A stretch of 64,000 nucleotides of DNA from Clostridiales bacterium (GTDB lineage: Bacteria; Bacillota; Clostridia; Lachnospirales; Lachnospiraceae): contig JAAYHD010000007.1 in NCBI GenBank assembly GCA_012735495.1, positions 6,247 to 70,246 on the forward strand. The letters run 5' to 3'. The notes beneath the pieces were generated by a model that was not told the origin of the DNA, did no database searches, and saw only the letters and a program-made list of their open reading frames with translations. Shown here piece after piece: positions 1 through 64,000 of the stretch. Numbering within the stretch: the first letter of the stretch is position 1; each line of letters begins with the position of its first letter. The translations under genes were made by a program, and so were the position numbers.

Positions 1-431
1 CGGAAGGCCTGAAGAACGCCTCCGAGAACGCTGTTTTAAACGCCAATTACATGCTTCATATGCTTAAGGATACATTTGACATACCTTTCGGAAACGGGCG
101 CTGCATGCACGAGTTTGTCATTTCACTTGAAAGGCTTAAGAAAGAGAAATCCGTTTCGGCTCTGGATTTTGCCAAGACGCTTCTTGACTGCGGTATCCAT
201 CCGCCTACAATGTATTTCCCGCTGATTGTGCATGAAGCCCTGATGGTTGAGCCGACCGAAACCGAAACAAGGGAAACCCTTGACGAGGTAATAGCCTTTT
301 TTAAAGAGCTTTATGAAAGGGCGTACAATGATCCGGATTCCTTGCACGGCACTCCTTTGACCACGCCCATCGGCCGTCCTGATGAGGTCGGCGCCGCAAG
401 GAATCCGAGACTGAGATATTACAGCGATTGA
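1..431 (+). CDS. gcvPB: glycine dehydrogenase (decarboxylating) subunit 2, C-terminal fragment; the gene runs off the left edge of the window
   Basis: The frame is open from nt 3. The tail ...CMHEFVISLERL...DCGIHPPTMYFPLIVHEALMVEPTETE... is the conserved P-protein subunit 2 C-terminus. It is followed by lipoate ligase and E3. Confidence 0.85.
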   Translation, partial: EGLKNASENAVLNANYMLHMLKDTFDIPFGNGRCMHEFVISLERLKKEKSVSALDFAKTLLDCGIHPPTMYFPLIVHEALMVEPTETETRETLDEVIAFFKELYERAYNDPDSLHGTPLTTPIGRPDEVGAARNPRLRYYSD

Positions 432-440
432 AGGTGAGGT

Positions 441-1436
441 ATGACTGTAAGAAGGCTGAGGTATTGCATTACAAACGAGACATATCCGTACAGGAACCTG
501 GCACTGGAAGAATATCTTCTTCATAATGTGGCGGAGGATGAGTGCATCCTGTACCTTTGGCAGAATGAGAAGACCGTTGTTATCGGAAGGAACCAAAACC
601 CCTGGAAGGAATGCAAGGTAAAGGAACTGAACGAGGATGGGGGAAGGCTGGTAAGAAGGCTGTCCGGCGGCGGAGCGGTGTACCATGACCTGGGCAATCT
701 CAATTTCACGTTTGTCCTGACTAAGGAAAACTACAATGTGGACAGGCAGCTGGATGTTATAATAAGGGCTGTAAACGGTCTGGGCATAGAAGCGGAGAGG
801 TCGGGAAGAAACGATATTACCGTCTGCGGCAGGAAATTTTCCGGAAATGCATTCTATTCCGAGGGAATTAAATGCTACCATCACGGCACAATTCTCGTGG
901 ATGCGGATATGTCGAACCTGTCAAAGTACCTGAATGTATCAAAAACCAAGCTGGTATCAAAGGGAGTGGATTCGGTCAGGACCAGGGTGGCTAACCTTAA
1001 GGAATACAGGCCTGATCTGACCATAAACATGCTTAAGGAGGAGTTGCTTAAAGCCTTCGGTGAAACCTATGGCCATGTACCTGTCAGGATAATGGAGGAA
1101 GACCTGCCGCAGGATGCGCTTAAAGCGGGGGAAAAGAAGTTCTCATCATGGGAATGGATATATGGAAGAAAAATTGAATTCAGCGACAACCTCGAAAGGC
1201 GGTTTGACTGGGGAGATATCGAGCTGCAGTTGGTCGTGGAAGGTGGAATAATAAGGGACTGCCGGGCATATTCCGACTCCCTGGACATAGATATATTCGG
1301 ATTGCTTCCGAAGTATCTTTCCGGATGCCGGTTCACCCCGGAGGACATGGAGAAGGCTTTAAGAAGGATAGAAACCGAAATCGGCAATGCCCGGATTATT
1401 GAGGATATAATCCGGTTGATCAATGAGGAAGTATAG
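441..1436 (+). CDS. lplA: lipoate-protein ligase A
   Basis: 331 aa. It has an AGGTGAGG RBS and the LplA-type core ...RRLSGGGAVYHDLGNLNFTF...GRKFSGNAFY... It sits in a glycine-cleavage context. Confidence 0.85.
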   Translation: MTVRRLRYCITNETYPYRNLALEEYLLHNVAEDECILYLWQNEKTVVIGRNQNPWKECKVKELNEDGGRLVRRLSGGGAVYHDLGNLNFTFVLTKENYNVDRQLDVIIRAVNGLGIEAERSGRNDITVCGRKFSGNAFYSEGIKCYHHGTILVDADMSNLSKYLNVSKTKLVSKGVDSVRTRVANLKEYRPDLTINMLKEELLKAFGETYGHVPVRIMEEDLPQDALKAGEKKFSSWEWIYGRKIEFSDNLERRFDWGDIELQLVVEGGIIRDCRAYSDSLDIDIFGLLPKYLSGCRFTPEDMEKALRRIETEIGNARIIEDIIRLINEEV

Positions 1437-1496
1437 GGTTTTTTTTAGGGGGATATTACATACCATGGCAGGTTATAAATGCTCAGGAGGATGCTG

Positions 1497-2921
1497 ATGG
1501 AACGATTTGATCTGATAGTAATAGGCTCGGGCCCCGGCGGTTATGTGGCGGCCATAAAAGCGGCCAGGCTTGGGCTTAAGACAGCCATTATAGAAAAAGA
1601 CAAGATAGGCGGAACCTGCCTTAACCGCGGCTGCATACCGACAAAAACACTTATGCATGGCACGAATTTTCTTGCAGAGGCGGAAAACATAAAAAAGGCG
1701 GGCATAACGTTCACGGGTATAAATATTGATTTCTTCAGGCTTACGGAAAGAAAGAACGAGGTTGTAGAAAAGATTCGCAGCGGAATCGAAAACCTGTTTA
1801 AGGCTAACGGTATAAAGGTTTTCAGCGGCAGGGCAGCAATAATATCCCATAATACGGTTAGGGTGGAGCTCCGGGATGGAACAGCCTGCGGGGAGACGGC
1901 GGACCTTGTGGCAAAAAACATCCTGATAGCCACAGGCTCCGTTCCTGCTGTTCCAAAAATAGAAGGTGCCAATCTTGAAAATGTCGTGACCAGCGACGAT
2001 TTGCTTGAAAGCGGGGGAAGGCAATACAGGAAGCTTTTGATAATCGGCGGCGGCGTTATAGGTGTCGAGATGGCCACCATATATAACGGGCTTGGCTGTG
2101 AAGTGGAAATAATCGAAGCGATGGACAGGATACTGCCCGGAATGGACAGGGAAATATCCCAGAGCATTGGCATGGGGCTTAAGAAAAAAGGCATTGTAAT
2201 TCATACAGGCGCAAAAGTCACAAGAATAACCGAAGGCGGCGCTTACGGACTGGCCTGTGAATATATTGAAAAAGACAGCGTAAAAACTGCCGAGGCCGAG
2301 GGAGTCCTGATATCCGTAGGGAGACGGGCATATACGGAAGGACTGTTTGGCGAAGATGTGAATATTGAAACGGAAAGCGGTTATATTAAGGTTAATTCCA
2401 ATTTTGAGACAAGCATCCCGGGCATTTATGCCATTGGAGACGTAATACGCGGAAAACAGCTCGCCCATGCGGCATCCGCCCAAGGTGTGGCTGTCGTGGA
2501 AAAAATATGCGGGCTGGAGCCATCCGTCGATTTGGATGTGATACCTTCGTGCGTTTATACCGTACCGGAGGTTGCTGCCGTAGGCTTGAGCGAATCTGAG
2601 GCGGCGGAAATGGGATATAGGGTTAAGACAGGAAAATACCCCATGCTTGGCAACAGCAAGACCATGCTTTCCATGGGTGAAAGGGGATTCATCAAGCTGG
2701 TATGCGACGCCGATACGGGAAGGATTCTTGGAGCGCAGCTTCTGTGCGACAGGGCAACGGATATGGTCGGCGAGCTGGCCCTGGCGATATCAAGGAAGCT
2801 TACCTATAAGGAATTGGCTTCAATCATCCGTCCGCATCCCACTTATGAGGAAGCCATTACCGAGGCGGCGGAGGATGTAGACAACATGGCCATTCACGTA
2901 ATACCAAGAAAAACTTTGTGA
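1497..2921 (+). CDS. lpdA: dihydrolipoyl dehydrogenase (E3 / L-protein)
   Basis: It has the GSGPGGY FAD-binding motif and the redox disulfide GGTCLNRGCIPTK. The C-terminal dimerisation region contains HPTYEE. AGGAGG at 1485-1490 favours the ATG at 1497 over the ORF-track start at 1479. Confidence 0.9.
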   Translation: MERFDLIVIGSGPGGYVAAIKAARLGLKTAIIEKDKIGGTCLNRGCIPTKTLMHGTNFLAEAENIKKAGITFTGINIDFFRLTERKNEVVEKIRSGIENLFKANGIKVFSGRAAIISHNTVRVELRDGTACGETADLVAKNILIATGSVPAVPKIEGANLENVVTSDDLLESGGRQYRKLLIIGGGVIGVEMATIYNGLGCEVEIIEAMDRILPGMDREISQSIGMGLKKKGIVIHTGAKVTRITEGGAYGLACEYIEKDSVKTAEAEGVLISVGRRAYTEGLFGEDVNIETESGYIKVNSNFETSIPGIYAIGDVIRGKQLAHAASAQGVAVVEKICGLEPSVDLDVIPSCVYTVPEVAAVGLSESEAAEMGYRVKTGKYPMLGNSKTMLSMGERGFIKLVCDADTGRILGAQLLCDRATDMVGELALAISRKLTYKELASIIRPHPTYEEAITEAAEDVDNMAIHVIPRKTL

Positions 2922-2945
2922 AATAAATATAATAAAAAGTATATA

Positions 2946-2974
2946 TTGACGTGCTCCTTCTGCTTTGCTATAAT
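2946..2974 (+). promoter_or_regulatory. sigma-A type promoter (TTGACG - 17 nt - TATAAT)
   Basis: The -35 hexamer TTGACG is at 2946-2951. A 17-nt spacer follows, then TATAAT at 2969-2974. This is about 37 nt upstream of the radical-SAM start. Confidence 0.55.
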
Positions 2975-3010
2975 GAAACAGAACAAATGTTTGCCTTGCA
3001 GGAGGAGCAT

Positions 3011-4672
3011 ATGATTATTCAGGAAGGTATGTCATTACAGAGGAAGCTTGAGATACTGTCCGATGCCGCAAAATTCGACGTGGCCTGCACCTCTAGCGGT
3101 GTGGACCGCAAGGGAACCCAGAACGGCATTGGAAACAGTGTGGCCTGCGGTATTTGCCATGCCTTTTCTGCTGACGGAAGATGCATCTCATTGCTGAAGG
3201 TCCTGTTTACAAATGAGTGCATATTTGACTGCAAATATTGCATTAACCGGTCATCCAACGATGTGGTCAGGACATCGTTTACACCCAGGGAATTATGCGA
3301 GCTTACCATTGAATTTTACCGGAGAAATTATATAGAAGGATTGTTCCTCAGCTCCGGTATAATGGTAAGCCCTAATCATACTATGGAGCTAATCCTGGAA
3401 GCCTTAAGGATGCTTAGGGAGGATTATCACTTTAACGGATATATCCACTGCAAGGCGATACCGGGAACTGATCCGGCGTTAATAGAAGCCCTGGGATGGT
3501 ACACCGACAGGATGAGTATCAACCTGGAATTCCCGACTGCCGAAAGCCTGAAAAACCTGGCTCCGCACAAAAACAGGAAGAACATCCTTAAGCCCATGCG
3601 CCAGGTCCAGCTGTTAAGGGAAAGCAATCATGAATACCTAGGCATACGGGATGAAGGTTTGCTGCCGTACGACGGAGGGCATAGGGATGGCGGCGGGTTG
3701 ATACTGGGTGGAGGCCGAACGGATACCGGGGATCTGATACATGTCAAGGGCAGCCATATGGACAGCGGCATGTTATCAGGTGACAGCGGGCATATGGGCA
3801 GCAGTCTGATTATAGACGACGGTGGACGTACAGGCAGCGGAGACATTATACTCAATGACGGCGTTCGGACAGGCAGAAAAGGCCTGGTACCCGGTGACGG
3901 CGGCCATACATGTCAGGACTTGGCGAGCCCGGTGGAATATAAGGGCGGGATTTCCCTTTACAAAAAGCCGCCGATAAAGAGAAGCAGGTTCGTTCCCGCA
4001 GGACAGAGTACCCAGCTGATTATCGGCGCAACCAATGAAAGTGACTACCAGATTATGTCCGTTTCACAGGCCCTGTACGATAGTTTTAATTTAAAGAGAG
4101 TGTTTTATTCCGCCTTTGTTAATGTAAATAATGACAGTACCCTGCCGTCCACCCAGGACGGGCCGGCCCTGCTTCGTGAGCACCGGCTGTACCAGGCGGA
4201 TTTTCTGCTGAGATTTTACGGATTCAGGGTCTCGGAGCTTCTGACGGAAAAGAGCCCGAACTTCAACGTATTCCTTGATCCGAAATGCGACTGGGCGGTC
4301 AGGCACCTTGAGTTATTCCCGGTGGAGGTGAACAAGGCGGATTACCGGACCCTGCTTAGGGTTCCGGGCATCGGCGTGAACTCCGCACGCAGGATTATTG
4401 CAGCAAGAAAGAGCGCCGTACTGGATTTCAAGGATTTGAAGGCATTGGGAGTTGTCCTTAAAAGAGCGGTATACTTCATAACCTGCGGCGGAAGGATGAT
4501 GTATCCGGTTAAATTCAATGAGGATTTCATAACAAGGGAGCTTCTGGCATCAAGCGGCGGCACCCCATCATTTATAGATAAAGATATAACCTACAGGCAG
4601 CTTTCGCTGTTTGATGACGTTAATTTCAAGCCGGATGAGAAGTTCATTATTCAAAGACATTCACCGGTCTGA
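3011..4672 (+). CDS. radical SAM protein of the putative DNA modification/repair family (TIGR03916-like), with an internal low-complexity insertion
   Basis: The Cx3Cx2C motif is present in NECIFDCKYCINR. The C-terminal part has ...FVPAGQSTQLIIGATNE... and the helix-hairpin-helix-like LLRVPGIGVNSARRIIAARK. GGAGGAG sits directly upstream of the ATG at 3011. Confidence 0.8.
   Translation: MIIQEGMSLQRKLEILSDAAKFDVACTSSGVDRKGTQNGIGNSVACGICHAFSADGRCISLLKVLFTNECIFDCKYCINRSSNDVVRTSFTPRELCELTIEFYRRNYIEGLFLSSGIMVSPNHTMELILEALRMLREDYHFNGYIHCKAIPGTDPALIEALGWYTDRMSINLEFPTAESLKNLAPHKNRKNILKPMRQVQLLRESNHEYLGIRDEGLLPYDGGHRDGGGLILGGGRTDTGDLIHVKGSHMDSGMLSGDSGHMGSSLIIDDGGRTGSGDIILNDGVRTGRKGLVPGDGGHTCQDLASPVEYKGGISLYKKPPIKRSRFVPAGQSTQLIIGATNESDYQIMSVSQALYDSFNLKRVFYSAFVNVNNDSTLPSTQDGPALLREHRLYQADFLLRFYGFRVSELLTEKSPNFNVFLDPKCDWAVRHLELFPVEVNKADYRTLLRVPGIGVNSARRIIAARKSAVLDFKDLKALGVVLKRAVYFITCGGRMMYPVKFNEDFITRELLASSGGTPSFIDKDITYRQLSLFDDVNFKPDEKFIIQRHSPV
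3640..3960 (+). repeat. in-frame Gly/Asp/His-rich degenerate-repeat insertion within the radical SAM gene
   Basis: The translation is ...YDGGHRDGGGLILGGGRTDTGDLIHVKGSHMDSGMLSGDSGHMGSSLIIDDGGRTGSGDIILNDGVRTGRKGLVPGDGGHTCQD... Units of the type D-G/S-G-H and GGRTxxGD(L/I)I recur. Confidence 0.6.
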
Positions 4673-4694
4673 GTGCTTTATGCGGAGGTGCGGT

Positions 4695-5489
4695 ATGGGC
4701 AACACCAGGGTATTTGTATGCGAAAACAGTATTGACGGTATCTTTACCGCGGTTTATGATGCGTGGAGCTCGGGATACGGTCATAATAATGTGAGAATAG
4801 AAGAACAGTGTGAAAAAAACAGTTATTCCAACATGGCACTGTTCTCCGATTATATAATGGTAAAGACGGATTTTGATAAAGCGGTGAAGGTATCAAGATC
4901 AGTTAGGGCCAAAATCTCCGAAGAAGCCTATGAGATGGTCTGCAAGGCGGCTCTGTCGGACTGCCAGGGGAAGGGAGATCTTATATACAGGTTTCTTATT
5001 TTAGGATTTCGAATGGGTGCCGGCATAGTAAACCATCTAAGCAACGAGGTTGTCAACAAGGTTTTCAAGCTGAACAGGAATGTTAATGGCGAAGTGCATC
5101 ATTTCCTTGGTTTTATAAGATTTTCCGAGCATGAGAACCATGTCCTTACGGCGGTGATTCATCCGAGGAATAATGTGCTGACTCTTGTAACACCGCATTT
5201 TGCGGATAGGCTTCCGAATGAAAGGTTTGTTATATTTGATGGAAACAGGAATATTTGCTCTCTTCATGTTCCCGGCAAACCATGGGTAATTGCCGAGATA
5301 CCCGAAGCTGATGCTGATGATTACAGGTGCCGGGCCGACGATGAATACGGAAAATTATGGAAAACATTTTTTAACAGCATTGCCATTAAGGAAAGAACCA
5401 ACCTTAAGCTGCAGAGAAATAATCTTCCTTTGCGTTTCAGAAAGGATATGACGGAGTTTATTCCGGATAAACCGATATCGGAGCTATAA
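4695..5489 (+). CDS. DUF4130 / TIGR03915-like putative DNA metabolism protein, partner of the radical SAM protein
   Basis: GGAGGTG lies 6 nt before the ATG at 4695. The N-terminus VFVCENSIDGIFTAVYDAW and the later FLGFIRFSE...L are typical of this partner family as I recall it. It starts 22 nt after the upstream stop. Confidence 0.65.
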   Translation: MGNTRVFVCENSIDGIFTAVYDAWSSGYGHNNVRIEEQCEKNSYSNMALFSDYIMVKTDFDKAVKVSRSVRAKISEEAYEMVCKAALSDCQGKGDLIYRFLILGFRMGAGIVNHLSNEVVNKVFKLNRNVNGEVHHFLGFIRFSEHENHVLTAVIHPRNNVLTLVTPHFADRLPNERFVIFDGNRNICSLHVPGKPWVIAEIPEADADDYRCRADDEYGKLWKTFFNSIAIKERTNLKLQRNNLPLRFRKDMTEFIPDKPISEL

Positions 5490-5568
5490 CCTGTGAATGT
5501 GCATAATTCATTTTTCATTGAGGAATACTAAGCGAGTAAAGAATATCTGATTTTAAGGAGGAATACTC

Positions 5569-5928
5569 ATGAAAAAGAGAATGGGCATATTCATAGCCTT
5601 ATGTTGCGTTTTTATGCTCATATTGTCGGCTTGTGCCACGAATAATCGGGATAATAACAATCCTACGGAAAAAAATATAAACGGCATAGATAATAATACG
5701 ACAAATGACTGGGATGGTGACGCAACAAACGGCTCCAACAGGGGCAACAATGCAACAAGCGATTTTAACAATACGCCGGGTGCCGGAGGAAACAATAATA
5801 CAACAGGAGGTATGAATAACAACACAACCGGCGGAACAACAGGAGGCACGACCGGAGGTACCACAGGGGGGACAACCGGAGGGGCGAACAGCGGTGTCGG
5901 TGTTGACACGAGATCGACCATACCGTAA
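5569..5928 (+). CDS. small lipoprotein whose mature part is entirely low-complexity and rich in Asn/Thr/Gly
   Basis: AGGAGG RBS. The signal peptide MKKRMGIFIALCCVFMLILSAC carries a lipobox Cys. The remainder is N/T/G-rich and ends in (TTGG)x5. Confidence 0.6.
   Translation: MKKRMGIFIALCCVFMLILSACATNNRDNNNPTEKNINGIDNNTTNDWDGDATNGSNRGNNATSDFNNTPGAGGNNNTTGGMNNNTTGGTTGGTTGGTTGGTTGGANSGVGVDTRSTIP
5824..5883 (+). repeat. coding (Thr-Thr-Gly-Gly)x5 repeat
   Basis: The codons are aca acc ggc gga / aca aca gga ggc / acg acc gga ggt / acc aca ggg ggg / aca acc gga ggg. The peptide repeat is perfect, while the codons differ synonymously. Confidence 0.9.
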
Positions 5929-5972
5929 AGCTTATGTTAACAGTTTCCTGGAATAGTACACATTAGTATAAT

Positions 5973-6008
5973 AAAAATCCTTCAGGCTATTATACCGGGA
6001 GGATTTTT
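5973..6008. terminator. hairpin between convergent genes (candidate bidirectional terminator)
   Basis: AAAAATCCTTC pairs with GGGAGGATTTTT around a 14-nt loop. Both sides are A/T-rich. Confidence 0.45.
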
Positions 6009-6024
6009 ATTATTCTTCATATTA

Positions 6025-6444
6025 TTATTTAATGTCATTTTTGCCGCCGCACAATATCCTTTCAAACAGCAATCCGGTCATAAACCATACAGGAGCATAA
6101 TCGAGCCTGATTACTCCCTTTATATTAAGCTTTGCTTTGCTGTAGTCCCAAGGACATGCCCCGTATTTTTTTAAAATTACTCCCGTGCAGAATTCCGTAA
6201 AAAATATTAAAAGCGCATACACACCTCCTCGCACCAGGGCACATCTTTTCTCCAGCTTTGTACAAATGGGAGCCAGGCATGCCGCCATACCGTATATGGG
6301 AAACATCCATACGGAAGTCCGGCAAAGCAGGGTCCTGTCATTCTTTTTCCATTTTTTTAATGAGCTTAGGCCTGTCCAGAAGCATTCGAGACACCACCCG
6401 CACAGGCCGCATATTATAAAGTTTCTTATAAATGTCCTTTTCAT
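6025..6444 (-). CDS. small polytopic membrane protein, CmpB-like ('putative ABC-transporter type IV', PF06541-like)
   Basis: 139 aa with about 4 hydrophobic segments. The motifs ...CGWCLECFWTG..., FPIYGMAA and CPWDYS...L...G.IRLDY resemble that family. The assignment is from memory. Confidence 0.45.
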   Translation of the reverse strand: MKRTFIRNFIICGLCGWCLECFWTGLSSLKKWKKNDRTLLCRTSVWMFPIYGMAACLAPICTKLEKRCALVRGGVYALLIFFTEFCTGVILKKYGACPWDYSKAKLNIKGVIRLDYAPVWFMTGLLFERILCGGKNDIK

Positions 6445-6628
6445 GGGAATAGTATCTGCTTTTTATGGCATTCCTATGCTAATGCGGAAAAATCGAACTA
6501 TGTCTAGAAAAAAAACTAGATTTTTTAATATATATGTCTTATAATAAAATTCGTATAATTTTACATTGAAAATGCCGATATATCCGGGTAGCAGGAATAG
6601 AAATCTGAAGAGAAAACGAGGTTAGAAT

Positions 6629-7546
6629 ATGACGGAAAACCACGCTTATGTCATTGTCAAAAAGGTTAAGCTGGCAGAATCAATTTACCTTATGGACATT
6701 AAGGCTCCAAGAGTGGCCGCTGGCTGCCAGCCGGGACAATTTATTATTCTTATCGTTGATGAAAAGGGAGAACGCATACCGTTAACCATATGCGATTATG
6801 ACAGGGAACAGGGTACTGTTACTATTGTATTCCAGGCCCTTGGAAAATCCACAAAGCAGCTGGCGGAGCTTGAAGAAGGACAAGCTGTCCGTGATTTCAC
6901 AGGGCCTCTTGGCCAGGTATCCGAGCTTGTGAAGATGCCGAGGGAAGAGCTGGGCAAGAAAAAGGTGCTTTTTGTTGCCGGTGGTGTCGGAGCGGCACCT
7001 GTATATCCGCAGGTCAAGTGGATGAAAGAGAACGGTTACGAGGCTGACTGCATAATCGGCGCAAGAAGCAAGGATTTGATTATTCTCGAAAACGAAATAG
7101 GAAAATACGCGAAAAACGTTTATATATCCACCGATGACGGCTCTTACGGCATTAAGGGCAATGTAAATGACGCAATCAGGCATTTGGTAGTTGAAAAAGG
7201 AGAGCATTATGATATAATCGTAGCAATCGGGCCCATGATAATGATGAAGTATGTGTGCATCCTGACAAAAGAGCTTGACATTAAGACCATAGTCAGCATG
7301 AATCCCATAATGGTCGACGGTACCGGTATGTGCGGTGCCTGCAGGCTGACCATTGGCGGCGCAGTCAAGTTCGCATGTGTGGACGGACCCGAGTTTGACG
7401 GGCACCTGGTCAACTTCGACGAAGCGATGAAACGTCTCTCAATGTATAAAACGGTCGAAGGAAGAAAGATGCTTAAAGAGCTTGAAGGTGACACTCATCA
7501 TCATAAGGGCTGCGAATGTCATGAGGAACTGCCTAAAAATGCATAA
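6629..7546 (+). CDS. nfnA: NfnA-type subunit: ferredoxin-NADP reductase-like FAD/2Fe-2S protein (sulfide/dihydroorotate dehydrogenase-like)
   Basis: The N-terminus is a PyrK-like fold. GGVGAAP is the nucleotide-binding motif. The C-terminal cluster motif is GTGMCGACRL...CVDGPEF. It lies directly upstream of the GltD-like subunit. Confidence 0.8.
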   Translation: MTENHAYVIVKKVKLAESIYLMDIKAPRVAAGCQPGQFIILIVDEKGERIPLTICDYDREQGTVTIVFQALGKSTKQLAELEEGQAVRDFTGPLGQVSELVKMPREELGKKKVLFVAGGVGAAPVYPQVKWMKENGYEADCIIGARSKDLIILENEIGKYAKNVYISTDDGSYGIKGNVNDAIRHLVVEKGEHYDIIVAIGPMIMMKYVCILTKELDIKTIVSMNPIMVDGTGMCGACRLTIGGAVKFACVDGPEFDGHLVNFDEAMKRLSMYKTVEGRKMLKELEGDTHHHKGCECHEELPKNA

Positions 7547-7597
7547 TTATACCATTTTATATATAACAGACATGAATAGTTAAGGGGTAGGACAACA

Positions 7598-8983
7598 GTG
7601 GATGTTTTAAAAAGAGTACCGATAAAGGAACAGAATCCGGACGAAAGGATTCACAATTTCGACGAGGTTTGCCTGGGTTATACCAAGGATGAGGCAGTAC
7701 TTGAAGCTGGCAGATGCATACAGTGCAAGAATCCGAGATGCGTTCAGGGATGTCCCGTATCTATAGATATTCCCGGTTTCATAAATGCGGTTGTCAGGGA
7801 AGATATTGAGGAAGCATATAGGATTATAAACAAATACTCGGCACTGCCCGCCATATGCGGAAGAGTATGCCCGCAGGAGACCCAATGCGAGAAGAACTGC
7901 ATCCGGGGCATAAAGGGCGAGCCTGTTTCCATAGGAAAGCTTGAAAGGTTTGTTGCAGACTGGGCAAGGGAAAACAATATCAAGCCCAAGGCTCCCGAAA
8001 AGAAGAACGGAATAAAGGTTGCAATCATAGGATCCGGTCCTGCAGGACTTACCTGCGCCAAGGAAATGGCGGAAAGGGGCTATGATGTTACGGTATTCGA
8101 AGCCCTCCACGAACCGGGAGGGGTTTTGGTGTACGGTATTCCGGAATTCAGACTGCCCAAGGAGACCGTGGTAAAGCCGGAGATAGAAAATCTCAAGGAG
8201 CTTGGTGTAAAGATTGAAACCAATGTTATTGTCGGTAAGAGCGTTACCATAGACGAGCTTATGGATGAGGAAGGCTTTAAGGCGGTATTTATCGGCACCG
8301 GAGCCGGACTGCCCAAGTTCATGGGTATCCCCGGTGAAAATGCCAACGGAGTATTTTCCGCCAACGAGTACCTAACCAGAAGCAATCTTATGAAAGCTTT
8401 CGACAGCAATTATGATACTCCCATCATTACCGGAAAGAGAGTTGCAGTTGTCGGCGGCGGCAATGTTGCCATGGACGCGGCAAGGACCGCAAGAAGACTT
8501 GGAGCCGAGGTAATGATTGTGTACAGGAGAAGTGAAGCGGAGCTTCCTGCAAGAGTGGAAGAGGTACACCATGCCAAGGAGGAAGGCATACAGTTTTATC
8601 TTTTGACCAATCCGAAGGAGATTCTTGTTGATGATAACGGATGGGTCAGGGGAATGCGCTGTGTCAGGATGGAGCTTGGCGAACCGGACAGCTCGGGCAG
8701 GAGAAGGCCTGTGGAAGTTGAAGGATCGGATTTTGACCTTGAGGTCGATACTGTCATAATGGCCATTGGAACGAGTCCGAATCCTCTTATTATATCTACA
8801 ACGAACGGTCTTCAAAGCAACAAGCACGGATGCATTGTTGCCGATGAAGCTACCGGTAAAACATCCAGGGAAGGCATATTTGCAGGCGGGGATGCCGTAA
8901 CGGGAGCAGCTACGGTTATCCTGGCCATGGGAGCCGGCAAGGCTGCGGCTGCGGCCATGGATGAGTATTTACAGAATAAATAA
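7598..8983 (+). CDS. nfnB: NfnB-type subunit: NADPH-dependent glutamate synthase small-chain-like oxidoreductase
   Basis: GTG start. The N-terminal Cys clusters are CIQCKNPRCVQGCP and CGRVCPQETQCEKNC. There are two Rossmann motifs, VAIIGSGPAGL and VAVVGGGNVAMD. Confidence 0.85.
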   Translation: MDVLKRVPIKEQNPDERIHNFDEVCLGYTKDEAVLEAGRCIQCKNPRCVQGCPVSIDIPGFINAVVREDIEEAYRIINKYSALPAICGRVCPQETQCEKNCIRGIKGEPVSIGKLERFVADWARENNIKPKAPEKKNGIKVAIIGSGPAGLTCAKEMAERGYDVTVFEALHEPGGVLVYGIPEFRLPKETVVKPEIENLKELGVKIETNVIVGKSVTIDELMDEEGFKAVFIGTGAGLPKFMGIPGENANGVFSANEYLTRSNLMKAFDSNYDTPIITGKRVAVVGGGNVAMDAARTARRLGAEVMIVYRRSEAELPARVEEVHHAKEEGIQFYLLTNPKEILVDDNGWVRGMRCVRMELGEPDSSGRRRPVEVEGSDFDLEVDTVIMAIGTSPNPLIISTTNGLQSNKHGCIVADEATGKTSREGIFAGGDAVTGAATVILAMGAGKAAAAAMDEYLQNK

Positions 8984-9003
8984 GATATTAATTTGGAGGA
9001 AGC

Positions 9004-10560
9004 ATGGGTCAATTTTTTGACAACACGACAACAGTAATCTTGCTGATTTGTATTACAGCTGCAGCATTACTGTTGTTGTTATTGCTTGTTTTTATAAGGA
9101 TAAGCAGGCTGAAAAAGAAGCTTGACGAGGCATACGAGGAGAATCATGCCGTAACTGCGGAGTACCACAGGCTGAAATCGCTGTACCAGGAAGCCGCAGA
9201 TTCATACAAAAAGCTGAGCGCTCAGTATGACGAGCTTTATAAAAGCAAGGAAAGCATAAAGAAAATCGCATATACAGATCCATTGACGGAGCTGCCCAAC
9301 CGCATAGCATTCATGGAAATGCTGGATAATATCATGCTGACGCTGCGCAGTGACGAAATAATCGGTATTATGGATATAGATCTTGACAATTTCAAGAATA
9401 TTAATGATACCCTTGGACACTCATACGGAGATGAGCTGCTGATTGATGTTACCCACAGATTGAAGCAAGTAATGGATGAGAACGATTATCTGGCAAGGAT
9501 AGGCGGGGACGAGTTCGTAATCCTTACACAGAATTTATGCGATACCGCATCATTCGAGGAAAAAATCAAGAAGGTCAGAAATGTATTCACATTCCCGTTT
9601 GAGCTGCTGTCCAAGGAGTATTTTATCTCGGTCAGCATAGGAGTCGCTTTTGCTCCAAAGGACGGCAAATCGGCTCAAACCATTGTTAAAAACGTGGATA
9701 CCGCCATGTATGTGGCCAAGGCTAACGGGAAAAATACATACGCGTATTATGACGCTTCGTTGAATCAGAAGCTTACCGATAAAATAGAGCTCCAGTCGGA
9801 GCTTAGAAAAGCCATAGAAAAGAATGAATTTGTCCTGCTCTACCAGGCACAGATGGATTTGATGAATAAAAAGGTGCTGGGATTTGAAGCGCTGATACGG
9901 TGGAATCATCCCACCAAGGGCATGCTTTATCCCAGTGATTTCATATACCTTGCTGAGGAATCCGGCCTTATCGTACCGATAGGGAAATGGGCGCTGGAGA
10001 CCGCGTGCCTTCAGCTTAAGGAATGGACCGACATGGGATATGAAAATATCAGCATGGCGGTTAACCTTTCCGCAAGGCAGTTCAAGGACAAGGATTTTGT
10101 CCAGATGGTGCTTGAGGTAATCGAAAAAACCGGAGCGGATCCTTCGAAGCTTGAGCTGGAGATAACGGAATCGATCGCGTTGGAGGATTTGGACTATACG
10201 ATATCGACAATAGAGCAGTTAAAAGCCATAGGAGTAAGATTCTCTCTGGACGATTTCGGTACGGGGTATTCGTCGATGAGCTACCTGAAGAAGCTTCCGG
10301 TTAGCAACCTGAAGATAGACAAGAGTTTCCTGGATACCGTTATGGATGATGTATGCGACCAAAAAATAATTCAGGCCATCATAACCCTGGCAAGAAATCT
10401 GGATCTTAATATTATCGCTGAAGGTGTCGAAAGAACCGAACAGGAGCAGTTCCTGCAGGAATCCAACTGCAACATGGCGCAGGGCTTCTTATACAGCAAA
10501 CCGCTGCCCAGGGAAATGGCCGCAGAATATTTAAAGAGCGTGAACCGCCGGGAGATGTAA
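9004..10560 (+). CDS. membrane-anchored GGDEF-EAL protein (diguanylate cyclase / c-di-GMP phosphodiesterase)
   Basis: There is an N-terminal TM helix and a coiled-coil-like stretch. The GGDEF motif is RIGGDEF. The EAL-domain motifs are FEALIRW, ELEITE, DDFGTGYSS, KIDKSF and AEGVE. Confidence 0.9.
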   Translation: MGQFFDNTTTVILLICITAAALLLLLLLVFIRISRLKKKLDEAYEENHAVTAEYHRLKSLYQEAADSYKKLSAQYDELYKSKESIKKIAYTDPLTELPNRIAFMEMLDNIMLTLRSDEIIGIMDIDLDNFKNINDTLGHSYGDELLIDVTHRLKQVMDENDYLARIGGDEFVILTQNLCDTASFEEKIKKVRNVFTFPFELLSKEYFISVSIGVAFAPKDGKSAQTIVKNVDTAMYVAKANGKNTYAYYDASLNQKLTDKIELQSELRKAIEKNEFVLLYQAQMDLMNKKVLGFEALIRWNHPTKGMLYPSDFIYLAEESGLIVPIGKWALETACLQLKEWTDMGYENISMAVNLSARQFKDKDFVQMVLEVIEKTGADPSKLELEITESIALEDLDYTISTIEQLKAIGVRFSLDDFGTGYSSMSYLKKLPVSNLKIDKSFLDTVMDDVCDQKIIQAIITLARNLDLNIIAEGVERTEQEQFLQESNCNMAQGFLYSKPLPREMAAEYLKSVNRREM

Positions 10561-10561
10561 A

Positions 10562-11278
10562 ATGGAAAGCAGGTACCGAAGATACGCTTTTCTTTTAGTA
10601 CAGCTGGTTTTATACCTGACATTCCTTTCTTTTGATATCAGGAATACCGGGGTTGGTATTTCAACCGGAGTAAAATTCGCCGTAGTAGTACTTTGCTTTT
10701 TATATGTTATTACCTCAAATAATACGAAATCAAAAGACTATATATATCTATGTCTTGCCATTACGTTTACGGTTATATCCGATTGCCTGATTTTATATAC
10801 CGAATACTATTTGTACGGTGTTATAACCTTCACAGCAGCACAGCAGCTGCATGGCATAAGGCTTGATATCCTGCGTGAAAGGGAAGAAGGCAATCCTATA
10901 AACCGGTCAAGGACCTTGGCATTAAGGCTTTTAAGCCAGATTGTTCTCGGAACCGTAGTGTATGCAATGCTTATGCTGGCGGGAGTCGGAAATGACGCAC
11001 TGCTGGCGGTAAGCATTTTATATTTTATTAGCCTGTGCTTCAATGTCATAAGGAGTATTATGCTTTGCTTTCACGGCAAAAGCCGGGATATCCGCCTGTT
11101 TGCATGGGGCATGGTATTGTTCCTGCTGTGTGACATAAATGTCGGAATATTTAACTTGTCCGGGTTCATAAACGTAGGCCCGGTATACGAAGTGCTGTAT
11201 GGCATTTCTTCCATATCCATGTGGCTTTTTTATGCACCATCACAGGTGCTTATTGTTTTAAGCGGCGACAGCAATTGA
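10562..11278 (+). CDS. polytopic membrane protein, YhhN/lysoplasmalogenase-like (tentative)
   Basis: 238 aa and very hydrophobic. ISDCLIL, FTAAQQLH and LLCDINVG resemble the YhhN-family motifs. The start is 1 nt after the upstream stop. Confidence 0.4.
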   Translation: MESRYRRYAFLLVQLVLYLTFLSFDIRNTGVGISTGVKFAVVVLCFLYVITSNNTKSKDYIYLCLAITFTVISDCLILYTEYYLYGVITFTAAQQLHGIRLDILREREEGNPINRSRTLALRLLSQIVLGTVVYAMLMLAGVGNDALLAVSILYFISLCFNVIRSIMLCFHGKSRDIRLFAWGMVLFLLCDINVGIFNLSGFINVGPVYEVLYGISSISMWLFYAPSQVLIVLSGDSN

Positions 11279-11341
11279 CAAATCATACAAAAAAATATGA
11301 AATAATCATGTAAATCAATGTAAAATTGTGCTTGCATTTGG

Positions 11342-11370
11342 CAACCCTTTTTGTTATACTGTAAATATCT
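11342..11370 (+). promoter_or_regulatory. sigma-A type promoter (TTGCAT - 17 nt - TATACT)
   Basis: Hexamers are at 11342-11347 and 11365-11370. This would give a leader of about 125 nt before the TTG start at 11503. Confidence 0.4.
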
Positions 11371-11502
11371 TCACAGATGTTCAGTTCTTGGCAGTAAACT
11401 CACATATTATCAAATCCGGTCCGTTTTACCTTTACTTTCTTCATGCTTTTTCTTTTATAAAACCCTACAATTATCAGATTATTATGTAAAAGAGGTGATT
11501 TT

Positions 11503-12432
11503 TTGCAGCACGCAGTTAAAGAGGATTTACTCGACTATGCTTCATTTGTGAGTTTTATCAAGAACGAAGTTGCCGAAAGGATGGGACAGGATTACACCAT
11601 TAGAGTAATCAGGGTGATGAAAAATAATTCCGTTGAGCTGGACAGTCTTGTCGTACTCAAGAACGGTGATAATTCCGCTCCTAATATATACCTGCAGCCT
11701 TATTATGAATCCTATTTGTCAGGCACTCCCCTGACCGGCATTATTGACCGTATTTGCAAGGCTTATGAGAATTTTTCCATTCCGGTTTTGCGCAAGGATT
11801 TCGAGTATACGTTTGAGAGGATGCGGCCGTATATTTTCTTCCGGCTGATTAATCTTAAAAGGAATGAAAAACTCCTTTCACAGATCCCGTATGTGAAATT
11901 CCTCGATCTGGCCATAACATTCCACTGCCTGGTCCGCAATGAGAAGGAAAACATAGGCACCATCCGAATTTCTAACAGGCATTTGGAAGAATGGCAGGTA
12001 ACAAGAAATGACCTGATGAAGCTTGCGGCAGAGAATACCAGGAAGCTTTTTCCGCCGGTAATCAAGCCCATGGAGGAAGCGATCAGGGAAGTTTCAGCGG
12101 ATGTAATGTATGAAGACAATATGGATTTTGACAGCAATGAGAGCTCCGGGGCATCCATGTATGTATTGACCAATGAAAAGGGGCTTCATGGGGCCTCCAG
12201 CCTGTTGTACCCGGATGTAATCAGGGAGTTTGCATATCATGTTGATGCCGACCTGTTCATCCTGCCAAGCAGTGTTCATGAGATAATACTCATGCCGGTA
12301 AGGAACCCTGACGACAGGCAGAAGCTGCAGAAGATGGTGAGAGAGGTAAATTCAGTCATTCTTGCGCCGGATGAAATCCTGTCGGATAATGTATATATAT
12401 ATTCCCTGGAGTCCGACCAGATATTCCTGTAA
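11503..12432 (+). CDS. DUF5688-like protein (a family I know mainly from conjugative or integrative elements of Clostridia)
   Basis: TTG start 5 nt after AGAGGTG. The C-terminal ...MYVLTNEKGLHGASSLL...DLFILPSSVHEIILMP...MVREVN... matches my recollection of DUF5688 proteins. Confidence 0.45.
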   Translation: MQHAVKEDLLDYASFVSFIKNEVAERMGQDYTIRVIRVMKNNSVELDSLVVLKNGDNSAPNIYLQPYYESYLSGTPLTGIIDRICKAYENFSIPVLRKDFEYTFERMRPYIFFRLINLKRNEKLLSQIPYVKFLDLAITFHCLVRNEKENIGTIRISNRHLEEWQVTRNDLMKLAAENTRKLFPPVIKPMEEAIREVSADVMYEDNMDFDSNESSGASMYVLTNEKGLHGASSLLYPDVIREFAYHVDADLFILPSSVHEIILMPVRNPDDRQKLQKMVREVNSVILAPDEILSDNVYIYSLESDQIFL

Positions 12433-12602
12433 ATGGCCGAGCCATTGGAAATGCGCATCCGAAATGTTTATGCAAATTTAATGCTTATTTTGATAAATAT
12501 TATGGTTTTATTTCTTTTATTATCGCCTATGATATGTTATAATAATTAACTGATGGATAAAAACATAATATTTGTTGCACTAAATATAAGGAGGACATTT
12601 CA

Positions 12603-15600
12603 ATGGCAAGGATTAAAAAAACAATGGATGGTAATACTGCTGCCGCCCATGTCGCATACGCATTTACCGAAGTTGCAGCAATCTATCCGATAACCCCCAG
12701 CTCGGTTATGGCTGAAGTTACCGACGTATGGTCGGCACAGGGCAGAAAGAACATATTCGGGCAAGAGGTTAGAGTTGTCGAGATGCAGTCTGAGGCCGGT
12801 GCCGCCGGTACGGTTCACGGATCTTTGGCAGCCGGTGCTTTAACCACCACATATACTGCATCCCAGGGTTTATTATTAATGATACCCAATCTGTACAAAA
12901 TCGCCGGTGAGCTGCTTCCGGGCGTATTCCACGTATCCGCCCGTGCTGTGGCAAGCCACGCTCTTTCAATTTTCGGCGATCATTCCGACGTGTATGCATG
13001 CAGACAAACCGGTGCGGCCATGCTTTGCAGCGGCAACCCCCAGGAAGTAATGGATTTGGGTGCTGTAGCTCATTTATCAGCTATAAAAGGCCGTGTACCT
13101 TTCATACATTTCTTTGACGGTTTTAGAACATCCCATGAGATACAGAAGATTGAGGTTTGGGATTACGAGGAACTGAAGGAACTGGTTGACATGGATGCCG
13201 TTGACGCGTTCAGGCGCAGGGCATTGAATCCTGAGCGTCCGGTTCTCAGAGGCTCCGCCCAGAACCCCGACGTATTCTTCCAGGCAAGGGAAGCATGCAA
13301 CAAGTATTACAATGAGTTGCCTGCTATTGTTGAAGAATACATGAACAAGATCAATGCCAGGATAGGTACCGATTACAAGCTGTTCAACTACTATGGCGCC
13401 GAGGATGCTGACCAGATAATCATAGCTATGGGCTCTGTCAATGATACTATTGAGGAAACCATTGATTACCTTAATGCCAACGGCCACAAGGTAGGCCTTG
13501 TAAAGGTAAGGCTGTACAGGCCTTTCTGTGCGGACAAGTTGATTTCGGTTATTCCTGATACGGTCAAGAAGATATCCGTTCTTGACAGAACCAAGGAGCC
13601 CGGTTCAATTGGTGAGCCTTTATATCTTGACGTTGTTACGGCTCTCAAGGGAACCAAGTTTGAGAATGTTCCAGTTTATAACGGACGTTACGGTCTTGGA
13701 TCAAAGAACACAACTCCTGCACAGATAATTGCAGTATATAAGAATACCGAAAAGAAGACATTTACAATCGGTATCAAGGATGATGTCACCAACCTGTCAC
13801 TTGATACGGAGAAAGCGCCCACAACAACGCCAGAAGGCACAATAAGCTGCAAGTTCTGGGGGCTTGGCTCTGACGGAACGGTCGGTGCGAACAAGAACTC
13901 CATCAAGATTATCGGTGACCATACGGATATGTATGTTCAGGCGTACTTCGATTACGACTCCAAGAAGTCCGGCGGCGTAACCATGTCCCACTTAAGGTTC
14001 GGCAAGAAGCCAATCAAGTCCACATACCTTATAACTGAAGCCAACTTCGTGGCATGCCATAACCCGGCATATATAAGAAAGTACAACATGGTACAGGAGC
14101 TTAAGGATGGAGGCACATTCCTGCTTAACTGCAGTTGGAATATGGAAGAGCTTGAAAAGCACCTGCCCGGTCAGGTCAAGCGCTATCTTGCAGAGCACAA
14201 TATCAAGTTCTACACCATTGACGGTATCGGCATAGGCAAGGAAATCGGACTTGGCGGCCGTATAAATACGATACTTCAGGCTGCGTTCTTCAAGCTGGCC
14301 AATATCATACCTGTAGAAGATGCGGTAAAATATATGAAAGATGCGGCAACAGCCTCATACGGCAAGAAGGGTGAAGCTGTTGTCAAGATGAACCATGACG
14401 CGATAGACCGTGGTATTACGGATGTTAAGGAAATAAAGGTTCCTGAGCATTGGAAGGATGCTCCGTACGAGGAGCTTCATACAAAGGTTACCGAAGGAAG
14501 CAAGGAGCTTGTTGATTTTGTCAACAATATTCTTACACCTGTTAATGCGCAGCAGGGCAACGAGCTTCCTGTATCTGCATTCGTAGACAATGCCGACGGT
14601 ACTCTTCCGCAGGGCAGCTCGGCATACGAGAAGCGCGGTATTGCCGTGGACGTTCCTTGCTGGAAGCCTGAGAATTGTATACAGTGTAACTTCTGCTCCT
14701 ATGTATGTCCTCATGCGGTCATCCGTCCCGCTGTAATGACCAAGGAAGAGGCTGAAAAAGCACCGGAGGGAATGAAGAAAACGGCAATGACCGGACTTCC
14801 GGATTTGGAATTTGCCATTACCGTATCAGTGCTTGATTGTACCGGATGCGGTTCCTGTGCGAATGTATGCCCGGGCAAGAAGGGCGAGAAGGCACTTGTT
14901 ATGACACCACTGGAGGAGAACCTCCACGAGCAGAAGAACTTCGATTACGGATTCTCTCTTAAGGAGAAGCCTGAAGTTGCAGAGAAATTCAAGGATACCA
15001 CAGTTAAGGGAAGCCAGTTTAAGCAGCCTCTGCTTCAATTCTCAGGCGCTTGCGCAGGCTGCGGCGAGACACCGTATGCAAAGCTGGCCACCCAGTTGTT
15101 TGGCGAAAGGATGTTAATAGCCAACGCAACCGGATGTTCATCCATCTGGGGCGGCTCCATGCCGGCAACACCTTATACTCCTTCAAAGAACGGAAGAGGA
15201 CCCGCATGGGCCAACTCGCTGTTTGAGGATAACGCAGAGTATGGTTACGGTATGATGCTTGCCCAGAAGACAATCAGGAACAGGCTGAGGGCAAAGGTTG
15301 AAGCTCTGGCTGAAAAGACCGACAACGAGGATATCAAGGCTGCGGTTAAGAGATATATTGAAACTTATGAAAACGGCCGTGAGAACTCCGGAGCTACAAT
15401 GGCACTTATAAGAGCCATGGAAGCCTGCGGATGCGATGAATGCAAGGAGATTCTTAAGGACAAAGAATACCTGTCAAAGAAATCCCAGTGGATCTTTGGC
15501 GGTGACGGATGGGCTTATGATATCGGATTCGGCGGTCTGGACCATGTTCTTGCCAGCGGTGAGGACATCAACATCCTGGTATTTGACACCGAGGTATATT

Positions 15601-16157
15601 CCAATACAGGCGGACAGTCCTCCAAGGCAACACCTACCGGTGCAATTGCGCAGTTTGCAGCCGCCGGTAAGGAGGTTAAGAAGAAAGACCTGGCACAGAT
15701 AGCAATGAGCTATGGCTATGTATATGTAGCTCAGGTAGCTATGGGCGCCGACTACAACCAGACTTTGAAGGCATTTATCGAGGCTGAAAGCTACAATGGA
15801 CCTTCACTGATAATTGCTTACTCACCTTGTATCAATCACGGTATCAAGGGCGGAATGGGCAAGTCCCAGACCGAAGAGAAGGAAGCCGTGCTTGCAGGAT
15901 ACTGGTATAACTTCCGTTATGATCCGAGACTGCTCCTGGAAGGAAAGAACCCGTTCCAGCTTGACAGCAAGGCTCCTACAGGCAGCTACCAGGATTTCCT
16001 TAAAAATGAAGTGCGTTACAGCGCTCTGATCAGACAGAATCCTGAAAGGGCCCAGGAACTGTTCGAGAAAGCTGAAAAGCAGTCAACAGAGAAGTATAAA
16101 CATCTCAAGAAGCTTGAGGCTCTGTATTCTGCTGATGAAGCCGGCGGACAGGAATAA
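12603..16157 (+). CDS. nifJ: pyruvate:ferredoxin (flavodoxin) oxidoreductase, single-polypeptide type
   Basis: 1184 aa. The N-terminus MDGNTAAAHVAYAFTEVAAIYPITPSS is typical. The ferredoxin domain has CIQCNFCSYVCPH and CTGCGSCANVCP. The TPP domain has GGDGWAYDIGFGGLDH. Confidence 0.95.
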   Translation: MARIKKTMDGNTAAAHVAYAFTEVAAIYPITPSSVMAEVTDVWSAQGRKNIFGQEVRVVEMQSEAGAAGTVHGSLAAGALTTTYTASQGLLLMIPNLYKIAGELLPGVFHVSARAVASHALSIFGDHSDVYACRQTGAAMLCSGNPQEVMDLGAVAHLSAIKGRVPFIHFFDGFRTSHEIQKIEVWDYEELKELVDMDAVDAFRRRALNPERPVLRGSAQNPDVFFQAREACNKYYNELPAIVEEYMNKINARIGTDYKLFNYYGAEDADQIIIAMGSVNDTIEETIDYLNANGHKVGLVKVRLYRPFCADKLISVIPDTVKKISVLDRTKEPGSIGEPLYLDVVTALKGTKFENVPVYNGRYGLGSKNTTPAQIIAVYKNTEKKTFTIGIKDDVTNLSLDTEKAPTTTPEGTISCKFWGLGSDGTVGANKNSIKIIGDHTDMYVQAYFDYDSKKSGGVTMSHLRFGKKPIKSTYLITEANFVACHNPAYIRKYNMVQELKDGGTFLLNCSWNMEELEKHLPGQVKRYLAEHNIKFYTIDGIGIGKEIGLGGRINTILQAAFFKLANIIPVEDAVKYMKDAATASYGKKGEAVVKMNHDAIDRGITDVKEIKVPEHWKDAPYEELHTKVTEGSKELVDFVNNILTPVNAQQGNELPVSAFVDNADGTLPQGSSAYEKRGIAVDVPCWKPENCIQCNFCSYVCPHAVIRPAVMTKEEAEKAPEGMKKTAMTGLPDLEFAITVSVLDCTGCGSCANVCPGKKGEKALVMTPLEENLHEQKNFDYGFSLKEKPEVAEKFKDTTVKGSQFKQPLLQFSGACAGCGETPYAKLATQLFGERMLIANATGCSSIWGGSMPATPYTPSKNGRGPAWANSLFEDNAEYGYGMMLAQKTIRNRLRAKVEALAEKTDNEDIKAAVKRYIETYENGRENSGATMALIRAMEACGCDECKEILKDKEYLSKKSQWIFGGDGWAYDIGFGGLDHVLASGEDINILVFDTEVYSNTGGQSSKATPTGAIAQFAAAGKEVKKKDLAQIAMSYGYVYVAQVAMGADYNQTLKAFIEAESYNGPSLIIAYSPCINHGIKGGMGKSQTEEKEAVLAGYWYNFRYDPRLLLEGKNPFQLDSKAPTGSYQDFLKNEVRYSALIRQNPERAQELFEKAEKQSTEKYKHLKKLEALYSADEAGGQE

Positions 16158-16202
16158 TGTTTGCATAAACTTATTGATATGAATACGGCATAAATAACAT
16201 GA

Positions 16203-16238
16203 TACCCGTCATGAGAGGCTCATGACGGGTACCTTTTT
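16203..16238 (+). terminator. rho-independent terminator of nifJ
   Basis: TACCCGTCATGAG-AGG-CTCATGACGGGTA forms a 13-bp perfect stem. It is followed by CCTTTTT. Confidence 0.75.
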
Positions 16239-16241
16239 ACA

Positions 16242-16270
16242 TTGAATTAGCATACCTGGCATGGTAAAAT
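16242..16270 (+). promoter_or_regulatory. candidate promoter of the fucose genes (TTGAAT - 17 nt - TAAAAT)
   Basis: Hexamers are at 16242-16247 and 16265-16270, immediately after the nifJ terminator. Confidence 0.4.
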
Positions 16271-16325
16271 GTTTTTATTGGAAGAATCCTAATAATTGCG
16301 TAACAGTTAATATTGGAGGTGTAAC

Positions 16326-18122
16326 ATGGCAAGGGACAGGCTGATAGGAGATTACCCTGTGATAGGTATCCGTCCTACGATTGACGGGAGAAGAGGTGTA
16401 CTGGGAGTTCGCGAATCATTGGAGGAGCAGACCATGAACATGGCAAAGGCTGCCGCCAGGTTATTCGAGGAGAATCTTAGGTATTCCAATGGTAAACCGG
16501 TAAAAGTAGTTATTGCGGATACAACCATAGGACGTGTGGCGGAGAGTGCCCAATGTGCCGAGAAGTTCAGGAAAGAAGGAGTTGATATTACCCTGACCGT
16601 GACTCCTTGCTGGTGCTACGGGGCTGAAACCATGGATATGGACCCCATGACTATAAAGGGCGTATGGGGCTTTAACGGAACGGAACGTCCCGGAGCGGTG
16701 TATTTGGCATCGGTGCTTGCCACTCACGCACAGAAGGGGCTCCCCGCTTTCGGTATATATGGCCGTGACGTGCAGGACAAGGATGACACGACAATTCCCG
16801 AGGATGTAAAGGAAAAGCTGCTGCGTTTCGGCAGGGCTGCCGTTGCAGCGGCCACCATGAGGGGCAAATCTTATCTTCAGATTGGTTCGATATGCATGGG
16901 TATTGGAGGATCAATAATTGATCCGCACTTTATTGAGGACTACCTTGGAATGAGGGTCGAATCGGTGGATGAGGTTGAAATAATCCGCAGGATGACACAT
17001 GGTATTTATGATGAAGAAGAATTCCGGAAAGCTCTTGCATGGACCAAGGAAAACTGCCGGATCGGATTTGACAAGAATCCGCCGCATCTTCAAAAGAGCG
17101 CCGCAGAACAGGAAAAGGACCTTGAGTTTGTTGTCAAGATGATGATAATCATCAAGGACCTGATGAATGGCAATGATAAGCTGCCTTTGGGAAACGAAGA
17201 AGAGGCGGTGGGGCATAATGCGATATGCGCAGGATTCCAAGGCCAGAGGCAATGGACGGATTTCTATCCCAACGGAGATTTTGCGGAGGCATTATTAAAT
17301 ACCTCCTTCGACTGGAATGGCGTAAGGGAGCCCTACATATTGGCTACGGAAAATGATGTGCTTAACGGGATAAGCATGTTGTTTATGAAGCTTTTGACCA
17401 ACAGGGCTCAGCTTTTTGCGGATGTCCGTACATACTGGAGCCCGGAAGCTGTAAAAGCCGCTACCGGATATGAGCTTGAAGGCAAGGCTAGGGAAAGCGG
17501 AGGCTTTATACATCTTATAAATTCAGGCGCAGCATCCCTTGATTATTGCGGTGAGGCAAAGGACGAGAATGGCAACGGCGTAGTCAAGCCATGGTATGAG
17601 GTTACCGAAGATGATATGAAAGCCATTCTTAATGCAACGACATGGAATCCGGCAGATTTGGGCTACTTCAGGGGCGGAGGTTTCTCGTCCAGGTTCATGA
17701 CAAAGGCTGAGATGCCTGTCACCATGATACGGCTTAATTTAATCAAGGGATTGGGCCCGGTAATACAGATAGCCGAAGGATGGACAATAAATCTTCCGGA
17801 TCATGTCGCCGATACTATATGGCGCCGTACGGATTACACATGGCCTTGTACCTGGTTTGCCCCGAGGCTTACCGGCAAGGGGGCATTTGCATCGGCTTAT
17901 GATGTAATGAACAACTGGGGAGCCAACCATGGAGCCATTTCTTACGGACATATTGGTGCGGACTTGATTACACTTTGCTCAATTCTGCGTATCCCGGTTG
18001 CAATGCACAATGTTCCCGAAGAGAGAATTTTCAGGCCCGCCGTATGGAATGCTTTCGGTATGGACAGGGAAGGCCAGGACTACAGGGCTTGTATGACCTA
18101 CGGACCGTTATATAAGAAATAA
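16326..18122 (+). CDS. fucI: L-fucose isomerase
   Basis: 598 aa. The N-terminus ...[34 protein letters not shown]... and the overall length match FucI. It is followed by a sugar kinase and FucU. Confidence 0.9.
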
Positions 18123-18149
18123 TATTAATATTCGGCCATGGAGGTTAAT

Positions 18150-19529
18150 ATGCATAAATACTGCTTGGCAATAGATATCGGCGCATCCGGGGGACGGCAT
18201 ATCCTGGGATGGTTTGAGGGCGGCAGGATACGCTTTGAGGAGGTCTATCGGTTTGACAACGGCATGGAGTATGTAGACGGGTCATACTGTTGGAACACCG
18301 AAAGGATATTTAAAGAGATCCTTGCGGGTATGAAAAAATGCAGGGAAATAGGCAAGATCCCTTACAGTGTCGGTATCGATACATGGGGAGTGGATTTTGT
18401 TCTCATTGACAGGGAAGGCAATGCCGTCGGAAAAGCCGTGGGCTACCGCGACAGCAGGACTGCCGGCTATCCGTCAAAGCTGGACGGGCTGATATCCCCG
18501 CAGGAGATGTACGAAAGAACAGGGATTCAAAGCCAGGTATACAACACAATCTACCAGCTTATGTCGGTTAAGGATAGGGAACCGGATCTGCTTGATAAGG
18601 CGGATATGCTGCTTTTTACACCGGACTATTACTGCTTCCTGCTGTCAGGCGTAAAAGGGCAGGAATATACGATAGCTTCCACCAGCATGCTGCTGGATGT
18701 ATATAAAAAAACATGGGACAACGATATAATCGACAGGATCGGATTGCCTGGAAAGCTGTTTAGAGAGATTCACATGCCGGGAACCTTACTGGGCAATTTA
18801 TCCGGCCGCGTACGGGAGACTGTCGGATATGACTGCAAGGTTGTAAGCGTAGCTTCCCATGATACGGCATCGGCCGTTATGGCGGTACCGAACTGCGATA
18901 GGGACACATTGTATATAAGTTCGGGTACCTGGTCTCTCATGGGAATTGAGTCCGAGACCCCGAACTGTACAGAAAGATGCAGGCTTGGAGGGTTTACGAA
19001 TGAAGGGGGATACCAGGGCAGGTACAGGATTCTTAAGAATATCATGGGGCTTTGGATGATACAGTCGGTCCGCAGGGAAATCGGAGGAAGCATGTCATAC
19101 AAAGAAATCTGCGATATGGCTTCTAAGGAGAGCATACCATCAATTGTTGACTGTAATGACATCTGTTTCCTTGCTCCCGAAAGCATGGTTAATGAGGTGA
19201 AGGATTATTGCGCAAGAACAGGCCAGCAAGTTCCGCAAACTTTGGGCGAAATCGCTTGTGTAATATATAACAGCCTGGCAAAGTGCTATGCGGATACCCT
19301 CCGTGAAATAGAAAACATCACAGGCAGGAATTATCCCTGCATCAATATTATTGGAGGAGGTTCAAAGGCTTCTTACCTGAATGACTTGACAAGAGAATTC
19401 ACCGGACGAAAAGTAATTGCAGGTCCCGCCGAGGCAACGGCCATCGGCAATATTATGTGCCAGATGATAAGCTGCGGCGAGTTTGGAAGCCTGGAAGAGG
19501 CCAGGAAATGCATATCATATGATTTATAA
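18150..19529 (+). CDS. FGGY-family sugar kinase (rhamnulokinase/L-fuculokinase type)
   Basis: The N-terminus AIDIGASGGRHILG and the motifs GIDTWGVDF, SSGTWSLMG and IIGGGSK fit an RhaB-like kinase. GGAGG at 18140-18144 favours the ATG at 18150. Confidence 0.8.
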   Translation: MHKYCLAIDIGASGGRHILGWFEGGRIRFEEVYRFDNGMEYVDGSYCWNTERIFKEILAGMKKCREIGKIPYSVGIDTWGVDFVLIDREGNAVGKAVGYRDSRTAGYPSKLDGLISPQEMYERTGIQSQVYNTIYQLMSVKDREPDLLDKADMLLFTPDYYCFLLSGVKGQEYTIASTSMLLDVYKKTWDNDIIDRIGLPGKLFREIHMPGTLLGNLSGRVRETVGYDCKVVSVASHDTASAVMAVPNCDRDTLYISSGTWSLMGIESETPNCTERCRLGGFTNEGGYQGRYRILKNIMGLWMIQSVRREIGGSMSYKEICDMASKESIPSIVDCNDICFLAPESMVNEVKDYCARTGQQVPQTLGEIACVIYNSLAKCYADTLREIENITGRNYPCINIIGGGSKASYLNDLTREFTGRKVIAGPAEATAIGNIMCQMISCGEFGSLEEARKCISYDL

Positions 19530-19544
19530 AAAAATGGAGAGTGA

Positions 19545-19991
19545 ATGCTTATGTTAAAAGGAATTCCTGATGTTTTATCCCCTGAGCTGCTCAAGGTTTT
19601 ATGTGAAATGGGCCACGGGGACATAATAGTGATTGCCGATGGAAATTTCCCGGCGGAGTCCATTGGCAGGAACTCCATAGTAATACGCTGCGACGGGCAT
19701 GGTGTTCCCGAGCTGCTGGACGCAATACTTAAACTGTTCCCGCTGGATACCTATGTGGAGCATCCGGTAAATCTCATGGAGGTTGTTCCGTCGGATCCGG
19801 TTGAAACACCCATATGGAATACATACTATGACATAATAGCAAAATATGACGACAGGGGCGCCAAGACGGTTGGAAACATCGAACGGTTTGCATTCTACGA
19901 AAAAGCGAAAAACGCGTACGCGATTGTTGCAACCGGTGAGAAGGCCCTGTATGCCAACATAATGCTGCAGAAGGGCGTAGTTATTAACTAG
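19545..19991 (+). CDS. fucU: L-fucose mutarotase (RbsD/FucU family)
   Basis: MLKGIPDVLSPELLKVLCEMGHGDIIVIADGNFP... aligns closely with E. coli FucU as I recall it. That homology suggests the second ATG at 19551 may be the true start. Confidence 0.85.
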   Translation: MLMLKGIPDVLSPELLKVLCEMGHGDIIVIADGNFPAESIGRNSIVIRCDGHGVPELLDAILKLFPLDTYVEHPVNLMEVVPSDPVETPIWNTYYDIIAKYDDRGAKTVGNIERFAFYEKAKNAYAIVATGEKALYANIMLQKGVVIN

Positions 19992-20246
19992 TTATTGCCG
20001 TCAAAAGCAGGATGCATTATACGGAAGGGTCATATCTGTGACACCGCTTATATGGTTAATGGGTTATCCATTACTCATAAACGTATATTTCGGGGCCACA
20101 GGTATGGCCTTTTTTTCGTAAAATATCCCGCCCTGTTTTGCAACTTCTATATAGGGCATTTCGTCTAATTTATGAAATGCAAATAATGGAATTATTTCGG
20201 GATATACAGATAAAATAATTAACACTAAATTAATCAGGAGGAGTTT

Positions 20247-21038
20247 ATGGGGAAAATATTGAAAAGAAAAGGGCTGTTTATACCGGTGATTTTGGTATTA
20301 CTCATCGGTTTGGTTTCCTGCAGAAACGGAAGCAGGGACGATGGCGATTATTCCGGTAAGGGCAACGGGCAGCATTTTTTTATTGCTGATGTTATAGAGG
20401 CAAATGGCGGGCTGCTTATTGCCCCGGACAAGGACAGTTCCGAGGCATTGTCTGCCGACAGGATTATGGCTTCGGTGGGAGAAGCCGAGATTACCGACAG
20501 CAAGGGCAATGCGGTCAGCCTGGATATGCTTGAGCCCGGAGACAGGATAAAAGTTACCTATGACGGCTTGATAGCGGAATCATATCCTGCGCAGATTAAG
20601 GCCTCCAGGATTGAGGTTTTGGGGCGCAATAATGTTATAGACGGTTTCCTTTCCCTTATTGACGACATATACCAGGCGGACAGCGGGCTGAACGGCAATA
20701 TTTCAATTATTGCCTTCGATACGTCCGAATGGGCAATGCTGACTGAAGTCGAAACAGAAATCATATTGGACACAGTCGGTGAAAAATACGGGTTTGAGGT
20801 GGTGGTCGGCACCTTTGACGAGTTGGCCGGGCAGGGCCTGATAGACAAGGAAAACCTGTTTTTTGAGGATGGTATTCTTATTACAATTGCCGATATTGAA
20901 ATAAATAAGGATAAGGATGTAATAGAGTGCTCAATCGAAAAATGGAGAAGCGGACTGGGTGCCGTTGGCTGGGATGCCAAGGCTAAGTTAAAAAAGGGTT
21001 CATGGCGGATAATACGGAAGAATATGTGGATTAGCTGA
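20247..21038 (+). CDS. lipoprotein of unknown function (N-terminal DUF3221-like domain ending ...ESYPAQI)
   Basis: AGGAGGAG RBS. The signal peptide has the lipobox LIGLVSC. There are no catalytic motifs I recognise. Confidence 0.6.
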   Translation: MGKILKRKGLFIPVILVLLIGLVSCRNGSRDDGDYSGKGNGQHFFIADVIEANGGLLIAPDKDSSEALSADRIMASVGEAEITDSKGNAVSLDMLEPGDRIKVTYDGLIAESYPAQIKASRIEVLGRNNVIDGFLSLIDDIYQADSGLNGNISIIAFDTSEWAMLTEVETEIILDTVGEKYGFEVVVGTFDELAGQGLIDKENLFFEDGILITIADIEINKDKDVIECSIEKWRSGLGAVGWDAKAKLKKGSWRIIRKNMWIS

Positions 21039-21073
21039 ACCAAAGAATATTGAAGTGAAGTGAGGGGTGTTTC

Positions 21074-22306
21074 ATGAAGAAGCAAACGTTTTTAATATGT
21101 ATTCTTCTATTCACGGTCTTTTTGACTGCCTGTGGCATTTTACCAGGCAGTAATTCAAAAAGAGGGGAATATGACTTGCAAAAGGTCAGTCATGATGTAA
21201 CTACAGGCAACAAGACATTTGCATTTGACATCTTTAAGAAACTTAACGAAGAGGATGCGAATGAGAACGTGTTCATATCGCCGATTAGCATTTCACAGGC
21301 TCTTGCAATGGCATACAACGGAGCGGATACAACCACAAAGCAGGCCATGGAGCAGGTGCTGGGGTTTTCAGAAACGGAACGGGATATAGTTAATGAAAGC
21401 TATTTTAACCTTATGAACTATATAGAATCGGCTGATAACAAGATTGAGCTGGCCAATGGTAATTCCATATGGGTAAGAAAAGGGGTTAATGTAAAAAGCA
21501 AATTTATCCGTACCAATGAAAATTATTTCAATGCCGAGGTAAACACCCTGGATTTTTCCGGCGACAATGCTGTTGACACGATAAACAAATGGATAGATAA
21601 GGCCACGAAAGGCATGATAACCGGAATACTCAATCCGCCAATTCCTGATGATGCTGTCATGTATCTAATAAATGCGATATATTTTAAGGGCAAGTGGAGC
21701 GATCAGTTTAACCCGAAGTATACTTATGATGGCCATTTTGCAGCCGTAGACGGAAGTTTACAGAAAGTCAAGATGATGAACAAGCCTAAAGCTTCGGTGA
21801 AATATGCCGGGACGGATGAGTACAAAGCGATTAGGCTTCCCTATGGGGAAGGGAAGATTGCAATGTATGTAATTTTGCCTTCGGAAGGCACGAATATAAA
21901 TGATTTCATTGCTGGCATGACAGCCGAGAAATGGGATGAAATAAGAGGATGCCTTAAGGATACAGAAGATGTCTTTGTTAAAATCCCTAGATTCAAGCTG
22001 GAATATGGCACCAAGGATTTAGTTAAAAGCCTGACTTCCCTTGGTATGGGAGAAGCTTTCGGCGAAAATGCGGATTTTTCAGTAATAACGGATGATGTGT
22101 ATATAAGCCGTGTTCTGCACAAAGCGATAATTGAGGTCAACGAGGAAGGCAGCGAGGCATCGGCTGCAACGATTGTCGAGTTTATAATGGGAGCCATGAG
22201 GGACCCTGTAACATTTATTGCCGACCGGCCTTTTATATTTATAATAAATGAAGATGTCACAGATACGATTATATTTATGGGCAAGGCCGGACGGATTAAT
22301 GAATGA
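21074..22306 (+). CDS. serpin-family protease inhibitor, predicted lipoprotein
   Basis: The lipobox is FLTAC. The serpin core has NVFISPISISQALAMAYNGA. The hinge and reactive-centre loop are EEGSEASAATIVEFIMGAMRDP, followed by FIADRPFIFIINE. Confidence 0.85.
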   Translation: MKKQTFLICILLFTVFLTACGILPGSNSKRGEYDLQKVSHDVTTGNKTFAFDIFKKLNEEDANENVFISPISISQALAMAYNGADTTTKQAMEQVLGFSETERDIVNESYFNLMNYIESADNKIELANGNSIWVRKGVNVKSKFIRTNENYFNAEVNTLDFSGDNAVDTINKWIDKATKGMITGILNPPIPDDAVMYLINAIYFKGKWSDQFNPKYTYDGHFAAVDGSLQKVKMMNKPKASVKYAGTDEYKAIRLPYGEGKIAMYVILPSEGTNINDFIAGMTAEKWDEIRGCLKDTEDVFVKIPRFKLEYGTKDLVKSLTSLGMGEAFGENADFSVITDDVYISRVLHKAIIEVNEEGSEASAATIVEFIMGAMRDPVTFIADRPFIFIINEDVTDTIIFMGKAGRINE

Positions 22307-22474
22307 AATTATGTAATATTATGGCGAATGGTTGCGTGCCTGTCCGCCATTTTGATATTTACATCACGGGCTAAAATATGGTATCCTTTAACTAAAGGCA
22401 AAGTATTCAATTAATGCGGTTGCAAAACCGCATAGGGATACGGCGGATATGAAAATAACGGAATGGAGTTGTAT

Positions 22475-23230
22475 ATGACGGATACCAAGCCCACCGTACA
22501 AAAAACACTGAGGCTTAGAAAGTTCCTTTTTACAGCGGATATTGCCATTATACTTTTTTTATGCATTTATTTGATTTTGCAGCATATGAATTCAAATAAG
22601 GACTTGCCCAAGGCGCTCAAACTCGAGAATAACGAGGTGCTTATAGATTATGCCATAGGCGGGGCCTTTGCTTACACACTGACCAACAAAGATGGAAACA
22701 GGGAATACGGCAATTTTTTCGTGGTGTTTGAGAAGGCCGATGATGAGTGGCAAAGGGTTTATGAAAATGATTTCAAGAACCTGATGCCCTGGAAGGTCGA
22801 AACGGCCGACATAGACGGCGATGGTATTCCGGAAATCCTGACAGCGCTTCGAAAAAAGACGCCTTACGACCGGGAAATTAAGAACCGGATGTTTATATTT
22901 AACTATGAGGACAATAAGCTTATAAGAAAATGGACCGGTTCGCAGATTGCGGGAATCTGGAGGGATTTTTATGTGATGGATTTTCTGTCTCCGCCGGGAT
23001 ACGAGCTGTTATTCGTCGAGCAGACGGATGAGGGCAAGGAACGGGTAAGCGTCTATTCATGGTTTGACTTCGGGTTTCATAGATTGGCTTACAGCGACGG
23101 ATATGAGATTATTCAAAACATATCCATGGTTAGCGAAAACCGGCTTAAGATTACATATCGCGAAGGCAAAAAGGAATACAACGTCCAATTGGAGACGGTT
23201 AACGGGAAGCTGGTACCGAAACAGGATTAA
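22475..23230 (+). CDS. signal-anchored protein of unknown function with one FG-GAP/VCBS-like DIDGDGIPE motif
   Basis: There is a single N-terminal TM segment, FLFTADIAIILFLCIYLILQ. GGAG lies upstream of the ATG at 22475, which is the 5th codon of the track ORF. Confidence 0.5.
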   Translation: MTDTKPTVQKTLRLRKFLFTADIAIILFLCIYLILQHMNSNKDLPKALKLENNEVLIDYAIGGAFAYTLTNKDGNREYGNFFVVFEKADDEWQRVYENDFKNLMPWKVETADIDGDGIPEILTALRKKTPYDREIKNRMFIFNYEDNKLIRKWTGSQIAGIWRDFYVMDFLSPPGYELLFVEQTDEGKERVSVYSWFDFGFHRLAYSDGYEIIQNISMVSENRLKITYREGKKEYNVQLETVNGKLVPKQD

Positions 23231-23278
23231 CTAAGCATAGCTATGATATATTAGCAGGTTCTCAAGGAGGTAAGCGTA

Positions 23279-25633
23279 ATGAAGAAGCTGATATCGGTCA
23301 TCCTGTGCATATGTCTTGTGGCAGCAGGATGTTCCGGGAGAAAGGGCGATAAGCAGGAAGATCATACATCGGGAAACGACAATATTACGCCTTTTGGGCA
23401 GCAGGATAATACCGTTTCCGATGATGATGCGGATGATACGGCATCCGCAGATGCTCCGGATGATCCGGCTGCTGTGGATATCTCAAATCCGCTTAAGCTG
23501 AATGAGGAATGGGCGGCCGTAACGCTTGCGGGGGCCAACCGGCCGGATTATATGCTGCCCAATTATATGGCGGATGTGGAGCCGTATACAATCAGCAAGG
23601 ATTTGTCCAACATTGAAAATATTCAATATTTTCACGGATTTACTAATGAACAGAAGGAAATGCTTGTTAAGAACGGGTTTGTTGTCATTCCTGCCGGAAG
23701 GACCAAGATGAGCTATATATATGACAATAACGAGTACCTCAAGGTGCCGAACTTCGTTACGACCGATTCGGTCCTTCATCTTTATCACCAGTTCTATGAC
23801 AAATCATTGATGTATATTGAAACCAACTTCTTATATAATTGCCTGGATACCTTGACAAGCCAGATGCTTGAGAAGTCCATCCGCCTGGCCGGTTATCTGG
23901 ACAGCGATAAGCTAAAGGAACTGCAGGAAAAGAATATTGTTTATTTTCTTGTGGCCAGGATGCTTATGGTTAACAATCCGGATATGGATGCGGATGTTAA
24001 TGAGGAACTGAAAAGCATAGCCAGGAGTGAATATGAACTGATAGACAAGGCGGAGGGTTACCAGGAATCACCGCTGTTTGAGTTTGATCTTGATTACTCA
24101 CAGTTTACCGTAAGGGGCCACTATACAAGAAGCGAGGAGTTAGGGCGTTTCTTCAAGGTAATGATGTGGTTCGGGCTGGCCCCCATTCCCTTGATGGACA
24201 GCGGTGGAAACATCGATTATGACAATGTGCTGCAGGCACTATTGATTGCATACACCACCTTCATGGATACGGACTATATCTGTGATGCGGAGCTTTGGAA
24301 TAATATCTACCAGCCCACAAAGCAGTTTGTAGGGGCTTCCGATGACATTAACGTGTTTAGGATGAACGGGTTAAGGCTTGAGGTATTCGGTGAGGCTAAC
24401 AATCCGAATATATTTGATGATGAAGAGTATTATGACAAGCTCATACAAGGGGTTAAGGATCTGCCTTCGCCGAAAATCATGGCAAAGTATATAAGCGACA
24501 CCGCCTTGGCGGATGACCCGATTACGACTCCTGCTGGTAAGCAGTTCCGTTATATGGGACAGCGCTATATCATGGACAGCTATATTATGCAGGAACTGAT
24601 TAATCCTATAGACAGGCCCATGCCTACAGCCCTTGATGTAATGGGCGTGCTTGGAAGCAAAACAGCCGAGGATTTGCTGTTCAATTATTACAAGCCGCAG
24701 GAGAAGTGGCCTGAATATACCGAAAAATACAACGGGCTAAAGGAAGAAGTGGCCGGTTACGATACGGATGTCTGGGGAGAGAACCTGTATAACGGATGGC
24801 TGTGGGCAATTCAGGAGAACCTTACGGAATTCGATGAGGATTCCGGCATGCCGTTCTTCATGACCACTGAAGCATGGAGGTACAAGTCACTGAATGCGGC
24901 TCTTGGAAGCTATACGGAGCTTAAGCATGACACAATCCTGTACGGCAAGCAGGCTGCGGCCGAGGGCGGTAACGGCGTTATATTCAAGAATCATTACCAC
25001 TATGTTGAGCCCAATGTGGAGCTGTATTACAAGCTTCTGTACCTGACCGATTATACAATTAAGGTCCTGAGGGAAAGAAACATGCTGGAACGGAGCCTGG
25101 AAAACGGCGCGGAAAGCTATAAGGAGCTTCTTGAGTTATTGATAAACTGCAGCATAAAGGAATTAAGGAATGAGATGCTGTCGGAGGAAGAGTACAACAG
25201 GCTGCTGTACTACGGAGCCGCCATGGAATACATCACCGATTGCTTTACATTGGCGACGGGAGATTATGAATCGATTGACATCTCGGATATGTTGGCAGCC
25301 GATATTGCCACCAATCCCGGTGCTTACCTGACACTGGGCACGGGATACTTTGACCAGATATTCGTTGTAATACCTGTGGACGGCAAGCTGTACCTGTCCA
25401 GGGGCGCGGTTTACAGCACTTATGAATTTATCAGCGATAAGCGCCTGACTGATGAGGAATGGTGGGCGCTCAACGGTATTACAATCATTGAGGATGAGTA
25501 TGTGACCTATGTCGAGAAAACGGAACCGTCCGGAAACCTACCCGAGCAGCCCTGGTGGGTGAAGAAATTCAAATCATTCGAGAATACTGTGGAAATAGAC
25601 AAGATTGATGTCGAATGGGAATATGCATACTAA
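23279..25633 (+). CDS. large lipoprotein, DUF3160-like
   Basis: AAGGAGG RBS and lipobox LVAAGCSG, followed by an acidic linker. Motifs such as FVTTDSVLHLYHQFYD and FTVRGHYTRSEELGRFF resemble DUF3160 from memory. There is no HExxH or other catalytic signature. Confidence 0.55.
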   Translation: MKKLISVILCICLVAAGCSGRKGDKQEDHTSGNDNITPFGQQDNTVSDDDADDTASADAPDDPAAVDISNPLKLNEEWAAVTLAGANRPDYMLPNYMADVEPYTISKDLSNIENIQYFHGFTNEQKEMLVKNGFVVIPAGRTKMSYIYDNNEYLKVPNFVTTDSVLHLYHQFYDKSLMYIETNFLYNCLDTLTSQMLEKSIRLAGYLDSDKLKELQEKNIVYFLVARMLMVNNPDMDADVNEELKSIARSEYELIDKAEGYQESPLFEFDLDYSQFTVRGHYTRSEELGRFFKVMMWFGLAPIPLMDSGGNIDYDNVLQALLIAYTTFMDTDYICDAELWNNIYQPTKQFVGASDDINVFRMNGLRLEVFGEANNPNIFDDEEYYDKLIQGVKDLPSPKIMAKYISDTALADDPITTPAGKQFRYMGQRYIMDSYIMQELINPIDRPMPTALDVMGVLGSKTAEDLLFNYYKPQEKWPEYTEKYNGLKEEVAGYDTDVWGENLYNGWLWAIQENLTEFDEDSGMPFFMTTEAWRYKSLNAALGSYTELKHDTILYGKQAAAEGGNGVIFKNHYHYVEPNVELYYKLLYLTDYTIKVLRERNMLERSLENGAESYKELLELLINCSIKELRNEMLSEEEYNRLLYYGAAMEYITDCFTLATGDYESIDISDMLAADIATNPGAYLTLGTGYFDQIFVVIPVDGKLYLSRGAVYSTYEFISDKRLTDEEWWALNGITIIEDEYVTYVEKTEPSGNLPEQPWWVKKFKSFENTVEIDKIDVEWEYAY

Positions 25634-25634
25634 A

Positions 25635-25707
25635 TGCACCTGACTGGATTCGAACCAGCGGCCTTTCGCTCCGGAGGCGAACGCTCTATCCACTGAGCTA
25701 CAGGTGC
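25635..25707 (-). tRNA. tRNA-Arg (anticodon CCG), 73 nt, with no encoded CCA
   Basis: The reverse complement is GCACCTG-TA-GCTC-AGTGGATA-GAGC-G-TTCGC-CTCCGGA-GCGAA-AGGCC-GCTGG-TTCGAAT-CCAGT-CAGGTGC-A. This folds into a full cloverleaf with anticodon-loop C-T-CCG-G-A. Confidence 0.92.
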
Positions 25708-25716
25708 TACTGCAAC

Positions 25717-25745
25717 AGTATAAACCAATTGCCCGATAAAGTAAA
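25717..25745 (-). promoter_or_regulatory. candidate promoter of the tRNA (minus strand TTTACT - 17 nt - TATACT)
   Basis: The -10 TATACT ends about 9 nt before the first tRNA nucleotide. The -35 is only a partial match. Confidence 0.35.
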
Positions 25746-25754
25746 GGTCATAAA

Positions 25755-25802
25755 TTGTTACAAATTTGTTAACAATGTTACATAAAGATTAAGCAATTGC
25801 TT
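25755..25802. promoter_or_regulatory. cluster of TGTTA(A)CA boxes plus the 12-nt palindrome AAGCAATTGCTT (candidate operator sites)
   Basis: The boxes are TTGTTACAA (25755-25763), the palindrome TTGTTAACAA (25766-25775) and ATGTTACAT (25775-25783). AAGCAATTGCTT at 25791-25802 abuts the -35 of the + strand promoter. Confidence 0.3.
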
Positions 25803-25829
25803 GACTAATGATAAGCAGTCTGCTACAAT
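25801..25829 (+). promoter_or_regulatory. sigma-A type promoter (TTGACT - 17 nt - TACAAT)
   Basis: Hexamers are at 25801-25806 and 25824-25829, upstream of the gene starting at 25892. Confidence 0.5.
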
Positions 25830-25891
25830 ACCATTATCGACAAGGCAGCATATTAACCGGTTTTTTAAGCATGAAAAGGAGTTATTCCTAT

Positions 25892-26740
25892 ATGAAATTA
25901 AGGTATAAAAAAATAATTCTGTTAACATCACTTAGTACAATGGGCATAGGCCTGTTAACACTGTCTATAAGCACCCAGGGGAGGCCCAAAGCAGAGGATA
26001 ATATAAATACTGCAAGCGGTATTGTAGCCGATGCACAGGAAAATGATGATAATGAGAATAATGCGTTTGTGAAAGCGGCGAATGCGGCATTGGATGCCGA
26101 GCCGACACCGGAGGCAACAACCGAACCGACTCCCATACCCACGCCTACCGAGACTCCTACTCCTACACCGTATCCGGTTTACCCGTTGGTGGAAATGGAG
26201 GGGATAGATGCATTTATCGAGGTGTTCTATACAGCCAAGGCAGCCTGTGATATCGAGAAGCTGAAAACATTATATTACGATCCCAGCAAGGTATGGTCCA
26301 GGGAAGAGCTTCAGAGAAATGTACAGTATATAGAAGAGTACAGAAATATAAAGACCTATTCGAAGAAAAGCTTTGAAGAGGGCGCTTATATCGTATATGC
26401 CTACCATGAGATTAAGTTCTCAGGCATCAACACCCTGGCACCGGGGCTGTCAAAATTCTATGTAATAACCGATGATGACGGCAATTTCAAGATCGTAAGC
26501 GATTTGGCCCCTGAGGTTGAGGAGTATTTTAACGCACGAAACGAAGATGAGGATGTGCTTGAGTTAATCAGGACCACCAACGCAAAGGGTGAAGAAGCCA
26601 AGGCTAAGGACGAGGATCTAATGGCGTTCTGGAACGGGCTGGACGAATTGGTAAAAAGCCGGGAAAAACAGCAATCAGGGCAGGATTCCCAGGAACCGCA
26701 GGGCGATGTTAACGGACAGGAAGATCAGATAGGTGAGTAA
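25892..26740 (+). CDS. membrane-anchored protein of unknown function with a Pro/Thr-rich linker
   Basis: AAAGGAG lies 9 nt before the ATG at 25892. The N-terminal TM segment is IILLTSLSTMGIGLLTLSI. The linker is EPTPEATTEPTPIPTPTETPTPTPYP. A globular domain of about 120 aa and an acidic tail follow. Confidence 0.55.
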   Translation: MKLRYKKIILLTSLSTMGIGLLTLSISTQGRPKAEDNINTASGIVADAQENDDNENNAFVKAANAALDAEPTPEATTEPTPIPTPTETPTPTPYPVYPLVEMEGIDAFIEVFYTAKAACDIEKLKTLYYDPSKVWSREELQRNVQYIEEYRNIKTYSKKSFEEGAYIVYAYHEIKFSGINTLAPGLSKFYVITDDDGNFKIVSDLAPEVEEYFNARNEDEDVLELIRTTNAKGEEAKAKDEDLMAFWNGLDELVKSREKQQSGQDSQEPQGDVNGQEDQIGE

Positions 26741-26826
26741 TTTCACAAAATCCTGTCATAAAAACAGTGAAGAAAGCATAAGGCGCATAATGGATAATTT
26801 ATGCACCGGCAAATGCATAATTACGG

Positions 26827-26898
26827 GCACCCGAATATGAGGGCTTCGGAAGGACTTATGGTCCGAGGCGGGCTTGCAATTTCGGATGCCTTTTCTTT
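26827..26898 (+). terminator. two-tier hairpin followed by a T-rich run (probable terminator of the preceding gene)
   Basis: The outer stem pairs GCACCCGAA (26827-26835) with TTCGGATGC (26881-26889), with one mismatch. The inner stem pairs GCTTCGG (26843-26849) with CCGAGGC (26863-26869). CTTTTCTTT follows. Confidence 0.4.
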
Positions 26899-26977
26899 AT
26901 GTTTTTAGTAGACTAATGTGATGAAATTATGTATAATAACTCTCAAATTATATTGGTTAATCAAGAGAGCGCAAACC

Positions 26978-27742
26978 ATGGAAAAAGATAAAAATTCCTT
27001 CAGTCTGTCTGAGCCGGATGATACGGTACCGGATAAGGGAGTTAGAATAAACAAATTCTTAAGTGACGCGGGGGTTTGCTCAAGAAGGGAAGCCGACAGG
27101 TACATTCTGGAGGGCAAGGTGGAGATTGACGGCATCAAGGCCCAACCGGGCTCCAGGGTGATGCCCGGAAGCAAAGTCACATTTCTTGGCAAGCCTGTTA
27201 AAGGCACCGAGGAAAGGGTTTTGATTGCGTTTAACAAGCCCGTTGGGATTGTGTGTACCACGTCAAAGAAGGAACCGAATAACATAATTGATTATATTAA
27301 TTACCCGACAAGGATTTATCCTGTCGGCAGGCTGGACAAGGATTCGGAAGGGTTGATCCTGCTTACGAACGACGGCAGCCTGGTTAACAGCATATTAAGG
27401 GCAAGATACGGGCACGAAAAGGAATATATAGTCACCGTCAACAGGGAGATAACCAAAGAGTTTGTAAAGCAAATGTCGGAGGGAGTGCCGCTTGAGGAAA
27501 CGGTGACAAGACCCTGCAAGGTCACGGTGATAAATAAAAACACCTTCAGGATCATTCTGACCCAGGGTTTGAACAGGCAAATCAGGCGCATGTGCGAACA
27601 GCTTGGATATAAAGTTACCAAACTGGTTAGAGTACGTATTATGAATATACACCTTGGCAAGCTTAAGACAGGAACCTGGCGGCATATCACAAAAAAGGAA
27701 ATGGACGAGCTTGCCAGGCTGCTTGCCGGAAAAAAATATTGA
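26978..27742 (+). CDS. rluF: rRNA pseudouridine synthase, RsuA/RluF family (S4 domain plus catalytic domain)
   Basis: The S4 domain is RINKFLSDAGVCSRREADRYILEGKVEIDG. The catalytic motif is GRLDKDSEGLILLTNDG. The internal ATG at 26978 avoids an implausible hydrophobic leader. Confidence 0.8.
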   Translation: MEKDKNSFSLSEPDDTVPDKGVRINKFLSDAGVCSRREADRYILEGKVEIDGIKAQPGSRVMPGSKVTFLGKPVKGTEERVLIAFNKPVGIVCTTSKKEPNNIIDYINYPTRIYPVGRLDKDSEGLILLTNDGSLVNSILRARYGHEKEYIVTVNREITKEFVKQMSEGVPLEETVTRPCKVTVINKNTFRIILTQGLNRQIRRMCEQLGYKVTKLVRVRIMNIHLGKLKTGTWRHITKKEMDELARLLAGKKY

Positions 27743-27764
27743 CATGAAGGGGCGGGTGAAGCAC

Positions 27765-29783
27765 ATGGATGAAACTGATGTAAAAAAAGAGATAGAAGAG
27801 CTGCGCAGGCAGATAAGATACCATAATGACAGGTATTATAACCAGGATGACCCTGAGATTTCCGATTACGAGTATGATATGCTTTACCATAGGCTGAAAA
27901 AGCTTGAGGAGGAGCATCCCGAGCTTGTTACCCCGGACTCGCCAACCCAGAAGGTGGGAGGTACTGCAAAAAGGGAAGCGGGAGTACTGGTAAAGCATAA
28001 CGTTCCCATGCTCAGCCTGCAGGATGTTTTCTCCAAGGAAGAGGTCTATGCCTTTGTGAACAGGATTCTTAAGGAAAAGGAAGACTCCTTATTCGTGGTT
28101 GAGAAAAAGATAGACGGGCTGTCCGTTTCCTTAAGATACCGGGACGGGGACCTGGTAATGGGCATTACCAGGGGAGACGGTGTAAATTACGGTGAAGATG
28201 TCACCGAGAACATTCGGATGCTTGATGATGTGGTTACCCGCCTGAAAACACCTATACCTTACCTTGAGGTAAGGGGAGAAGTATATATGAAGGTTGAGGA
28301 TTTTAATGCCGTGAATGAAAGGCTTGAGGCGGAGGGCAGGAAGATATTTGCCAACCCGAGAAACTGCGCGGCGGGAACGCTTCGGCAGCTTGACCCGAAG
28401 ATAGTCAAGGAAAGAAAGCTCTCCCTATTCATATTCAATGTGCAGGATGTCAGGGGAATAACATTCACCAAGCATTCCGAAAGCCTGGAGTGGCTGAAAG
28501 AGCAGGGCATGAAGGTAATCGAGGGCTACAGGATATGCAGGACCGCAGATGAGGTATGGGAGGCCATAACCGAAATAGGAGAATCAAGGGGAAGCCTTGC
28601 CTATGATATAGACGGAGCTGTGGTTAAGGTGGAGAACCTGGCGGACAGGGAATATTTCGGCGCGACATCAAAGGTACCCAGGTGGGCTGTGGCATACAAA
28701 TATCCTCCGGAGGAAAAGGAAACAGTTCTTAGGGAAATCCGTCTTACAGTGGGTAGGACCGGAAGGATAACCCCGACTGCCATATTCGATCCCATCAGGT
28801 TGTGCGGCACCACCGTGGAAAGGGCCACACTCCATAACCAGGACAGGATAGATGAATTGGATATCCGGATCGGGGATACCATAGTTGTAAGAAAAGCCGG
28901 GGAGATAATTCCGGAAGTGGTATCGGTGGTCAGGGAGAAAAGGCCTGCGGACGCGGAACCGTACAAGATTCCGCTGGTTTGCCCGTCCTGCAATGCTCCG
29001 GCTGTAAAGGATGAGAATACTGCGGACATCAGATGCATAAATCTTAAATGCCCGGCACAGCTTATACAGCATATTCTGAACTTCGTTGGAAGAAATGCCA
29101 TGGATATCAAGGGCTTCGGGGAAGCATACATTGAGGCCCTTGTCAGGGAAGGATATGTGAAAGACATTGCCGACATATATTATCTGGGCAGATATCGAGA
29201 TGAGCTTATTGAAAAGGGCTTGATCGGCAAAGAGAAGAATACCGACAAGCTGCTTAAGGCCATAGAAGAAAGCAAGAAGAACAATATAGACCGCCTGATT
29301 ACGGGATTTGGAATCCGCAACATAGGCAAACAGGCAGCAGTGGAGTTAATGGACCATTTCAAGTCGATACACAGGCTCAGGGAAGCTACTTATGAGGAAT
29401 TGCTTGAAGTTAAGGACATGGGTGACATAAGCGCCAGGGCGGTTGTGGAGTTCTTTAAGAATCCCGACAACCTGAACATCCTGTCAAGGTTGGAGCAGGC
29501 GGGAGTGAATTTTGAGAAGATCGAAGAGCAGATCGAGGGAGAAGCCGTATTATCCGGAAAGACATTTGTAATCACGGGAACACTGCCGTCCATGAGCAGG
29601 CCGCAGATGGAGGAGCTTATCAAGAAGCATGGAGGCAAGGTATCGGGCAGTGTCTCCAAGAATACGGATTACCTTATTGTCGGGGAGAATGCCGGAAGCA
29701 AGCTGGCCAAGGCTCAGCAGCTTGGTATACGGATGCTGTCCGAGGAAGAACTTCTTAAAATGCTGGAGGGCAAGGAAGAATAA
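27765..29783 (+). CDS. ligA: NAD-dependent DNA ligase
   Basis: The N-terminus is ...YHNDRYYNQDDPEISDYEYD... The adenylation motif is EKKIDGLS. The Zn finger is CPSCNAP...CINLKCPAQ. HhH and BRCT regions follow (GKTFVITGTL). The start could also be the ATG at 27744. Confidence 0.95.
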   Translation: MDETDVKKEIEELRRQIRYHNDRYYNQDDPEISDYEYDMLYHRLKKLEEEHPELVTPDSPTQKVGGTAKREAGVLVKHNVPMLSLQDVFSKEEVYAFVNRILKEKEDSLFVVEKKIDGLSVSLRYRDGDLVMGITRGDGVNYGEDVTENIRMLDDVVTRLKTPIPYLEVRGEVYMKVEDFNAVNERLEAEGRKIFANPRNCAAGTLRQLDPKIVKERKLSLFIFNVQDVRGITFTKHSESLEWLKEQGMKVIEGYRICRTADEVWEAITEIGESRGSLAYDIDGAVVKVENLADREYFGATSKVPRWAVAYKYPPEEKETVLREIRLTVGRTGRITPTAIFDPIRLCGTTVERATLHNQDRIDELDIRIGDTIVVRKAGEIIPEVVSVVREKRPADAEPYKIPLVCPSCNAPAVKDENTADIRCINLKCPAQLIQHILNFVGRNAMDIKGFGEAYIEALVREGYVKDIADIYYLGRYRDELIEKGLIGKEKNTDKLLKAIEESKKNNIDRLITGFGIRNIGKQAAVELMDHFKSIHRLREATYEELLEVKDMGDISARAVVEFFKNPDNLNILSRLEQAGVNFEKIEEQIEGEAVLSGKTFVITGTLPSMSRPQMEELIKKHGGKVSGSVSKNTDYLIVGENAGSKLAKAQQLGIRMLSEEELLKMLEGKEE

Positions 29784-29817
29784 GCGAAACATGTTAGGAG
29801 AGTAAGGAAGGGGATAG

Positions 29818-30474
29818 ATGATTACGTTCAGGGAAGTTAAGGAAAACGGGACGATAAAATCATATATCATGCATGCCGACAGGACGCTGGCTGAGCTGGG
29901 ATATACCGAGCACAGCCTGGCGCATGTAACAAGGGTGGCTGAAGTGGCAAAGTATATTCTTGCAACCCTTGGGTATTCGGAAAGGGAAACGGAGCTAGCA
30001 CAGATTGCCGGCTACATGCATGATATAGGCAATATTGTCAACCGCGAAGGGCACGAGCAGAGCGGAGCGATTATGGCCTTCTGGCTGCTGAATCAGCTGG
30101 GAGCGTCGCCTGATGAAATAGCCACGATTATTTCCGCCATAGGCAACCATGACGAGAAAACCGCTGTTCCGGTCAGCGCGGTTGCGGCAGCCCTGATACT
30201 GGCGGACAAAACAGATGTCCGGCGAAGCCGCGTGCGTAATCCGGAGCTTCCTGCATTCGATATTCATGACAGGGTAAATTATGCTGTTGAAGATTCGAAA
30301 GTAAGCATAATAAATAATAAAATCTTCAGGCTTGAGCTTGCGATAGACACTACAATCAGTCCGGTAATGGATTATTTCGAAATTTTCCTTGATCGAATGC
30401 TGCTCTGCAAAAGAGCAGCAGGAAAGCTTGGTCTGGAATTCGAATTAATAATCAACAATCAAAAGATTCTATAA
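29818..30474 (+). CDS. HD-domain phosphohydrolase of unknown specificity
   Basis: The metal-binding pattern is H...HDIGN...H...D (HSLAHV, YMHDIGN, GNHDEK, LADKTD). Confidence 0.75.
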   Translation: MITFREVKENGTIKSYIMHADRTLAELGYTEHSLAHVTRVAEVAKYILATLGYSERETELAQIAGYMHDIGNIVNREGHEQSGAIMAFWLLNQLGASPDEIATIISAIGNHDEKTAVPVSAVAAALILADKTDVRRSRVRNPELPAFDIHDRVNYAVEDSKVSIINNKIFRLELAIDTTISPVMDYFEIFLDRMLLCKRAAGKLGLEFELIINNQKIL

Positions 30475-30492
30475 TAAGGATGGTGATACCCG

Positions 30493-31401
30493 ATGCCGAT
30501 AAAGGTTAAAAATGATTTGCCTGCAAAAAAGATACTGGAAGATGAAAATATTTTCATTATGGACGAACACAGGGCCATACACCAGGATATCCGTCCGTTA
30601 ATGATAGCTATATTAAACCTGATGCCCAACAAGGAAGAAACAGAGGTGCAGCTTCTTCGAAGCCTTTCAAACACGCCCCTGCAGGTGGACATAACATTGC
30701 TGACAACCAGCACCTATGTCGGAAAGAATACTCCAATAAGCCACCTGGACCAGTTTTACCTTACGTACAATGACGTCTGCAAGCGGAAATTTGACGGGCT
30801 GATTATTACCGGAGCACCGGTTGAGCAGATGGAATTCGAAGAGGTGGCATACTGGGAAGAGCTTAAGAGCATCATGGAATGGTCAAAGACCCATGTAACA
30901 TCCACTTTGCATCTTTGCTGGGGCGCCCAGGCGGGACTGTATTATCATTACGGAATCCCCAAGAGAAAGCTTGAGAAGAAGATGTTCGGCATATTCGAGC
31001 ATAGGGTCATGAACCGCAGGATTCCGTTTGTCCGCGGATTTGACGATATTTTCTACGCTCCCCATTCCAGGTATACCACCGTGCTGAAGGAGGATATCCT
31101 AAAGCATGATGACCTGATGATTCTTGCGGAATCCGACGAGGCTGGCGTATTTATAGTAATGGCCCAGGACGGCAAGCAGTTTTACATCATGGGTCATCCC
31201 GAATATGACAGGATATCCCTGGACAAGGAATATAAAAGGGATATTGGCAAGGGCATACCGATTGACCTTCCAGTAAACTACTACCCGAACGATTGTGCCG
31301 ACAAGCGCCCGCACCTGACCTGGAGAGCCCATGCAAATGCGCTCTATACCAACTGGCTGAACTATTACGTATACCAGGTGACTCCTTACGAACTGGAGTA
31401 A
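30493..31401 (+). CDS. metA: homoserine O-acyltransferase (MetA family)
   Basis: [36 protein letters not shown]..., LIITGAP, and HLCWGAQ with the active-site Cys. Confidence 0.9.
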
Positions 31402-31411
31402 AAGCGCGCGG

Positions 31412-32992
31412 CTATTGCTTGAAATCCGATTTTGATATCGTATCGGTAATTATAAATAAAACCATGCAAACAACGCAGAACAGCAGGCAGAAGGACAAAA
31501 GGAAAACTGCCTGATGTATCTGCGTTATTTTTCGCAGGTAGTCATATATCCTTTCGAGCAGGAAGCCCGACATGGCAACGATTATTCCGGGCTTTAAAAG
31601 GCTGTTTACTGCGTCAAAATAAAAGCGGACATTTTTTATTATATATGCCGAATCCATTACCGTAATTATCAGCTGCCCGACAAGAAGGGAAATAAAATAC
31701 CCGCTGATACCCTTGTAAGGTATTACAAGGATGATTATCAGTATTTTTGCAACAGCCCCTATGATGGAGTTGATAAATGTTATATTTGCATTCCCGAGCC
31801 CGTTTATTATGCTGCCAAGGGTGATCGGAAGATAGATCAACGGACAGAGCCACGAAAGGATAACAAGGTAATTGCCCGCCTCATTGCTGTTGAATATGGT
31901 GATTCCGAGATACCTGCCGAACAGCAGGAAAACGCCCGTACTGAAGATACCGATAATCAGGCTGTATTTTATGGATGCGGAAGAAGTCTTTCTTATCAAA
32001 GTATCATTATCCATAGCCTGTGCTTCCGATACCGTAGGAAGCAGAAGGACCGCCAATGAATTAATCAAGGCGGTAGGAAACATAATAAATGGTATGGACA
32101 TGCCAATCAGCGTTCCGTACGTGCTGAGGGCTTCGGCATTTCCCAGGCCGTATCTCCGCAGCATGGCAGGTATCAGTATTGCTTCAATGCTGTGTAAAAT
32201 ATTTATTAGGAGCCGGTTAACCGACAGGGGAATACTGAAATGCAGTATTCTGCTTACGATCTCTTTTCTTTCAAGCATGCCTGCATTCTGAGCCGGTTCG
32301 GGATATATCATGGTTTTTGGGGATTTGGTTATGAACAAAGACAGGAAATTGTAAATACTTGACGCTATCTCGCCAATGACTAGCCCCAGCACCGCCATTT
32401 CACATACGACCTTATGGTCGCCCTTTCCAACCATATAAGCCAAAATATAAACGGAGACAACGCGGATTATCTGTTCCAGCAGCTGCGTTGAGGCAGGTAT
32501 GCCGGCCTTTTTAAGCCCGTAATAATAACCGTTGATGCACGAGGTGATGCCGCAAAACGGAAAGACGACAGCCATGATTCTCAATGACGAAGCGCTCCTG
32601 GGCTCCAGCAGGAAGCGGAGGGCAACGGTATCCGAAAACCGGTACAATAGAATTGCCAGCACCGATGCCGCACAGACGGACATCAGCATTCCAAGCCGAA
32701 TTATTCTACCGATGTTCCGGTGGTTTTTAAGGCCTATTTCGGCAGCAACAAGCCTTGATACGGACGTTTGAATACCCGTGGCATAGATGGTGAATGCAAT
32801 GGAATAGACGGGGAAAATGAGCTGGTATATTCCAAGCCATTCGGCACCCATAATCTTTGATAAGAATATCTTGTACAAGAACCCGATGACTCTGGTGATA
32901 AAGCCGGCAAGCGTCAGTATAAGCGTTCCTCTAAGAATGTTGCTTCTGCTGATATGCCGGCTTCCTGCTATGGCGGCCTGCCTGATTTTCAT
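31412..32992 (-). CDS. MOP-superfamily polysaccharide/lipid II flippase-like protein (SpoVB/MurJ-like)
   Basis: There are about 14 hydrophobic segments. The N-terminus ...LRGTLILTLAGFITRVIGFLYKIFLSKIMGAEWLGIYQL is typical of SpoVB-type proteins. GGAGTGA lies upstream of the ATG at 32992. Confidence 0.75.
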   Translation of the reverse strand: MKIRQAAIAGSRHISRSNILRGTLILTLAGFITRVIGFLYKIFLSKIMGAEWLGIYQLIFPVYSIAFTIYATGIQTSVSRLVAAEIGLKNHRNIGRIIRLGMLMSVCAASVLAILLYRFSDTVALRFLLEPRSASSLRIMAVVFPFCGITSCINGYYYGLKKAGIPASTQLLEQIIRVVSVYILAYMVGKGDHKVVCEMAVLGLVIGEIASSIYNFLSLFITKSPKTMIYPEPAQNAGMLERKEIVSRILHFSIPLSVNRLLINILHSIEAILIPAMLRRYGLGNAEALSTYGTLIGMSIPFIMFPTALINSLAVLLLPTVSEAQAMDNDTLIRKTSSASIKYSLIIGIFSTGVFLLFGRYLGITIFNSNEAGNYLVILSWLCPLIYLPITLGSIINGLGNANITFINSIIGAVAKILIIILVIPYKGISGYFISLLVGQLIITVMDSAYIIKNVRFYFDAVNSLLKPGIIVAMSGFLLERIYDYLRKITQIHQAVFLLSFCLLFCVVCMVLFIITDTISKSDFKQ

Positions 32993-33102
32993 ATCATTCA
33001 CTCCGGTGTCAGGTTCTTTATTTAATATATTTACCATGCTTGAAACTTATGATAAGCACCGTAATGCGGATGGCCCCGTAATGGTTAAATTAATAATTTT
33101 TA

Positions 33103-33131
33103 TTGACATTTAAGATAGGGAGTGCTATAGT
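33103..33131 (+). promoter_or_regulatory. sigma-A type promoter of the isc operon (TTGACA - 17 nt - TATAGT)
   Basis: Hexamers are at 33103-33108 and 33126-33131. Confidence 0.55.
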
Positions 33132-33132
33132 T

Positions 33133-33175
33133 AATACCGAGTAAATTAATAGGGATTAAATTAGTAGGATTTAAG
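33133..33175 (+). promoter_or_regulatory. candidate Rrf2 (IscR/CymR-type) operator: ATACCGAGT followed by two adjacent 15-nt direct repeats
   Basis: The repeats are AAATTAATAGGGATT (33143-33157) and AAATTAGTAGGATTT (33158-33172). They lie immediately downstream of the -10, where a repressor would block initiation. Confidence 0.35.
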
Positions 33176-33236
33176 CAGCCCATAAACTGATTGCTGCAGG
33201 ATGTATTTGCAGTTTGTTAGAGAATGGAGAATGGAA

Positions 33237-33707
33237 ATGAAGCTAACCACAAAGGGAAGATATGGATTAAGAGCGGTTATTGACCTGGCAGTTAATTATG
33301 AGAATGAGGCGGTAGCCTTAAGCCAGATAGCAGAAAGGCAGGGCATTTCCGTAAATTACCTCGAGCAGCTTATCGCAAAGCTGAAAAAATCGGGGATTGT
33401 CGACAGTGTCCGCGGGGCGCAGGGCGGATACGTGCTTGCCATGCCTCCGGAGGAGATATCCGTCGGCGATATCCTAAGAGCCCTGGAGGGTGATTTGAAT
33501 CCCGTCGACTGTTATGAGCTGAATAGCAATGAACCTCCATGCAGCAACGCAGACACATGTGTAACAAAATATGTGTGGAAGCGTATAAGTGATAGTATAA
33601 ATGCTGTGGTTAATGAAATCAAGCTTTCCGACCTGGTGGCTGAAAGCAGGAGGGTTCAAGCGGAAGCGGGAAGTACACAAGTAAATCAACCCAAACAAAC
33701 CTGTTAA
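33237..33707 (+). CDS. iscR: Rrf2-family transcriptional regulator (IscR/CymR type)
   Basis: The start is MKLTTKGRYGLRAVIDLA... The wHTH region follows. There are three Cys (C..C.....C) in ...VDCYELNSNEPPCSNADTCV. Confidence 0.85.
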   Translation: MKLTTKGRYGLRAVIDLAVNYENEAVALSQIAERQGISVNYLEQLIAKLKKSGIVDSVRGAQGGYVLAMPPEEISVGDILRALEGDLNPVDCYELNSNEPPCSNADTCVTKYVWKRISDSINAVVNEIKLSDLVAESRRVQAEAGSTQVNQPKQTC

Positions 33708-33754
33708 GCTTATGATGGATTAATAACATAAATTTGGATTTAGGAGATGACCAC

Positions 33755-34945
33755 ATGGAAAAGAAGATTTACCTTGATAATGCAGCTACTACAAAGACCA
33801 GGCCGGAAGTTGTAGAGGCTATGCTCCCCTACTTCGGTGAGCTATATGGTAATCCATCCAGTGTATATGAGTTTTCGGCACTCAGCAAGAAGGCACTTGA
33901 CGAGTCAAGGGCAACCATAGCAAGTGCGTTGGGCTGTGACGGCTCGGAAATATATTTTACATCAGGCGGAACGGAAGCGGACAACTGGGCGCTTATAGCA
34001 ACTGCAGAAGCATACGAGCAAAAGGGAAAGCACATAATTACGTCAAAAATCGAGCATCACGCGGTGCTTCATACTTGTGAGTACCTGGAGAAGAGAGGAT
34101 TTGAAGTGACGTACATTGATGTGGATGAGAATGGTATTGTAAAGCTGGACCAGCTTGAGAAGGCTATTCGTCCCACAACAACCTTAATCTCCATCATGTT
34201 TGCCAATAACGAGATAGGAACCATTCAGCCTATCAAGGAAATTGGAGAAATAGCCAAAAAGCATAATGTATTATTCCATACGGATGCCGTTCAGGCATTT
34301 GGGCAGTTGGAAATCAACGTAAAGGACCTGGGTATTGATATGCTTAGTGCCAGTGCCCACAAGCTTAACGGACCGAAGGGAATAGGCTTTCTGTATATAA
34401 GAAAGGGTGTCAAGATACGCTCGTTCATACATGGCGGAGCACAGGAAAGAGGAAGGCGCGCGGGAACCGAGAATGTTCCTTATGCCGTTGGATTTGCAAA
34501 GGCGGTTGAGATTGCTGTAAAAACCATGAAGGAAAGGACTGAAAAGGAATTACAGCTTAGGGACTATCTTATTAAGCGGATTCTCAGCGAGATACCTTAC
34601 ACCAGGCTTAACGGCCACAGGACAAAGAGGCTCCCCAACAATGCCAACTTCAGCTTTCAGTTTATTGAAGGCGAGTCACTGCTTATTATGTTGGATATGA
34701 AGAATATCTGTGCATCCAGCGGATCCGCCTGCACATCGGGTTCCCTGGACCCGTCCCATGTGCTGCTTGCGATAGGGCTGCCCCATGAGATAGCCCATGG
34801 GTCTCTCAGGCTTACATTAAGCCATGAGAATACATTTGAGGAATTGGACTATACGGTTGAAGTAATAAAGGAAACGGTAGAGAAGCTAAGGAAGATGTCA
34901 CCTCTTTATGAGGATTTTGTCCGCAGCTTAAATGCCAACAGATAA
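33755..34945 (+). CDS. nifS: cysteine desulfurase
   Basis: AGGAG lies 7 nt before the ATG at 33755. Motifs include IYLDNAATT, the PLP-lysine region SASAHKLNGPKG and the active-site loop SSGSACTSG. Confidence 0.9.
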   Translation: MEKKIYLDNAATTKTRPEVVEAMLPYFGELYGNPSSVYEFSALSKKALDESRATIASALGCDGSEIYFTSGGTEADNWALIATAEAYEQKGKHIITSKIEHHAVLHTCEYLEKRGFEVTYIDVDENGIVKLDQLEKAIRPTTTLISIMFANNEIGTIQPIKEIGEIAKKHNVLFHTDAVQAFGQLEINVKDLGIDMLSASAHKLNGPKGIGFLYIRKGVKIRSFIHGGAQERGRRAGTENVPYAVGFAKAVEIAVKTMKERTEKELQLRDYLIKRILSEIPYTRLNGHRTKRLPNNANFSFQFIEGESLLIMLDMKNICASSGSACTSGSLDPSHVLLAIGLPHEIAHGSLRLTLSHENTFEELDYTVEVIKETVEKLRKMSPLYEDFVRSLNANR

Positions 34946-34959
34946 ATGGAGGAATAATT

Positions 34960-35406
34960 ATGTATACTCAAAAGGTAATGGACCATTTTATGAACCCCAG
35001 GAATATGGGAGAAATCGAAAACCCCAGCTGCGTAGGCACCGTAGGAAATGCCAAGTGCGGGGATATTATGAGGATGTACATGGATATAGATGAAAACGGC
35101 ATAATCCGCGATGTAAAGTTCAAGACTTTTGGATGCGGAGCGGCTGTTGCAACCAGCAGCATGGCTACGGAGCTGGTAAAGGGCAAGACTATTGAGGAAG
35201 CTCTTAAGGTTACAAACAAGGCCGTTATGGAAGCCCTGGACGGACTGCCTCCGGTCAAGGTTCACTGTTCATTGCTTGCAGAGGAAGCAATTCATGCCGC
35301 CCTTTGGGATTATGCCGAGAAGCATGGGATTAAGATAGAGGGCCTTAAGAAACCCAAGTCCGATATTCATGAGGACGAGGAAGAAATGGACAAGGCCAAT
35401 TATTAA
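34960..35406 (+). CDS. nifU: Fe-S cluster assembly scaffold (NifU/IscU type)
   Basis: GNAKCGDIMRMY, FKTFGCGAAVATSS and VHCSLLAEEA supply the three conserved Cys. Confidence 0.9.
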   Translation: MYTQKVMDHFMNPRNMGEIENPSCVGTVGNAKCGDIMRMYMDIDENGIIRDVKFKTFGCGAAVATSSMATELVKGKTIEEALKVTNKAVMEALDGLPPVKVHCSLLAEEAIHAALWDYAEKHGIKIEGLKKPKSDIHEDEEEMDKANY

Positions 35407-35425
35407 TACTAGATTGGAGATACCG

Positions 35426-36574
35426 ATGCAGAAGGTCGTGGTCGGTATGTCGGGAGGAGTGGATTCCTCTGTTGCGGCATACCTTTTGAAAGAACAGGGC
35501 TATGATGTCATAGGCGTCACCATGCAGATATGGCAGGACGAGGATGTATGCTCCATATCTGAGAATGGCGGATGCTGTGGTTTGGGGGCGGTGGAGGACG
35601 CCAGAAGGGTGGCCTCCGTCCTTGGCATACCGCATTATGTAATGAATTTCAGGAAGGAATTCAAGGAAAGCGTCATAGATTACTTTGTATCGGAGTATGT
35701 AATGGGAAGGACCCCGAACCCCTGCATAGCATGCAACAGGTTCGTAAAATGGGAATCTCTCCTTTCAAGAGCCCTGTCCATAGGCGCTTCGTATATTGCC
35801 ACGGGGCATTATGCCGCCATAGAAAAGCTTCCGAACGGAAGATATGCTGTAAAAAAGTCGGTTACCCGGGCAAAGGACCAGACCTATGCGCTATACAACC
35901 TTTCGCAGTACCAGCTTGAGCATACGCTTATGCCTGTAGGGGCATATACCAAGGATGAGATAAGAGCCATGGCAAAAGATCTTAACCTGCCTGTGGCGGA
36001 CAAGCCCGACAGCCAGGAGATCTGCTTTGTAGCGAACAACGATTACGCGGGATTTATCAAGGAATACCTTGAGGATGAGGACAACAGAAGGATTATTGAG
36101 GAAAAGCGGGCAAAGCATATGGCCGACATGGAAGCGGCAGGCTACGGGTTTACCCCCGGAAATTTCGTGGATGCCAAGGGCAATATACTGGGAAGGCACA
36201 AGGGCCTGGCCCATTATACCATAGGCCAAAGGAAGGGCCTTAATATAGCCCTGGGCAGGCCGGTATTTGTCATGAAGCTGAATCCAGCCGCCAATGAGGT
36301 TGTGCTGGGAGAAGCACAGGATGTTTTCTCAGATCGCTTCTATGTGAAGAACCTTAACTTCATGGCCATAGAGGATCTGCAGGGTGAGATGGAAGTAACG
36401 ACAAAAATCCGGTACAGCCATGCGGGAGCGAAAAGCGTCATCAAAAGAACGGGAGAAGATGAAATCCTGTGCATCTTCGACGAACCCCAAAGGGCAATAA
36501 CCCCCGGACAGGCTGCGGTCTTTTATAATGGCGACTATGTAGTTGGCGGAGGGACGATATCGCATACCATTTAA
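35426..36574 (+). CDS. mnmA: tRNA 2-thiouridine(34) synthase
   Basis: The PP-loop is VVVGMSGGVDSSVAA. The catalytic-Cys regions are TPNPCIACN and DSQEICF. Confidence 0.9.
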   Translation: MQKVVVGMSGGVDSSVAAYLLKEQGYDVIGVTMQIWQDEDVCSISENGGCCGLGAVEDARRVASVLGIPHYVMNFRKEFKESVIDYFVSEYVMGRTPNPCIACNRFVKWESLLSRALSIGASYIATGHYAAIEKLPNGRYAVKKSVTRAKDQTYALYNLSQYQLEHTLMPVGAYTKDEIRAMAKDLNLPVADKPDSQEICFVANNDYAGFIKEYLEDEDNRRIIEEKRAKHMADMEAAGYGFTPGNFVDAKGNILGRHKGLAHYTIGQRKGLNIALGRPVFVMKLNPAANEVVLGEAQDVFSDRFYVKNLNFMAIEDLQGEMEVTTKIRYSHAGAKSVIKRTGEDEILCIFDEPQRAITPGQAAVFYNGDYVVGGGTISHTI

Positions 36575-36662
36575 TGGGGTATAATTAAGGGATTTCGTAT
36601 ATGTATGTGATGAATATTGTAATATATAGATGATTAGAATATAAATAATAAAGATGGATTGT

Positions 36663-36691
36663 AAAGACTCCTTGATGGGAGTCTTTTATTT
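36663..36691 (+). terminator. rho-independent terminator
   Basis: AAAGACTCC - loop - GGAGTCTTT forms a 9-bp stem. It runs into TTTTATTT. Confidence 0.6.
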
Positions 36692-36990
36692 ATAGAAACG
36701 ATGAAGGAGAGGACTAAAGAAAGTACAGCCAGTCGAATATCTATAATATCGCAGCCTGTATGATTTTGCAAAAAATTGAGCATTTTTAGGTTGCTTATCG
36801 TCTGAACTTCAAGATAGTCTGATGAATTCAGTATTAAAATCTTAAGTATTGTAATATTTTTCCCATGACTTTTATAGCAAATTATAGTAAAATTAATGTA
36901 ATGCTATTGTAGCACTTAAACCATAAAACTAATTTCCAATTACATCGCTTCAATAGCAGCATCACTAATAAGAAAAGAAAGGAAAAAAAG

Positions 36991-37633
36991 ATGAAAAAGG
37001 AATTTACTGTAAAACCGGAAAAAATAACTGAGTTATGGCCTGGGGAGCTTATAACTTATTCATGGCAGGATTTTCTCACGGCAATTCCCTCGCCAATATT
37101 TTTTAGTAACTACATATAAATCCAACGGCAAAGAAAATGCTTGCCTGCAATCCTGGTCAACCTTTGTCGGTGGCGATGGTGAGTTTATTTGTATTATTGG
37201 GTCAGTGTCTAAGGGCGGGCATTTATATCAAAGCTTAAAGGAGACTAAGTGTTGCGTGCTAAATTTCCCGTCCTATGATATTTACGATAAATGCGCGTTA
37301 ACAGTAAAGAATAACGGTTTTGACGATGACGAAATTACCTTGTCAGGACTGACTGCTGAAAAAGCCAGGACTATAAATGCACCCCGGATCGCAGAGTGTT
37401 TTCTCAATATAGAATGTGAATATTTATGGGAGCATGAGCATTTTGAAGGCAGCAGCAGTGTGACGGTGGCCTTAAGGGCTACCCATATTTGCATGGACAG
37501 TGACTATTATGACGAATCAAAGCTTGGCAGATACGGAAAAACAGGATACATGTACAATATACACAGCCCCCGGAACCCGGAAACCGGCGAAGTGATACCG
37601 GACTGTTTTGGGGCGCTGGAAATGTATAAGTGA
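36991..37633 (+). pseudogene. flavin reductase-like (FMN-binding split-barrel) gene interrupted by a 1-nt frameshift in a T6 run
   Basis: Frame 1 reads MKKEFTVKPEKITELWPGELITYSWQDFLTAIPSPIFF and stops at 37117-37119. Frame 2 continues LVTTYKSNGKENACLQSWSTF... to 37633. Deleting one T at 37099-37104 restores ...AIPSPIFLVTTYKSNGKEN..., the conserved P-V-x-LVTT core of the family. Confidence 0.65.
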
Positions 37634-37692
37634 CTATTCCATAAATAGGGGCCGGCTATAAGGCCATTATACCCCAATGGTGACTGTGACCT

Positions 37693-38508
37693 TTATAATT
37701 TCACCATCACCGGCCTGCCTTCCCTGAAAACAGCATAATATCTGAATCCGCACTCCTTAAGCAAACCCTCCGCCTTTTCAAAGTCGTGGCACAGGTGCTC
37801 GGGCTGGTGGGCGTCGGAACCGATGGTAATGATTTCGCCGCCCAGTTCTTTATAGCGTTTTATGACTTCAGCCTTGGGATGGGGATGGCCGAGGCCGTAC
37901 TTGTATCCCGAGGTGTTGAGCTCGATGCCTTTTCCATGCTTTATTACAGTCTTTAAAATCTCATCTATAACATCCGCATAATACGGGTAGGAATATTCCT
38001 TGTAATTTATCTTGCTGCTTGGGGCGTATCGGACGATATAATCGATATGCCCGCAGACATGGTAATCCTGGAAATTCTCGCAGCTTTCCTTAACCATATG
38101 GAAGCATCTGAGCAAGCCGTCCTCTTCGCTGCGGTTTTCCCAGTAATCGGGGTAATACGGATCCATATGGTCAATTACATGGACGGAATTAATGATAAAG
38201 TCAAAGGGGTATTTCTCAACAAGGGCCTTCATACGGTCTATAACCTGCGGCTGATAGCCAAGCTCAATTCCGGTCAAGATCTCAATCCGGGATTTATACT
38301 TTTCCTTCATTTCCTCAAGCTTGGCAATATAATCATCCGTGTTAAGCTCAAATGTATATTTGTACTGGTTGGGGAAGTCATAATCCATATGGTCGGTAAA
38401 GCATATGGTCTTAAGCCCCAGCAGGATACCTTGCTCGATCATTTCTTCCATGGCGGCCTTTCCGTCGCTGGAAAAGACAGAATGTACATGAAAATCAGCC
38501 GTAATCAT
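37693..38508 (-). CDS. hisJ: histidinol-phosphatase, PHP (HisJ/HisK) family
   Basis: The start is MITADFHVHSVFSSDG... Further PHP metal-binding motifs are CFTDHMD, GHIDY, ELNTSG and GSDAH. Confidence 0.8.
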   Translation of the reverse strand: MITADFHVHSVFSSDGKAAMEEMIEQGILLGLKTICFTDHMDYDFPNQYKYTFELNTDDYIAKLEEMKEKYKSRIEILTGIELGYQPQVIDRMKALVEKYPFDFIINSVHVIDHMDPYYPDYWENRSEEDGLLRCFHMVKESCENFQDYHVCGHIDYIVRYAPSSKINYKEYSYPYYADVIDEILKTVIKHGKGIELNTSGYKYGLGHPHPKAEVIKRYKELGGEIITIGSDAHQPEHLCHDFEKAEGLLKECGFRYYAVFREGRPVMVKL

Positions 38509-38585
38509 ATCATTTTCCTCCGTGTGTGTTGCATCATATATTCCGTTTAATTTTATCCGTCTGTAACTGTTTTAGTAATAGCAGA

Positions 38586-40358
38586 TTAATCCTCAATCTT
38601 TCTTATACCCGTTATATCCGTATCAACCACCATGGAGTAGTTGGTACTGTATATTACAAAACCCGGAACTTTACCGTTTGGTTTTTTTATGTTCTTCCGT
38701 TTTGTATAGTCCACCTCAACCTTGTCGGCATTCCTTGCGCTGCTGTAGTATGCCGCAAGCCGGGCCGCCTCCTCGAAGGTCCTGTCCGGAAGCATGTCGG
38801 TCCCTTCGGACTTGACTATCACATGGGAACCTGGAAGGTTCTTGGCATGGAACCACCAGTCACCGCCGCCGGCAAGCTTGAAGGTTATCTCTTCGTTCTG
38901 ATAATTGTTCTTGCCCACATAAATGTGATATCCGTCGGAGGATACATAATGAAGTGGCTTGCTAACGGCATTCTTCCCGTATCTGTCCTTCGCCGATGGC
39001 CTTCCCGCATCGGGTTTTTTCTTTATATAGCCATATTCCATCAGCTCGCGCTTTAATTCGTTTAGATCATGCTCATTTGCAGCCATGTCCAGGGAAACCC
39101 GGATTGATTCCAGATGCCTGATTTCATCCTCGGTTTCTTTTATCAGGGAAGACAGGGCCTCATATGTCCGTTTAAGTTTGCCGTATTTTTCGAAATACAT
39201 TTTGGCATTATCCATTGGTGACATTGTCGGGTCAAGAGGTATACGGATTTCTTCATTATTATTGTAATAGTTTTGCGCAGCCAGCTCCTTTGCGCCTTCT
39301 TCCAATCCATAGCCGTACGCTGTGATAAGCTCTCCGTACAGCTTGTATTTATCCCTTTTTTCCGTATCCTGGAGCTGCTTAAGCTGTAAATCATATTTCT
39401 TAACTGCGCGCTCAATCGAGTTTGCGACCAGCTTGCGAAGGTCTGCGGACTTTTGCTGCATTACGGACAGGGCGTGTTTCTCCGCATAATATGTCTCAAG
39501 CATGGATGACGCCGTTGAACATGTCTTGACCTCGTATCCCGGGTAGCAGGTCAGCTCAATGCTTGAAAACTCAACCGGACCCTTGTCACCGATTATGATA
39601 TTCGGAGAAAAGTCCTTGTTCTTAACCTGTTCCATTATCCTTTCGAAGCTGCGATAAAGGTGCAGCCCCATGGCTTCGTCAAGCGAGGAGGTCGATGCGT
39701 CGGAATCAATGGAAGCCCTGTAGCATATTTCATTGGCAGCTAATGGGCTGATGCCTGTAAGGCCTGTATATATGGCTTTGCCGACCGGCATGGCTTTGCT
39801 CAGGATGTTTTTCTTAAAGGCGTTATAATCGGCAGTCAGCGGATCAAGCTTCTTTACGGTTTCGGGAATGAAATACTTTCTTCCGGGCAGCACTTCACGG
39901 ACCGAGCTCATGAACTGGCTGACCCTTTTAATGCTGTCTATTATGGTCATTGAGTCGTCGCAGAAGATGATGTTGCTGTGTTTGCCCATAAGCTCTATTA
40001 TCAGGTATTTTACCTTCAAGTCTCCAAGCTCGTCCATATGCTCGATTTTTATAAAGACAACCCTTTCAAGACCGGGCTGGGTAATCTCAAGGATTTTTCC
40101 GTTCGTCAGGTGCTTGCGCAGAAGCATGCAGAAGTTCGGAGCGGTTATGGGGCTTGGTTTTGAGCCTTCCGTTAGATATATAAGCGGCATTCCAGCCCCT
40201 GCGCTCAGAAATAATTTATATGCATCCCTGTCCTGTCCTTTTATGGTCAATAACAGCTCATCCTTTTCCGGCTGGGCAATCTTATTTATCCTTCCTCCGG
40301 CAAGAGTGCTGTTTAACTCATGTACGATATTTGCAACAACAATTCCATCAAGTGCCAT
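38586..40358 (-). CDS. rqcH: ribosome quality-control factor RqcH (NFACT / fibronectin-binding protein A family)
   Basis: The N-terminus is MALDGIVVANIVHELNSTLAGGRINKIAQPEKDELLL. A coiled-coil middle region follows. The C-terminus has ...WFHAKNLPGSHVIV... GGGAGG lies upstream of the ATG at 40358. Confidence 0.85.
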   Translation of the reverse strand: MALDGIVVANIVHELNSTLAGGRINKIAQPEKDELLLTIKGQDRDAYKLFLSAGAGMPLIYLTEGSKPSPITAPNFCMLLRKHLTNGKILEITQPGLERVVFIKIEHMDELGDLKVKYLIIELMGKHSNIIFCDDSMTIIDSIKRVSQFMSSVREVLPGRKYFIPETVKKLDPLTADYNAFKKNILSKAMPVGKAIYTGLTGISPLAANEICYRASIDSDASTSSLDEAMGLHLYRSFERIMEQVKNKDFSPNIIIGDKGPVEFSSIELTCYPGYEVKTCSTASSMLETYYAEKHALSVMQQKSADLRKLVANSIERAVKKYDLQLKQLQDTEKRDKYKLYGELITAYGYGLEEGAKELAAQNYYNNNEEIRIPLDPTMSPMDNAKMYFEKYGKLKRTYEALSSLIKETEDEIRHLESIRVSLDMAANEHDLNELKRELMEYGYIKKKPDAGRPSAKDRYGKNAVSKPLHYVSSDGYHIYVGKNNYQNEEITFKLAGGGDWWFHAKNLPGSHVIVKSEGTDMLPDRTFEEAARLAAYYSSARNADKVEVDYTKRKNIKKPNGKVPGFVIYSTNYSMVVDTDITGIRKIED

Positions 40359-40559
40359 ATGAACCTCCCGGATCAATCATATCCGTTTATCAGTGAACAT
40401 TATAACATAAACCGTATCCCATATGTATCATAACGTTTGAAATATGTAAAAAATACCACATGATTTTTGCGGGGGCATGTTGTATAATACTTTTGTAACA
40501 TATTTAATAATTATGTAATAATTACAGCATTAAAAATACTGATATTAGTGGAGGCAGGT

Positions 40560-41570
40560 ATGACTAAGAAGGTGAGACGTATTGCTGCGTGTTGTATGAT
40601 GGGCTTGCTGGTGTTGGCGGGCGGCGCAAAAACAGCATATGCGGCAGGAGAACCTGTTGCGGGAATAGTAGTTTTGCTTAACGAAACGGATATAAGCGAT
40701 ATTATTGAGCCTATCATAGAATATCACGACTTGGCAATAGCAAATGTTACTAACTATGTCAACATCAGAAGCGAAGCAAGCACAGCCGGCAAGCTGGTCG
40801 GAAAGCTCTACAGCAATGGAACATGCACGGTACTTTCCCGGGAAGGTGAATGGACGAAGGTAAAATCGGGAAATGTAACAGGGTACATAATGTCAAGGTA
40901 TCTTTATACCGGTCAAAAGGTTTATGAAATGGCCGACAGCATAAAAACAAAGCTCGCCACCGTCAAAGCCCGGGTGCTGAACGTCAGGGCCAAGGCAGGT
41001 ACCAATTACGATATAGTGACCCAGGTGCCGCAGGGATTTGTCATGGAAGTACTGGATGAACAGCAGGATTGGGTAAAGGTTTCCATCGGGGACAAGACCG
41101 GATATGTACATTCTGCCTACGTTGGTATTGAAACAGGGTTTAAGCAGGCTGTTTCTGTGGAGGAGGAGCAGGCCATTGAAAATCTTGAAAAGAATAGGCA
41201 GAGTTCATCTTTAAGGCAGCAGATAGTAAACTATGCGCTGAAGTTTCTGGGTAACCCCTATGTATGGGGAGGAACCAGTCTGACAAAGGGAGCCGACTGT
41301 TCGGGCTTTACCCAATCCGTTTTGAAAAAATTCGGAATATACATTCCGAGAACATCAAGAGAACAGGCAAGGGGCGGAAGGAGAGTATCCTTTAGCAATA
41401 TGAAGCCCGGTGATTTGATTTTCTATACCAGGAACGGAGTCGTAAACCATGTGGCCATGTACATAGGAAACGGCAAGGTGGTAGGCGCCGCAAGCAGGAG
41501 AGAAGGCATTACCATAAAGGATTTCAACTACAGGACGCCGTACAAGGCCGTAAGTTATATAAATAATTAA
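40560..41570 (+). CDS. secreted cell-wall hydrolase: two SH3b-like domains plus a C-terminal NlpC/P60 domain
   Basis: The signal peptide ends in ...AKTAYA. The SH3-like repeats are VNIRSEASTAGKLVGKLYSNG and LNVRAKAGTNYDIVTQVPQG. The NlpC/P60 core is GADCSGFTQ...NHVAMYIGNG. Confidence 0.85.
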   Translation: MTKKVRRIAACCMMGLLVLAGGAKTAYAAGEPVAGIVVLLNETDISDIIEPIIEYHDLAIANVTNYVNIRSEASTAGKLVGKLYSNGTCTVLSREGEWTKVKSGNVTGYIMSRYLYTGQKVYEMADSIKTKLATVKARVLNVRAKAGTNYDIVTQVPQGFVMEVLDEQQDWVKVSIGDKTGYVHSAYVGIETGFKQAVSVEEEQAIENLEKNRQSSSLRQQIVNYALKFLGNPYVWGGTSLTKGADCSGFTQSVLKKFGIYIPRTSREQARGGRRVSFSNMKPGDLIFYTRNGVVNHVAMYIGNGKVVGAASRREGITIKDFNYRTPYKAVSYINN

Positions 41571-41602
41571 ATACATTATAGGATTGTTGTAAATTCAAAG
41601 TA

Positions 41603-41658
41603 TATAGCCCCGTATCGAAAGACGGATTTCCCACCTGGCAATACGGGGCTATTTTTTT
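41603..41658 (+). terminator. rho-independent terminator (long-loop hairpin plus T7)
   Basis: ATAGCCCCGTAT (41603-41614) pairs with ATACGGGGCTAT (41641-41652). TTTTTTT follows. Confidence 0.6.
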
Positions 41659-41789
41659 ACGGGAGAGATGTGCTTATTGGAAGAGGGGCATGGAATAATA
41701 AATTTCATGCCCCTCTAATATTGATTATGATTTGGGAGATGATATAATAAATAAAGAGGGTATCATAAAATATTGAAAGGGGTAATGGT

Positions 41790-41984
41790 ATGGAACCTAA
41801 AAAGCTGTATCGCTCTTCTACGAACAGGATGATTTGCGGCGTATGCCAGGGCATAGCCGAGTATCTTAATATGGATCCTACGGTAGTGAGGCTGCTGTGG
41901 GTTGTATTGAGTGTATTTTGCGGTGCCGGTATACTTGGTGTACTTGTATATATAGCTGCGGCAATTATTATGCCTGTAAGATAA
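41790..41984 (+). CDS. PspC-domain membrane protein
   Basis: 64 aa. LYRSSTNRMICGVCQGIAEYLNMDPTVVRLLWV is the PspC signature, followed by one TM helix. Confidence 0.75.
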   Translation: MEPKKLYRSSTNRMICGVCQGIAEYLNMDPTVVRLLWVVLSVFCGAGILGVLVYIAAAIIMPVR

Positions 41985-42015
41985 CACACTAATTGAAAAT
42001 GATAGATATAAGAAC

Positions 42016-42056
42016 AGAATCGTTCCTGTCCTGATGACAGGGACGATTCTTTATTT
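42016..42056. terminator. bidirectional terminator between the convergent pspC-like and cheY genes
   Basis: AGAATCGTTCCTGTC-CTGAT-GACAGGGACGATTCT forms a 15-bp stem with one G-U pair. Both flanks are T-rich. Confidence 0.65.
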
Positions 42057-42075
42057 AGGATGATTTACTCTGCAC

Positions 42076-42441
42076 TTATTCTTGATTTGCTACCTTGTCG
42101 ATAATTTCTATTATCTGCTCAGCTTCGAAGGGCTTGGTCAGGAATTCAACCGCGCCATGCTTAACGGCGTCAACCATCTTTGTTTTCTGACCTGCAGCCG
42201 TTACCATGACAACCTTGGCATTCTTGTCGACTTCCATGATTCTTTTCAAGGCTTCCAATCCGTCCATAACCGGCATGGTAATATCCATGGTAATTATGTC
42301 CGGATTAAGCTCGATATATTTATCAACCGATTCTTCACCGTTTGCTGCTTCACCTATCACAGTATGGCCATTTGACTCAAGAATGTTTTTCAGTATTCTT
42401 CTTGAGGTTTTTGAATCATCAACAATAAGAATTCTTGCCAT
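42076..42441 (-). CDS. cheY: stand-alone CheY-like response regulator (receiver domain only)
   Basis: 121 aa. ILIVDDS, the phospho-acceptor context DIITMDITMP, VVMVTA and the conserved Lys in LTKPF are all present. Its GGGAGGG RBS overlaps the stop codon of the upstream gene. Confidence 0.85.
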   Translation of the reverse strand: MARILIVDDSKTSRRILKNILESNGHTVIGEAANGEESVDKYIELNPDIITMDITMPVMDGLEALKRIMEVDKNAKVVMVTAAGQKTKMVDAVKHGAVEFLTKPFEAEQIIEIIDKVANQE

Positions 42442-42454
42442 TTCAATACCCTCC

Positions 42455-43342
42455 CTATATTATTTCAACTTTTTGGTCGACAGCAACCAGCAGGTCTGTC
42501 TGCTTGCCATTTATTATGATGGGAACAACATATATGTTTCCATCACATTTAAGGGCTTTGTTCTGAGCATAATTAGGAGGTGTCATATCGATATGTATGT
42601 CTTCCCTGCTCAGCTTTGAGGCAAACAACCCGTTGCTGCAGTTTATGAATTCGCATACTGAGTCAAAGGCATCTTCATCCATAGCCTCAAATTCCATCTT
42701 TGCAAACGGGCTGGCTATACTCAGCAGCGCTTCGTCCTCACCGGCAAATGCAACGAATATGTTATGCAGCCCGACCAGCTGCTGATAAGCCAATGAAGGG
42801 AAGGAGTATTCCCTGACGGTGTAAGATTTCTTCAGCATAATGTTGCTGTTGGCAAATCTTACAATATTCCTTATAGCCAATGAGATGCATTCACCTGCAA
42901 ACGGAACACTTGTTTTTACGAATAACGGAATTATACGGTCGATATCACCGGATTTGAGAGCCACTAAATCTGCGTCGGAAAATCCATTGTCCTTCTTGAA
43001 TTCTTCAAGGGCTTCCTCAATTTGTTCCAAGGTCATTATATTTTTCTCGGTAAGAGCCTGTACAAATTTAATATAAGGATTTCCTTGAAGCTTTAATAAG
43101 TATTCTACATCTTCCCTTTTTAAATATCCCTTCTCTATGGCAATATCGCCAAAGCGTCTGTCCTCATGCTTTTGAAGCTCGTTCAGTTCTTCGGCTTGCT
43201 TGGATGTAAGCAGCTTTTCGGCTACGGTAATCAAGCCCAGTTTTATATGAGAAGTATTCTGCTGCCTTAAAACATCCATTAATAGCGAATGAGATATTTT
43301 CCCTTTTTTCAATAAGTAATCCCCAAAGTATAGACCGAACAT
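42455..43342 (-). CDS. CheX-type CheY-P phosphatase domain fused to an N-terminal triple MshEN/T2SSE_N-like repeat
   Basis: AAAGGAGAAG RBS lies before the ATG at 43342. The track ORF extends further upstream through an AT-rich, non-coding-looking stretch. The C-terminus has DSVCEFINCSNGLFASKLSREDIHIDMTPP, matching the CheC/CheX signature D/S-x3-E-x2-N-x20-PP. The N-terminus has three 24-aa units (aa 5-28, 34-57, 63-86) separated by 5-aa spacers. Confidence 0.7.
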   Translation of the reverse strand: MFGLYFGDYLLKKGKISHSLLMDVLRQQNTSHIKLGLITVAEKLLTSKQAEELNELQKHEDRRFGDIAIEKGYLKREDVEYLLKLQGNPYIKFVQALTEKNIMTLEQIEEALEEFKKDNGFSDADLVALKSGDIDRIIPLFVKTSVPFAGECISLAIRNIVRFANSNIMLKKSYTVREYSFPSLAYQQLVGLHNIFVAFAGEDEALLSIASPFAKMEFEAMDEDAFDSVCEFINCSNGLFASKLSREDIHIDMTPPNYAQNKALKCDGNIYVVPIIINGKQTDLLVAVDQKVEII

Positions 43343-43708
43343 GATGCTTCTCCTTTCTCCTATTAGCGCAGTATAGTATTGGATGATGCAAAACGTGCCC
43401 TGTGTATGTATAATATTTTGATATATATAATATACAACAAAATTAATAAAAAAGACAGTATTTATTAAAAAAAATAGCAAAAATTTGATTTAATGGCGGG
43501 ATTATGCACAAATAATTGTAAATATGTGTATTATTTTTAGCCAACATAGGGTATACATCTTTGTTTTTATATACAAAAAGGACATATTGTGCAAAAATAA
43601 CTAAATATGCATACAAATGAACAATTATGCATCCGGGAAAATTTTGATGACATTTATGCTTCTCTGTGATAAATTATTGAGTAAGCTAAAATGATATTGG
43701 AGGTAATC

Positions 43709-45481
43709 ATGAAGAAGTTGATTGACTTATTGTCGGAGGATGTGAAAAAGGCTTTTGTATTCAAGGGATACGATGAAAAGTACGGTATTGTGACACTGTC
43801 GAACAGGCCGGATTTATGCCAATACCAGTGCAATGGCGCTTTGGCCGCCGCCAAGGAATACAGGAAGGCGCCGATTATTATTGCCCAGGAGATAGCCGAG
43901 GTATTGCGGGGCAGCGGAAAGATAAAGGATGTTGCCGCCTTTAATCCCGGTTTTATTAATATAAACATAAGCGACAAGTTCCTGGCTGAATACATCAATG
44001 ACATGAGAAAAGCCGAAGATTTCGGATGTGAGAAGGAGCCCGCTCCTAAAAAGATTATCATTGATTACGGCGGGCCGAACATCGCAAAGCCCCTCCATGT
44101 AGGGCATATGCGTTCGGCAATAATTGGTGAAAGCCTAAAGCGCATATTTAAATTCATGGGAAATGAAGCAATAGGCGATGTACATTTAGGTGACTGGGGA
44201 ACTCCCATGGGACTTGTTATTGCCGAGTTAAAGAGAAGGAAACCGGACCTGGTATACTTTGATGAAAGCTATACGGGTGAATATCCCGAGGAGGCGCCGT
44301 TTACCATATCCGAGCTTGAGGAGATCTATCCTGCAGCCAGCGCCTACTCCAAGGAAAACCCGGAGTTTCTTGAAGAGGCGAAGAGAATTACCTATCTCAT
44401 GCAAAACGGCCACAGGGGATATATGGCGCTTTGGAAGCATATGCAGGATGTATCCGTAACAGACTTAAAGAAAATTTATGACAGCATGAACGTCTCCTTT
44501 GAGCTGTGGAAGAAGGAAAGCGATGCGCAGCCGTATGTTAATGACATGGTTGATTATTTGAAAAAGAACGGTTATGCGCACATAAGCGACGGTGCCCTGA
44601 TTGTCGACGTCAAGGAGGAAACCGATACCAAGGAAATACCGCCGTTTATGGTGTTGAAGTCCGACGGAGCCACATTGTACAGCACGACGGATCTTGCTAC
44701 CATTGTTGAGAGGATGAAGCTGTTTAACCCCGATCGGATACTATATATCACCGACAAGAGGCAGGAGCTTCATTTTGAGCTTCTGTTCAGGTGTGCAAGG
44801 AAGGCAAAGATCGTTAATGAGAATACAGAGCTTCAGTTCATAGGCTTCGGAACCATGAACGGCAAAGACGGCAAACCTTTCAAGACCAGGGAAGGCGGAG
44901 TAATGCGCCTGGAATACCTGATTAAGATGGTTACCGACGAAGTATACCGCAAGATCATGGAAAACCGTGATATGGACGAGAACGAAGCCAGGGACATTGC
45001 TGCGAAGGTGGGTTTGGCTGCGTTGAAATACGGTGATCTGTCCAACCAGGCATCCAAGGATTATATATTTGATTTGGAGCGCTTTACGTCCTTCGAAGGC
45101 AATACCGGGCCATACATTCTCTATACCATTGTTAGGATAAAATCCATACTGGAGAAGTTCAAAGAAACCGGAAAAAGCATAAATCCCGGTGCGGATATAC
45201 TGCCGCCGTGCACGCCCTTGGAGAGGGATCTTATGCTGCAGATTACAAGGTTCAGTGACATGATGCATCTGGCCTATGAGGAGATGGCTCCCCACAGGAT
45301 ATGCCAGTATATTTACGATCTGGCGGACAAGTTCAGCAGCTTTTATCACGAAACCAAGATAATATCCGATGAAAACAGCGAAGAAAGGCAGTCTTCCTTA
45401 ATAAGCATGATTTCGCTTATACAGGAATTGCTTAAGACATGCATAAACCTGCTGGGATTTGAAGCTCCTGAAAGGATGTAA
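43709..45481 (+). CDS. argS: arginine--tRNA ligase
   Basis: GGAGGT RBS. The class I HIGH motif is PNIAKPLHVGHMRS. The C-terminal anticodon-binding domain and overall length fit ArgS. Confidence 0.95.
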   Translation: MKKLIDLLSEDVKKAFVFKGYDEKYGIVTLSNRPDLCQYQCNGALAAAKEYRKAPIIIAQEIAEVLRGSGKIKDVAAFNPGFININISDKFLAEYINDMRKAEDFGCEKEPAPKKIIIDYGGPNIAKPLHVGHMRSAIIGESLKRIFKFMGNEAIGDVHLGDWGTPMGLVIAELKRRKPDLVYFDESYTGEYPEEAPFTISELEEIYPAASAYSKENPEFLEEAKRITYLMQNGHRGYMALWKHMQDVSVTDLKKIYDSMNVSFELWKKESDAQPYVNDMVDYLKKNGYAHISDGALIVDVKEETDTKEIPPFMVLKSDGATLYSTTDLATIVERMKLFNPDRILYITDKRQELHFELLFRCARKAKIVNENTELQFIGFGTMNGKDGKPFKTREGGVMRLEYLIKMVTDEVYRKIMENRDMDENEARDIAAKVGLAALKYGDLSNQASKDYIFDLERFTSFEGNTGPYILYTIVRIKSILEKFKETGKSINPGADILPPCTPLERDLMLQITRFSDMMHLAYEEMAPHRICQYIYDLADKFSSFYHETKIISDENSEERQSSLISMISLIQELLKTCINLLGFEAPERM

Positions 45482-45539
45482 CCGCGTTTTTCCGGCAACT
45501 AACGACATATAACATAGATTTATATGATTCTAAGACGGG

Positions 45540-46886
45540 ATGTGGATAAGTATGTACAGGTTGATATCGAAATTATCGGTATACAAGAATCTTGGGGAAG
45601 ACAATCTCATAGTCAAGCTTGCAAACATCATTTACGAGATGGAGTATAAGAAAGAGCATGGTGATTCAAGAAAGCTTGACAAGTTTGAGAGGGCAAAGTT
45701 TGTCTCGGAAATATATTCCGTTATTAACGAACTGTTGGATGTTGCCACAAGGTTCGGGTTCGACCGGAACCTTTGGCAGAATTACATCGCGTTTACATTG
45801 GCCAACATTGAGAGCCCATTTGCCATAACCTGCGAAAAGGTTGGCGCAAGGGAGGGGACGGTTAACCGTTTGGCCAAGGATGATTTTAAGATATTCCATA
45901 AGCTGTTCCATTACGATTTCAGCCTCATTGAAAAGGAGCTTGGCATTGACTGCTTTTCGGTTATCACCGATTACAAGGCGGTTAAGAAAAGCACCGGGAT
46001 GTACAACAGAAGTGTCAGCGACAAGGTCAGGGAGTTAAGCGAAAGTATTGCATCCGCCAAGGATGAGGAAGAGGTCTATGCAATTGTTACGGATTTTTAT
46101 AAGAAGCACGGGGTTGGGATGATAGGGCTTAACAAGGCATTCAGGCTGTCAAGGGAAAGAGGAAGGCTTGAGCTTGTTCCAATTACCAATACCCTTGACG
46201 TAAGGCTTTCCGACCTGGTGGGCTATGAATCGCAGAAGCAGAAGCTGGTGGAGAACACCAGGGCGTTTGTTGAAGGCAAGAAAGCCAACAATGTCCTATT
46301 GTTTGGTGACAGCGGCACGGGCAAATCCACATCCGTAAAGGCAATTTTAAACGAGTATTACGATCAGGGCCTTCGCATGATAGAAATCTACAAGCACCAG
46401 ATTGAGGACCTGCCCGCGGTCATATCGATGATTAAGAACAGGAATTATAAATTCATCATATTCATGGACGACCTTTCATTTGAGGATTTTGAGACGGAAT
46501 ACAAGTATCTCAAGGCTGTCATTGAGGGCGGTCTGGAAATCAAGCCGGACAACGTGCTTATATACGCGACATCCAACCGCAGGCACCTTATTAAGGAGAC
46601 ATGGAGCGACAGGGCCGACATGGAAATGGATACGGACATACACCGGTCCGATACCATGGAGGAGAAGCTGTCCCTTGTGGAGCGGTTCGGAATAACCATT
46701 TTCTATAACTCGCCTTCCCGTAACGAGTACCTTGAAATCGTAAAACAGCTTGCATTAAGATATGGAATTGCCAATTTTTCCGAAGAAGAGCTGTGTGATA
46801 TGGCGATTAAATGGGAACTCAGCCATGGCGGATTGTCGGGACGCACCGCCCAGCAGTTTATTAATTACCTGGCTGGGAAGATGTAA
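45540..46886 (+). CDS. AAA-type ATPase of the DUF815 family
   Basis: Walker A is [12 protein letters not shown] and Walker B-like is [10 protein letters not shown]. The layout resembles DUF815 from memory. The start is uncertain (ATG 45540 or 45552). Confidence 0.7.
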
Positions 46887-46922
46887 TTTTATTGATTATA
46901 AAGCGCAAGGGAGGAAAGCTCT

Positions 46923-48227
46923 TTGCTTACGCTGATTAAGAACGGATACGTAGTTGATCCGGGTTCGTGCATCGAAGGCAATTATGACATCCTCATAAAA
47001 GGCGGATATATATATAAGGTTATGCCGGGGACAGCTGGGCCTAATGAGGATTTTAAGGCCGACAAGGTTATTGATGCGTCCGGTATGTTTATAATGCCCG
47101 GCCTCATTGATCTTCATGTCCATCTTAGGGAACCCGGATATGAATATAAGGAAACCATACAGACGGGAGCCATGGCGGCTGCAGCCGGAGGGTTTACCAC
47201 CATATGCGCAATGCCCAACACAAAACCGCCGCTCGATTCACCCGGTATGATCCGGCATGTTATTGACAAAGCGGCAAATGCTTTGGTGAACGTCCTTCCC
47301 ATAGGCGCTGTCACCATGGGCCAGGAAGGGAAGGAGCTTACCGATATACCAGGGCTTATAAAGGCAGGAGCCGCAGGCATAAGTGAGGACGGCAAGTCTG
47401 TTATGGACAGCGCTTTGTATGCCAGGGCCATGCTGAAAGCCGCAGAGCTGGATACGGTGGTATTCGCCCATTGTGAAGACAAAAGCCTTGCGGCAGGGGG
47501 CGTGATGAACGCGGGTGAAAAGGCGAAAGAGCTTGGACTTGCGGGCATAAGCAATGCCGCGGAAGATGTCATTGTGGCCAGGGATATAATACTTGCTGGG
47601 GAGACCGGCGCAAGGCTTCATCTATGCCACTGCTCGACCAAAGGAAGCGTAAGGATGCTTAAGCATGCCAAGGAGAGAGGCTTGAAGGTAACGGGGGAAA
47701 CCTGTCCCCATTATTTTACATTATCGGATGAGGATATCCCCGGAGATGACGCAAACTTCAAGATGAATCCTCCGCTTCGAAGCAGGGAGGATGTCAATGC
47801 CATTAAAGAAGCCTTAAGAGATGGTGTGCTTGATGTCATAGCAACCGACCATGCCCCTCATTCTTTTGAGGAAAAGAATAAATCCATGGCGGAAGCGCCG
47901 TTTGGGATAGTGGGGCTTGAGACAGCCCTTCCCATTGCATATACGGAGCTTGTAAGGACGGGAATCTTAAGCCTTAAGCAGATGGTGGAGAAAATGAGCC
48001 TTAACCCCGCAAGAATACTGGGAATAGACAGGGGCAGCATAGGTGAGGGCAAGGCTGCGGACATAGTTATTATGGATCCCGGCAAGGCGTACGCTATAGA
48101 CAAAAGCAAGTTTTATTCCAAGTCGAAAAACACGCCATTTAATGGCAGAAGGGTATACGGTAAAGTCATGTATACCCTGGTATCGGGTCAAATAGTATAT
48201 GAAAGCAAGACAGGGGGACAATCATGA
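46923..48227 (+). CDS. pyrC: dihydroorotase
   Basis: TTG start after GGGAGGAAAG. Motifs include the metal ligands PGLIDLHVHLREPG, HCED, HLCHCST and ATDHAPH. Confidence 0.9.
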   Translation: MLTLIKNGYVVDPGSCIEGNYDILIKGGYIYKVMPGTAGPNEDFKADKVIDASGMFIMPGLIDLHVHLREPGYEYKETIQTGAMAAAAGGFTTICAMPNTKPPLDSPGMIRHVIDKAANALVNVLPIGAVTMGQEGKELTDIPGLIKAGAAGISEDGKSVMDSALYARAMLKAAELDTVVFAHCEDKSLAAGGVMNAGEKAKELGLAGISNAAEDVIVARDIILAGETGARLHLCHCSTKGSVRMLKHAKERGLKVTGETCPHYFTLSDEDIPGDDANFKMNPPLRSREDVNAIKEALRDGVLDVIATDHAPHSFEEKNKSMAEAPFGIVGLETALPIAYTELVRTGILSLKQMVEKMSLNPARILGIDRGSIGEGKAADIVIMDPGKAYAIDKSKFYSKSKNTPFNGRRVYGKVMYTLVSGQIVYESKTGGQS

Positions 48228-49150
48228 TAAACAGGCTGATTGACAGGATAATGGAGTTGGAAGCGCCAATAGTGGTGGGGCTTGATCCCATGCTCTCTTA
48301 TGTGCCGCAGCATATACTGGATGAGGCATACCGCAGCAGGGGAGAAAACCTTGAGGGAGCCTCGGAAGCGATATGGCAATATAATAAGGGAATTATAGAC
48401 GCGATCTGCGACCTGGTTCCCGCGGTTAAGCCGCAGGTTGCCATGTATGAGCAGTTTGGCGTTGAAGGAATGAAGGCTTATGTAAAGACTATAAATTACG
48501 CCAGGGAAAAAGGGCTGATTGTTATAGGCGACGTAAAGAGGGGAGACATAGGTTCGACCTCTGCCGCTTATGCGGCCGGACATCTTGGCAGGATTAACAT
48601 AAACGGCAAGGATTACAGGGGCTTTGATGAGGATTTCATTACGGTAAACCCTTATCTTGGTTCGGACGGCATAATACCGTTCATTGAGGTTTGCAAGCAG
48701 GAAAACAAGGGACTGTTCATCCTTGTAAAGACATCAAATCCCTCCAGCGGAGAGTTCCAGGACAGGCTTGTGGACGGCCGCCCTTTATATGAGCTGGTTG
48801 GAGAGAAGGTTGCAGAATGGGGCGGGCTTTTCATGGGCAAAGAGTACAGCTATATCGGCGCGGTGGTCGGCGCCACTTATCCTGAAGAAGGCAGGACCCT
48901 CCGCAGGCTCATGCCAAAAACCCTGATACTTGTACCGGGCTATGGAGCACAGGGTGGAAAGGCCGAAGACTTAAAGCATTACTTTAGCAAGGATGGTAAA
49001 GGTGCCATCGTTAATTCCTCCAGGGGAATAATTACGGCATACAAGATGCCGCAATACGCAAATTACGGAGAGGCGGCCTATGCAGATGCCGCAAGGCAAG
49101 CCGTCCTCGATATGAAGGAAGACCTGCGCAAGGCATGGAGCAATAAATAA
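48224..49150 (+). CDS. pyrF: orotidine 5'-phosphate decarboxylase (long, type 2 form)
   Basis: It overlaps the pyrC stop by 4 nt (ATGA). Motifs are VVGLDP, AVKPQVAMYE and GDVKRGDIGST. Length is 308 aa. Confidence 0.9.
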   Translation: MINRLIDRIMELEAPIVVGLDPMLSYVPQHILDEAYRSRGENLEGASEAIWQYNKGIIDAICDLVPAVKPQVAMYEQFGVEGMKAYVKTINYAREKGLIVIGDVKRGDIGSTSAAYAAGHLGRININGKDYRGFDEDFITVNPYLGSDGIIPFIEVCKQENKGLFILVKTSNPSSGEFQDRLVDGRPLYELVGEKVAEWGGLFMGKEYSYIGAVVGATYPEEGRTLRRLMPKTLILVPGYGAQGGKAEDLKHYFSKDGKGAIVNSSRGIITAYKMPQYANYGEAAYADAARQAVLDMKEDLRKAWSNK

Positions 49151-49181
49151 TAAATCAACGAGCAATAAACTAAAAGATAAA

Positions 49182-49217
49182 GGAACCTGAAAAATGTATT
49201 AACATTTTTCAGGTTCC
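49182..49217. terminator. 16-bp perfect hairpin shared by the convergent pyrF and ppi genes
   Basis: GGAACCTGAAAAATGT-ATTA-ACATTTTTCAGGTTCC. The right arm covers the stop codon and last codons of the minus-strand ppi gene. Confidence 0.65.
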
Positions 49218-49714
49218 GGATACTCAACACCGAATGTTTCTACAGTAACCTTCTTCATAATCTGCGGCTCAATAGGCTTGTCTGAATAATCGGTCCTGGT
49301 ATTTGCGATTTTGTCCACAACGCTCATCCCTTCGATTATCTTTCCGAATGCCGCATAGGAACCGTCCAGGTGCGGTGCGGCCTTGTGCATGATAAAGAAC
49401 TGTGAACCTGCGGAATCCGGCTGCTGGGTTCTTGCCATTGAGATAACCCCGGCGGTATGCTTAAGGTCGTTTTTAAAATTATTATAAGTAAATTCACCCT
49501 TTATGAAATATCCGGGTCCGCCGGTCCCGTTACCGTTTGGGTCTCCGCCCTGAATCATAAAACCGCGGATAACCCTATGGAATGTCAGTCCGTCATAGAA
49601 GCCCCTTTTAACTAGATGGATGAAATTATTAACCGTGTTTGGAGCAATCTCAGGATATAATTCCAGTTTCATTATATCTCCGTTATGCATTTCAATAGTA
49701 ACTATAGGGTTCAT
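49199..49714 (-). CDS. ppiB: peptidyl-prolyl cis-trans isomerase, cyclophilin type
   Basis: FHRVIRGFMIQGGDP, SMARTQQPDSAGSQFFI. Confidence 0.9.
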   Translation of the reverse strand: MNPIVTIEMHNGDIMKLELYPEIAPNTVNNFIHLVKRGFYDGLTFHRVIRGFMIQGGDPNGNGTGGPGYFIKGEFTYNNFKNDLKHTAGVISMARTQQPDSAGSQFFIMHKAAPHLDGSYAAFGKIIEGMSVVDKIANTRTDYSDKPIEPQIMKKVTVETFGVEYPEPEKC

Positions 49715-49922
49715 TTCCGTTATCTATGTCCTTTCTGGTTGATTTATAGTCGGTACTTGACGTATCGGTGGTAACTATAACATAATCTGAAGATTAATGT
49801 CAAGTTATTATCTAGTGTTTCCGAAATATGTACTAATTATTGAAACAAATGGATTGCATTTTAAATCCAATTCTTATATAGTTAATTAAGGCTGATATGG
49901 ATGAGGAGGAAAATATGCGCCT

Positions 49923-50843
49923 ATGGATGAGATTATTAAGGTTAAGGGGCTGTCGAAGAGCTTTGGAGAAATAAAAGCGGTAGACAATATAAGCTTTTCT
50001 GTGCGGAAAGGCGAACTGTTCGGTTACCTGGGCGTAAACGGGGCGGGCAAATCGACAACCATAAACATGCTGTGTACCCTTTATTCACCCGATGAAGGCG
50101 AAGTGGAGATATGCGGGTTTATGCTGGGCAGGGATAACAATGCCATCCGCTCAAAGCTCGGAGTGGTATTTCAAAACAATACCCTGGATGCTCTGCTTAC
50201 CGTAAGGCAGAACCTGTTAAGCAGGGCTTACCTGTATGAAAAGGATGCGGGGGTTGTTAAAAAGAACCTGGAAATGGTATGCGATACGCTGGACATCGGA
50301 GATCTGCTGGACAGGCAGTACCGAATGCTTTCAGGCGGGCAGAAAAGGCGCTGTGAGATAGCCAGGGCGATTATGAACCGCCCGGAGATACTGTTTCTTG
50401 ACGAACCAACCACAGGCCTGGACCCCCAGAGCAGGCGAATGGTCTGGAGAAGTGTGGAAAGGCTTCGCAGGGAGCATAACATGACCATATTCCTGACCAC
50501 CCATTATATGGAAGAAGCGGCAAGGGCCCAGAATGCAGCCATTATTGACAGCGGAAGGATTGTGGCTTACGGCACACCGTCAGGCCTTAAGGAAACCTAT
50601 GCCTCGGACCGGATCAGGGTATTTGCCGAAAGCTATGAAATGGTTATAAAAATAGCTGAAAAACACGGCTTATCATATAAGGAGAGAAGCAATCACATAT
50701 CGATATATGTCCCCGATACCAAGTCGGCCATACCGGTTCTCAATGACCTTTCACCTCACATAAATTCATATGAGGTAGTTCAGGGAACAATGGATGACGT
50801 ATTCCTTAATATTACGGGAAAGCAGCTCGAACAGGCTGTTTAA
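49923..50843 (+). CDS. ABC transporter ATP-binding protein (DrrA/ABC-2 type)
   Basis: Walker A is GVNGAGKST, the signature is LSGGQKRR, and Walker B is ILFLDEPTTGLD. Confidence 0.9.
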   Translation: MDEIIKVKGLSKSFGEIKAVDNISFSVRKGELFGYLGVNGAGKSTTINMLCTLYSPDEGEVEICGFMLGRDNNAIRSKLGVVFQNNTLDALLTVRQNLLSRAYLYEKDAGVVKKNLEMVCDTLDIGDLLDRQYRMLSGGQKRRCEIARAIMNRPEILFLDEPTTGLDPQSRRMVWRSVERLRREHNMTIFLTTHYMEEAARAQNAAIIDSGRIVAYGTPSGLKETYASDRIRVFAESYEMVIKIAEKHGLSYKERSNHISIYVPDTKSAIPVLNDLSPHINSYEVVQGTMDDVFLNITGKQLEQAV

Positions 50844-50880
50844 AACATATGCGGGGCTTTTCGGAATGGGGAGCAAGAAA

Positions 50881-51840
50881 ATGAAAGCGTTAAATGCAAT
50901 TATTAAAAGGAATATACTTGTATACTGCAAGGACAAGGAAAATGTATTCTACACATTCATGTCCATGCTTATTATCATAACGCTTATGATCGTTTTCCTG
51001 GGAGACATGAATGTTGACATGGTCAAGGATGTCATAAGAAAAATGGAGGAGTTAATGCGGGAAACCGCCATTCCTGCCGAGTACCTGGTACCGGGTGTAA
51101 GGAACCCGGAACTGGATAATGAAAATGCCCGTGAACTGGTATTTTTAATGATTATTGCGGGAATAACCATTGTTAACGGCATATCGGCTTCCATGGGAAT
51201 GCTCAGCATGCTGAGCTGGGATGAAGAGAGCGGAAGGCTTGCGGCATATTATGTGGCTCCAATATCCCGGTTTGCGCTGGTGTCCGGATACGTGGTTTCG
51301 GCCATTTGCCTCAGCATAATTTTCAGCGTTGTAACCGTAGTCGTCTCGGAGATAATAGTGGTTATTACCGGAGGGGCTCTCATTACCCCGATTATGGCTT
51401 TGAAGGTGCTCGGCCTTATTGTGCTGAATGCATTTTCAACCACCGCGTTCCTGTTCTTTATAACAAGCATGGCAAGAACAAGGAGCGCATACTCCGGAAT
51501 ATCCACCTTTGTATATACATTGTCGGGATTCATCACGGGCATGTATGTTCCTATCGGGATAATGCCCGAATTTGTAGGAAGAATCCTTGCTTTCATACCC
51601 ATGTCCCAGGGTAGCGCGTGGATGCGCAGGATATTTATGAATGATGCTTTGCATAAGGCATTTGCCGGTCTTCCGAAGGACGCCATATCCAAGTATGCGG
51701 AAGCAACCGGAATGGAGCTAAAAATCGGCAATACGGCACCTTCTCCATGGATGCAGTTTGTGCTCATGTTTGGCAGCGGCGTGCTGTTCATGATTTTATC
51801 CTCGGCAATGATGAGCAAGAAGAATGTAAGGGACAGGTAA
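50881..51840 (+). CDS. ABC-2 type transporter permease
   Basis: There are about 6 hydrophobic segments with a large loop after TM1. GGGGAG lies upstream of the ATG at 50881. The track start at 50794 overlaps the ATPase gene. Confidence 0.75.
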   Translation: MKALNAIIKRNILVYCKDKENVFYTFMSMLIIITLMIVFLGDMNVDMVKDVIRKMEELMRETAIPAEYLVPGVRNPELDNENARELVFLMIIAGITIVNGISASMGMLSMLSWDEESGRLAAYYVAPISRFALVSGYVVSAICLSIIFSVVTVVVSEIIVVITGGALITPIMALKVLGLIVLNAFSTTAFLFFITSMARTRSAYSGISTFVYTLSGFITGMYVPIGIMPEFVGRILAFIPMSQGSAWMRRIFMNDALHKAFAGLPKDAISKYAEATGMELKIGNTAPSPWMQFVLMFGSGVLFMILSSAMMSKKNVRDR

Positions 51841-51959
51841 CCGCAAGCCAAACTTGTATTTTGGATGCTTACTGGTTTATAATTGAGTTGTTTTAATTCG
51901 GCATTTATTACAAAGCCTCAAAACACAAAATGCGATGAATGACAAGGAAGGGATTGCAC

Positions 51960-52364
51960 ATGAGCAAGGTATATACCTTTAACGTAAGGACTCAGCAAGC
52001 CACCGCAATGATTGACATAACAAGGCAGGTTCAGGAGGCGGTGTCGGAGAGCAAGGTTGAAAACGGAATCTGCGTAGTGTTCATACCCCATACCACGGCG
52101 GCGATTACCATTAATGAAAATGCCGATCCGGATGTCGTGAGGGATTTTCTTATGGAAATAAACAAGGTGATACCGTTTTCGGACGGTTACCATCATATAG
52201 AGGGCAACTCTGCGGCCCATATCAAATCGAGCCTCATGGGATTTTCGGAAACCGTTATAATTGAAAACGGAAGGCTCCTGCTTGGAACATGGCAGGGCAT
52301 ATATCTTACGGAGTTTGACGGGCCGAGGACACGAAAGGTTCATGTAAAAATTATTGAGGGTTAG
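51960..52364 (+). CDS. yjbQ: YjbQ/UPF0047 family protein (secondary thiamine-phosphate synthase type)
   Basis: ...ITRQVQEAVSESKVENGICVVFIPHTTAAITINENADPDV...GNSAAHIKSSLMG...LGTWQGIYL.EFDGPR.R.V. Confidence 0.8.
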   Translation: MSKVYTFNVRTQQATAMIDITRQVQEAVSESKVENGICVVFIPHTTAAITINENADPDVVRDFLMEINKVIPFSDGYHHIEGNSAAHIKSSLMGFSETVIIENGRLLLGTWQGIYLTEFDGPRTRKVHVKIIEG

Positions 52365-52413
52365 GATTTAACATATGCAGAAATGAAACTCAATCAACCG
52401 GAAGGAGACCGCA

Positions 52414-53181
52414 ATGTCTGCTGCTGTAAAGAAAAGCGTTAGGATATTGGCAAATATAAGGCTTGAAGAAGGAATATACGACATGCTTCTTGAAGCCGGC
52501 AAGATGGCCGAAGCCGCCAAGCCCGGACAGTTCATATCCCTTTACTGCAAAAGGGAAGGCAGGCTGCTTCCAAGGCCGATCAGCATATGTGAAACAGATA
52601 AGGAAAAAGGAAGAATCCGCCTTGTATACCGGGTGGCAGGAAAGGGTACCAAAGAGTTTTCCGAATTAAGAGCCGGGGATGAGATAGAATGCATCGGCCC
52701 ATTGGGCAACGGCTTTGCCTTGGAAGGGGCCAGGGCCCTGATAATCGGAGGGGGAATAGGCATCCCTCCCCTGCTGGAGCTTGCTAAGCAGCTGAAATGT
52801 GATAAGAAAATAATACTTGGTTACAGGGATGTTACATTCCTGGATAAGGATTTTGAAGGCTTCGGAGAAGTATATATCGCTGCGGAGGACGGAAGCGCAG
52901 GGATTAAGGGCAACGTCATGGATGTCGTCAAGGCGTATGATTTTCCTGCCGACATCATATATGCCTGCGGCCCGGCGCCAATGCTTAAGGCTGTCAAGGA
53001 GTATGCGGAATCAAGGAACATAAAGGCACAGCTTTCCCTTGAGGAACGGATGGCATGCGGTATCGGCGCGTGTCTCGCCTGTGTTTGCAGATCGGTGGAG
53101 ACGGATCACCATCTGAATGTGCGCAGCAAAAGGGTTTGCAAGGAAGGCCCTGTGTTTTACGCGGATGAAATTATATTATAG
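52414..53181 (+). CDS. pyrK: dihydroorotate dehydrogenase B, electron-transfer subunit
   Basis: RPISIC is the FAD-binding motif. GGGIGIPP is the nucleotide-binding motif. The 2Fe-2S ligands are MACGIGACLACVC...CKEGPVF. Confidence 0.9.
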   Translation: MSAAVKKSVRILANIRLEEGIYDMLLEAGKMAEAAKPGQFISLYCKREGRLLPRPISICETDKEKGRIRLVYRVAGKGTKEFSELRAGDEIECIGPLGNGFALEGARALIIGGGIGIPPLLELAKQLKCDKKIILGYRDVTFLDKDFEGFGEVYIAAEDGSAGIKGNVMDVVKAYDFPADIIYACGPAPMLKAVKEYAESRNIKAQLSLEERMACGIGACLACVCRSVETDHHLNVRSKRVCKEGPVFYADEIIL

Positions 53182-53345
53182 ATTGGTATGAAATATATGT
53201 CATAGATTTATACGGGCATAATATCGGAATTAATGCAGCATTTACTAAAGCGGCATTAATAGCAAAAAAACCGGTTATATTCCCCTGTTAAACTTGATGA
53301 CGGGGATGGGTAATTGTACATAATTTCGAATAACGGAGATATGAA

Positions 53346-54266
53346 ATGGACGAAAGGAACAAGCTTAAAACGGAAGTAACCATAGCCGGCATAACCTTTA
53401 AGAATCCGGTTACAACGGCTTCGGGAACCTTCGGGTCCGGCATGGAATATTGCGAATATGTGAACCTGTCAAGGCTCGGGGCGGTCACCACAAAGGGCGT
53501 TTCCCTGACTCCATGGGAAGGTAATCCCACGCCAAGGGTGGCGGAAACCTATGGCGGTATGCTGAATGCCATCGGGCTTCAGAATCCCGGAATCGATGTG
53601 TTCATAAAGCGCGACCTGCCGTTCCTGAGGTCGTTTGATACCAGGATAATCGTCAACGTAATAGGCAAAACCGCCGAGGAATACTGTGAGGTGGCGGAAA
53701 GGCTTTCCGAATGCGATGTGGACATGCTTGAGATAAACATATCCTGCCCTAATGTCAAGGAAGGTGGCATAGCCTTCGGCCAGGATCCGGCCCGGGTTGA
53801 GGCGATAACATCGCAGGTAAAGAAGCATTCCAAAAAGCCGATAATTATAAAGCTCAGCCCGAATGTTACGGATATTTCCGAGACAGCAAGGGCGGCGGAA
53901 GCGGGAGGGGCGGATGCCGTTTCCCTTATAAATACGATTACAGGCATGAAGATAGATATTGAAAGAATGACCTTTCTTCTTGCCAATAAAACGGGCGGCC
54001 TGTCGGGCCCAGCCATAAAACCGATAGCCGTAAGGATGGTTTATCAGGCGGCCAATGCCGTAAAGATACCCGTAATAGGGATGGGCGGAATTATGGACGG
54101 TGATGATGCCCTGGAATTCATAATGGCGGGAGCGACAATGGTTGCCGTCGGAACAGCTAATTTCCTCAATCCGAAGGCCACGGAAGAGGTTATTGAAGGT
54201 ATTGAGGCATACATGGCCAGGAAGAATATAAGGGACATAAATGAATTAATCGGATGCGTCAGATGA
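53346..54266 (+). CDS. pyrD: dihydroorotate dehydrogenase B, catalytic subunit
   Basis: FKNPV..ASGTFG, NISCPNVK with the catalytic Cys, GGLSGPAIKP, and GMGGI..G.DALEF. Confidence 0.9.
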   Translation: MDERNKLKTEVTIAGITFKNPVTTASGTFGSGMEYCEYVNLSRLGAVTTKGVSLTPWEGNPTPRVAETYGGMLNAIGLQNPGIDVFIKRDLPFLRSFDTRIIVNVIGKTAEEYCEVAERLSECDVDMLEINISCPNVKEGGIAFGQDPARVEAITSQVKKHSKKPIIIKLSPNVTDISETARAAEAGGADAVSLINTITGMKIDIERMTFLLANKTGGLSGPAIKPIAVRMVYQAANAVKIPVIGMGGIMDGDDALEFIMAGATMVAVGTANFLNPKATEEVIEGIEAYMARKNIRDINELIGCVR

Positions 54267-54281
54267 TTTGCGGAGGTAAGT

Positions 54282-54980
54282 ATGGAACAATATAAAAAGG
54301 ATTTCATTGAATTCATGGTTGACTGCGGTGTGCTGAAATTCGGGGATTTTATAACCAAAAGCGGAAGAAGGACCCCGTTTTTTATAAATACCGGCTTTTA
54401 TAGGACGGGCTCACAGCTTCGCAGGCTGGGTGAATATTACGCAAGGGCTATTGTAGATAAATTCGGGACGGATTTTGATGTATTGTTCGGGCCGGCATAC
54501 AAGGGAATCCCGTTAAGCGTTGCCGCGGCCATGGCGTTAAGCGAGCATTTTAACAAGGAAGTCAGGTACTGCTCTAACCGCAAGGAAGCAAAGGATCACG
54601 GCGAGACCGGCATTCTTCTGGGATCCCCGATAAATGACGGGGACAGGATTATTATTATCGAGGATGTAACCACAGCCGGCACATCAATCAGGGAAACCAT
54701 GCCGATTATACAGGCGCAGGCCGGCGGCGGTTCCAAGGGTGTTGAAATTCTCGGCCTGGTTGTTTCCGTGGACAGGATGGAGAGAGCCCAGGGCTCCGTC
54801 AGCGCGCTTAAGGAACTCGAAGAAACCTATAATTTCAAAACCGCTGCCATCGTGACTATGAACGAGGTGGTCGAGCATCTTTGCAACAAGCCGTACAAAG
54901 GGAAAATCATTATAGACGATGAACTGAAGAAACAGATAGATGAGTATTACAAGCTGTATGGTCCTGAAAAATTTAATTAA
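54282..54980 (+). CDS. pyrE: orotate phosphoribosyltransferase
   Basis: FGDFITKSGRRTPFFIN is present. The PRPP loop is IIIEDVTTAGTS. Confidence 0.9.
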   Translation: MEQYKKDFIEFMVDCGVLKFGDFITKSGRRTPFFINTGFYRTGSQLRRLGEYYARAIVDKFGTDFDVLFGPAYKGIPLSVAAAMALSEHFNKEVRYCSNRKEAKDHGETGILLGSPINDGDRIIIIEDVTTAGTSIRETMPIIQAQAGGGSKGVEILGLVVSVDRMERAQGSVSALKELEETYNFKTAAIVTMNEVVEHLCNKPYKGKIIIDDELKKQIDEYYKLYGPEKFN

Positions 54981-54993
54981 GGAGGATGCAATC

Positions 54994-55146
54994 ATGATGG
55001 AGAAAATCTATAATACGATGAAATCCGTTGGCGTCTGGAACCTTGTTCTTGGTATCCTGCTGATATGTTTAGGCCTGGTGACGGGGATATTTCTTATTGT
55101 TAACGGGGGAAAACTGTTAAGGAAGAAATCCGACTTATTATTTTAA
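54994..55146 (+). CDS. small (about 50 aa) single-TM membrane protein, unknown function
   Basis: AAGGAGG lies 6 nt before the ATG at 54994. The hydrophobic core is [23 protein letters not shown]. Coding status is not proven. Confidence 0.4.
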
Positions 55147-55160
55147 CACGAGGACTCAAA

Positions 55161-56219
55161 ATGAAAACACAGGATTTTTATTATGACCTGCCGCAGGAGC
55201 TTATTGCCCAGGACCCACTGCCGGACAGGGCGGACTCACGGCTCCTTGTTTTAAACAGGTATACGGGCGAATATGAGCACAGAAAATTCAGGCACATCGT
55301 ATCATATCTTAAGAAGGGCGATTGCCTGGTGCTGAACAACACCAAGGTCATACCGGCCCGGTTGATAGGCGAAAAAGTATACGGACGCGACGATGCGGAA
55401 GCGGACGAGGGGATTCACGGCGCAAAAATTGAGATTCTGCTGCTTAAGAGAAAAGAAAATGATATATGGGAAACCCTGGTAAAGCCGGGGAAAAAGGCAA
55501 AACCAGGCACAAGGATATCCTTCGGAAACGGCCTGCTGTACGGGGAAATCCTTGATATAGTGGATGAAGGTAACCGGCTGGTTAAGTTCACATATGAGGG
55601 AATATTTGAGGAGATACTTGACAGGCTTGGCCAGATGCCCCTGCCTCCTTATATTACCCACGAGCTGACCGACAAGAACAGGTATCAGACGGTCTATGCC
55701 AAGTATGAAGGCTCGGCCGCCGCTCCGACGGCGGGGCTGCATTTTACCACGGAGCTGCTGGATGAAATACGGTCCAGGGGCGTAAATATTGCATATGTTA
55801 CCCTGCATGTGGGACTGGGCACATTTCGTCCAGTGAAGGTGGAAAATATCCAGGAGCATCATATGCATTCGGAATACTACCAGGTGCTGCAGGAGGAGGC
55901 GGACAAGATGAACGCCGCAAGGGCCGCCGGCGGCAGGCTGATATGTGTCGGAACCACCAGCTGCCGCACCGTTGAGACCTCCTGTGATGAGTACGGCCGG
56001 GTGCTTGCCGGAAGCGGCGATACTTCCATATTCATATACCCGGGCTACCGTTTCAAGGTGATGGACGGTTTGATAACCAATTTCCATCTGCCCGAGTCCA
56101 CGCTCCTTATGCTTGTATCGGCATTCGCGGGGCGGGAGCACATTCTTGCGGCATACGAGGAGGCTATAAGGGAGCGTTACCGTTTCTTCAGCTTTGGTGA
56201 TGCGATGCTGATTATATAA
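55161..56219 (+). CDS. queA: S-adenosylmethionine:tRNA ribosyltransferase-isomerase
   Basis: The start is [26 protein letters not shown]. Further motifs are [20 protein letters not shown] and [12 protein letters not shown]. Confidence 0.95.
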
Positions 56220-56231
56220 GCGAAAATGGTA

Positions 56232-56260
56232 TTGACTTTTCCATTTTTGTCAGTTAATAT
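56232..56260 (+). promoter_or_regulatory. promoter of the pheST leader (TTGACT - 17 nt - TAATAT)
   Basis: Hexamers are at 56232-56237 and 56255-56260. Confidence 0.5.
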
Positions 56261-56261
56261 A

Positions 56262-56539
56262 TCTAAAACGAAATAGAAGTCAAAAACTATGAAGGTGGTT
56301 AAGTAGGGTATTTCTTCCTCACAGAGAGGATGTGTCACCGGCTGAAAGCATATCCGAGGTTCAGACTTATTCCGAATTTCGACACCGGAGTTGCCTTTAA
56401 GATATCGGCGGAAACCGATAAAAGAAAGGCCGGTCCATGTACCGTTATCACATAAGAGGAGTCTTTGCCAAACCGGTAAAGGCTTGAAATTGGGTGGTAC
56501 CACGAATGCTTTCGTCCCTTGCGGATGAAAGCTTTTTTT
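56262..56539 (+). promoter_or_regulatory. T-box riboswitch leader (Phe-specific by context)
   Basis: Stem I carries an AGAGAG element at 56323-56328. Two UUC triplets lie in the likely specifier region, 56370-56380. The conserved T-box sequence AAATTGGGTGGTACCACG is at 56488-56505. The terminator GCTTTCGTCC-CTTGC-GGATGAAAGC plus T7 is at 56508-56539. Confidence 0.85.
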
Positions 56540-56579
56540 GATGAATGGAGTTTTATTAAATATTATAGGAGGTTTATCA

Positions 56580-57620
56580 ATGACGGAGAATCTTGATAAC
56601 ATTAAGAAACAGTTTTATGAGGAGCTGAACTCGGTAAACTCTTATGCCGAGCTTGAAAGAGTAAGGGTTGCTTACCTGGGCAAGAAGGGGCTTGTTACGG
56701 AGCAGCTTAAAAACCTTCGCTATCTCACACCGGAAGAGAAGAAGACGGCGGGTATGATGGTCAACAGCCTGAAGGATGAAATTGAACAGGCCATAATAAG
56801 CTACCAGGGTACTTTGAAGGAGAAGGAGTACCGGAAGGAGATCGAAGGCGCTGAGCGTTATGATTTTACGATCCCGACCAACAGGGAGTTGGGAACGCTT
56901 CATCCTATAACCATTGTCCAGAGAAGAATCGAAGAAATATTCATGACCATGGGATTTATCATAGAAGACGGCCTTGAGATACAGACTGAATACAATAACT
57001 TCGAAGCGGTCAACACTCCGAAGGATCATCCTGCCAGGGACATGCAGGATACTTATTACCTGGAAAACGGACAGCTTCTTAAGACCCATACCTCGGCAGC
57101 CCAGAACACTATTATGAGAAAGTACGGCGCTCCGAAGAAGGGAGAGCATCTTAAAGTGCTGTTCCCCGGAAGATGCTTCAGAAACGAGAATGTCGACGCA
57201 AGCCACGAAAACACGTTCTTCCAGCTGGAGGGTATGATGATCGGCGACGACATTTCCATAGCAAATCTCATATACTTCATGAAGGTGCTGCTTACTGAGG
57301 TGTTCGAAAGGGATGTCAAGATAAGGCTAAGGCCGGGTTTCTTCCCGTTTGTGGAGCCGGGCTTTGAGCTTGATATTAATTGCGCCATCTGCGGCGGAAA
57401 AGGATGCCCGACATGCAAGAATTCCGGATGGCTTGAGCTTCTGCCCTGCGGCATGATTCATCCGAACGTGCTCAGGATGGGCGGAATTGATCCGGAGAAG
57501 TACACGGGATTTGCATTCGGGCTCGGACTTACAAGGCTTGCCATGATGAAATACAATATCAAGGATATTCGTCTGTTCAACAGCGGTAATTTGAAGCAGC
57601 TTAAACAGTTTACCAGATAA
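56580..57620 (+). CDS. pheS: phenylalanine--tRNA ligase alpha subunit
   Basis: AGGAGG RBS. Class II motifs include FPGRCFRNE and GFAFGLGLTRLAM. Length and context fit PheS. Confidence 0.95.
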   Translation: MTENLDNIKKQFYEELNSVNSYAELERVRVAYLGKKGLVTEQLKNLRYLTPEEKKTAGMMVNSLKDEIEQAIISYQGTLKEKEYRKEIEGAERYDFTIPTNRELGTLHPITIVQRRIEEIFMTMGFIIEDGLEIQTEYNNFEAVNTPKDHPARDMQDTYYLENGQLLKTHTSAAQNTIMRKYGAPKKGEHLKVLFPGRCFRNENVDASHENTFFQLEGMMIGDDISIANLIYFMKVLLTEVFERDVKIRLRPGFFPFVEPGFELDINCAICGGKGCPTCKNSGWLELLPCGMIHPNVLRMGGIDPEKYTGFAFGLGLTRLAMMKYNIKDIRLFNSGNLKQLKQFTR

Positions 57621-57645
57621 CAAGCAAGGAGAATGGAGGATTAAT

Positions 57646-60027
57646 ATGTTAATATCAATGAATTGGATTTCGGAATTTACCGATTTGAACGGAGTGGATA
57701 TAAAGGAGCTCATTAACCGTTTTACCCTGTCTACCGCCGAGGTTGAGGACGTATACGAGATGGGCAAAAACATCAAGGACGTGGTTGTGGGCAAAATCAT
57801 TGAGATAAGCGATCATCCCAATTCAAAGAAGCTTCATCTTGTCAAGGTGGATATTGGCACGGAAGTGGTGGAGGCGGTATGCGGCGCGCCAAATATCTTT
57901 GTCGGTGCCCTTGTGCCCTTTGCCAAGCTGGGAGGCCGCGTCGGCGACCTGGAGATAAAGGAAGCTTCCATTGCAGGCGTGGTCAGCCGTGGCATGTGCT
58001 GTTCCGAAAAGGAGCTTGGCATAAGCGACGACCATTCCGGCGTCATGATACTGGAGGAGGATTATCCTCTTGGCACGGATATCAAGGAGTTCATGCAGCT
58101 TGATGATATAGTGTTTGAGGTTGACAACAAATCCCTTACCAACCGACCCGATCTGTGGGGGCATTATGGCATAGCCAGAGAAATCGCCGTGCTTATAAAA
58201 AGGCCGTTAAAACCCCTGGAGCGGGTGGATTCAAGTGTTTACAAGCATTTACCGCCCATTGACCTTAAGGTTGAGGATATGGATAAAACGTACCGCTTCA
58301 GCTGCATAACCATGGAGAATATAAGCAAGAACCGGTCACCCGTGAATATGAGGATCCGCCTGACATACTGCGGCATGCGCCCGATAAACCTGCTTGCCGA
58401 CCTTACCAACTACCTGATGCTGGAGATGGGCCAGCCGATGCATGCTTATGACAACAGAAAGGTTAAGGACATCAGGGTCAGGACATTCTCCGAACCCTTT
58501 GAATTCCTTACCCTGGACGGCACATACAGAAAGATCGATACCAACACCCTGATGATTTGTGACACGAAGGAGCCCATAGGCATTGCGGGAATCATGGGCG
58601 GAGAGCTATCGTCGATTGCGGACGACACCAACTCGGTACTGTTGGAGAGCGCTAATTTCGATGCCACAAGCATCCGCAAATCCTCTGTAAGACTGGGGCT
58701 TAGAACCGATGCCAGTGCCAGGTATGAAAAGACCCTTGATCCTGAGATGACGGTGCCTGCCATCGAGCGCTTCATGAAGCTACTTATGGATGTCGATCCG
58801 GGTGTCAGGGTTACATCATGCCTTACGGACTCCTATGTAAAACGCTACAAGGACATTGTGGTCGACTTTGACAAGGCATATGTGGATAAATACACGGGTA
58901 TAGACATTTCCTCGGACATGATTGAAGAGACCCTGACAGCCCTGGGATTTAAGGTTAACAGAAAGGGTGATTCCTTCAGCGTCGGAGTTCCTTCATGGCG
59001 CGCAACCAAGGACGTCACCATTAAGGCCGACATCGTCGAGGAAATCACACGCATTTACGGTTATGACAACTTCAACGCCTATTCCACAAGGAGCCTGCTT
59101 ACACCCGTTCGTCAAAGCGCGGAAAGGGAAAACGAATACAAGATCAAGACCATGCTGTCATACAAGTTCGACATGAACGAGGTCCACAGCTACATTTGGT
59201 ATGAGTCCAAGCTGAACAAGGAACTGGGTATCAGGACCGAGCCCAATGTCCGCATCATAAACTCCGTTACGGCCGAGAACGATACCATCCGTTCCACAAT
59301 GATTCCAAGCCTGCTCGGAATTGTATATAAGAATGTGGATTCATATCCCGAGATTGGTATTTACGAAATAGGCCGTGTTGTTGACGGGCTGAATGAGGAC
59401 GGCATGTGCAATGAAAGAAAACGCCTTGGCATCGTGCTTGCCAGCAAGAGGCTTACCGAGAAGGAGGTATTCTTCAAGCTCAAGGAAGTAATCGAGCATA
59501 TGACATTAAGCATAAAGAACGTAACCGCCAGGTTTACCGAGAACAGCAAATATAAAAAATATAATTACGTTCATCCGGTCAACTCGGCGGAGATATACCT
59601 GAAGGACCGGGAAATCGGGTACCTTTCGGTCCTTAATCCGATTATCAGGGACAATATAGACAAGAAGCTGAATGTTGTATTTGCCGAGATAGACCTTTAC
59701 GACATGGAGAAGATAAAGCCCGAGAACCTGGAATACAAAGAGGTTTCCAAGTATCCCGGCGTCACCGTGGACTTAAGCCTGCTTGTCGACAAGGATGTCC
59801 GCTACGAGACGCTTCGCGGCTATATCGACATTTATCCCTGCAAGTACCTCAGCAAATACTACCTTATCGATATATTCGAAGACGAGAATTTGCTTCCGGG
59901 CAAGAAGAGCGTAACCATCCGCTTCGAATTCGTATCCATGGAGCGCACTCTCGAAAGCAATGAGGTTCAAAGCATGGTGGACGGCCTGCTCGCGGAGCTG
60001 AAGAGCAGGAACATCGAATTAAGATAA
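57646..60027 (+). CDS. pheT: phenylalanine--tRNA ligase beta subunit
   Basis: 793 aa. The N-terminal tRNA-binding (OB) domain has ...HPNSKKLHLVKVDIG...VCGAPN. B3/4, B5 and FDX-ACB regions follow. Confidence 0.95.
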   Translation: MLISMNWISEFTDLNGVDIKELINRFTLSTAEVEDVYEMGKNIKDVVVGKIIEISDHPNSKKLHLVKVDIGTEVVEAVCGAPNIFVGALVPFAKLGGRVGDLEIKEASIAGVVSRGMCCSEKELGISDDHSGVMILEEDYPLGTDIKEFMQLDDIVFEVDNKSLTNRPDLWGHYGIAREIAVLIKRPLKPLERVDSSVYKHLPPIDLKVEDMDKTYRFSCITMENISKNRSPVNMRIRLTYCGMRPINLLADLTNYLMLEMGQPMHAYDNRKVKDIRVRTFSEPFEFLTLDGTYRKIDTNTLMICDTKEPIGIAGIMGGELSSIADDTNSVLLESANFDATSIRKSSVRLGLRTDASARYEKTLDPEMTVPAIERFMKLLMDVDPGVRVTSCLTDSYVKRYKDIVVDFDKAYVDKYTGIDISSDMIEETLTALGFKVNRKGDSFSVGVPSWRATKDVTIKADIVEEITRIYGYDNFNAYSTRSLLTPVRQSAERENEYKIKTMLSYKFDMNEVHSYIWYESKLNKELGIRTEPNVRIINSVTAENDTIRSTMIPSLLGIVYKNVDSYPEIGIYEIGRVVDGLNEDGMCNERKRLGIVLASKRLTEKEVFFKLKEVIEHMTLSIKNVTARFTENSKYKKYNYVHPVNSAEIYLKDREIGYLSVLNPIIRDNIDKKLNVVFAEIDLYDMEKIKPENLEYKEVSKYPGVTVDLSLLVDKDVRYETLRGYIDIYPCKYLSKYYLIDIFEDENLLPGKKSVTIRFEFVSMERTLESNEVQSMVDGLLAELKSRNIELR

Positions 60028-60028
60028 C

Positions 60029-60056
60029 ATTAAGCACCGCTTCGGCGGTGCTTAAT
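60029..60056 (+). terminator. hairpin immediately after pheT
   Basis: ATTAAGCACCGC-TTCG-GCGGTGCTTAAT forms a 12-bp perfect stem with a TTCG tetraloop. The T-run is weak. Confidence 0.55.
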
Positions 60057-60162
60057 TAATAGTGCCTGGCACCGGTACCTTGCACCGATACAAAAATGTT
60101 ATGGTGAAAGGCAATAATATGTGATAATATTAAGTAAACAATTTAATGAAAGAAGGGATGGT

Positions 60163-60597
60163 ATGCTGAAGGAGTTTAAGAAGTTCGCACTAAGGGGCAA
60201 CATGATTGACCTGGCGGTTGGTATAATCATCGGCGGAGCGTTCAACTCGATTGTCAATTCATTGGTGAATGACATAATCATGCCGCTGCTTGGATTATTG
60301 ACAAAAAAGATAGATTTCAGCAACCTGTTCATACCGCTGGACGGGAAACGCTATGATACACTGCAGGCAGCGGAAGCGGCCGAGGCGGCCGTAATCAAGT
60401 ACGGGCTGTTCCTGTCCAATGTTCTGAACTTTGTTATTATGGCATTTGTGGTATTCCTGCTGGTCAGGTGGATCAACAAGCTCCAAAAACCGGCACCGGC
60501 CGCACCTCCCGCAACAAAAAAATGTCCTTACTGCTATTCGGATATTAACAAGGAAGCTACCAAATGCCCTCACTGCACGGCTGATATAGATAAATAA
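60163..60597 (+). CDS. mscL: large-conductance mechanosensitive channel with a C-terminal CxxC...CxxC tail
   Basis: [41 protein letters not shown] is the MscL signature. The tail is ...[26 protein letters not shown]. Confidence 0.85.
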
Positions 60598-60619
60598 GAA
60601 GATAAGAAAGGATTATAAG

Positions 60620-61645
60620 ATGAAGAAATTTGACGGTTTCATGGCGGGAGTAAACCTTGGGGGATGGATATCACAATACGGCAAGGCTGGAAAGGAACGC
60701 TTCGATACCTTCATTACAGAAACAGATATCAGGCAGATTGCAGGCTGGGGAATGGATCATGTAAGGCTCCCCATCGATTACATGGTGCTTGAAGATGATG
60801 ACAGGCCATTTGAGTACAAGGAAGAAGGCTTTTATTATGTGGACAGCTGCATCAGGTGGTGCGAAAAACATAACCTGAATATCATACTGGACCTTCACAG
60901 AGCGCCGGGGTATGCATTTTACTTTTTAAATGAGAATACATTGTTCACGGATGAGCACATGCAGAAAAGGTATATCGGGCTGTGGCGATGCATGGCCGAA
61001 AGGTATAAGGGCTATGGAAACAACCTGGTCTTTGAGCTGTTAAACGAGCTGGTCGAACCAAACAGCAGCAGATGGAACAATCTCAGCAAAAGGACGGTTG
61101 AAGAAATACGCAAGATTGACAGGAACCGCAAAATAATAATCGGCGGCAACCTCTACAACAGCGTCAACACCCTGCATGAGCTTGACCGGATCGATGACGA
61201 CAACCTGGTTTACACATTCCATTTTTATGAGCCGCATATATTTACCCATCAAAAGGCCGGTTGGGAGCCGCTGCTTAAGGATTTGGAAGTCGACGTAACA
61301 TATCCTTCGACGGAGGAAACGTATGAGGTTTATTATCCTGAAAGATTAAGGCAGCGGTATTTATTCGGCAAGGTGGTCGACAAGGAATACCTCAGGAGAT
61401 ATATGCAGCCCGCCCTTGATTTTGCAAGGGAGAGGAATGTGCCTCTTTACTGCGGAGAATACGGTGTAATAGACCGGGCTCCCATGGACAGCAGGTTAAA
61501 TTGGCATAGGGATTTGAGCGATCTGCTTATAGAATATGGGATAGGCAGGGCGGTGTGGACTTATAAGCTTATGAGCTTCCCGCTGGTGGATATTAATTCG
61601 GCCGTAATAAGCGACGAACTGGTTAAGATTGTAAGCAGAAAGTAA
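60620..61645 (+). CDS. glycoside hydrolase family 5 protein with no signal peptide
   Basis: VNLGGW and HVRLPI are present. The acid/base is in FELLNEL and the nucleophile in LYCGEYGV. The N-terminus MKKFDGFMAG has no hydrophobic leader. Confidence 0.8.
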   Translation: MKKFDGFMAGVNLGGWISQYGKAGKERFDTFITETDIRQIAGWGMDHVRLPIDYMVLEDDDRPFEYKEEGFYYVDSCIRWCEKHNLNIILDLHRAPGYAFYFLNENTLFTDEHMQKRYIGLWRCMAERYKGYGNNLVFELLNELVEPNSSRWNNLSKRTVEEIRKIDRNRKIIIGGNLYNSVNTLHELDRIDDDNLVYTFHFYEPHIFTHQKAGWEPLLKDLEVDVTYPSTEETYEVYYPERLRQRYLFGKVVDKEYLRRYMQPALDFARERNVPLYCGEYGVIDRAPMDSRLNWHRDLSDLLIEYGIGRAVWTYKLMSFPLVDINSAVISDELVKIVSRK

Positions 61646-61680
61646 TAGAATAAAACATACCGTTGAAATGGAGATGTAAA

Positions 61681-62205
61681 ATGCTGAAAAGGTTTTATCC
61701 GGCACGAATGGCGGAATCACCGTATGTCATTGATTATGACGGCTTGTATAACGAAGGATACAGGGGTATCATATTTGACATAGACAATACCCTGGTTGAA
61801 CACGGGGCCGATGCTTCCGAAAGGGCTATTAAGCTCATATCAATGCTGAGGGATAAAGGGTTCGAAATATGCCTGATTTCAAACAACAGCAAGGAGCGGG
61901 TCGAAAGGTTCAACAAAGACATAAACGTTGATTTCATTTACAACGCCAATAAGCCATCCTCAAAAAGCCTGATAAAGGCGGCAGGGCTCATGGGAACCGA
62001 TATAAAAAATACGGTATTCATAGGCGATCAGATCTTTACCGATGTATACGGCGCCAACAGGGTGGGTATGCTGTCCTGCCTTGTAAAACCCATCGGGCAT
62101 GATTATCAGATACAGATTCTCATAAAGCGGGCGCTTGAAAAAATAGTGCTGTGGCATTACGGAAGATACTTAAAACGAACCAAAAAAGGAACTGCCAAGG
62201 GGTAA
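61681..62205 (+). CDS. yqeG: YqeG-family HAD-IIIA phosphatase
   Basis: IIFDIDNTLV, LISNNS and FIGDQIFTDV. The context upstream of aroK/aroQ fits. Confidence 0.8.
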   Translation: MLKRFYPARMAESPYVIDYDGLYNEGYRGIIFDIDNTLVEHGADASERAIKLISMLRDKGFEICLISNNSKERVERFNKDINVDFIYNANKPSSKSLIKAAGLMGTDIKNTVFIGDQIFTDVYGANRVGMLSCLVKPIGHDYQIQILIKRALEKIVLWHYGRYLKRTKKGTAKG

Positions 62206-62208
62206 CTG

Positions 62209-62724
62209 ATGAGTGCGGATAACATAATCTTAATTGGGTTCATGGGGTCGGGTAAAAGCGCGGTCGGAAGAAAACTGGCCAGGGATATGAATTACCGCTT
62301 TGCGGACACCGACCAAATAATAGAAGAAACTGAAGGAATGAAAATCAAGGATATATTTGAAAAGCACGGAGAAGAGCATTTTCGAGACCTGGAGACAGAG
62401 CTTCTTAAATCCCTGCTCGAAAAAACTCGCAGAACGGTTCTTTCCACCGGCGGCGGCATGCCTGTAAGGGAAGAAAATGCCGGGCTTTTGCGTTCCATGG
62501 GAAAGGTTTTTTATCTGAAAACATCCAAGGAAACGATTATAGGCAGGCTGCATGGTGATGAATCAAGGCCGCTGCTTAAGGGCAACCTGGATGAGAAGGC
62601 GGAGAGGCTGCTTAAGTCAAGGGAGCCCATATATGAACGGGCAGCCGACATAACAATCAATACCGACGGAAAAACCATTGACGAAATTATTAATGAAATA
62701 AAGATGCACATTCGCAGAGATTAG
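62209..62724 (+). CDS. aroK: shikimate kinase
   Basis: The P-loop is LIGFMGSGKSAVGR. Other motifs are DTD, EHFRDLE and STGGG. Confidence 0.9.
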   Translation: MSADNIILIGFMGSGKSAVGRKLARDMNYRFADTDQIIEETEGMKIKDIFEKHGEEHFRDLETELLKSLLEKTRRTVLSTGGGMPVREENAGLLRSMGKVFYLKTSKETIIGRLHGDESRPLLKGNLDEKAERLLKSREPIYERAADITINTDGKTIDEIINEIKMHIRRD

Positions 62725-62781
62725 AGCTTACGGATGATGAATAACTTTACAACAGCTAAAAAGAACCTACGGAGGGTCATT

Positions 62782-63222
62782 ATGAAAATTCTTGTAATCA
62801 ACGGTCCAAACCTCAATTTCCTGGGTATAAGGGAGAAAAACATATACGGAAGCAGGGATTATGCCGCGCTGGTTGAAATGATAGAGCAAAAGGCAAAGGA
62901 GATGGGCATAGAAGCCGAAACCTTCCAGAGCAACAGTGAAGGGGCAATCATTGACAGGATTCAAAGGGCCTATTTTGAAGACATTGACGGAATTATCATA
63001 AACCCTGCCGCATATACCCATTACAGCTATGCCATAAGGGATGCCCTGGCGATTCACAGCATACCGAAGATTGAGGTTCATATATCGAATATTCATGAGA
63101 GGGAAGAATTCAGGAGAATTTCCGTGACCGCTCCGGTGTGCAACAAGCAGATTATGGGGCACGGACTGGAAGGGTACCTGATGGCGATGGAAGAGATGGT
63201 AAAGCTTTGCACAGGCAAGTAA
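62782..63222 (+). CDS. aroQ: type II 3-dehydroquinate dehydratase
   Basis: MKILVINGPNLNFLGIREKNIYG, INPAAYTHYS, and EVHISNIHEREEFR. Confidence 0.9.
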   Translation: MKILVINGPNLNFLGIREKNIYGSRDYAALVEMIEQKAKEMGIEAETFQSNSEGAIIDRIQRAYFEDIDGIIINPAAYTHYSYAIRDALAIHSIPKIEVHISNIHEREEFRRISVTAPVCNKQIMGHGLEGYLMAMEEMVKLCTGK

Positions 63223-63266
63223 CGCGGGGCATAATAATAAATCATATAAGAATAGGAAGGATATCT

Positions 63267-64000
63267 ATGAACAACTATAAGAGAGTACAGGAGATTAACA
63301 AAAAGCTTGGACTGGATGCCGTGCTTGTATCGAATGGCTGCAATATGCGCTATATAAGCGGTTTTACCGGCGAAACAGGATATCTTTTTATATCCGACAG
63401 GCATCATATGGTTATAACCGACTTCCGCTATACCTACCAGGCGGAGATGGAAGCGGAAGGTTACGAGATTGTAACCATAGGCAGCGGCGGCTACGAGGAA
63501 GCCATAAATGAAATCCTTAAGAATGATAATGTAAAACGCCTTGGATTTGAAGCAAAGGACATGCTTTATTCAAAGTACCGGGAACTTAAGGACAAGTTGA
63601 ATGTGGACGAGCTGGTTCCTGTTAACGATGAGATAACAAGATTGCGCAGAATAAAGACTTCGAGGGAGATTGAATATATAAGACAGGCCGAAAGCATTGG
63701 TGACAAGGTGTTTGCGGAGATTTTGGATTTTATCAGGCCCGGAATGACGGAGCTTGAGATTGCCGCAAGAATCGAGTACCTGCTTAAGGTTTACGGCGCC
63801 CAGAGAACCAGTTTCCCTGCCATTGTGGCGTCCGGGGTAAATTCATCCATGCCCCATGCCGTACCCACCGAAAAGAAAATCGAATATGGGGATTTTCTTA
63901 CCATGGATTTCGGCTGCGTGTATAACGGCTACTGTTCGGATATGACAAGAACCATAGTAATAGGAAAAGCATCGGACAGGCAGAAGGAAATATACAACCT
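63267..64000 (+). CDS. pepP: Xaa-Pro aminopeptidase/dipeptidase (M24B), N-terminal part; the gene runs off the right edge
   Basis: This is not in the ORF track because no stop is reached. I read the frame from the ATG at 63267 to nt 64000 and found it open. The translation ...SFPAIVASGVNSSMPHAVPTEKKIEYGDFLTMDFGCVYNGYCSDMTRT... is the M24B core. Confidence 0.85.
   Translation, partial: MNNYKRVQEINKKLGLDAVLVSNGCNMRYISGFTGETGYLFISDRHHMVITDFRYTYQAEMEAEGYEIVTIGSGGYEEAINEILKNDNVKRLGFEAKDMLYSKYRELKDKLNVDELVPVNDEITRLRRIKTSREIEYIRQAESIGDKVFAEILDFIRPGMTELEIAARIEYLLKVYGAQRTSFPAIVASGVNSSMPHAVPTEKKIEYGDFLTMDFGCVYNGYCSDMTRTIVIGKASDRQKEIYN

Follow-up and report, generated by a model that had tools for sequence, protein, structure and literature searches.

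The 64,000-nucleotide stretch of Clostridiales bacterium DNA analysed here (the window) carries on its reverse strand a pair of genes, one for a 295-aa protein in which helical repeats precede a CheX-type phosphatase domain, the other for a single-domain CheY (Table 1). Both reading frames of this bicistron lie at the coordinates given in the preliminary description, between the argS and pspC genes that it had named as flanks, and the gap of 13 nt that it had counted between the phosphatase stop codon and the cheY ATG at 42441 is exact in the sequence. The phosphatase gene opens with an ATG at 43342 that has an AAGGAG Shine-Dalgarno sequence 7 nt on its 5' side. A TTG at 43480, giving a product of 341 aa, was considered as a start and rejected: it has no Shine-Dalgarno sequence, the extension is A+T-rich, and the longer reading is implausible because nearly all homologues are 295 aa long (this is the length of most of the 656 close ones).

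Table 1. Features of the phosphatase-cheY operon and its surroundings (positions in the window; residue numbers refer to the 295-aa protein).
Feature	Position	Strand	Basis or remark
CheX-fusion gene, 295 aa	42455..43342	-	coordinates include the stop codon; ORF map
Unit 1, aa 5-28, YFGDYLLKKGKISHSLLMDVLRQQ	43259..43330	-	degenerate MshEN-type; AF2 helices 2-12, 18-28
Unit 2, aa 34-57, KLGLITVAEKLLTSKQAEELNELQ	43172..43243	-	near-canonical; aligns with MshE motif I
Unit 3, aa 63-86, RFGDIAIEKGYLKREDVEYLLKLQ	43085..43156	-	canonical c-di-GMP-type motif; aligns with MshE motif II
Unit 4, aa 92-115, KFVQALTEKNIMTLEQIEEALEEF	42998..43069	-	degenerate; AF2 helices 89-99, 105-119
Two-helix linker, aa 116-148, including ALKSGDIDRIIP	42899..42997	-	AF2 helices 123-131, 134-141; conserved
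CheX phosphatase domain, aa 149-295	42458..42898	-	Foldseek to 1squ/1xko, 3hzh; Pfam
Catalytic E231-F-I-N234	42641..42652	-	aligned without gaps on E-L-G-N of T. maritima CheX
Phosphatase-gene stop codon TAG	42455-42457	-	sequence
cheY Shine-Dalgarno GGAGGG	42449..42454	-	abuts the phosphatase-gene TAG
cheY, single-domain receiver, 121 aa	42076..42441	-	D8, D9, D53, T81, F100, K103; Pfam Response_reg
G+C-rich hairpin, 15-bp, between convergent cheY and pspC	42016..42050	.	flagged on + strand only
pspC, convergent flank	41790-41984		ORF map
Intergenic region common to bicistron and divergent argS	43343..43690	.	ORF map
argS, divergent flank	43691-45481		ORF map

Bounded as they are by the divergent argS, the convergent pspC and the hairpin, the phosphatase gene and cheY form an independent bicistron. 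Judging by its sequence, the hairpin probably ends the operon as a bidirectional terminator, and the intergenic region on the argS side is presumed to hold the promoter of the bicistron; sigma-70-like matches in it are weak, with nothing stronger, and in an Rfam scan of the entire window neither a c-di-GMP riboswitch nor any other leader turned up close to the bicistron. When the 52 ORFs of the window were scanned with Pfam, no che, fla or mcp gene came up besides the pair, as had been claimed. The GGDEF-EAL gene reported at 9004-10560 is real and lies 32 kb from the bicistron. The window encodes no kinase and no output partner, and neither cheA nor fliM is found in it or at any locus that we examined.

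By sequence and predicted fold, the C-terminal half of the protein is a CheX domain with its catalytic site intact, and the earlier assignment to the CheX-type phosphatases is borne out. The Pfam model CheX (PF13690) matches aa 188-266 with 36.3 bits against a cutoff of 27, and phmmer aligns aa 196-280 to Thermotoga maritima CheX without gaps, placing E231-F-I-N234 on the catalytic E-L-G-N and P255-P256 on the T. maritima PP. The active-site string D227-x3-E231-x2-N234...P255-P256 is present just as it had been quoted and, the T. maritima segment being aligned without gaps, its spacing equals that of Thermotoga CheX. An AF2 model of the whole 295-aa protein (pLDDT 89.3, pTM 0.82) retrieves T. 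maritima CheX (1squ/1xko) in Foldseek with an E-value of 7e-9 and a target-normalised TM of 0.74-0.76, along with other CheX structures that include the Borrelia burgdorferi CheX of the CheX-CheY3 complex (3hzh). CheC and FliY carry two active sites and CheX one; the 295-aa protein has a single E-x2-N site, as in CheX and not CheC. Among 132 relatives taken from 50%-identity clusters, which share at most 50% identity, E231 is kept in 127 (96%) and N234 in 126 (95%). CheY-P phosphatase activity is predicted for the fusion protein. The T. maritima (1XKO/1SQU) and B. burgdorferi (3HZH) proteins have the same fold and likewise a single E-x2-N followed by PP but, with a length of about 155 aa, they lack the putatively sensory extension that the present protein carries at its N-terminus.

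That extension appears in the AF2 model as eight helices, paired into four helix-turn-helix units. Each unit has 24 residues, five residues separate it from the next, and together the four make up two MshEN_N domains. The preliminary description had recognised three of the units, which are present exactly as quoted; its count was wrong, a degenerate fourth unit lying at aa 92-115. Profile searches identify the N-terminus as MshEN_N-type repeats. The NCBIfam model NF053729 ('c-di-GMP_motif, MshE-related') matches the whole protein with an E-value of 7e-15 and 54.6 bits against a cutoff of 38, weaker NCBIfam matches fall on the MshEN-bearing EpsG and NfrB, and any two-unit pair taken alone reaches 31-35 bits with NF053729, below the cutoff. 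Pfam T2SSE_N (PF05157) does not match the 295-aa protein even at E <= 10, in agreement with the class 'MshEN_N only, no T2SSE_N1' of Wang et al. A profile covering the first 122 residues, built from 38 diverse relatives, found in the PDB Thermus thermophilus PilF (E 5e-10) and Vibrio cholerae MshE (5HTL; E 5.6e-6), the latter without gaps and with positions 29-87 of the query on MshE 4-62; all other matches at E <= 0.1 are N-domains of type IV pilus ATPases (PilB). The order of helices in the model agrees with the four-helix bundle of MshE (5HTL). When the model of the N-terminal 122 aa was compared with the PDB by Foldseek, all matches were insignificant, and the best relevant one was PilF GSPIIA at an E-value of 4.7.

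The four units are of unequal quality with respect to the six key residues of MshEN_N (R, L, G, L, L, Q), which would be expected in both motifs of a pair. Unit 3 has all six and is canonical, as had been proposed; across the family, all six are retained in 110 of the 132 relatives, and 97 are perfect matches to the relaxed motif of Wang et al. Unit 2 has five, with Asn54 in place of a Leu, and also carries Ala50; its relatives conserve K/R-L-G and the terminal Gln, together with Ala or Val at position 17 and Asn or His at position 21 (the latter two in 112/127). Unit 1 also has five and was rightly said to lack the Arg: it has a Tyr there, the family as a whole has a hydrophobic residue at this position 1, and none of the 132 relatives fits the relaxed motif perfectly. 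Unit 4 keeps four, with no Gly at position 3 and Tyr or Phe at position 24. Conservation is strong in the central pair: among relatives with 30-50% identity, over 85% keep K/R-L/F-G and the terminal Gln in both unit 2 and unit 3.

It is to this central pair that the 53-residue c-di-GMP site of V. cholerae MshE (5HTL) aligns without gaps, with the MshE residues Leu25 and Leu29 replaced in unit 2 by Ala and Asn. In MshE, both motif Gly are essential, their mutation abolishing binding, and single Leu-to-Ala changes cost 10-36-fold in affinity (PMC5013675). Non-binding MshEN domains are also documented, such as that of Xanthomonas XpsE, and of the XpsE-type substitutions listed as causing loss of binding, the unit 2 and 3 pair has only the change at L29, which is N54 here (PMC5013675). 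Several points count against our best reading of the protein: only unit 3 is canonical, the positions of MshE Leu25 and Leu29 are held in unit 2 by Ala/Val and Asn/His, units 1 and 4 are degenerate, the two-unit pairs score below the NF053729 cutoff by themselves, and the Foldseek comparison of the N-terminus brought no significant match to MshEN. The present protein further differs from the N-domain of MshE and the GSPII domains of T. thermophilus PilF in having two extra degenerate units, no MshEN_C/T2SSE_N1 subdomain and no ATPase.

Sequence comparison identifies the product of the downstream gene as a true CheY-type receiver. Pfam Response_reg (PF00072) matches the 121-aa protein with 108 bits, its phospho-acceptor set (D8, D9, D53, T81 and K103) is complete and accompanied by the aromatic switch residue F100, and its seven best relatives in the PDB are all CheY proteins (1.7e-39 to 1.5e-34), among them those of Pyrococcus horikoshii (1.7e-39) and T. 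maritima (2.5e-36); receivers of the Spo0F type follow at about 1e-18. The earlier view of a stand-alone CheY with all phospho-acceptor residues is therefore sound. The protein misses the NCBIfam cutoffs for CheY equivalogs (CheY_Halo, 123 bits versus 200; PRK10610, 69 versus 189), both models being lineage-specific.

At the loci examined in the clostridial genomes, the two genes are hardly ever found apart. Of 82 loci that could be evaluated, with phosphatases as little as 43% identical, 81 have an orthologous receiver gene directly downstream in the same orientation. The gap is mostly 9-16 nt long among close relatives and reaches 107 nt in distant ones. The neighbours argS and pspC persist in the closer relatives only, and the flanks change elsewhere. 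Moreover, in nine of the ten long 50%-identity representatives tested, which have 399-440 aa, one chain combines (MshEN_N)2, CheX and REC, so that phosphatase and receiver are joined in at least nine distant lineages. With the pairing kept in 81/82 loci and natural fusions in addition, functional coupling of the two genes is well supported, and what had been put forward as a cognate partner is now strongly backed as the dedicated CheY-type receiver of the phosphatase, the pairing being obligate in these loci. It is unusual for a phosphatase to be joined to its own substrate, and such a fusion is equally compatible with a receiver domain that serves as a regulatory input.

Relatives of the protein occur in at least 497 species-representative genomes, largely Lachnospiraceae; the scan was queried with a narrower alignment, the most diverse one having no usable conserved stretch. 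The best 80 of these at least 497 come from Lachnospiraceae and related Clostridia, with the genera Herbinix, Mobilitalea, Anaerotaenia, Kineothrix, Roseburia, Eubacterium and Lachnoclostridium among them. In 12 distant loci among the 80, a gene for a dCache-HAMP-GGDEF-EAL protein stands divergently adjacent to the pair, and these 12 loci have two different outer gene contexts. These neighbours constitute independent context evidence, of moderate strength, for a link with c-di-GMP. No kinase or other phosphodonor and no output partner is encoded near the pair in any of 83 loci, and the earlier notion of a self-contained signalling module fails on this point.

The architecture itself is not new. 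Wang et al. (2016), who defined the MshEN motif, catalogued '(MshEN_N)2 - CheX' for 'Deltaproteobacteria, Firmicutes' with no experimental reference, in a table whose footnote warns that a recognisable binding motif is missing from some of the listed proteins (PMC5013675, Suppl. Table 4). It has stayed uncharacterised: our literature searches found no experimental study of an MshEN-CheX protein, in keeping with the statement in the preliminary description that no characterised example was known. The protein of this class in Geobacter lovleyi, Glov_2742 (PMC5013675, Fig. 3c), has the same domain order and four 24-residue units with 5-residue spacers. The peculiarities of the units agree as well: unit 2 has A/H at positions 17 and 21, position 24 of unit 4 is aromatic, and the second half of its domain 2 in the alignment of Wang et al. 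matches our unit 4. Its deltaproteobacterial relatives are shorter, at 180-227 aa, than the Lachnospiraceae proteins, which mostly have 295 aa. Those checked have no CheY gene directly downstream, which makes the obligate pairing a feature of the clostridial branch.

An MshEN_N domain inserted in the CheA of Aeromonas veronii binds c-di-GMP with a Kd of 2.6 uM (PMC5013675, Suppl. Table 6), and there it likewise sits on a phosphorelay enzyme, the kinase in that case and the phosphatase here; the same study measured binding for no CheX fusion (PMC5013675). In V. cholerae, the c-di-GMP receptor protein PlzC controls the activity of CheX toward a CheY (PMC12799141). There a PilZ protein acts in trans, and its control of CheX does not depend on the binding of c-di-GMP, whereas in the present protein the putative sensor is fused in cis.

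Our best reading, to which we assign a probability of roughly 0.55, is that of a c-di-GMP-responsive CheX whose site lies in units 2 and 3 and which sets the phosphorylation lifetime of a dedicated CheY. In the mechanism that we propose, the two-gene operon would supply a CheX-family CheY-P phosphatase with two tandem MshEN_N domains together with its own CheY, and the c-di-GMP site would be formed by the conserved central units, those aligned to MshE motifs I and II. Ligand binding would shift the helical module and the conserved linker relative to the CheX domain, and the shift would switch the rate at which E231 and N234 dephosphorylate the partner CheY-P. The CheY would receive its phosphate from a CheA encoded elsewhere and, once phosphorylated, would act on the flagellar switch or serve as a phosphate sink; either way, the level of c-di-GMP would be coupled to swimming. 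The domain identities, the intact catalytic site, the four units, the gene pairing and the fusions are established by the analysis; ligand binding and nucleotide gating are plausible and, like the sign of the regulation, the source of the phosphate and the output, inferred. As there are no che or fla genes near the pair at any examined locus, its link to motility is by homology only.

The main rival to the c-di-GMP reading is that the MshEN_N-like repeats no longer bind nucleotides, XpsE being a precedent, and now provide a helical scaffold for dimerisation or docking in a CheX/CheY pair that works independently of any ligand. We regard this as possible if rather unlikely. Non-binding MshEN domains are on record (PMC5013675), all units but unit 3 depart from the motif, each two-unit pair falls short of the NF053729 cutoff by itself, and the N-terminus has no significant structural match in the PDB by Foldseek, all of which speaks for a scaffold. 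Against it stand the firm retention of the K/R-L/F-G and Gln positions in units 2 and 3, including both Gly that are essential for binding in MshE, and the GGDEF-EAL genes that adjoin the pair at 12 loci. Alternatively, the module could bind 3'3'-cGAMP or another cyclic dinucleotide, with the Asn/His at position 21 of unit 2 re-tuning that half-site. The prevalence of these residues in the family, the His of Glov_2742 and the weak binding of cGAMP by MshEN (PMC5013675) fit such a change of ligand, but unit 3 keeps the backbone-amide Gly-Asp/Glu elements that read guanine O6/N7, and the neighbouring enzymes are GGDEF-EAL proteins and not CD-NTases; we consider this highly improbable.

A different question is which way the signal runs between the two proteins. 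Phosphorylation of the adjacent or fused receiver could instead regulate CheX, whose substrate would in that case be the main chemotaxis CheY, the product of a gene elsewhere. The oddity of joining a phosphatase to its own substrate speaks for this arrangement, and regulatory designs of the REC-CheX type are conceivable. However, the receiver is close to CheY proteins of the motor type, including T. maritima CheY, the natural substrate of CheX, and the B. burgdorferi complex (3hzh) has CheX working directly on a CheY of this kind, so that we judge the reversed arrangement improbable.

Extending the c-di-GMP reading to the family as a whole, one may picture that in Lachnospiraceae, including gut genera such as Roseburia and Eubacterium, c-di-GMP controls swimming through a dedicated branch of the phosphorelay and not through a PilZ brake. 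A ligand-gated CheX would set the lifetime of a private CheY acting as a tunable phosphate sink or motor effector, and the MshEN site would be asymmetric, with one canonical half and one Asn/His half that possibly alters affinity or specificity. We offer this wider picture as speculation and hold it to be unlikely. If the gating is real, c-di-GMP would act on CheY-P turnover directly and in cis through this protein, a route of which the literature that we searched gives no experimental example. The family spans abundant gut commensals, with at least 497 species-level genomes, and the conserved pair with its natural fusions makes a clean two-protein system in which a second messenger may tune a chemotaxis phosphatase.

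Within the 295-aa product of the cheX gene, a small set of family-specific positions is nearly invariant (Table), and these residues may lie where sensor and phosphatase meet, or else where the protein touches CheY. Sensor, phosphatase and receiver can also share one chain: natural (MshEN_N)2-CheX-REC fusions of 421-440 aa, REC being the CheY-type receiver domain, are found in nine separate 50%-identity clusters (represented by P0147, P0156, P0159, P0163, P0170, P0171, P0179, P0181 and P0225).

Family-specific positions of the 295-aa protein and other elements of the window
Feature	Position	Detail
N/H	aa 54	unit 2 position 21
Q95	aa 95	unit 4 position 4
Linker	aa 128-139	ALKSGDIDRIIP
R162	aa 162	CheX domain; kept in 130/132 relatives
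Q187	aa 187	CheX domain; kept in 126/132 relatives
MshEN_N units with DUF4388 matches	42998-43330	17-24 bits (cutoff 25)
G+C-rich hairpin	42016-42050	15 bp
Serpin gene	21074-22306	Pfam Serpin, 379 bits
Serpin gene neighbours	within 20247-25633	DUF3221 protein; 784-aa DUF3160 protein
tRNA gene	25635-25707(-)	

Over the MshEN_N units, here and in homologues, the Pfam DUF4388 model gives sub-threshold matches that recur in several family members, a hint that DUF4388 and MshEN_N repeats are distantly related. The pair's cheY gene converges with pspC, and the hairpin that separates them is probably a bidirectional terminator. Elsewhere, the window encodes a bacterial serpin, with the DUF3221 and DUF3160 proteins flanking it, and a tRNA.

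The relatives of Geobacter lovleyi Glov_2742 in Deltaproteobacteria (loci L084, L085 and L086) are only 180-227 aa long and are followed by no receiver gene at these loci; in one case, however, a REC gene is present 440 nt upstream. The organisation of the deltaproteobacterial branch therefore differs from that of the clostridial one. At 12 distant Lachnospiraceae loci (L046, L047, L053, L056, L058, L061, L066, L075, L076, L078, L080 and L081), the cheX-cheY pair has as its divergent neighbour a gene for a dCache-HAMP-GGDEF-EAL sensor enzyme of ~810 aa, lying upstream of the match by some 200-250 nt. Because these loci are split over two different kinds of outer gene context, the arrangement suggests that the GGDEF-EAL gene and cheX-cheY together form a c-di-GMP module of three genes, conserved within that Lachnospiraceae subclade.
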